Both the position numbers and the translations under genes were made by a program. 45,223 nucleotides of DNA from Bigelowiella natans CCMP2755 (Eukaryota; Protista; Cercozoa). A model generated the notes under the pieces. That model worked only from the letters and a program-made list of their open reading frames with translations. It was not told where the DNA came from and did no database searches. Shown in pieces: positions 1 through 45,223 of the stretch. Position 1 is the first letter of the stretch. Each line of letters opens with the position of its first letter. The stretch lies in assembly GCA_000320545.1 (NCBI GenBank), contig ADNK01000184.1, forward strand, positions 1-45,223. The letters run 5' to 3'.

Positions 1-835
1 CCTTGTTACCTGCAGACTTTGAACGCTCGTCGCATTGAAGCTCCGACCCAACTCTTTGGGTTTCCGAATGCCCCATCCCCGACAAAAGTGAGGAACACCC
101 TGGTAGGGGGGGAGGGAAGGGGGGGGAATGGGAGGATCAGCGAGTCATCGATTCGTAGGAAAAGGAGTCGTTGTGAGATGTGGTGGTGTGTGCTGAATCT
201 CAAACAATCACCTTCTGGATCCCCCGCACGTTGCAGCATTTGCAATGCCGGCTAGCAAAGTTGCCTGTGATGGAATCAATTCACATCACCACAACCAACA
301 TGCTCGCGTGAATGCTCACACACTTCTCGGGCAACTACACAGCACACACGACACACACACACACACACACACGCCATTGACACATCAACACATGCACACA
401 TGTGTGTGCACATGCATGTGTGCACATGTGTGTGTGTGTGTGTGTGTGTGCATGACCGCCCAGTAGCGTTTTTCCTTGTTCTTGAGCTCATTCGCAAGCG
501 CTGAGAGGTTGTCGATTTGCCCATCTCTGACTTGCCCCCTCTCCTTCCCCATCTACCGACCGGTGCAAGAAGAAAAGAAGAGGTACACGTGACGATGATG
601 TTGCTGTTTGTGTGCCATCATTTTCAAATCTCCCCCCCCTTTCCCTCATTCTCTCCCACCTCCCTTTTGTCGCCAGTGCCTTCACAAAATGGTTGCGGTA
701 GGCGGTAGCAGGCCCAGCAGCAATGGCGCATGCGGGACCTGTCAGAGAGCATGAAATCGATCAAGAAGAATTTTTGTCAAACATTTCTCCTGAAGAGGCA
801 ATTCTCGGCTAATCACAAAACTTCTAGATTCCAAG

Positions 836-870
<35 letters not shown>

Positions 871-1757
871 CTCACCTTGGGTCACATCGTGAGCGTAGCT
901 CGCAACCCCATCCTCAGGGGTCACTGAAGGATTCACAAACTCGAGGCAATCAAATTGGGAGGCGACCTAAATCACACCATTCGCTCCAACAAACAAACGG
1001 CAAACCACAGCAACTGCTGCGACCAAGACGACAAAGCATGGAGGACCAAAAAAACTGCAGCCCCCTGATTGTTTGAATCTCTCTCTCTCTCTCTCACCCG
1101 AGCCCCTTTGACCCTTTCACCCCCCACCCCCCAATGAATGTCCAACAGTGGCACCTGGAACATCCCGCCTTTGCAGATCGACTCGCTGTGCAAGTTCAGA
1201 ATGTCATTTGTTGCAACATGCCGCACTTTCAGGTTGGTTTTCTTTCCGTCTCCTTTGGTCAAAAGCAATGAACATGGAGATGCAGCGCTAGCATGGCAGG
1301 TTGAAGTAGCAATGGTGGATTTGTGGGGAAGTGTCATTGAGTTTCGACTTGAAAAGAGATCATCACTGTCGCCTTGCAAAAAATGCAGCGAGGTGTGAGA
1401 ACTGAAAGGCAAAAAAAACACGCAAACTGCAACAACCTTCCGCTTCAGTCCACTGCCGGACGCCTTGAAGCGCTTGCCCTTTTTCTTTCCACTCTTTTTT
1501 TGCCCTCGCATGGGAAGGTAGGCTTGGGGTCAGGGTTCAATTGGTGGGAGGTTGTTGGACGAGCTAGATTCTTGGTTTTGGCGCCGAAATCGGAATTTGG
1601 CGCGGAAACAGAAAGCGCGGCCGAGTTTTTTTTGGAGTCATGGTGCAGCAAAACGTGTGCACCACAAGTTGAATTCAATGATGTTGTTGACAACATCGGG
1701 GATTTTGCTTGCGTGCGACAACATGGCCTCTGTGACTCATGGTGACATGGCACCATG
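1..1757 (-). pseudogene. Hypermutated multi-exon gene of the uncharacterised VASQFNxLE...TPEDG...DxTQGPACA...GxGAFGN family (possibly macrodomain/PARG-like); runs off the left window edge
   Basis: Spliced minus-strand exons read ...LNLHSESICKGGMFQ|VASQFDCLEFVNPSVTPEDGVASYAHDVTQG|PACAIAAGPATAYRNHFVK|MGKERGQVRDGQIDNLSALANELKNKEKRYWA|ATLLAGIANAATCGGSR|VFLTFVGDGAFGNPKSWVGASMRRAFKVC. Family recognised from memory of these motifs. QFN->QFD (951) and RNYF->RNHF (689-691) are TpA-type lesions. The 5' end is uncertain. Confidence 0.75.
388..450. repeat. Mixed CA/TG alternating tract, probably a decayed (TA)n microsatellite
   Basis: Strict purine/pyrimidine alternation (ACACATGCACACATGTGTGTGCACATGCATGTG...) in which every YR step is CA or TG, never TA or CG. 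Confidence 0.6.
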
Positions 1758-1842
1758 AGTCATGTTGCAATTCACCGAATCGACAAATTGCCAAAGACAC
1801 ATGGTGTCGGAAAGCGTGCCCCCCGACCAGTCGACCGCAGCT

Positions 1843-2040
1843 TGTGATGCGTAGCAACAGCTGACTCAGTGCAGTCGCTGCAATGCTCAATTGCAGCAGT
1901 CGCTGCAATGCTCAGCTGCAGCAGAACAGGACATGTCGCAAGAAGGTTCGCAGAATGTTCCGCAGCGCGCTCATGGCATCGTCACATGCACAAGTCGCGA
2001 CATGCAATTGAAACACAGCTCAATCAACCATCGACCTGCA
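1843..2040 (+). repeat. 5' LTR (198 bp)
   Basis: TGTGATGC...GACCTGCA. Identical to 6919-7116 except at 3 nt. Contains an internal ~25-bp tandem duplication (1871-1920). Confidence 0.96.
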
Positions 2041-2042
2041 TC

Positions 2043-2056
2043 TGGCTTCCACAAAC
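2043..2056 (+). promoter_or_regulatory. Putative primer-binding site
   Basis: TGG-initiated sequence (TGGCTTCCACAAAC) 2 nt after the 5' LTR. The cognate tRNA is not identified and the site may be mutated. Confidence 0.45.
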
Positions 2057-2080
2057 AAGGGAAACTGACACCCATTCACC

Positions 2081-5000
2081 ATGGCACAACCATCACGCAA
2101 GGAACTGCGCTTGGCGATCACCAATGCCATTGATGCATTCGCGCAGGACCCGGACGACGTCAAAGCACGGGAGGAAATGCTCGTCGCGCTGCGAAATGGG
2201 AAAGCAACCAAGCTAGAACTCGCGCTGATTCGCGGTGCCCTGATCAAGGAGCACGACCAATTCACGTTTGACGCCGCGGCCGAAGAGGTAGCGACGCATT
2301 TGTCCACGATCAGGCCGCCCACCAGGATCATCACGGCATGGAGGGACTTGTTCCAGCCTGCGACGAACAGCAGGAACTCCGACGTTGGTGACGACGTGAA
2401 GGCGCCTGCAGTGGAGAACAAGTCAAGGATCATCAAACCCACGGTGGTGAGCAAGGTCACGTTGAACCTGCCCACTTGCGATGGATCTCGCGGAGAGGCA
2501 CGCCGATGGTGGACAGACACCAAGGACAAACTCGAAGAAGCACATCCAGACGCGAACGACGCAGCGAAAACCACCTGGTTGATGTTGACAAAGAAATCTT
2601 TGGAGAACACATGCAAGTCAGGAAGCGAGCGCGTCAATCAATTGAAAACAGAACATGAGATGCAAGGGGGCACCGATGTCTGCGCGCCAATGGAGGAGTT
2701 CGTCAGTGAAATGGATCTCAACTCTCTCCCTGCACTGCCAAATGAATGGCGAGCTGTCCGGCAAAAGGATTCCGAAACTGCAATTGACCACCGAACGAGG
2801 TGCGTGAATCCAGTCCGAGACCCAGGTTGTCAAGGATGCAAGGTCACTGAGGAACAGAAACTTGCGATGTTCAAAAATGCGTTGTTGGTCAAGGCACACA
2901 TGCAATCCCTCGATGACACAAAGACAGACACATTCGCGAAAGCAGCATCAGAAGCGAACAACAAGGAAACATCCAACGATCAAAATGAGACAAAAGGATC
3001 GCTCAACATGATGAACAGGCACGGTGCACCCGAAACAGCAATGCATTTCAAAACTGACGAAAAGAGATGCGGGTGGTGCAAGGGGAAGGATTGTTGCACA
3101 CCTAGGTGCCCCAGGAAAGCACGTGGCTTGCCCGAAACCACTCAGAAAAGACTCAAAGACATCGAGAAAAAGAGGAAAGATGGAAGAGACAAACAGAAAG
3201 GTGCTCACCCAAGATCAAGACGGGGACGTCTCCACAACGTCAAAGCCAACGAGGTGCTCGCGGGCCTGCTCAAGCACCTCCGCGGGGAAGGCTCTGCGAA
3301 TGCTGCTCCCCACAAAACAACAAACTCCGGGTTGACTCGAGATGAAATCGCCCAGCTTCAAAGCACTTTGGGATCGCAGAGCGATCAAGACCTGTCCTCA
3401 GAAGAAATCGCCCAAGTTGTTGGATGCAACAACGCCTCCGAACAGATCCGCGATCTTGAGATGCCGACGGCTTCCGAAGGCAATGAAGGCCTCAAGATCT
3501 CCATGGCGAGGGCAAAGATGAACAATCGCAAGGTCACCGCACTTTTGGATTCTGGTTCGATTCCCCTGAGTCACATTGCAACAAAGAAGGCACAAGAGCT
3601 CGGCCTTTCAGGAAAAGCAAATGTCCACAGGTCAGATCATGGGACGGCAAAGAAGGGCGGCGGTTTCTCCTCCATGGGCACCCTTGAGACCGACGTGAGC
3701 ATCCCCGGTGCGACCGTGCGCCTCCCAGCCAAGCTGTGTGTCACCGGGGACATGTCAACAAACTGCATCCTGGGGTCCGATTTCCTTCACGCACACCAGG
3801 CGATCATTTCGCACCATCACGGAAAGACGTTCTTCCCGCGCCACAAAACCGAGGGGAAGATGGCATGCCTGCCCATGCTACCTGTTGGAAAATGGAAAGA
3901 ATCAGCGAATGCATCGTCCACCGACTTCGAACGCAACCCACCTGCGCCCAAGGAACATCAGGAACGTCACCCGAACAAGAACCTGCGCCAAATCGCCGAT
4001 TTGCTCGAGCGCACGCCAGCTTCTGACGACTGGTCCATGGAGGAGGGTGGAAGGTGTGTTCAGGCATTGTCAAAACGGAAGTGCAAAAATGTCACAATGC
4101 CCAGAAAAGGACCTTCACCTGACATTGACCCAGTGCGCATGGAGCTCAAGGAGGGACACGAAAATGACATCGTGCACGTGCCCGAGCCATCGAGACCACA
4201 AGTGGACCATGAGAAGACACGGTGGCAGGTTCAGAAATGGACAAACGACGGCAAAGTCGAACCCTCAACGTCTGGACATGACAGCCCGCTCATCCTCGCA
4301 AAGAAAGAAACATTCCCGCACTTCAGACTGGCACACAATCTGCGTCGCGTGAACAAGATGTTGAAGAGACGCCACTTCCCGGTGAGAAAGATCGACGAGA
4401 TGCTGGACGAGCTGACCATGATGAAGATCTTCACGACTCTGGATGAAAACGAGGCGTGCACACAGATCCCAATCCACAAGCAGTCTCGTCCTCTCACAGG
4501 ATTCTCAACTAGAGACGGCAAGTGGCACTTTCGAGTGTTCCCGCATGGGTCATCGATGTCCGGAGACTGTTTCAGCGAAGCTAGCTTTCGCGCCTACTCC
4601 CACGACGGCGGAGCTCTGCCATTGTGGATCTTCGTTTGGGTCCACATTGATGACGACTGCATGGGAACCGTGACAGTCGCAGCACACGTGTTTGTGTTGG
4701 AGTGCGTGTTTCTGAGATTGCAGCTCTTCGGGTTCACAACACGTGCACCCAAATCTCTGTTTTTGCAAACAGAAATCCCATGGGTCGGTCACCTGGTGTC
4801 ACACGGAAAGATCGCACCAGATCCGGCCAAAGTCGAACAGGTGCGCCAAATGGGGAAGCCCAAGAGCATGGCCGACCTGCGTTCGTTCCTAGCCATGGCA
4901 GGATGGATCCTCAAACGATGTGCGACCACGCACGCACAAACTGCTGCTGCGTTCACCACCGCCTGCCGCAAGCCCAACGACAAAGAGCCTTTTGCCAAGG

Positions 5001-6889
5001 TGTGGGGTGAAGCAAATTTGGATGAACCTTGCGACAAATTGAAAGGCATGATCAGCTCGGAATCAATGAGGAACACGTTCAACGAAGACGCAAAATCCAC
5101 AATCCTCTGGACCGACTGGTCCAAACTCGGCACAGCTGCTGTGCTCACCCAGGATGGTGACATCGTCAACGTCTGGGGGAGGTCGTGCAGTCCCGCGGAG
5201 AGTGGACATTCTCCTGCTGAAGGCGAACTGCTCGCCAGCACCGAGGGACAACTTCGTTTCCGACGACATCTGCCATCCTGTCGTCATGGTTTTGACCTTT
5301 GTGTCGACCACAGGCCACTGTTGGGCATTTGCAAAAACCATGAGACGGCCAACGAGCAGTTCGCCAATGTGAGGTCAAAGACTGAAGAGTTTGACGACAC
5401 CAGGCGAATCAGGTGTGTGCCTGGTGACGAACAGCTCGCAGACACATGGTCGCGTCCATTCCAGCGCCCACCTGCTGACTTTGTGCCCGACAACCTGCAC
5501 AATCTCTTCGAGGATGACTCAGGTTTTGTGCCTGACACAAAAGAGTCGGCGGCATCAGTTGTCGAAGCCAAACTGAAGAAGTTGCGCATCCGACGCCTCG
5601 AAGATCGCGTTGAAGTGTTCACTGGTGGAGAATGGAGAACTCGTGTGCCCAAGCGTCAACGATTGAGACTCTTGTGCGAAGCTCATGGCAATGATCATGC
5701 CAGCGACACCAACATGGCAATGCGCCTTTCAAAGCATCACTGGTCAAAGAAACCACCAGATTCCCGACAATGCATCCAGGGCTGCAAGTGTGCTGCTCTC
5801 AAAGCTGCAGGAACACCCCGACATGAAAGCAAATCATCCAAGTCTTCTGGGCGGATCTGCGCCAAAGAACGTTTCGATGTCGTCCAGATTGACATGTGCA
5901 AGCATTCCGGTGTGTGGTGCATGACTTTTGTCGACGTAGCCACTGGAGAACCGTGGATTCGCCGAATTTGCAAAGTCGGGATGGCGAAGAGAAACAAAGG
6001 TTTCCACAAAGCTGAAGTCCACAACGAACACAGACACTGGGAATCAGAGAACGGAACTCCTGAGAAGTTGCACGTCGACAACGAGGTTGCTCCAATCACA
6101 TTGCCTCATCCCAATGTGCAACCAGGTCCTGTTGACAGACCACAAAGTGACGCCATGGTGGAACGTCTGCATCGCGTCATCGCTACATTGTGCAGAGTTC
6201 ACGGGACAACTCCAGACAGCATTCGTCACTTGTTGCCATTCTTCACTCGTCCATCTGGGGGCGCATCCAAGAAGAAGGACGATTCAAAGACTGCAGTCAA
6301 GTGCGATGGACGGATCACAAAGACTGGAACTCTGGTCAGAGCAAGAAAACCCACCAGAAGCAGAGAGAAGGAAGATCCGTTCTGGAACAAGGTGGCCAAA
6401 GTCACGGAACGAATCGGCAAAAGAGTTCATCGCGTCTGGGACGGTGAGAGAGCATCTGACAGGTTCATTGATCACCTCAAGAATCATTCCATTGGTGATG
6501 ATGTTTTGCGACATGCTGAGATGAACGACAAGACATGGGATGTTGCCCGAGACACCATTGGAGCAAAGCCGGACTTCGACACAAGCTGCGACAACACTGA
6601 CTGTGGATTCGACGACGACTGGAAGAACAAGACCGTGTTTGCTGGACATCCAGGCAGAAGCAACATGGAAAGGCTGCTGAAGAAACTGAAGAGAGGAGAT
6701 TGTCGTTCAGTCCACGCTGCTGTGCCAGGACTGCAATGTGAACGTTGGTTTTCACAGCTCGAGGACTTGTCAGACAGTTGGCATGCTGTTGAGGTCAAAG
6801 ACGAAGACAACTTCTGGCAAGATGTCCAAGGAAGAGACTTCAGGGACGAAGCCATCGACTGGTGTCTCATGAAGTTCACTGCTGCTTGA
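2081..6889 (+). pseudogene. Gag-Pol polyprotein ORF (1602 aa), open but with degraded conserved motifs
   Basis: Zn-knuckle-like CGWCKGKDCCTPRC (3068-3109); protease LLDSGS (Asp 3548); RT LDENEACTQIP, FPHG, HIDD (4643); RNase H WTDWS, HSPAEGELLA, DHRPL, ADTWSR; integrase H-H-C-C, IDM, HVDNE, PQSDAMVERLHR. Only one Tyr in the whole ORF. Confidence 0.9.
6497..6889 (+). other. C-terminal domain resembling a degenerate phage-Dam/DIRS-type N6-adenine methyltransferase
   Basis: Pattern TW...IGAKPDFDTS..N..GFDDDWKNKTVFAGHPG..NMERLLKKLK......AAVP.LQCERWFSQL parallels F..I...G.P.IDLFAS..N...DAF..DW.....Y.NPP...I...L.K.......LVVP.W....WF..L. Alignment by eye only. Confidence 0.55.
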
Positions 6890-6910
6890 GAGCGCTGCAT
6901 CTTCGCGACT

Positions 6911-6918
6911 GGGGGAGG
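6911..6918 (+). promoter_or_regulatory. Polypurine tract
   Basis: GGGGGAGG directly abutting the TG of the 3' LTR. Confidence 0.8.
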
Positions 6919-7116
6919 TGTGATGCGCAGCAATGGCTGACTCAGTGCAGTCGCTGCAATGCTCAATTGCAGCAGTCGCTGCAATGCTCAGCTGCAGCAG
7001 AACAGGACATGTCGCAAGAAGGTTCGCAGAATGTTCCGCAGCGCGCTCATGGCATCGTCACATGCACAAGTCGCGACATGCAATTGAAACACAGCTCAAT
7101 CAACCATCGACCTGCA
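6919..7116 (+). repeat. 3' LTR (198 bp)
   Basis: Direct repeat of 1843-2040, followed by the TSD AGCT. Confidence 0.96.
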
Positions 7117-7279
7117 AGCTGACCCACCCGGCAAAGTGACCCCAAAGCCAGGAAGGCTGGGTGGGTGCAAACTGAGTCACCGCACGGCACCCTGTTCGTG
7201 TTGGAGTGCTTCGCACAGCGCACCGCACCCAGGCCGCGTGTGCGCGGAGCACGTGTCAGCGTGGTTGCAGCAGCAGCGC

Positions 7280-7319
7280 AATGAACAATGAACAATGATG
7301 AAAAACCACGTCTCCAAAG
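7280..7319. repeat. Dispersed short repeat, copy 1: (AATGAAC)n-AATGATGA..AACCACGTYTCCAAAG
   Basis: Near-identical to 23469-23521. Confidence 0.7.
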
Positions 7320-7871
7320 CAAGAGCAACGATGTGCTGTGTGGACTCAAAGTCCGCACGCGTGCACGCGCAAGAAAACACACGCACGCACTTGAAAAGCA
7401 CACGTGCTCTGTTCACGTCCACACGTGGACCAAACAAACTGCGACACGCACACCAAACGTCAACAAGTGCAGCTGCAGTGCACGGGCACGTGCAAAGCAG
7501 TTGGTGCACACGTCGTGGACGGCACGCACGCACGTGGACTTGAAGTCCACACGGTGCTGGCGTTTGCTGGCTGCGACAAGCTGGCAAGCAACCAGCACGA
7601 AACGAGAGTGCATGTGTGCAGCCGAAGTGTTCCAGTGTTGCGTGTGCGACAATTTCGGCAGCACCAGAGCACCGCGAGAAGTTTTCTTTGTGCGACAAAG
7701 TGAGCATTCTGGCATTCTTCCTTGGTGTTTGTGCGCTGCACGTGCACAATTTTTGTTCAAGGTGTTTTCGCCTGATCAAAGTGAGAACGTTGACTTGACG
7801 TTGCACGCAGTGAGCCCGTCTCGCCTTCAAGCAGCCAACTGCCCTCCATCGCCCTGCCCAGCTGGAGCCGT

Positions 7872-9689
7872 TCACCTGCATCGCGAACCGCCCACCCCGC
7901 AACTTCCAACAGTTCGCTTTGCCTGACTTGTCACAACGTTTTCAACGCACAGGGCTTTGACCAGCCTTTGGACCAAAAAGCACTTGAGTCCTTTTGAGGA
8001 AAGGTGCTGTTCGCGCAGGTTCAGCAACATCGCCTCCCTGTCCATTGCCAAAACCACTTTCAACACGTCCTCCACCTTCTTTTTCGAACGACGCACCGAC
8101 TTCTTGCTCAGAAGATCACCGGACGTGTTGCTTTTCAAAGTTTCCTCAGCACCGCACGCCTCCTGAGACAAAACATTGCAATTGACACAAGTTTTGGAAA
8201 CAAAGACGTTGGGTTTTCCACTGACTTGAAACTTCGCATCTGCTGGGATGCCAATGACTGCTTTCTCTTTGACTTCGCTCAGTGGTGTCACTGCAAACAT
8301 CAAAAGGTGAAACGTTTGCGAAACACAGAATGAACTTGATGTCCCTGCAAAAAACACGAATTGAATGTGCACTGCACGCTGCCAAGATTCGCAAACACAC
8401 ACCAACACACGAAGTGTCAGTCTCACAGTTTTAGCCGCCGGCGCATCTCCTGACGAAATTGGAACGCACCTACTGTCTGAGGAACGGGTGTCTCATTTGA
8501 TTGAGAACTTGGAGGTTCTGTCACCTGAACTCTCTGCTGTGCTCTCTCTTGCAGCACTCGCGGCACCTTTTGAAGATGTACGCCTTTGTGGACTGCGAGA
8601 AACCTGTGCAATGAGGGAAAATGTGAAAAGTGAAACACCTTTCGTCTCCTCGATGATAAAAGCAATTTCACATTATGAGGTCCTTCGGCTCCGGGATGTC
8701 TTTTTCATTGATTGTCTGAGTGGGGGGAAAAAATCTTTATTTTGAAAACATCCAAAAATAAAATTAAAACCTTTCTCCGAAGTTCGTCATAAAGCGCAAA
8801 CTTAAATTTGGACTCGAAGTTGCTACGGTGTTGAGTATCAAGCTCTTTCATATCTCGATTCGAGCGAACGATAGAGGAACGCAATGGACCATTATTTCTA
8901 CCTCCTTTACGCTCGATTCGGTCTCTGCTTTGGCTCCCAGTTGGACCAGAGCGCTTGGTTGAGAAGGAGTTCCGGTAACTGCTCTGCTGGTTCCTGTTGT
9001 CTCTGCTTTGGCCACTTTCAGTATGGCTAGAGTGCCGGATAGAAGGGTTTTCCGAATAACTCTTGAACTTCCTCTTACGCCGATGACTTGCTTTGCGCGC
9101 TATTTTCCCGGATCCATCAGACATATTTCTACGTTTTGACATATGTCTGCAGTTGTTCGAAATTTCTCGTGGCTCATTATCCTCAAGATCTTGAGGAGCA
9201 GGAGGATATTTATCTTTGGGAGGTGCATTGTCTCTGGTATCTCTATTTCTGAATCCCGACTTCTCGATTTGCATTCGGTGGGATATATAACCTGTCGGAA
9301 ACATTCCCTTCTTTCCAGTACGCATATTAATACCCTTGATATGAGGTCGGAAGATAAATCTATTGTCAGACAAGAAGATACATTTGTAAAGTGTAAGTTC
9401 TCACCCAAGTCCACCCATCAGAGTACTTCTCCAATATTTTCACTGCGTCACTGCAAAATTATTGGATCTGAATCTTCACTCCTTTCACAACTCACAACGA
9501 ACCGAGTAAGAAAATAAAAGTGGTGATATATACACACCCTTCACGTAGAGGTATCTCGTCTTTCTTTTTCGGTATATATTTGTGCGCTGCCCAGCCCAGC
9601 GAAGGTGACTTTTGTTCGCTGGTGCTGCGGGCGATCCCCGTTTGCGTTCTGGACTTTTTTCTTGATCTGGGTGGAAGATGGTCACGCAT
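7872..9689 (-). CDS. Multi-exon protein with N-terminal SH3 and C-terminal SAP-like domain
   Basis: Spliced SH3: GWAAHKYIPKKKDEIPLREG|DAVKILEKYSDGWTW|GINMRTGKKGMFPTGYI. Basic low-complexity middle. SAP-like MDREAMLLNLREQHLSSKGLKCFLVQRLVKAL (~7955-8050). The last exons lie inside the TpA-free zone and the 3' end is uncertain. Confidence 0.7.
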
Positions 9690-9816
9690 TATCCGGGGCT
9701 CATTTGGATATTAGTTCGAGATTAGTTGATGAAGAAGATCTCTTACAATCTCTCACTGATCACCAACTACGCTATTCGTTCGATTATCGTACATCTTAAT
9801 TCTACGACATGGTTCA

Positions 9817-10678
9817 ATGGAGAAAAAAAATATAAATTGGCAACTTGGTGAAGAATCGCGTCACGACACAAACAGTTTCTGGACGAGTTGGCCAATGGCG
9901 GTAGGAAGGGTAGGGGGGGGCAGAGGAATGTGTGCCATCTAAATCCAAATTTGATATGCTAAATGATAAAGAATACGTGCTACAACGAGTAAATACAAGA
10001 ATCGGAAGATATTAATCTATTCTGAGAATAGAAGCTTTGTAGATAACTCTCGATATTATGGCTGTTCCTATCTTCAGGAGTCGGCAATCCAGTGGGTGTC
10101 GGACAATTTCGATTGGTTGTACGAGAAATGGTACTGCAGTTGCTGTGATAAGCTCAACGTCACAGGTATGAATGTTTTACCGCAAATAAGAAAGCTGAAA
10201 GACTTATTTTCATGGTCTCACGAACCTGTCCGAATTTGTAATTTGCAACACCGAACAAAAATTTCAATTACCATGAAAGGTTGCTGTTGTCCAAGCGAGA
10301 AGAATAGTGATAAATGGAATTATTGGACTTCGAAATGGGTATGTTGTATCAGTGGGATATAGAGGCTCCTTCGCTTCTAATTACGATTTGCCAGGTGCTA
10401 TGGCTGTACAACAAGATACCTGTGCCGGAAGAAGAGAAGAAAGTGGATAAATCACAGTTCTTCAACAATCATAAGTACAAAAATTGTGACCGAACAGCCG
10501 CCATATCACGCACATTGTCTTCACAGTCACGTGTTTGTTGTATCAGATTCGAGTTCCGCACCCGTGAAAAGCCAGAAAACCACAAGTGGTGTATCTGTTG
10601 TTGCTGGTGTCGCTACATATGTCAATTCAGGTTGCTGGATCCTCATACCACCCTACATCTAGTTAGAAATCCACTGAA

Positions 10679-10730
<52 letters not shown>

Positions 10731-12136
10731 CCAGGTGCGTGATGAAGAGGAGCTGTGGTTACACAATCTACAGCTGCGTTTCAGAGCCTTTAACAAAGTT
10801 CGGCATTTGCAGCATGTGTCTTCCCTGTTTTAGGGTACAACCCATTAGGAAGGTAATTTGCATCCCTTAGCATGTCAATAATGGATGTTGTCACACACAC
10901 AAGCACACTCCTATACTTTCTTTTCGAAGGTTCTTTTAGCTGGACTAAAGGGAAGTGGGAAAACGTTTCTGTTCCGTAAGCTCTTGACAAGAGCTGGTTC
11001 AGAGATTGTCGCACCTGATACAGGTGTTACTGGTGTTACTGTAAATAGAAGATATCGCCTCTCCTCCCGCTTATACACTTGTGCTGTGGAATCAATTTAC
11101 CTGGTGTTTCTTAACCTACAAAAGGCCCTTCAACAAGGGGGTTGGTCGACACTGTCGTCACGTTCAATTTGTGGCAAAAATATGAGGTAAGTTTTGGGCA
11201 AAATGTGTTTCTTGCGCCAGCAGGCGGAAAGATACACGAACTCGAAGCTATAGAACACTACTGTCTGTCCCCAATTTGAGTGACGAAGTTGTTGACTGAC
11301 TTAGGTATTTGACATCGGTGGTGATGACACCCAGCGTCAATTTTGGAGAACTTATTACAGCCTCATGGTATAAGACAAAATCATGATACTTGTATTAAAA
11401 GATAATACGAATAACAATTTGGTGTATCATCATCGGTAGGTGAAATTCGACACGGTTGTCTACTGCATCGACGCAACGCAGTATTTACGGACAAACTTCG
11501 CCGATGAAATCGTGAATAAGGAGAGGCAGGTGGTTCATCATCATCATCCTTGTCTCCTAATTTGTACTGAGAAGAGCTTTTGTACACATTTCTTCAGGAG
11601 ATTCATAAGATACTTGCTTCACCAGAGCTCAGGCCAGCACAGGTCAATCATTCGTATGATTCAATGAAAACGTGTAGTTACAGGCTGATGATATGGGGTT
11701 TTGTGATGCCTTGTAATTGTTAGATTATATGCTACCTGGTCTTTCGAGATGCTGGTTCAAACTTAAGCTGGAAAGAGAAAGAACGTAATCATATTGATTT
11801 AACCTGTCCTAATATTGCACTCAGTAGCTGCAAGAAAATATATTTGAAGGTGCATAATATGTAATATAGGCAAGGGCCGCGAAATCTTATCGACATTAGA
11901 GGTCCGTGTTCGCGAGAATCAAGACCAGAGCAGAACAAAGTTCCCGCAACAACGAGTATTCCATTCTTCTTAGAATCAAGTTGAAAAGGTTGCTGAAATA
12001 TTGAAACATTAAACAGGTTTTTTTCGTGGCCGATTACAAAGAGCTTCTGCATAAACTTAAAATCGACTCGGATATTCACGGGAATGGACTTCTCGAAGAC
12101 AATGATGAGGACGATGATGGTGAAAATTACGTGTAA
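9817..12136 (+). CDS. ARF/ARL-family small GTPase with Cys-rich N-terminal extension
   Basis: Exons encode VLLAGLKGSGKT (P-loop, ~10930), VFDIGGDDTQRQFWRTYY (~11305), VVYCIDAT, EIHKILASPEL. Start and end approximate. Confidence 0.75.
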
Positions 12137-12849
12137 TGCAGAGCAAACCTGAACACTATAAGAGAAGCACTCTGAAATCCAGTGTGTATTTTAGTGTATG
12201 TATTCCTGATTGTATGTTGCCATTGTGAGCAGCTGCGCGCCCAGCGGCTGTATAAGCACTTATCGCGCGAATGATCGCGGAGCGCACAACTAAGCTTTTT
12301 GTGCGGCCGAAACGAATGTGCGCAAGCTCATGCAACGACGGCGTCAATGCGATGACAGTCGAAAATGAAAACTCTTCTGCAAAGCGCACCGCCGTATATG
12401 CCCCCGCGGTGCGCGCTACCGTATGTGTACGATAGTACGTACAGCGTGCGGCATGGGTGTGCACACAAGCGTGATGCTATGTGCATGTCATTATATCATT
12501 GCAGCGCCTCATGCTACGCTAGCATGTTGCCTGCTTGCAGCTTGCGCACATCACATATAGCATCCGCATCGATCACGGCCAGCATGCAATGCGCTGTGCA
12601 CAACCTGCATGCACGCGAACTGCTTAATTACATGCCTGCCCAACGTCTTGTAGTTTATGCAGAAATTTCATTGCGTGCAGATCATTATTAGGCCTACTAG
12701 CTACTATGCCTGCTGGGATACAATCTAGCAATGCGCGCGAGGTGACCCCCGTGCTCAGCTAATAAGCTTCAAATGACTGTAAGAATCTGCCATATTCCTA
12801 ATAATTGCTATCGCACAGTACATGCAGCCTTGCACGGATCCAGCTAAGA

Positions 12850-13919
12850 ACACTACGATAAACCATGACCACAATCAATATTGCCTTCAACCTTACTGCT
12901 CACGATCATCTTATACCCCCCTCGTCTTCTTATTACTATAACGATGATAGTCCTCTTTGTAGAACCGAGAGCCCCTAAAATCGACGGAGATAATTTCTTT
13001 TCAGTGTACTATTCAGGTGCATAAACAATGGTCGTAGATATAAAATACACGTATTTTTCAAGCAGATTCCCAATATATCTATCATCTTTCTAAGCAAATA
13101 CAGCAGGAAGAAAGACCCACTTAATTTTTGTTAATCTCTTCTAATATTGAAGGGAAATATATACAATCTCCATGTGACAAAATTTCAATCTAAAATTTGG
13201 AAGTTAGTTGAATACTTTGGAAGTTTCCGTATCCGTTTTGCTTTGATTCTTCTTCTTTCTTCTTCCGATAGATCTTTGAGGGAGATCCAGCTAGCGAAGC
13301 GACACCAAAATACAAGAAAATGACAACAAAATACAACGAGAGAATAAAATAGGAAGTAGTATCGGAATTGAGGAAAAATACGATCTCCGCAGAGACCAGT
13401 CTTGCATTTCGGCATGAGTTATGTTCGCATCCTCATATACACTGCTGCCTTTTCACCATCATCGATAGCTATCATCATAATAACTAAATGTGTATTGCAT
13501 AAGAGGCTTTGCATCATACCCAAGTTCAAGCATTTCGTCTCTCACTTCGTCGGCAGGATCTATGCGCCCCGACAGGTACAGCTGTACATCACACACATGT
13601 TTGGAAAATCATCAGCAGTGCCGCGTGGCTCTCCGCCGCCGTCGCTATCATCGACGGTGACGTGGCAAATGGAGAAAAACAACGCAGTAGCAGTAGTAGT
13701 GGTAGTCGTTGTATTGAGGTGCTAAAAAATCTAACGAATTTCAGCCCATAAATTGATGCATTCCAAGCACAAAATCGAAGCAGCAGGTATTAGATATCGT
13801 CGCAATTGGGCAGCAGCAGTAGCAGGCACTACCTTATTTGTGGATTCTATCGTCCCATCAATTTCCTCGGGCAATAGAATGGCTGGAAGCCTCCCTTCAC
13901 GTCGTCAACATCGCCACAT

Positions 13920-13956
<37 letters not shown>

Positions 13957-14117
13957 TATAATATGGATACGTATATACATATATTGATGCTTTGTAGGGG
14001 ATGAGAGTGCATGGTATTTGGAAATAATAACGAGAATATTAGCCATAACCAGCATCAAATGATAGCGCATATATCGAAACGATAATGTCAATTACATGCA
14101 TGGATTTGGTGAGTTAG

Positions 14118-14186
<69 letters not shown>

Positions 14187-15072
14187 GTGTGAATGTGTGA
14201 CAGGTTATAAGAAGAATAGTGGTTGTGGTAAACATTGTGATGGATGAATCAGTCGCTACTACTACTACTACCCGTAATAGACGGTGATACGTACGATCTA
14301 GATGCTTTGAACTTCTTTATGGCCTCTCTCTTCAAAGAACGCTCTTTCAGCATTTGCTCTCTCTCAATCGACGCATTAGCATATCTGTGGAAGCAATAGC
14401 CACACAAACGAAGTGACGAGATTATACAACGACAAGAAACAAGTTTGTGTGTGTACCGCCTCGCCGATTCTTTTCTTTCCTCGTCCCAATCATCCTATTC
14501 ATATCACACCCGATGATTTCTTGCATAGATTCATCTTAATGCACTTGCTTTCCCTGATACTATGACTTGTGTGTTTAATTACGGTACAACAAAGGCTTGC
14601 ACAGGATTATTTATTATCATTAACAGTATCAATAATCATCATCATCATCATCATCATATTCCTCGCAGCCTCGCCTAAGGAAATCGTCGTAGTAGTATTG
14701 ATGAAATGAATGGGGCAGTAGATGATCATGACGATCCAATTTGTATAGATTCTCCCCCCTCCCCTCCATACATCGAAGAGGAGAATACCAAACGTCTTCC
14801 AAACATTAATATCGACTACTTCATGCTACCGGGTCAGTTTCATCAAGGTTCTTTTTCTTCATCTCCCTTCGCTCAGCCTATATTTTCATACACGACTTAA
14901 TACTACATTGCCTGTGCTATCAGGCGCGCAGTTTAATTATAGCAGCTCTCACTCTTGAGCGTATACTCACATAACCCATAATTCCATTTCCTCCTCGCCT
15001 CCCCTCCACCCTCTTAACACATTCCAGTACGACCCTCTTTAGCAGCGCTAATCGTCGCTGCTTGCGTAACAT
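12850..15072 (-). CDS. Hypothetical multi-exon protein
   Basis: Short GT-AG-bounded coding-like exons (AERREMKKKNLDETDP; LYLSGRIDPADEVRDEMLELGYDAKPLMQYTF; VYEDANITHAEMQDWSLRR; WISLKDLSEEERRRIKAKRIRKLPK). No family recognised and boundaries approximate. Confidence 0.5.
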
Positions 15073-15364
15073 GGCTTGATGCTTTTCCCTCCCTCCGCCA
15101 AACCTTTTGTTGTTGTTGTTGTTGTTGTTGTTATGTAAGAGCTGGTAGACATACGTACTGCGAGGATATTTTGGTGTGAGTTGGGAGGGGAGACGTGTAG
15201 GAAGACTTAGTACTACTGCTTGATACCAAGAGTTAAGCTGTACAAAAGCTTCAACTTGTGCTGTCACTTTAACCATTATTACTGCAAATCCTACTACTGC
15301 TGCTACTACTACTACTACTACTACTACTACTGTTACTACTGTTACTACTGCTGCTGCAGATAAA

Positions 15365-15478
15365 TTACTTCCAAGCTCTTGACCCAGGCCTTGGCGGCTT
15401 TGGCCCCCCGTGCATATCATCATACTCCTTCTCTATCCTGCGGTCGTCGTGTTGATGTGTAGTAGATTCAGCAAGAGA

Positions 15479-15524
<46 letters not shown>

Positions 15525-15896
15525 CGGTATTCTCCTTCCTCATTTGCACAGTTATGAACAAGCCATACTTACTACTACCACCACCACTATCATCACCCCA
15601 TCATCATCATCATCATCGTCGTTATCAATCCCCATCAATGCATACACACCTCTTAAACTGTGCTAATCTTTCTCGGCTTGGTTTATGTCCCAGCGCAGCA
15701 CAGTCCTCGTATATCTTGACTGCGTGGCTGTGGTTTTGCTGAAGCGACATTATGGAAGTATCAAATGACAACAATCAGTGGTTCAGATCTATATGTGATA
15801 TAACTTAATGTAATGTTATAAATGGCCACCAGCTGTACCTTCAGGGCAATAAACAATACGATTGGTATTCTGATAATATACATACACACACACTAA

Positions 15897-15937
<41 letters not shown>

Positions 15938-16328
15938 TGACGATTATCATCGCACTACGACGACCTTGACTCCCAAGCCTTCTTCATAGGCAAAACCTGG
16001 TGGAGGGGGGATGGAGGGAGGGGAGGAGAAACTTTATCAATCCACGATATTGCAGATTCTTACGGCAGAATACTTTACTTATTTACAAAGCACGATTTAC
16101 CGATGTAGCTCTTTGCCTCAAAATCGCCTTCTTTATCAGCGTCTGTAAGACTAATCACAAACAACATTCATTGGATAAGACATTACATCAAAACGTAGAA
16201 GAAGAAGAAGAAGAATAAGCACAAGCCGTACACTCTTCTTGCTAGCAAGGATTCTCATCGGCACACAACCAAAATTCAAAATTCCTCCTCAGTAGTTTAT
16301 TCATAAATACACGATGGAAAGGGTTTCA

Positions 16329-16364
<36 letters not shown>

Positions 16365-16493
16365 CTGCGTATTGTGAGAAAGACGAACATTCTACTTATA
16401 TGTAGTAGCAAGATGATTGCTACTGTCCTTACAATATATATGCTGCCTCCCTCACACATCTGGCAGCAGCACACTCTCAACAACAATCAATAT

Positions 16494-16531
<38 letters not shown>

Positions 16532-16771
16532 TATTTCTACTCTAGCATGATTACAGGTTAAGCATTACTATTGGAGAGCTGCAATATGGTTTGTTGGAGT
16601 CCCATCTCCAAACATTAGGGCAAGACCTAGCGAGCAAATTATAACAACGAACACACAGCCAACTTTCACACAATAATAGAAACACAACGAAGTAACAAGA
16701 ATTGGGGGGAGGGAATGAACATAGAGCTTCTTATATATCATAGGTGCTGATGCTGCTACTGCTCCCGTCGT

Positions 16772-16808
<37 letters not shown>

Positions 16809-17208
16809 GCTACCGGTATAAAACTTGGATCTCGTGTGGTTTAAATCCGCTGCCTGCAAGAGACCGAACAAGTCTTTCATCTCTCCATAGTATTGCGTAT
16901 GCACAACAATCATCATCATCATCATCATCGCGATCATCAGCAATCAGGCCAAAGGCCGAATAAGCACGGAAATCTTCATTTAACTGCAGTATCCATCGAA
17001 GCAGAGTTGTTCGCAATACAAAGCGCAAAGGGGGAAGAACCCATTCTCGAGATCAACGGCACCAACAACGCATGAGAGACAACAACGGACAGCAGCAAAC
17101 CAGCAACAAACCAGTTTGAAGTATTCGAAAGCTTTGGTCTCATTGCGATCGACAGGAACTTCGCCATTGGCATAGTGGCAGCTAAGAAGACGCACAACGA
17201 AGTGCGTT

Positions 17209-17249
<41 letters not shown>

Positions 17250-17694
17250 ACGTGGAAGATTCAAGATTGTCCTTCTCAGTGAAAATGATTAGGAACGACA
17301 CAAGCATCCTCAGAATCAACGACATCATCATCATCACTACCACCAACAACAACGTTTTGATCATCATTTCCATCAGAATCAAATAATGGATGAGTGTGAT
17401 GTTGGAAGAAGGAACAACAAGAAGAGAAAAGTAGATGAGAAAAGGGCAGGAGGAGAAGAGAAAAACCACCCTAGCTTGAAGAGGGCCTCCACATTGCCTT
17501 GTTCTGCTCCTTTTTTGTACCACTGGAAGGCAATAGCAGGATCCCGTTTGCTCTAATCAGACAACATCCAATATATCCAAAAACAGCACAGAAACGAATC
17601 AATCGAGTGCAATGAAGAAGGCAATGGCATGCTCATCAACACGGTGCTGATTTACACCAAGAAGGACAGCAACAACGGCAGCATCAAGCTCCAC

Positions 17695-17740
<46 letters not shown>

Positions 17741-18407
17741 TTCCCTTCTCTCCTACCTCGAATTCTGCTATTTGCACCATCAGCTCTGCGTGTGCTCGAG
17801 GCTCCGGAAGGAGTAATTCCCCCGGATGTGGACGCGCAAGCGCTGGCTGCTCTCTTGAGGATACTCGAGTAAGTCTCCTCCGCATATGCCTTGGTAGCTT
17901 TGCTATAAAGTACTTCTCGAAAGCCTCTTCCATCAACTCGTTGCTGACCTTCCTGACTACATGATCATGCCCATGCTTCAGTGCCACCTTCAGCCTTTTC
18001 ACTTCCTTCTTGAGCCTCTTGTTATCTTCTTCTCTCCCCCCGTTCAAATCCCTCTTTAGCTGTATGAATTCTTGCACCGGATCTGCACGGAAGAAAGAAC
18101 AACGAGAGATCGATGACAACAACAGAGAGAAAGGTGGAGAAGGTGGGATTAGTAACTTAATCCATTTGGCGACGACTATGATGATGATGATGAAGAAGAA
18201 GCAGAATTCTGGTACAAACGTACATACACAGCAAATATATAAGGTGGTAGCACCTTGATCCCCCCAGGGCTGTAGGTTTATCGCCTCTCGTTTATCTCTC
18301 TTCTCCATTCGTATCTGCACACAGCAATAGCACATATTATATTAACCTCGTACCCTTTTGCCAAATCATATCATTTTATCAGCATTCTCGCCATCATCAT
18401 GATCATG

Positions 18408-18442
<35 letters not shown>

Positions 18443-18869
18443 TGGGAGAGCGGCCACAACTCTGCTTCGATGAGGTTAAGTGCCTTCATGATGGAGACTC
18501 TAAACAAAATATGATCGAGGCAAAATACGGCTGCTTTGCTTCATAAGTGCGCTCACCTTCTTCGCAACGAATCTTGGGTGTGGTAAAGAATGCCCCCTGA
18601 CCATATATCCGAACAGCAGCACTTCTCACAACGGCTTCAGTACAAAGCCACATGCAATTGATGAAGTTGTCATCATCGTCATCATCATCATCGTCATCAT
18701 CTTTCCTTCTTCTTCTTCTTCTTCTTCTTCTTCTTCTTCTTCGTCATCGTAAATGGTATGAACAACGTTCACGTACAAGTCCTTGTAGAGCTGTTGGTAT
18801 TTATCTCCTTCCACCATTTTCTCTTCGTATTCGCTATCGGACCAGTCTCTGATAATATTTATAAATTAA

Positions 18870-18956
<87 letters not shown>

Positions 18957-19471
18957 ACAATCAGCACTAGTACACGCACACATTAGATATACTACAACCT
19001 CAATCTGATCTCCCCCGTCGAATTGTCAATCGGAGCCCTGTCCAAGAGCACTTTCGTAGGGTCTTGGCGAGGTGGCTGGAATCTGATGATGAAGAAGAAG
19101 AATAAGAAGACATGGTGATGTATCATCATGATAGCCATTCCTATTGTTGTCATCGTCGAATAAGCCGTAGTTATAGAGCAGTACTGTGTGTGTGACTGTC
19201 TTTAGTTGTCGCTGCGTTGTGGCACAACTGGCTATATAATTCTTCTTCTTCTTCTTCTTCTTCTTCTTCTTCTTCTTTTTCCCTCCTTTAAGCACTTGCT
19301 CACTTCTTCTTCCTCTTTCTGTCAAGCTTGGCCAGATGTGCCTTGGTCATTCGAACAGAGGGGTCATTCCTCACGAAATCGTTCCTTCTCTTGGCGAAGT
19401 ATCTGTAAGAAGACATCATCACTGAGATTGTTGCTGTTATATGACCATTGCTCTGTTTTCATTTTTCAACA

Positions 19472-19502
<31 letters not shown>

Positions 19503-20528
19503 GATCATCACTGAATAGAGATATTGGAATATCTGCTGCTAAGCTGTTGCTATCATTTAGTTTTTCTTTCTTCCCCTTTCAGTGTATGTGAATGTTTCTT
19601 GCCCTTGGCTGTATTGCAGAACAGAGAACATGCCATCGTTGTTTTTGTTTATGTGTAGCAATTTATAATATCAAAGATTGCAACAATCAATCTGTGCTCT
19701 TACTTAAGATCCTTAGTCTTTACACTAGGGTCGTCCTTCGCGAACGAGTATGATATAAATTACAAAGAAACAACACAGCAAAGCAGAAGAAATAACAATT
19801 AGTTGCTACCACCACCACCACAATTACCACGATTACCAACGACTGTGTAGTTGGTTTAACAAGTGACCACCACGATTACCAACGACTGTGTAGTTGGTTT
19901 AACAGGTGACGACGAACACACCGTTGCATCATTTTACAATAATAATATCAAATTTAATGCGAACAACGAAAGTAATGATAACCAACATGAACACCCTACA
20001 GATCACATTAATTTACGCACGATTCTCGTTGTTTTGGGCAGCCGCATTTTTCGTTGCTTTGTGGCTGGAAGAGCAAGGAGACGAGGATGATGATGTCGAC
20101 TACGGGGAAATAGTAATAAATTGAAGGGGGAGTATGAGAAGACTCTATCTTCCTCATTTCGATCTTCGATTTCATGTTGATGTTGCTGCTTCTGGTGTAA
20201 ACTTGGAAAGGCTACGACAGCGACGAGCATGAAACAAGCCAGTGCAAATAGGAGGGTTCCAACGGCTGCTTGGAACCGCCTTGTCGGGGATGATGATGAT
20301 GATGCTGATGATGATGACGCATGTCTGGAATTTCTGCTCCTCCTGGTGCGATAATTCGCTACGAAACACTGAGATGTAGGTGAAGAAATGAAGATCAGAA
20401 AATTCAGTAAAAGCGCAGCAGAAGTACTTCAATTATCATCCCAGGCTACGACACACCATGAGCATCGATTAAGATGATCACATAACTACATAGCTTAGTG
20501 TGAAGGACAGTTCCACCACAATATCACT

Positions 20529-20567
<39 letters not shown>

Positions 20568-20899
20568 TATCAAAGAATGTTTTTTTGACTTGCTGCTGGT
20601 ACTGTCGCTGAGGTTGCACCATTTGCTTCTGGTTGACGATGAAATTACGAGGAGTAGCACGCACACTGAACAGTTACAACAATCGTCCCTTAAAAAAAAA
20701 ATGAAAAGGATAGCTTACACTGACTAATATACGAAGAAGCTCTTCCGAAGACAGACACACTAATCGAAATGCAGTTGATTTGATGTGTAAATACAGGTTC
20801 ACCTTTTTCACCCTTCTTCTTCTTCTTCTTCTCTCTCACGCAGCTCCCAAGATGATCTCTCTCCTTGAATCTTCCTGGAGTGTACTGGGAGGGGTCCAT
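15365..20899 (-). CDS. Sel1-like repeat protein (multi-exon)
   Basis: Exons give Sel1 repeats: RDPAIAFQWYKKGAEQGNVEALFKLG (~17500), CHYANGEVPVDRNETKAFEYFK (~17150), GLALMFGDGTPTNHIAAL, GFAYEEGLGVK, NHSHAVKIYEDCAALGH. Stop TAA at 15365-15367. Linkage of the 5' exons is uncertain. Confidence 0.7.
19826..19908. repeat. Two-copy tandem duplication, period 43 bp
   Basis: ACCACGATTACCAACGACTGTGTAGTTGGTTTAACARGTG occurs twice with one mismatch. Confidence 0.85.
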
Positions 20900-21544
20900 G
20901 GTACCATCATTTCGTTTATGCGTTTGCGTTCACCCCTATCACCACCACTGATGTCCTTGGGAACAGACCGCGCTGGGTTCGGGCATTTCAATATTTTGAT
21001 TTAGAAATTATTTCTACGAAGTTCTTGGTATAAAATACGAATAAAACTAAACTTCCGAGGAGCTGAAGGTCTGTTGTGAGTATGTAAGACAGAAAGATTT
21101 CACGAATATTTTGACGAAATATAAAATATTCGGTATTTGTTTAATGCGACATCAATAAGTACGATTTTCTGTATTTTTTTGGATTCCGATCAGTCACTTT
21201 TGGATTCCGAAGAGCGGAACAGATAGGGCTTGGCTCGACGACTCCTTGCAAACAAAGGACTCAAAACAGGAGGAGGGGGGCCACACGACGGAACTGATCC
21301 AACCGCAGAGCGCAGGATCATCCTGTGCGATAGTTTTCGAAAAGAGATCCCGGAAATTTGTAGATGGAGAGAGACTCTGTCAGTGACAATCACTCACCGG
21401 AAACAAACAATGAGAAATCCACCGGTCTTTGCAAGTTTCGTGCTGTTCTTGCTGTCCAATGTAACAATGACATCAGAATCGAGGAGTTTTCAGAGATACC
21501 GGGTGGGAATCTTACGACTTCGTGCCGGAGCTAACGAGCGCACA

Positions 21545-22882
21545 ATGTCGCCCGAGCCCGCCAGCCGAAGCAGCATTTCCTCCAATGCGACTGCTACAAT
21601 CGACATTGCACAGTTGATTCGTGAGCGCGACGAAGCGCTCAATCGTGAGCGTTTGGCTCTTGAAAAGGTCTGGCTTCTCGTGAAAGATTAAGTAGTACAG
21701 ACATAGCGTTCATTTGAGTCTATTGAACATCTTCAGGTGGAACAAGCGACCAAAGTCGTAGCAGATTTTGCAAAATCTCAAGCCACACAAAAGAGGGCCT
21801 ATCAAACACAATGTAAACTATCTTCTTGAAAATCCACAACACTAACACTGACTATGCGATGTGGGAATACAATTTCAGATGACGAGGATCGAAGAGAAAG
21901 GTTCAGACACAGAATACATGCTAAGATGATTAAATGACCTCATCATAATATACACAGAGGAAGAAGGAAGGAATCAGGCGCAACAGGCAGTATTAGAACG
22001 GTATTGAGGTCTGCTGCAAATGGAGACGCTGACTATGTCTTGCAGAACCAGCATGGTGACCACTCCAACGCTGAGAATCACATACCGACGAAAGATGGGG
22101 TAAACGTCACAACGAGTGGCTCATCCATAAGCGATATCAATCAGGAGAAAGAGGATAAGTGGGATGATACGCTTCGACGACGCTCTCCAAGGTAGTGGTA
22201 ACTTTTAATCGCATATGCGTTGGGCCCTCACTTTTGATTCGTCTTGGCTAGAGGTAACCAGGAGGCGAACAAAAATGACAGCGACGAAGACATTACTGAC
22301 GAGAACGTATCAAATGATCCAAATGATAGCTTTGATGATGATGATAGTGACTCTAGTCTACACATGCCCGACGACCATCCTGACAACTGCAAGCCCCGTA
22401 CAGACCCACTGGTGAGAGCAGAGAGTATAAGGTAGTAACGATGATCCATTTACGGCTAAATGTTGCTACATCAATTCAACACGCTGTTTCTTATCAGGGA
22501 TGCCATGTCGATGACATTAGATCAATACATCGAAAAACGAAGGTTACTACCCTGTTACAAATGTTCGATGAGAAAAGTGGGGAGGCATTGCATCTGATGA
22601 TTGTTCAAATACATGTGGATTAATTGTCCATCATTTATACGTACAGGCGGAGAGGAGATCCGTACTATGCTTACGAGCCACGTTAGAAGTTGCGTTCATT
22701 TTGTCACACTAGAACTAGCTGCAGAGAAAGGGACGCATGATTTGTGCGCTGAATGTTCACATCACGTTGTTTGGACGGTCAGTATCACAGTAGACACATA
22801 CGAACTTCACGGTGCAGCATCCGCATCCATGCAACAAACAATGAGCCCTCCCCAGCAGATCATTGCAAACGGTGTCATCTAG
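21545..22882 (+). CDS. Hypothetical protein (coiled-coil then acidic region)
   Basis: MSPEPASRSS...LIRERDEALNRERLALEK|VEQATKVVADFAKSQ... with GT-AG introns and an acidic exon NDSDEDITDEN. The 3' end grades into the TpA-depleted island. Confidence 0.5.
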
Positions 22883-23695
22883 ATGTGCGCATGCAGTGAG
22901 TGCACGAACGCAATTCATCAAGCAGCACGTTTGGCGCACTTCATTGGGATGGCATGATCATTGGCATCGTCACACATTGTGTGCACAGGATGTCGTGTGT
23001 CACACGTGTCTAGGCGTCAGCCTGTGATGAACACATTGACATGCGCAGTCCACAATGCCAGAATGTGGTGGCGTGGCTAGCCATGTGGAGACGTGTGGCC
23101 TTCTGAAGACATCTTTGCATTGTTGTGTCTCCATGGCAGCGCACACGTGCTTGATCAATTGACTCAATCAACCTCAATGCAAGCTAGCAAGTGATCTGGT
23201 TTTGCATTTCACATGCTGTCTGCATCATGCGCATCGCACGTTTCGTGTCAATGTGATGCACGTCCAGGTCTCATTCGTGCGCACACATGGCTGCTGACTG
23301 GTGTGTCCGTGCACGTCCTCATTTTGGGTGCTTGTTCGGGTGAATGTCACGAGAACAAGGAGTGTCTCTCAGGGTCCTCTTGACGAAACCTAGGCGACAT
23401 GCATCATTCCTGCGTGTGTAGCCGTCTTCACCATCATCATCACAATCATCATCATCATCATCATCATCATGAACAATGAACAATGAACAATGAACAATGA
23501 TGATGAACCACGTTTCCAAAGTGTTGCAAGACACTTGCAGTGTGCGAAACGCAGTGCCTCGAACTGGCTTCAGTGAGGACTACAACTAGTGAACTAGCAG
23601 GTTTTTGAATTGGCACAGTCAGGCCATTGTGAAACAACGTGGGCAGCAGCAATGTGGCGACGACGCAAGGCATCCACTCTGAGCAAGAACTTCCT
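22805..23695. other. Second TpA-depleted island
   Basis: All TA sites seen in ~900 bp are CTAG, GTAG or CTAC (e.g. ~22879, 23010, 23077, 23184, 23390, 23418). CA/TG are in strong excess and the flanks have normal TA. Confidence 0.88.
23469..23521. repeat. Dispersed short repeat, copy 2
   Basis: (AATGAAC)n AATGATGATGAACCACGTTTCCAAAG, matching 7280-7319. Confidence 0.7.
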
Positions 23696-23889
23696 GATAT
23701 CTTTGAATGGTACGACATAGAACAATGTGGGCAAAATCGTGTGCATTCATCAAGGACGACTTGCACGATGTTGGTACGACAAGGGACAATATGGGCGAAA
23801 TCGGGTGCATTTCTCAAGGGCGACTTACATGATGTTGCTTCAAAACTCACGCTCCTAAACATAGACGGACGACGCGCGCGCGACGAATG

Positions 23890-25066
23890 GGAGAATGTCG
23901 GACGGGGACTGGTCACCCGTTCTATTTGCGGCGGTAAAATAGTTGGGTGGGGATTGATCTCTTTCTCTCTCCATCTTTCTGTCTACATCTATCAATATCT
24001 ACCTCTTTTAGTTTGAGAGGGGGGGTTAAATTTTTCTTAATCATTTGTCATGAGAAGCTTATTAAAGGTGAATGTTTCAATTCAAAAGGTTCTGGGAGGG
24101 CTTGTTCCCGTTGTTATATTGATTCTAGGTCAGCTTCTACAGCGGAGCTGGCAGAAGAATGCTGCATCCGAAGAGGAAGAAAAGGTGAATTATCGTTTTG
24201 TTTGTCAACGAAGTCACACCCTCTCCAATCTCCAATTCCTCCTTTCTCAGGATACTACGCTTGATACCGAACAAGATGTTTCCCAAACCAGTCTTGATTT
24301 GAACGAAAGCAGTGTCGATGATGAGGTCGGCGCCGGGCGTTCCCTCAGCCAGGAGGAGGCAGAAGACTTGCACTTTTACAGCGCTTTAATTGGCACCTGC
24401 GCCTCATTCGAACCGATGAAAAAAATCATTGATAAGGTTTTGCGGGATTATTAATACGCACTGCCTAGGCATATACGTTATTTACGAGAGTTTTAGAGAG
24501 AATTTTGTACTCTGTCTGCACTACCATATAATTTGATTCTATACCTTGCAGAGATTGCACAGAGAAGCAGATTTTTTGGCTGCTCACAATAAGCTTTGTT
24601 TCCGTTTCGCTGCAGAGGTGTGATGATGCGTGAGTTCCTGGCTTACTATTATATAAGATTGCTACTGCTAGATAATACTTTTTACACTAAACTTAGAATG
24701 AAAAATGACTTGTTCCTCCTCCATTAGACAATTGACCCAGATTTGAGATTTTGTTGCTTGTTTTCTCTCCTCTACAACCACCATCGTTGTCATTTGCCTT
24801 TGTGTATTTTACTCAACGTCTGACTTGTAGATGAGGAAGACGTTTGCAACATTCTTTGCTGGGACGGATGATATCAAAGCTGCCTTATCGGAACGCTGCT
24901 TCCAGTCGGAAGGTTTAGCCAGTCTCGTCGCCCACTCCGAGGTACTAGTAAAGTAGTGAAGTAGTAATAGTAGTAGTAGTAGTAGTAGTAGTCACATCCG
25001 CTGCTGTGCTGCTGATGTTGGAGATGATTGTATTCTCACGCTTTGGTTATTTCCATGTCATGCCAC

Positions 25067-25107
<41 letters not shown>

Positions 25108-25830
25108 CCCCCCCCCTCTCCCTTACTCCCTCAAATTGTACACGAATCGTTAGCTGTCGTTGCATTCATTATTTTAACCGATGCGTAGATTGCTTCTTCG
25201 GCAGTGACTCGGATTCCAACGATGTTCGGCCCCACAACGATCTTCGATCCAAGTAGTAGAGTAGCGCCCATTTACTTTGTATTTAGCAGAGAAAACGAAA
25301 ATACCAGTAGCGGATAACTCCGAATCATTGCCTTGATTCCATCATCGATATCATCTTGTCCTAATTTTTAACCTTTGCTAACATCATAACCAGTTGCACG
25401 CGACATCTTGCTCGCAATTGGAAAGCAGCTGTTCCCTCTATACAGAGAAAGGGTGCAAGGGTGAGGAGAATAGAGGAAGAGGAGGAGAAGATGGTAAAGG
25501 AGGGAGGAGGAGTATTCCAAACCACACTCACACTTACACTCACACTCGCACACACATTATAAATATAGGTTTATACGTTCTGTGAGGTCCGCACTGGCAA
25601 ATTCTACATCGAAGCAACTAAACAGAGATGTGTGTGAATATATGTACTCATGCCCCACACCCACGCACAGCAGCGATGACAGAATGATAAGGATGGCGTG
25701 GCCTTTTTTCTCTTTGTCCTCCTCCTTTCCCCCCCCCCCCCCCCCCTTTGCGTGGAGATACTATATCATTTCGTTAAATTACTTGTCGTAAGATTTTAAC
25801 GATCTATCGATGCGGGGCGGGAGAACACTC

Positions 25831-25864
<34 letters not shown>

Positions 25865-27822
25865 GCTCTGGTACACTCTTGCATATTTCGCCGAAGATGT
25901 GTGTGTTGTTAGATTCTATGGTATTCCTCTCATCAGGTACTGAAGCGGTTACAGCATCTGGAACCAGAGATTATATCCCTCATTCAAGCCCACCCCCCAC
26001 ACTGCTACAGGTATTATTATTATTATTATTATTTATTATTATTATAATTGTTATCTAAACAGAAAAAGAATAACAATTATAAGAATATTGCGGAATATCT
26101 ATCCCGAATGCGCCCCGAAGTATATGAAAAGGGAAAGATGTACTGCTGCTGCTGCTGATGATGATGATAATGATGATAATGATGATGATGATGATGAAGA
26201 TGATGAAGAAGATCAATGCGTAGTAGCAGTCGTTCGTTCTTCCTTTCAGTTGAGTCATCGCTATCGTCGTATATTTACCACTGCTAACTACATCAAGCTA
26301 CGGTGTATTCCGTTCCCAATATCATCCAGATCTACATCCCAATTTAGAAATCCTCTCCCTGCATTATTAACACCGCCATCTCCCCTTTCCTCATTACATC
26401 GTATCATCATCATCATCATTGTCATATTTATCGATTAGATACGTGCACAGTGGCCCCTTAAGCTTCAAGGTGACGCAATCAAAGTACAAAGGAGGCCTTA
26501 TGAACGCGAGATTTAGGTCGGTGATTGCGCAGCTACGATATGTAAAAAGAAGCATTGCATCAGGAGAAGAAGGGGGGGAAGGGGGGCGACGAAAATAGCA
26601 TACAGGCTGCTGAGTGCTGAAAAGCAGCTGATTGTCAAAAGATTAAGATTTGTGATTCGAACGGCGTCTTTCGTTGTTTCTCTCTTCTTTCCAATTCAAT
26701 AGAATTCATTCCTATGCTGCTGCGATGACGGTGAGCTCCTCCTCCACCACACAGGACGCTGGCAAAATGGTGAGTAGTAGTAGTAGTAGTAGTAGTTGTA
26801 GTCGTAACCTCGGGTGTTGGCCGTTGTCCGATATCATGTGAGGGTGGGGGGGGGGGAGGGGGGGGGCAAATGATGATGATGATGAAAAAGAGAAAGAGGA
26901 CAAAATATGAACAAATAGAAGTATTGGATCTTGTAACATGATGACAGCTTTCGTCCTGTCTCTAATATGTAGTCGCTAGTAAGTGTACTTTCCTTCTACA
27001 TGCACATGTTCATTGTCCTCCTTTCCTCCTCCTCCTCCTCCTCCTCCTCCTCCTCCTCCTCCTTCGCCTCCTCCTCCTGCTGCTACTGCTGCTACTCTGC
27101 ATCGTCTATTTCTTCTTCTGGTTTTCTTCTCCTCCTTCTTCTTACTTTGTAATATTCGTGCTCGATGAGAAGGGCAGTTTTGTGCTCTCCTGCGATGTTG
27201 CTGGAGTCGATCCAATATCTCTCCTCGACTGCCGCATAGAGGAAGGAAAGTACTTTGGAAGAGACATGGAAGGTGGGGGATGATCTATGAGAAGGATGCT
27301 ACTGATTCTAATAGTATTTCTACTAATGAAAATAATAAACGATGTTGATGATGAGAGCATGATGCTGATTGTAGCTGCTCCGGCAAAAATGGTGGTGGTG
27401 GTGGTGGTAGGAGGAGGAAGAGGAAGAGGGGGGGCTATGTGCAAATGATGATGAGGAGGAAGTGTAATGATGATGATGATGATGAGGCAACAACCAACAA
27501 GCACTGTTCTAGCTAGATCTTCGCATAGTTGATGATTACACTTTAATTTCCTTGCAGCATTTTCTCACTTTCTTTATCCTCCCCCTCCTCCTCCTCCGCC
27601 TCCTCCTCCTCCTCCTCCTATTCTCGCGCATGATTGATGAATAAATCACAGGTGGGGTGGGATTCACTGTAAGAGGCAGATCGGCAGTACACCCGAAGAA
27701 GCGAGTTACGTTCGATTTGGTACACACCTAGCCTCCTTCCGCAGCTAGCATGGAGAGACTACTCGCTGCTGCGATGATACATACTACTAAGCATTGCTGT
27801 TTTTGTTATTGTTGTTGTTGTT

Positions 27823-27853
<31 letters not shown>

Positions 27854-28700
27854 CTTGAACCGTTCCTTTGCTGCATTATTGTGGATTGATTAGGTTGCGC
27901 AAAGCCAGGCTGAAAAGGCCACGGTACATGCATGGTAGTAGATCAGAAGGGCGAGGAAAAGAAAGAGGAAGAAGGAAGAGAGGGGAGGAGGCAAGAAGGG
28001 TTTGGAGGAGTTGAAGTGCGGCACATTCGTACAATGCTCGTATTCTCTCCCTTCTCGATCTGTGTTTCCTTTGTAGCGACGCTGCGAGGTTTTAAGAGAA
28101 ACCACGTTCCTTCCGTTTTTACACAAACAATGCGAATAATACTGCTATTACTAACACAGTGGGTGGAGAAGCTAGCGATGTTTCAGAAATCATCCGCAAA
28201 CGCCTCGAAGATGATCGACTTCTGCGCGGATGCAACAATGAAGGTTGTACCCTACTTCTATTGGCATGCCTCTCTTTCTCTCCCCCCCCCTCCCCCTCTC
28301 TTTCGCTGTGCAGTAATTATGGTGGCTTATCTCTCTGCGATGATAGATTGGCAAGTATCTGGAAAGCAAGGACTACGACAGTCTCAAGATGTTAACTGAG
28401 CTTGTGGCAAAGCACCTCCTTTGTGCTGGGGTCGGGCAGATTCGTCCTGCCTTGGTAATGAGCTTCCGCCACGTCTACTTCAAAGCCGCGGGTAGAGAAT
28501 CTTTATCCTACTTCTTTTCCTCTTTCCTCTTCTCCTTCGCTTCATCTTCTCGATGTCTGAAGTTTCTTCAGGTGTCAAATGGGAGAGATGCAACTACTGC
28601 TATTGATTGATTTCTGTCGTTGAAAATGCCATATAACTAATGCTACTTCGGCGTCGATACTTGTAATGATACAAGCCATTAATGTGTGCGTAAGGTCGTG
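23890..28700 (+). CDS. Hypothetical multi-exon protein
   Basis: Series of GT-AG-bounded coding-like exons (DTTLDTEQDVSQ...FEPMKKIIDK|RLHREADFLAAHNKLCFRFAAE; WVEKLAMFQKSSANASKMIDFCADATMK; YLESKDYDSLKMLTELVAKHLLCAG). No family recognised and ends approximate. Confidence 0.5.
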
Positions 28701-30659
28701 AAAACTGGGACGATGAAGCTTTTAGAGAGATCATGGTAGCGTTCTTGCTCTCCTGTCGTCCGCAGCCGATGCCTCTCCTCGTTTGCATTCGGAGTATATA
28801 TAAATATATAAAGTTATATAGTTATATAGTTTTACAGCACGTGATAGTATAATATTATTTGTGTTAAAGGGTTGGTTCAAGACGATGGTTGAAGGAAGGA
28901 CCAATGAGATTCATGTAATGCACGCCGCCGCTGCTATAGACACAGTTTATAGCTACATCTTATACCATATAGCTATAGTGTATACATTATACGTTGTGAC
29001 AGCAGTTGGACAAATGGGAGTAGGGTAGCGTAGATGCGAGATCAGGGTGAAAGCACAACGTGAGGGATTGGGCAATTGATTTTGCATTGGTGTTCGTCGA
29101 CGCATCGCACCCGCTTTAATAATAGACATAGTAATGTACCGCCAAGTATGCAACGTTTAAATGATGGTTTTTTTCTGTATTGGTAAAACATTGATCTTTT
29201 GCGCAATGACTTCTTTGTTGTGTTTTTACTAGTGATTTTCTTCTACTTGCATTTGCACTGCAAATGTTGCACTGCAAACATTTTTGCGAAAACATCTACC
29301 ATGGCACTTGAAAAAAAATACGCCTTGCATCATTTCCAATGAATTGATGCTTACTACTTATAATAGACATAGTAATAGCATATATAATATATATATGATA
29401 TTACGTGTCTATAATTTTATGACGAACATTTTGCTTTCTGATCATTCAATTATTCAGGAGGTAAACAGAGTGGAAGAGGAAGGAAAATGCTCTCTACACC
29501 GGCACGATGTGAAGCATCATCATCATTGCGTCATCGCTTAATGAAACCATGCGAACCATCGCATGGATGATGTGAGCGTATACACCGGCCACACAAAATG
29601 TAACTGAACGACGAAGTCACAAGCCATGCATGCTAGCATGCGTCACTACGCATGCACAAGCTTGCGCATTGCCATTTGCATTGTAGCGCATCATTCACCA
29701 TTATGGGTGCATGGTGTGTACATCGTGCATGCACACAAGCTAATCATGCTGTGTATGTGTGCTATACGCGCATGAACAATGCTATGTGTGTCATGCATAG
29801 CATGTGTTTCGACACACGATGTACCAGCATGTAGTGCACACATATTATACTCGCCTAGCGCCCTGCAATGAAAATTCACCGTATGACAGCTGTTCGTGCA
29901 CAAAAGCACAAAGTGAGCACGTAGGATTCAAGTGCAAAGGCAAATTCTCTGGATTTTTTCATGTTTCCCAAATGACACAACTTGTACATGATGAATCAAA
30001 TCAGTGAGAGTAGGTTGCAATTATGCAACCGTATCTCTTCATATCTTGGCAGATTGACTCGATTTCGTTCGGGAGTGTTGCATTAGTTCTAAGGTGCAGT
30101 CTGTATCACTCTTAAATCGAACCATACGAAACGATCTCATTGAGTATGCAAAATGAAATGAGGGATGCTTCTAAATAAGGACCAAATAAGGACACCAGCA
30201 TAGCATGAAATTCTTTGTGGCAAAGATAAAAAATTCTCAAATACGTTGTCTAAAAAACATTGATGTAACATACATCTATATATTATATTATATTATATTA
30301 TATATATATATAGGGATTGATTAAGGAATATATGTGAAGTTATAAAAACAAATATGGTGAGTCATTTAGCAGTCAAAAAGCAGCTGGTAAGGGGAAACGA
30401 ATAAAAAATATATGAACATTCTTGCATTTTTGAGCAATGCTGCTCTTGGACACCTCACCCAATACAATAAACTGCCGTCATCACTAGCCAGTCATTTTAC
30501 TCGATTAAGATAATATTTTCATCAAAACACTCATTGGCTGATTTTAATTTTAAATGCTGCAAACTCGTGGACATCTTGGTTCTTTCCATGGAATTTCGTC
30601 GTTTGTTGGTTGGTATGGCACATAACTATTTGTCAAATGCGAGAAGCATCATGCCACGT

Positions 30660-30798
30660 TCAGACGTTGGATAGAAGTTGCATCATGTTCTCCCGAAATC
30701 TGTGCCAATAAGATGATGCAGTGGGTTCAGATAAAATGTCGTTTAGGGTTGTTGAAACACGCACGTTTAACAGATTCTATACATATATAAATATATAA

Positions 30799-30880
<82 letters not shown>

Positions 30881-33620
30881 GAGAGAGATAGAGAGAGAGG
30901 GAGAGAGAAAGGAGGGGAACAAATTTATGAGTTACTATTACTTAAATCTCTTAATAAGGAATGGTCTAATGTCTTCCATATCCTTGAGCTTCCTCAGCAG
31001 TGCAAGAACCTAAGACATTAGTTTTTGAAAAAAAAGTGAGTTTCTACAAAGCAGATGAAATGTGTCCACGTGCGTGTGGTTGTTCGCGCGCACACGGGCA
31101 AGTTGGCTGCTCATATCAAACCATGCAACTTTGATGTTCTTCGATTCCAAAACTCCAAATTGAAAAACAGACACTACGCTGACAATGTAGTACCTTCGGA
31201 AGCTCGTTGTCCGTCTTAGAGTCGTAAAAAGACATGATTGGTATGACATTATCCGGGCTCGCCAGCATCGCACAGGGGTTATTATCAATCAAAACGATCT
31301 GTGATCATCAACAAGTCATTTTCACCAAAAAGTACAAATGCAGGGATCTTCACAGGGGGTAGTGTATTATATTGCAGGTTTTGATGTGCATAACGGGGGG
31401 GGGGGGTTCCATGGCTTCTAGTTTTGCTACTACCCGCGACATATCTCGGCCGAGCTTACTAATATCCTTCACGTATGGCTGCCCCTGTTTTCCCAGATAG
31501 CAGATGAGAGTTAAATTCAATGTTTTTGAATGCTCTTCCAAAAAAATTGTGTCTACATTTTGATCAACAGAATTCACAATGCATTGGTAACTGCAACGAT
31601 CCAACAACATCACAATAACCTTAAAGGTGACAGTAGAGCTCCGGTAGAGTCGATGCGTTATGAGTCCTTGCTTGTCAGTCAGATCAAGGACAGGCTTTGC
31701 GTAAAGAGGCACAGCAGCTGTAAAAACCACTACCTCAAAGTCCTTAGCGAGGTCACGCAAAAACTTGTCAAGGCCGGGCCGCTTGAAAACCTGCAAACAT
31801 TCAAATACGTAAATCTTCTACGATTGAGGAGGCTTAGGCATTTGAAAGGACACGATGCTTTGTGCGAGATTTCGGTTATGAATACTTCCTTCGCAATAGT
31901 AGTTTCATGTAAATATCCATGTATGTTGGGGATACCTTTACGGTTTCAGGCGGAGAATGTGCGTCGAGTCTAAGTTGGAATTTGAAGTCCGCGTCACGAG
32001 AAGTATTCTGTCGGTCCTCATCCTGTCTATACGTGTTTTTTGTCTCGAATTGGCTATGCAGCATGGTTTCGTCCTACAATATAAGAAATTGAATAGATCA
32101 GCAAGTGAAGAAGAAAAGAAGGGGAGAGAACAAGAATAAGGAAGAAGAGATTTGGAGAGAACATCAACGTTTTGGGAGATAGATATTGAGACTAATGTTC
32201 CATCTAGAATTGGTTCCGACCATGTCAAGAACAACAGTCACTTTTCCTTGATGCTCTTCCTTTTGGGGAGGTAGAATTCCGCTGTAGTTCTTTGGAGTTC
32301 TAGTCTTGTTCCCAGTTATGGTGGTGCTCCCCGTTCTCTTAGAGGAGCCCATCTTTTTGTTGTCGTTATCCTCCGGCATGGCACTTGTCGCCGGCCCTGC
32401 ACCCATTTGCTTACTACTACCCCACACAGTTACTCGAGGCTCCCACGCCAGGTTCTTAAAAGCTGTCTTCTGTATTCGAACCCCCCTCTCTCAACGCGGT
32501 GTTGGGGCAGAATGCAGAGACGACTCTTCAAGTTGGGAAGGCGCTCTGTGAGAGCTTTCTGCAGAACCCTACCAAATTAAATTAAGACACAGGAATATGC
32601 CAATCAAATGTTATTTTTCTACAAATGGAGCATATTTATGGTATTTAAGATACATTTCCGTATTTCTCAGTGTATATGGAAAGCATTCGATATAATGACA
32701 GTCCGCGGGTGGGAAGAGAACCTTATTGGCTGAACACTTATGTGGGATAATTCATCGGGTCAAATTTAAGATCATACATAATCGAGGTGTAGTTTACTAG
32801 ATTTATTACAATTATGCATTCCGTAATGTTAATTCATACAAATATTGTCATTGATTTTACCAATTAAAATGATTTTAAATCTCCAATACTTGCATTCAGA
32901 CCTTGACAAGACTTGGGCAAGAAATGCGTTTTGTTTCGGGTCGTAGTTTAAAAACACATTGTGTTTAATCATTATCCTTCAAAGATTTTGCTTCGTTTAT
33001 TCAGGATAGAGGCTACTGGTAGTTTCGTGTGGTTCAACTGATAAATGATCACGATTTCTATAAATGTAATGCTTTTATGGACATATCTTTGCAAATTATG
33101 ATGTCGTAGAATTTAGCTGCTCTGTTTGCAGTGGGAATGTGACTTATTCTTAAAAGATTTGTGCTTGTATCAGGCCCAACAATGCCAGATATTGCAGTTC
33201 TGTCAGACAATAAATCTTGAATTGAAGGACGAAACAATAAATTTTTATTCGCATAATTACGATATATTTTGAGGAAATTCTTTGATTGAATATCTCGTAA
33301 AGACTTTAAATTTTAAATAAACAATGACCTCTTCAGCCACATAATGCCAATTACGCCTTTGATGCTCACTCAAAATTCCTGTCATCATGTCAGATAAGTA
33401 TACCCGCAAACAGCAAAAAGCTACACGTCAAAACAATTTTATTCTAAGATCTGAAAGTCCTCACAGGTTTCCGTGGTGAAGATAGTTTGTTCAATCTGTA
33501 ACGTAAGGGACATCCATCCTGCGTCAACAATCACCAAATGTCTCTATTTGAATTGGCTCTTCCCCATGGCGAACATCTGCGTTTTGCGTATGTCGCCCGT
33601 TTCTTTCGGTTTCCATGACA
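30660..33620 (-). CDS. SCP/FCP1-like (NIF domain) CTD phosphatase, HAD superfamily
   Basis: VTVVLDM|DETMLHS (DxDET motif across an intron), [47 protein letters not shown]|VLIDNNP. Stop at 30660-30662. The 5' end is uncertain (core 30660-32560). Confidence 0.88.
30783..30874. repeat. Intact intronic (TA)n microsatellite, representative of many (TA)n, (CA)n, (CT)n and (CAT)n tracts in introns
   Basis: About 90 bp of near-pure TA repeat, showing that TpA is not depleted genome-wide. Confidence 0.9.
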
Positions 33621-33975
33621 TCGAGTAACTTCCTCAAACGAAGTGTTTTCCCTGTCATCGAACGCTCGTCGCTCATTTGATCTACCGGTAGATCATGTCA
33701 TCACAAGAGGTGTCGCATAGATGTTTCCCCATTGAAAAATATCATGCGACAATGAATCAGCCTACGACGTTTTCCTTCTTCTTTAAGTATTCTTGCCGAA
33801 TGTGATGGCCTGTCGGAAGCGTGGAATCACCTACGTTTTTCTCGATTATTTTATCTATCGGTTCACTGCATCCTTCTCCATCCCCCCGCTTCTATCCCAC
33901 TGCATACTTTTATGTTGATTGGGCGCGGGGGATAAGTTTTGAATTTTCCAACGAAATCGACGAAGAGAAAGAAGA

Positions 33976-34233
33976 ATGGAGTCTTACGTGCTTGTAGACC
34001 AGGGAGAAATGGTGTCTTGAAGCCTATTCTTCTTCTACAAGAATCTCGCTATTATTCAAGGGTCGAAGTTCGCTTAGCCGACAATGTCGAGTGGACAGCA
34101 GTTGAGGGACCGGATGAAATCTATCCTCGGATTAGTACTCGATCAAGAGGTTAGCTATGTACTACTTTCAGTACTTCAATTTGTATTAATAGTGTGCGTG
34201 GGGAGGTAGTCTGTGTGTGTTTCGAGCATTAGA

Positions 34234-34274
<41 letters not shown>

Positions 34275-34834
34275 GTGCTTCGGAAAGGGGAAAAACTGAG
34301 GTTTTGCCATTGTAATAACGCATATCAGGAACACTATTTGAAGAAATTAAACACATTTAGGGAGCATTTTTCCAAACCACTGAGGAAGAAGCGCTTCGCC
34401 GTCATGCATGTAAGTAATTTTCTGGAATACTGTTATTTTCCCATTTTGAATATCTACGAAGACCACTCTGCTACATCCCTCGCCCAGAAAACTAGCTCGG
34501 TCATCTTATTCTCCCTCATTAACCGCATCGCGACTCTCGAGGAACATTTCGTCCGCAAAATAAGCCAGGTTACACCTATCGTATGTGATACGTTGTAAAT
34601 AGTGCGAATTTGCATCGCCAGATACTTGTGGTCAGCCTAATGTAATTGTGCACCCAGAACCTCGGACTAATCGATATGGGACGGAAAAAGTACCGTAGCG
34701 AGAGGGGTGTATTACGTATTGCTGGTCTCTTCATCCAGTAAGAATGCGACAACAAACTCTTATCATATGTGCCCCTTCTTTGATGAACGTTTTCTCTCAC
34801 TCCAGAATATATTCTGTCGTCTGTCCGTTCGTCC

Positions 34835-34876
<42 letters not shown>

Positions 34877-35390
34877 AATTGGTAGTAGCAAAGCCTTTAC
34901 CCCACCCCCACCCCCCCTCTCTCTCTCTGACTCACTCCTACCCATTTTCTTCCAGACATGCGCCTCTGTTCGGCCTGTACAGCCGATACGCGCTGTTGCT
35001 TCCAGAGGTCTCGATTCTTCTCAAACTGGCACGTGAGGACAACGAGGAGTTCTCCGACTTTCTGAAAGAATGCGAACAGCGCGCTAGTGGCGACCAGGGC
35101 AAACCACGGAGAATATCAAACTGGCTACTGGCTCAGCTGAAGGACTTGAGCAAGTACACAGAATACCTTGCGGACATTGTCAAGGACGATAGCGTTGACG
35201 ATGAGGGTGAAGCTTTCGCCGCCATCGAGAGAGCCCAGCAGATGCTACGTCGGTCCTCTCTTGATATCAAGGAGTCGCAAGAGGTGTTTCGTGTTATGAT
35301 AACAAGCATTTATGTGATCTAGTGTAATACCTATACCACACACATACCCTCGGAGCATACGATAAACTACGCAAGTTGATTATTTTCTTG

Positions 35391-35435
<45 letters not shown>

Positions 35436-38105
35436 TTTATATTTATTTATTATATATCATGATGATAGGTGTATGAGAACGAAAAGAGGGTAAACGAGAT
35501 CCAGGATCGCTATCGAGGCTCCGTAATCAAGGTCTCCAAGCCGGGGAGGGTTCTCCACTTGAAGGTAAAGGCGACAAAGATCTCAAAGCACAACAACAAG
35601 AAAGAATACACGTTCTTGCTGTTCAACGATACGCTCATGTACGCCTCGGAGAAGAAGATTCACGCCGACTACTTGCTTTGCAACATCGGGAGTGAAGATC
35701 TTCCGGAGGACACCAAGCTCGGTGAGGCGGCATTGTTATTGAATGAATGCGAAATCTAATACGATGAGAACGAATGCATATAGACGCTTGGTCCTTTACC
35801 AATTCAAATATTACCGTATTTCACCACGTTTGAATGCCGTGAATTATCAGCAAACATGCCATAGAATTATCACCTTCGCAACTGACTCGGCTTTTCCACC
35901 TCCTCCATTAACTGCTCCATCAAAACAGGAATCTGCACGAGAGACAAGGCATTCATTGTTGAATTTTCTTGCAAGAAGACCCGTGATGAGTGGCGACGTA
36001 CGCTCAACGCCCTTGTTCGTCAAAATAGGTTGCTTCGCACTGGCACTACCGAACCCATCTCAGGACTTTATAAAGTTTGGGATCAGACTAAGACATGTTC
36101 CGTGTGTAAAAAAAGAGTCGGCTACATCTTCTCGCGCCTATTTCATTGCCATGAGTGTGGTCGCGTTGTGTGTGCTAAATGCTCGATGCATCGCGTGGAG
36201 CGATGGAGGCTTCGTGGGGGCAGTTCTTTCCCTAATAGCGCGCGATTCAGTGGAACGAGCAACGAGCAGGAAGGCCAGCGTGTGTGTGACGTGTGCATGA
36301 AGGAGATCAAGGCCGCGGAAGAGAATGGCGACAAACGCGACGTTACAGTTTCGCAACTTGAGGAATTTCAGATTTACTCGCCGAAAAGCTCGATAAAATT
36401 ACGCAACATGTGGACAATCAACAAGGATCAGTCGAGTAATGTGAATGTGAATAGCAGCACGGGCCAGGGGATGGACACCGATGCGGAGAAAGGGTAAAAA
36501 GATAACTACCACAGCATGCGAAAGCTAAATCTTTACCCCCATTCTGCCCCAATTACATCAAAATAAATATTACACGTATTATCGATTGTCCTTCCTCTCC
36601 ACAGGGTTTTATTCCGATATTGATAATGACTCAATAAATCTATTGCCCCCCCCGCTGTCACACAGGATGTCTGACACAAATTCAAATCGGACTCCTCGTT
36701 CTGAAGGGAAGAGCTCTTGCAGAAAGAGCGAGCCTGTCGCAGATACTTCCAGTTTCAAGTCTTCCCAAGCTCGACGCGGCAGCGACACAACGGACGGACA
36801 GGACGAAGAAATAACGTTTGGCTCCGAAGCCGGGCTCGAGAAGAAGGAGAAGAAAGAAAGGAACATCACAAAGCGTTTCGCCGTTGCAAAGCAGATGCTT
36901 GATGAAGAGACGGAGTACGTTCGCCTGCTCCGGAGCACTGTGCGTTCAATCGTCCGTTCAACCCTGCATCAAACACGAACAGGCGAGCTGCGGGATTTCC
37001 CTGCACACATGATTCTCTTCCTCGACGGGCTGGAGCAGATCTACGTCATCAATCTTCAGTTTCTGCAGGATCTTCAGATGCGCGTAAACACGTGGTATCA
37101 GCAGCAGCCGCTTGGCGAGCTGTTCCTGCAGCTCGGGCCACTTGTGCTGCTCTACCAGGACTATTTATTTCTCTACCCCGCGTTCTTAGACCTCCGCACA
37201 GACAACACGTGGCGCTCGTGGTTCAAGCACATCGAGGAGAAACTAGACGGTCAACTGGAGGTGTCCTTCCTGCGTCCCTTCAACCGACTGATGCAGTATC
37301 TGGCCTTAGCCAAGGAGCTGGAGAACGTCACCCCCAAGCTTCATCACGATCATGCCCACCTTCGTGAAGCTATAAATCTCCTCGAGCCAGTTGTTAGCAC
37401 CATGCGATGCGCTTTGAGAGACCATCTAGAGAAGGACAGTGGCAGTGACGATACAAACACGTGTGATACAAAATCATCAATACAGACACGCATTGTCTTT
37501 CGCGAGCCGGCGTCGTCCGAGTCAAAGAGGAATACCAATGGGAGCAAGCCCCCCCCCCCCCCCCAACCAACAATGCCACGCCCAGAAGTACGAGGTGGTA
37601 CCGCAACAGCACTACGTGGAGAGCAGCCAAAGCCTTCTTCCCACCATAGCGGCAGCAGCAGCAGCAGCAGCAGCCCTCCATCACAGCCACTTACTAGCGA
37701 AAAGTTCTCATCACCGCAGAAGAATAATCCGAAGGAGCGTGTACATCGGAAAGAGGACTGCCATGAGCTTCCAAGAGCATCGTATCAGCATGCAGGCTTC
37801 AAGATTGAAAGAGAATGTGGAGATCATCGTCGCCGCGGTGGTTCTTCTCCAGGATCATCACCAGCATTGCAAAATGTCGGCATTCATCTCAGAATCGATA
37901 CGGGTGCGAGTAGAGATTTGCCCGGGGAGACAACGCATAGAACCCTACTCCGCTCACCTGCGAATTCGCTAAACCCGGCTGTTGGCTCCCCGCTTTCGTA
38001 ATTGGCAATGATGATGATGATGATGTGATGGTGAAGATGGTGATGATGATACAGAAGAGAGCAGTGTGTGATTGTGTGTGATTGTGTGATTGTGTGTGAT
38101 CGTGT

Positions 38106-38148
<43 letters not shown>

Positions 38149-38779
38149 CGAGAGAGAGAGAGAGCGAGAGAGAGAGAGAGAGAGGGCGGGGCGGGGGCGG
38201 AGGGGAGGAGAAAGGGGGAAATAGGTAGCTGAAAGCATGCTACATATATCAAAACTCGAACGACAAGATATCTCATCAGCAGCAAGAACTTCATATCATT
38301 CACACGTCCATTTTCAAGGGCTTAAAATTAAACGTGAAACGCTCATTCCCTGATGCTTCTTTTTCCTCTTTCTCCCATCCTCCTCTTCATGGGCACTACA
38401 AACAGTTCTTTGCCGCACACACCTGTCACTTCGCCTGCAAGGCCCTCCTCAGTCTCGAGCTACGGCACAGCCTCTACAAACACGAGAATCGAACGAGCCA
38501 CGTCTGCCCCTGGGCCTTATAATCCAAGATTGCAAGCTGCAAGTGAGCTCTTCCAGGGCGCCGCACACCTCTTCCAATCCGAACCGCCGCCCCTTCCGGT
38601 CTTAAGAATAAGCATAATTACTATTGTGTCAAGGAGGGGGGGGGACGGTTACTGCATTTTTTGGTGGCTAATATTGGTGGTTTAAGGTTTTGCATTCTCG
38701 TACATACCGCTATGGCTTCATTGTGGTGAATTTGAGTGCCACGTGCAATTGCTGCTTGCGTTGGCTGTGAGCTTCCTCA

Positions 38780-38835
<56 letters not shown>

Positions 38836-39118
38836 CACTCAGAGCGAGCCGCGTCCTTCACAGATGGGAAAGAGGCCAGGAAGAATATCTGGGAGCGTAG
38901 GGAGGAGATCTCGCCGTAGTAGCGATTATTCCACGAGTAGCTCTGTGTCTTCACGTAAGTTGTCAATAGTATCAGTCAGCTGAACATCAACCGCACATGA
39001 TTTCTCCGTACGTCCCCGCCTCTTGCCTCTCTGTTTCTCCATCATTTCCTCCTTCCTCTTCCCCCCCCCTCCTATCTGTATATTCTTTCGAACATCTCTT
39101 TTAGCTTCCTTCTTTCTA

Positions 39119-39162
<44 letters not shown>

Positions 39163-40149
39163 TGTGATTCCTACTAATGTACGTGGTTATCAACCGTCAA
39201 TGCTGTCCTCCTCCTCCTCCTCCTCTCCTCCTCCTCCTCCTCCTCCTCCTTCTAAATGGCAGGATCTTTTTCCCAGTCGTCAACATCTCCAATGCCATTA
39301 CACTTGCGGCGTGGGAACCCGCTAGGCGTTGTTCTGGAGGACGACGACGATTTCCCCGATTTTGCAAGCGAGGAGGTGCAACCATCATCCCCCACGCACA
39401 GCAGGAAAGAACGAAGGAGAGCAAAGAGCACCTCTCAGATAACATCATCGACGGCGGTGGGAGCAGGGGAAAACGACCACAAAAAGGCCCATTCAGCCTC
39501 CCCGTCGCGACGGCGGAGTGAGCGTCGTAATCGCCGTAGTCGTCGTTCGCCAGGATCTAGCATTTCGTCCTACAAGAACAACTTCGTACTCATGGCACCC
39601 GCGGGTTCTCAGTCGTCACCGTTGGAGACGAATCTGATCGATATGCTCACTGCAACGTCCTCGAGTCGGGGAGGCACAGCAGATGTAGTAAATCGTGATG
39701 GCTTAGGACATGCTTGTCCCCAGCCTGTTGTTCGTCCAAACAACGACGTTAGAGCGCCGCCTGTGACGATGATCTCGACAGAACTGAAAGCACTTGCGGG
39801 GGGTGGGGAGGAGGAGGCCAGGAAGGCGTCATCATCATCTGGTTTATACACACCACGCCCTCCGAAAGGTCTTCCTCCCTCGCATCTGATTCCTGTTACA
39901 AGACGCGGCAGATCGGAGTCTAGGGGGGGGAAGAGAAAACCACAACTTCCGCCAAATCCACGGCCATCCTCAGACAACCTTACCTACCATAGGAAGATTA
40001 GGAGCAGCCTTACGTCGTCCTGCGGGGATGGTGCGATCTTGTTGGACGCCAAAACAAAAGTAGAGCTGGGAAAGTCGATTGAGTTTGAGGACGCAATTGG
40101 AAAGCCAATAACAGGAAAAGCCGCCACCCTTCTCGGGCTGAGACATTAA
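33976..40149 (+). CDS. FGD-like RhoGEF: DH-PH-FYVE followed by a second DH domain and a long disordered tail
   Basis: DH1 (EHYLKKLNTFREHFSKPL...LFGLYSRY...LKDLSKY), PH (GRVLHLK...YTFLLFNDTLMYA...RDEWRRTL), FYVE (WDQTKTCSVC...FHCHECGRVVCAKCS...RVCDVC), DH2 (KRFAVAKQMLDEETEYVRLL...FLRPFNRLMQY..LAKEL...TPKLHHDH). Confidence 0.85.
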
Positions 40150-40742
40150 TGAGTATAGGATTGGGAGAAAATGATAAGAGAGAGTAACATAGAAAAGAAT
40201 GTACATGCCGACACTATAAACGATTTCCAATGAAAGATGTAGAACGAAGTTTGAATCATGCGGCGATAGTAGGTTCCAGTTTGCGCACCAACTACGCCCC
40301 TGTGCGCGGCCCTTGCTAAAGCACATATTCGGTAGTGTATGGCATGCGATGCGTGTATGTGGCATTATGACAACGTGGAACTCACATTTCCACATGACAT
40401 GAACAGCTACGCAGCATTGAGCCAAATGCGATGAGTGGATAAATTTGACCACAAGATGTAAATACATATGCATACTCTATAATACACATGCTAGCATGTG
40501 TATGCATTTCAAGCATGTTGTTGTGCAATGCTAGAATGGCGTGCAGTCATGCAGTGCCGCAGTGACATAAGCATAGCATGTGACATCACGCTGTACTCGC
40601 GTCAGCTGCACATTAGCCATTGAATCGAAACGTGCTGCATTAGGGTTTAGCCGTGCGCGACGTGCGTGCTTGCGTGTTTGTTTGTTTGTCTTCATATGCC
40701 TTTTTCATTATATGCGTAAATTAAGCATCTTCATCATCATCA

Positions 40743-41756
40743 TCATGTCTTTCCGCCCGCAGCGGCCATCTTGCGTGCAAGGGCATTGCCTCTTTGCATC
40801 TGCTTGACCTGAACGTTCTTCTGCGTGAGCATCGTATCTACTGCTGCCTCAGGATCTAACTCTACATTGTTGCTATCCTCGGCCCTCATTTCAGCTGCCG
40901 ACTTGCTCGGAGACTTCGGGAAGGTCTCTCTGTACGTCGAGAGCCAGTCATCTAATAGGGTTTTTGCGTTGTATCTTGGAAGATTGGATGGAGTGCCGAT
41001 TTCTTTCAACGAGTCTTCCCTAAAAGGGAGAAGAGATGCACACCAAAACGAAAATGTTACGACATGAAGCAATGGTCGGTGTGATTTAGCTAGCACCCGA
41101 AAACTACAATGATCGAGTATGAATGTGTGTAGGGTGCACACAGCTACTTCACACAGCAAGTGTGGAGCACAAGAAAACACATGCATTTAAGTGCTGCAAA
41201 ACACAGAGTCGTAATCGTCTTAAAATGGAAGAAATAGCACCCCATGGAGATACTGACGGCCTCGAGGTCTTTGATGTTCATGGGGACCGCATCCTTCTTT
41301 CGCAATCTTTTACTTTCTTTCTCCTCCTCCCCTCGTTGAATCCGCTGTAGTTTCGCGAGATGTGCTAGCAGAGCTTGTCGCGTACTAAATATTGTGATTT
41401 TGGAATTTTCAGTTCGAAACCGTTCGAATCGAATCAGATAGCTCTTCTTTACAATATTACCCCGACACAGATTTGTCCACATATACGAGCCCGGCACCAT
41501 TACAATGAGCAATTGCACGCAGCGTTCTAGCAGCCACGCGAAGCTTTTCAACACCAACTATGGAAGTAGAGAGAGAGTGGAGAGAAAAGAAGAGATCGGC
41601 GCGGGATTAGAGGGGGGGGGGGGGGGGGGGGGCGGACTAGTCCTTATCTAGGGCTACAGCGCAAGAATGAAACATTGCGTTTGCTATTTTGTTCCGAATG
41701 ATAAAACGACAATCAAGGGGCGAGTATTGTGAGAGAGGAGGAGTTAGGTCATAATC

Positions 41757-41825
<69 letters not shown>

Positions 41826-42472
41826 CATTTATGAGTACCATTCTTGAATTTGTCAAATTTATTGGCGACGATGAGCAGGGGTATGGAGCAGATGCGTTTC
41901 TGAAGCGCCAATGCATCCTGGTGCTTTTCCCCTAGTCTTGCTTGCGCCCTCTCCATCAGCTGATAGAATATTTTCATTAGGATACTAATCGACAACGCGG
42001 TAATGAAGTTGCATGGCAGTTGTTTGGCAGTTGTTTGCGTGTTTTTACGTGTGGATGTGTGGTGTGTGTGTGTGTGTGTGTGCGTGTGTTTGTGTGTGTT
42101 AATGTGTGTACGTGTGGTTCTGGATGTACCATTTTGGGAACGCGTGGCTTTTTCTGCGCTACTTTGTCTAATATCTCGCGAACTCGACGCCTGCACATGA
42201 GAACATACATTGGCGTCAAATAGGACAGCATTACACAGAAACACAACCGCACACACGCAAGAGCATCCTGATGTGTTCTTACGTGGCAGCCCTGAGCCAG
42301 AAGTTAAGGTCATCTATCATCTCGCAGGGCTTCGATAGGTCCACAACAATGATTATGCCAGATTTTGGCACGGTTTCAGCGTTCACAGCGATGTCTAGCA
42401 ACTTCGCCAAACCCCTTCCTGCCGTTATAGGTGGTAAATAGTTGATGTTCTTCATCGTAAACATATGTATAC

Positions 42473-42527
<55 letters not shown>

Positions 42528-42646
42528 GTTAGGTAGGGGGGGGGGGGGGGGAGATGACGGACCTACCCGTACCGTTCCCAGATGTGGGACACTTTCCCAT
42601 TGGAAGTAGAGCCTTGTCGCAGGTATCTTTTTGCAGATCCGTGGAC

Positions 42647-42683
<37 letters not shown>

Positions 42684-42754
42684 TGTAAATAATGAAAGTA
42701 TTGTTTGTGATAATAGCTTTCTGTAATATATCCAAGTGTGTGTGTTCAAAAGTG

Positions 42755-42798
<44 letters not shown>

Positions 42799-43290
42799 GT
42801 GCGTAATTTTGAAGCTCTTAAGCACGATTCTGTCAAATCTAAGTGGTGCGACGTACTTATAGTCTAAGGATGTGGTTGGCTGTGGCGCTGAGCTGCCTCC
42901 ACTTTTGCCTGCACCCCCCTCTCGGAACATTAGGGTCTGGATGATGGTAGTCTTTCCTAGAGTTATCGTAACGCATCACACGGGTTATTCCTCCGCGTTG
43001 TGAAACAATTATGCATTCAATTGCATGCGGTATATCTATCTTCCGATTCTCTCAGTATCATTCGTCTGAATTTAGAACCTGCGCCATGGCCTCCCAAAAC
43101 AGCAATGTTAGGCTCGGCAAGCTCTGAACCTCGTTTCTTGCGATCTGAAGAGAAGCAGAAAAACACATCTTGATTCGTGCTGAAGCAGATTCTCGTTAGC
43201 TATTACCCTCCTGCTGTAGCTTTTGTACCAGTGCCCATATGTCCGTGGCTCCTACGCCAGCGGAAGGAGACTTCGAAGCCTTTTTCGGGA
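40743..43290 (-). CDS. DYNC2LI1: Cytoplasmic dynein-2 light intermediate chain 1 (IFT dynein LIC)
   Basis: TDIWALVQ, GGHGA|GKTTII, PQPTTSLDYKY, KVSHIWE, IIVVDLSKP, IPLLIVANKFD, ARTLRAIAHCNGAGL, DSLKEIG. Start approximate. Confidence 0.85.
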
Positions 43291-43788
43291 AGAGAAAAGG
43301 AAAGCAAGGAGGACAAATTTGAGTTCATGATTCCTTTTATTTGTATCGAGGGTTCTAATACGGTTAATTCCGATGGATCCCTTGGACCAGTGTTGTTTTT
43401 AATTTAGTTCCGATTTGCTTTCGTAGTGGATATCGTGCCGAAAATCCCTAATTTTGGGAGGGCTGGGCGGGGGGGGGAGAGAGCAGTTACCATTTGCAGG
43501 TTACTGGTCAGTGATCCGAATATATTGCATAACTCAAGTCGCAGTGATAAAACGTACTGGATACTCGTTTAAAAAATCAACTCAGAGAGTAACTGGGATT
43601 TTGATCCTGCGACAGGCCTTCGGAATTATCGCAGTTTATAAATATAATCTATTTTATCATAATCACTATATTTTATATCTTAGATGTTTTCGGCGTGAAA
43701 TTCGGTCTAAATCCCCCTGAATCCTCAATACCCCAAAACCCCAATCGACCAGCACGGGGGCTTGCCCCCCCCTTCGAACATCGCTATT

Positions 43789-44559
43789 ATGAAACTCGTT
43801 TGCTCCCTTCTGGGGAATTTGGTGATTCTCATACCGTACTCAAAGAATCACGTTTTGAAGTACCACGAATGGATGCAAGATCCTTATCTTTTGGGTAAGA
43901 AACAGATACTCAGCAGTTGTGTTTGGTACGATTTCACGTGGTTTGTTACAGAGAGCACCAACTCAGAGAAGGTTTCCACCCTTGAGCAGCAGTATAAGAT
44001 CCAGGTGGCTATTCCTTAGATCTTCCATACTTCCTACTTTGGCACATCTTCACTCTTTCCAATCGAACGCAGAAACAGTGGGAATCTGATCAGCTTAAGG
44101 GAGCTTTTATTATCATGGAAAAGCGACCCACCGAAGGCGACAAAAGCGATGTAAAGGAGGGAAAGACAAAGAAGACATCAGTTATCAAGACTGAATTATG
44201 TTTTCCATCATCATCGCCCTCCTCTATAAGAACTTACCCGACGAACGAGGGGGGGAGGATGGCAGGGGATGTCAACTTCTTCCTCAGCCCACACTTTCGC
44301 GAAACTCGGTGAGACAGGAAGAAAGAGGAACGATGAAGAAGAAATATTTAAATTGTATGTATATGGTAGATAGTGTAGATATGTTTGAAGTTCCCTTGTG
44401 GTTCAGCATAACCATTCTATCAAATCTCTTCTGTAAACCTGAGAGTTCCTTCGTTTGTGAATACATGCTAGGGAAGTGGAGCTTTCGATCATGATAGCAG
44501 AGGTTGAGCCTATAAATGCTTTCATTAGTTTTCCTCCTGTCGCTTGCCGCCCGTGCGCG

Positions 44560-44599
<40 letters not shown>

Positions 44600-45082
44600 G
44601 AGATTGAGGCGAAATGATGGAGAAGGGTGGGAGGGAGTGGGGGAGAATGGTAACAAATATGTCCTATTTAATTGCTCACTACGATGGATATGAACGCATA
44701 CTTTCACAGAAGGCCTGTCGAGGAAAAGGTAACATGAAGAAAACAAACTAAATCCGCGACGCAATGAATAATATATGCATTCTTCGTCATCATACACAAA
44801 CTAAACTTTGGATCGCTTTGATACAATTCTTCGAACCCTGCTCGCACGACGAAATGACTGTGCTATGTACTGTGGCCTTAACTTCTGACCTATCGAAAAG
44901 GACTGGCAACGGAAACAATCCATCTAATCATAGAGTTTTGCCAGAAGAAATATGGGGTAGTGACTAATTTTTATACGATGAAATTGACGGAATGCTGTAA
45001 GTCAAGACGTATTATGTATATAAATCAGATATTATATATAAATATATATACATTATGTGTGTGTGTGTGTGTATATTATATA

Positions 45083-45130
<48 letters not shown>

Positions 45131-45223
45131 TCTCACAAACACTCTCTGTGTATATGTATGTAGATACATCTTGCCCGATATATATGGTCCCCTCTGACTC
45201 GGAACGATCCTGGCCCTTCCCAC
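43789..45223 (+). CDS. NAT9: N-acetyltransferase 9-like GNAT protein (probably truncated by the window end)
   Basis: VILIPYSKNHVLKYHEWMQDPYLL|ESTNSE..TLEQQYKIQ|KQWESDQLKGAFII, MAGDVNFFL, GEVELSIMIA. Confidence 0.85.

Follow-up and report, generated by a model that had tools for sequence, protein, structure and literature searches.

Retrotransposon and TpA-poor block

The window (the whole 45,223-nucleotide stretch of Bigelowiella natans CCMP2755 contig ADNK01000184.1 analyzed here) carries near its start a full-length LTR retrotransposon spanning positions 1843 to 7116, which encloses an open reading frame (ORF) of 1,602 amino acids on the forward strand (2081 to 6889, TGA stop; Table 1). The paired direct LTRs, ending in TG...CA, and the short target-site duplication are those of a Ty3/gypsy-like element. 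The polyprotein of such an element should run protease, reverse transcriptase (RT), RNase H, integrase; along the ORF, Pfam places protease, RVT_1 and RT_RNaseH one after another, RVT_1 and protease scoring below their cutoffs in the window copy, while RVT_1 reached 34.5 bits in an intact relative. The YxDD motif that such an element should carry in its RT reads HIDD. The integrase profile rve gave no Pfam match, and the zinc-binding part (Integrase_H2C2) was matched weakly and in the intact relative only; catalytic Asp residues are retained in the ORF. The C-terminal domain, for which a Rossmann-like alpha/beta fold is predicted from intact relatives, reads FAGHPG in the window copy, with His in place of Tyr. 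The original prediction of a 1,602-residue ORF with a single Tyr (TAC, 4595 to 4597) was exact; His and Cys make up 4.2% and 2.7% of its residues. The observed/expected ratio of TpA was 0.04 in the ORF versus 0.78 from position 8000 to the end of the window, and the ORF ratios for CpA and TpG were 1.31 and 1.56, respectively.

Table 1. Features of the retrotransposon and its surroundings (window coordinates)
Feature	Positions	Strand	Basis or remark
TA-poor block, CpA and TpG in excess	1..8431	.	TpA observed/expected 0.00-0.25 per kb
Second TA-poor repeat	344..1814	.	Copies 89-92% identical on contigs C180, C600, C1350
Target-site duplication AGCT, left	1839..1842	+	
5' LTR, 198 bp, TG...CA ends	1843..2040	+	
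ORF: gag, protease, RT, RNase H, integrase, C-terminal domain	2081..6889	+	
Cys-rich knuckle closing gag (CGWC...C)	3068..3109	+	Read from translation
Codon 355, candidate erased TAG between gag and pol	3143..3145	+	Three-copy comparison
Aspartyl protease	3509..3790	+	Pfam gag-asp_proteas, 21.7 bits, under cutoff; LLDSGS at 3542-3559
Reverse transcriptase	4319..4792	+	Pfam RVT_1, 23.0 bits, under 29.6 cutoff
Only Tyr codon, TAC in CTAC context	4595..4597	+	
HIDD where RT motif YxDD expected	4643..4654	+	
RNase H	5030..5374	+	Pfam RT_RNaseH, 32.8 bits
Integrase region	5735..6085	+	Asp motifs 5879-5896, 6071-6085, by eye
C-terminal domain kept across retroelement clade (GYPG...VPDL...WY...WW)	6488..6886	+	
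Purine run abutting 3' LTR, polypurine-tract-like	6911..6918	+	Read from sequence
3' LTR, 198 bp	6919..7116	+	
Target-site duplication AGCT, right	7117..7120	+	
TA-free flank	7121..8431	.	Short repeat matches only, ~7279-7540

The TA-poor block is wider than the element. Its right edge is sharp, with normal TA density resuming at 8432 after a run without a single TA (6185 to 8432), and its left edge lies beyond the start of the window. A gap of ∼25 bp separates the second TA-poor repeat from the LTR element. For the right flank (7121 to 8431) no long second copy was found in the genome, and its ORFs held no Pfam domain; with ORFs from either flank and from positions 8004 to 12461 as queries, Pfam revealed neither SH3, SAP nor any other clear domain. 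Erasure of this flank may mean that the process spread outward from the element, or the element may have landed in an older erased zone. Nineteen DNA sequencing runs contained 0.64 to 0.74 of the sequence words of positions 1 to 6000, and no RNA run containing this stretch was on record.

Localized TpA to TpG or CpA hypermutation of integrated foreign DNA has been described in B. natans by Mettrop et al. (10.64898/2026.01.13.699255), in whose mutation-accumulation lines (strain RCC623) 230 of 231 mutations in two viral regions were A>G or T>C, all described as falling at TpA. [quoted passage not shown] At the present locus Rho_TpA stayed at 0.00 to 0.25 throughout the first nine 1-kb windows, while Rho_CpA+TpG was ≥1.52 in four of the first eight and 1.24 to 1.49 in the remaining ones. 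The preprint's lists of TpA-poor coding sequences include Bigna1 67480 and 80248, the gene models at the window locus and its sister copy, and RT and DDE domains were reported as enriched (10.64898/2026.01.13.699255).

Direction, symmetry and timing of the changes

A sister copy of the element (C1192:32389-37660) is full-length, 95.2% identical and flanked by its own target duplication (ACGT). Per-site tallies were made across the window copy, this sister and a third copy. Window and sister differ at 252 positions, 199 of them at former TpA: 186 differences form 93 pairs in which a single dinucleotide reads CA in one copy and TG in the other, and a further 13 are TA against CA or TG. No TA was common to all three copies in the three-copy columns, where CA/TG discordance at the same dinucleotide occurred at ∼137 sites, with odd-one-out patterns of 57, 42 and 38. 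CpG decay was considered as the origin of the CA/TG pairs but cannot explain them, because 280 CpG have been preserved across the three copies and only 38 are partly decayed; one single site reads TG, CA and CG across the three. The direction of change (A:T to G:C), its specificity for TpA and its occurrence on both strands are as described in the preprint. The two strands are hit symmetrically, as the original prediction had anticipated from the co-occurrence of TAY to CAY and TAY to TGY: outcomes in the window copy were 73 CA and 64 TG, and ∼208:203 over all three copies.

The copies were erased independently and after insertion. The two LTRs of the window copy are 98% identical and differ at two former TpA only, reading TA/CA at LTR positions 10 to 11 and CA/TG at positions 16 to 17. 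Together with the independence of the copies and the erased flanks, this LTR pair places the action on chromosomal DNA, in place. RNA-acting adenosine deaminases favor a U preceding the edited A, which would suit an ADAR- or ADAT-like conversion of UA to UG in the RNA of the element, subsequently fixed by reverse transcription. The same U-before-A preference is also argued in the preprint (10.64898/2026.01.13.699255). However, editing of sense RNA would yield TA to TG only, whereas CA and TG are equal here; LTRs are identical at insertion, yet these differ at former TpA; the DNA beyond the LTRs was erased too; and the preprint saw changes in single-copy DNA during vegetative growth (10.64898/2026.01.13.699255). 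Passage of edited RNA into DNA is accordingly very hard to credit.

Tyrosine codons tell the same history at the level of single residues. With codons given for window, sister and third copy in turn and set beside the intact family's residue at the same column, four sites at which Tyr had been proposed to have become His or Cys are proven former TAY codons, being discordant among the copies and Tyr in the intact family: 4457 (TGC/TGC/CAC), the YxDD codon at 4643 (CAC/CAC/TGC), 5207 (CAT/TGT/CAT) and 5414 (TGT/CAT/TGT). Loss of Tyr at 2477 is likely, the intact family having Tyr and all three copies TGC. At 2789, all three copies read CAC and the intact family has Phe, leaving a Tyr origin unproven, and the His at 6071 (LHVDNE; CAC in all three copies), which the original prediction had graded as a weaker case, turned out to be native to the intact family. 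Across the 72 Tyr columns of that family, the window copy has His in 20, Cys in 14 and Tyr in one, and 41 codons read TAY, CAY or TGY differently among the three copies.

An active element of a lineage that natively shuns TpA, for example through selection against UpA in RNA, with HIDD and scarce Tyr being functional, would also present a complete ORF with retained catalytic Asp residues, and its nearest metagenomic relative is itself somewhat TpA-low (observed/expected 0.48). Active relatives would then be expected to share HIDD and low Tyr; instead, relatives from the same genome and from metagenomes carry YVDD and 2.3 to 4.5% Tyr. Loss of YxDD is secondary, given the YVDD of the relatives and the Cys codon that the third copy has at this position. 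The CA/TG discordance at ∼137 three-way sites (the YxDD codon included), the LTR pair discordant at former TpA and the erasure of noncoding flanks also speak against native composition, to which we attach practically no probability.

[quoted passage not shown] Against this, in a young related family of >100 near-identical copies (median difference of 6 in 4,194 bp), TpA is at a normal level (observed/expected 1.14) and mutations follow an ordinary spectrum; the chief target in the preprint is a single-copy viral insert (10.64898/2026.01.13.699255); and the 7121 to 8431 flank was erased despite having no long second copy. Repetition as the trigger therefore appears improbable.

The element very probably integrated and its 8.4-kb neighborhood then underwent the alga's own in-place, TpA-specific hypermutation. 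Under this reading the whole neighborhood would have been exposed after integration, the A:T pairs of 5'-TA-3' being changed to G:C on either strand to yield TG or CA, and ∼95% of the element's ∼200 TpA would have been converted. All TAY codons but one would have become CAY (His) or TGY (Cys), codons for Ile, Leu, Val, Lys, Thr and Asn would have been affected too, and TAA and TAG would themselves have been lost or turned into TGA. The protein would have taken at least 90 replacements, one of them inside the RT active-site motif.

Coding consequences and annotation

The ORF contains 163 provably former TA sites, at which 90 changes are missense, 50 silent and none nonsense. That TA to TG or CA can never make a stop from a sense codon, as argued beforehand from the genetic code, was borne out by exhaustive enumeration (196,420 possible changes, no new stop). 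Given the minimum of 90 missense changes, the protein is presumably dead. Codon 355 reads CAG in the window copy and TGG in the sister and third copies, a pattern that points to a former TAG between gag and pol, probably erased in all three; the ORF was then probably lengthened as well as kept. Because the chemistry makes no stops and destroys TAA and TAG, the reading frame would be kept open and the probable gag-pol join gained.

In erased DNA, TAA plus TAG on both strands fell from 49 to <5 per kb, with TGA steady at ∼40. Because TAA and TAG vanish, dead elements, and even their flanks, can be read through in many frames and find their way into gene catalogues. The expectation that the dead element would be annotated as intact or active held in part: the locus has been modeled as a gene, but JGI model Bigna1 67480, which covers the ORF, is a spliced 1,243-aa product (predicted introns 4238 to 4837 and 5000 to 5455) and not an intact element. 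At the sister locus, a 2,722-aa gene model reads through both LTRs. Stop-free hypermutation that increases G+C is an unusual process, and the entry of erased DNA into gene catalogues, here as a Tyr-free 1,243-aa model, is a practical consequence not drawn out in the preprint. Near-zero Tyr together with surplus His and Cys would flag such gene models. A text search of the preprint returned nothing on stop codons, tyrosine, LTR elements or flanking-base context beyond TpA (10.64898/2026.01.13.699255).

Surviving sites, candidate agents and related systems

Surviving TA, of which 29 remain in positions 439 to 8431, is found almost exclusively in CTAG or GTAG (CTAC on the other strand). The sole Tyr codon had been predicted to sit in a protected context, and its CTAC is indeed among the surviving contexts, yet the protection is relative: neither of the other copies kept this codon, which reads CAC in the sister and TGC in the third. 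At half-protected sites the CA:TG outcomes were even (80:76), which gives no support to a strand-specific effect of a 3' G; such evenness is not what one would expect if a deaminase simply favored certain neighbors on a single strand. The possibility that surviving TAG represents new TA arising by C to T change at CAG was rejected, since the other copies agreed and disagreed equally (6:6) where agreement of ∼9:1 was expected. A half-site model fitted in the present analysis predicts relative rates of ∼0.2 for C and ∼0.5 for G, with A/T at 1. In favor of a 3'-G effect, CTA/TAG is underrepresented among the mutations listed by the preprint, accounting for 20 of 206 (0.54 of an approximate background, P = 0.0014).

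As the agent we infer an adenine deaminase that acts on DNA and is directed to a locus or chromatin state, in line with the hypothesis of the preprint (10.64898/2026.01.13.699255). Deaminase-fold genes in B. natans comprise one A_deamin (C2414) and six CDA-fold loci (C980, C3623, C3286, C3588, C570 and C1679), the latter without an extra domain at ORF level; C980 and C3623 carry two small TadA-like paralogues, and none of these genes stands out decisively. Since TA is a palindrome, adenine and thymine chemistry are indistinguishable from sequence, and in-place hypermutation could instead proceed through a modified T at TpA that mispairs with G or is misrepaired, giving T to C. The even CA:TG ratio whatever the flanks suits recognition of a duplex site equally well under either chemistry. 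In dinoflagellate DNA, thymine is modified preferentially at TpA, which offers a lead in this direction. On the other side, no Tet/JBP-type domain (Tet_JBP) was matched in the B. natans genome, in a profile search that gave no signal anywhere and so carries limited weight; the deaminase-fold genes listed above are present; and an ADAT2 homologue is put forward as a candidate in the preprint, which names an ADAT3 homologue as well (10.64898/2026.01.13.699255). Thymine chemistry is on balance unlikely, and a DNA adenine deaminase remains our preferred agent.

The process itself is already known, and the window locus is a clean example of it, not a new system. The signature shared with the B. natans system of the preprint consists exclusively of A:T to G:C changes, confined to TpA, affecting either strand and sharply bounded in extent; there, however, mutation is ongoing in giant-virus and virophage inserts that still retain many TpA, whereas the window locus represents the end state in an LTR retrotransposon. 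Fungal RIP resembles it in being a region-wide, in-place transition hypermutation of mobile DNA that has sharp edges and kills elements, but RIP converts C:G to T:A, chiefly turning CpA into TpA, and thereby enriches TpA and creates many stops, while the direction here is the reverse and stop-free; duplication is moreover the trigger of RIP, yet a family of >100 copies is untouched here. APOBEC3 shares deaminase-type editing, a dinucleotide context and retroelement inactivation. Its substrate is the minus-strand cDNA made in reverse transcription, so that a single strand is affected, and stops often result (TGG to TAG/TGA); at the window locus, by contrast, the changes followed integration, involve both strands, extend into the flanks and are stop-free. 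ADAR hyperediting and ADAT2/3-type editing likewise convert A to I (read as G) with U/T favored 5', but act on RNA, whereas at the window locus the DNA itself was changed.

What the present analysis adds is the survivor context, the untouched young family, and weak signs of the process elsewhere. The same signature appears only as weak signs in Lotharella (at the protein level) and in a Tara contig, and the composition of a metagenome contig (L052) is ambiguous. A wider reading, which we offer tentatively and consider more doubtful than probable, is that the mutator reads NTAN as a double-stranded four-base site through both of its half-sites (C worst, G next) rather than a single-strand neighbor, is aimed at loci or chromatin states instead of repeats as such, and is at work outside B. 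natans too, both in Lotharella globosa and in a marine relative that is uncultured, with the adenine-methyltransferase-like fold at the C terminus of this retroelement clade perhaps serving as a countermeasure. If true, this would amount to a lineage-wide genome defense with rules beyond those in the preprint. The three independently erased copies constitute a natural dose-response of flanking-base preference, a benchmark against which any candidate enzyme may be judged.

Tyrosine sites in the retrotransposon ORF and its relatives

Translation of the ORF gives one Tyr (codon 839, TAC, 4595–4597), as originally noted, with 4.2% His and 2.7% Cys. Pfam places protease, RVT_1 and RT_RNaseH domains along it in that order, at weakened scores (RVT_1: 23.0 bits, versus 34.5 in an intact relative). 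A related LTR family in the same genome (young family; >100 near-identical copies, TpA observed/expected 1.14) has a 1,657-aa ORF with YVDD and 4.5% Tyr, and, outside the genome, the nearest relatives are two polyproteins from metagenomes (41–46% identity), which have YVDDD and 2.3–2.9% Tyr, so HIDD and low Tyr content are not native to the relatives. At 72 aligned Tyr columns of the young family, the window copy has His at 20, Cys at 14 and Tyr at 1. The first YxDD codon is CAC in the window and sister copies and TGC in the third, and the sole Tyr codon of the window copy is matched by CAC and TGC in the other two; both changes noted at the outset, TAY to CAY and TAY to TGY, have occurred. 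Among the sites proposed as former Tyr, those at 4457, 4643, 5207 and 5414 are proven and 2477 is likely, while 2789 (Phe in the family) is unproven and 6071 is a native His.

Features of the element, its copies and surrounding DNA (C-numbers, contigs of the B. natans genome; other positions, window)
Feature	Position	Remarks
5′ LTR	1843–2040	198 bp, TG...CA ends
ORF	2081–6889 (+)	1,602 aa, TGA stop
C-terminal domain of the retroelement clade	6488–6886	alignment A1; conserved GYPG...VPDL...WY...WW
3′ LTR	6919–7116	198 bp, TG...CA ends
Target duplication		AGCT, on both outer sides of the LTRs
Sister copy	C1192:32389–37660	full length, 95.2% identity to window copy
Third copy, four non-overlapping pieces	C3142:4952–5961; C236:73898–75245; C3143:22574–23081 and 13386–15299	
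Young family (loci L003–L030)	e.g. C2101:19399–20592	
Bigna1 80248 region	C1192:31004–41490	loci L031, L034
Upstream flank	344–1814	repeat rather than single-copy host gene; 89–92% copies on C180, C600 and C1350; erased less fully (TpA observed/expected about 0.06–0.25)
Small separate TA-free island	22881–23581	runs of 131, 206 and 162 bases
Repeat at right end of island	about 23465–23700	roughly 230 bp, hundreds of genome copies

The C-terminal domain was modeled with a Rossmann-like fold (pLDDT 86). In structural comparison it comes closest to adenine-N6 methyltransferases (PCIF1, Z 7.2; KsgA/Erm; Dam-type, about Z 5), at scores that do not exceed ordinary noise. Neither a DPPY-type motif nor a Pfam match was found in the domain.

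Erasure of TpA in each copy after insertion

The observed/expected ratio of TpA is 0.04 for the ORF and 0.07 for window positions 1–8000, versus 0.78 for the remainder of the window; CpA (1.31) and TpG (1.56) are overrepresented, and CpG has its normal frequency. The TA-poor block extends from window position 1 to a sharp right edge at 8431, with zero TA in 6185–8432; past 9000 the median gap between TAs is 9 bases. On both strands, TAA and TAG together fall below 5 per kb in the block versus 49 per kb elsewhere, with TGA unchanged. All three copies are, survivors aside, TA-free and lie inside larger sharp-edged TA-poor zones; each piece of the third copy does so too, and erased zones therefore look like graveyards of broken elements.

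Homology to the sister copy, which has its own target duplication (ACGT) and a 2-bp deletion, stops exactly at the LTR ends. The window and sister copies show 252 differences: 186 make up 93 dinucleotides that are CA in one and TG in the other, and a further 13 are TA against CA or TG. The CA/TG pairs can be explained only if the ancestor had TA and each copy lost it on its own; a CpG ancestor is excluded, as 280 CpG are intact in all three copies and only 38 partly decayed. These 38 sites differ as CG versus TG/CA in the alignment of 1843–7116 (at 7, CG is found only in the sister copy). Decay of methylated CpG may account for them, or else rare T>C at TpG, of which the published mutation list has three entries. 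No TA is common to all three copies in three-copy columns, and the odd-one-out patterns number 57, 42 and 38, close to the equal thirds that fully independent erasure would give.

The two LTRs of one element are identical at insertion; those of the window copy now differ at just two former TpA sites (TA/CA and CA/TG). CA and TG arose about equally often (73:64 in the window copy; about 208:203 over three copies). Together with the independent patterns, this shows that both strands of the chromosomal DNA were changed once each copy had inserted; the LTR differences and even outcomes reject a change at the RNA level. What the copies record is an in-place, spatially bounded change of A:T to G:C at TpA on both strands. 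About 197 TpA in 4,815 bp are implied at the parting of the copies, or 4.1% of dinucleotides, which equals the mean of B. natans coding sequences (10.64898/2026.01.13.699255), and the source element was thus normal in TpA.

Coding effect and gene models

Of 163 provable former-TA sites, 90 are missense, 50 silent and none nonsense in the window ORF, with 10 still TA and 13 outside the ORF (top missense classes: Y>H 25, Y>C 15, L>P 8, I>M 8, K>E 7, T>A 6, V>A 6, I>T 5). If concordant sites, which escape this count, are included, replacements likely number about 135 in all. The prediction that TA to TG or CA can never create a stop from a sense codon was upheld by enumerating every such change in stop-free codon triplets, which gave no new stop; existing stops are altered, TAA to CAA or TGA and TAG to CAG or TGG. 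Codon 355 (3143–3145), just past the gag knuckle, is CAG in the window copy and TGG in both others, and is probably an erased ancestral TAG between gag and pol, although relatives have no stop at that position. Descent from CGG would take three CpG hits at the same site, and far fewer than one site of this kind is expected. If codon 355 was indeed TAG, the ORF was not only kept open but also made longer, and may be a gag-pol fusion.

It was also expected that the dead element would be annotated as intact. The locus does carry a gene model, JGI Bigna1 67480, but this is a spliced 1,243-aa product with no Tyr, equal to the ORF minus two predicted introns, with the RT core removed. Bigna1 80248 (2,722 aa, one Tyr) continues across the sister copy with its two LTRs and across several kb of flank free of TA; it is an artefact of annotating DNA poor in stop codons. 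Both models are in supplementary lists of TpA-poor CDS (10.64898/2026.01.13.699255).

Surviving sites, mechanism and reach of the process

TA was retained at 9/26 CTAG copy-sites, 8/77 CTAC/GTAG, 1/59 CTAA and 0/252 elsewhere (P = 8 × 10−11), and of the 29 TA remaining in the TA-poor block, 28 are in CTA or TAG. Comparison of the copies shows that surviving TA are retained ancestral sites, not newly made ones, and with CTAG still surviving the dose of hypermutation is finite. At half-protected sites outcomes are even (CA:TG 80:76), which fits recognition of a duplex site better than a single-strand neighbor rule.

In 15 mutation-accumulation lines of B. natans, 231 of 302 new mutations fell within two inserts, one from a giant virus and one from a virophage, and only some lines acquired them; all but one of these mutations were A>G or T>C, described as all at TpA, while the mutation table lists four T>C in ATG or ATT context (10.64898/2026.01.13.699255). 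By hand count, CTA/TAG makes up 20 of 206 entries in that list, about half of a rough background. For the giant-virus region, Table S2 gives A>G in TAG 3 times and T>C in CTA 17 times, a strand asymmetry, as TAG and CTA are one site seen from its two strands. The authors also looked across the genome for CDS and clusters poor in TpA, and suggest a DNA adenine deaminase as the agent (10.64898/2026.01.13.699255); a search of their text found stop codons, tyrosine, LTR elements and flanking-base context beyond TpA unmentioned. Adenine deamination is the leading hypothesis, and one A_deamin gene and six CDA-fold loci were found in the B. natans genome. Thymine-directed chemistry at TpA is equally compatible with the sequence, because TA is a palindrome, and is considered unlikely; a genome search for Tet/JBP gave no match.

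From the published counts (211 mutations, 6,169 TpA, 3,132 generations), change is estimated at about 1.1 × 10−5 per TpA per generation, at which a targeted copy would have 95% of its TpA erased within roughly 3 × 10^5 generations. Young-family copies (median 6 differences in 4,194 bp, ordinary mutation spectrum) look young and are untouched by hypermutation, and their ordinary divergence, approximately 0.07% per lineage, corresponds to an estimated 2 × 10^6 generations or so. As this exceeds the time needed for erasure, copy number alone would not be the trigger.

Outside B. natans, RT fragments in transcripts of another chlorarachniophyte, Lotharella globosa (P0029, P0167), have CVDD; at 11 conserved Tyr columns they carry His four times, Cys twice and Tyr four times, a weak sign that the same process may occur in another genus. 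A Tara Oceans scaffold carrying a related RNase H fragment (L051:1–1200; TpA observed/expected 0.1–0.28) has 16 of 17 TA in CTA/TAG, which likewise hints weakly at the process; searched as DNA, the contig had no match in the B. natans genome. The hypermutation process is already known (10.64898/2026.01.13.699255), and this locus adds the context of surviving sites, an untouched young family and weak signs outside the species.
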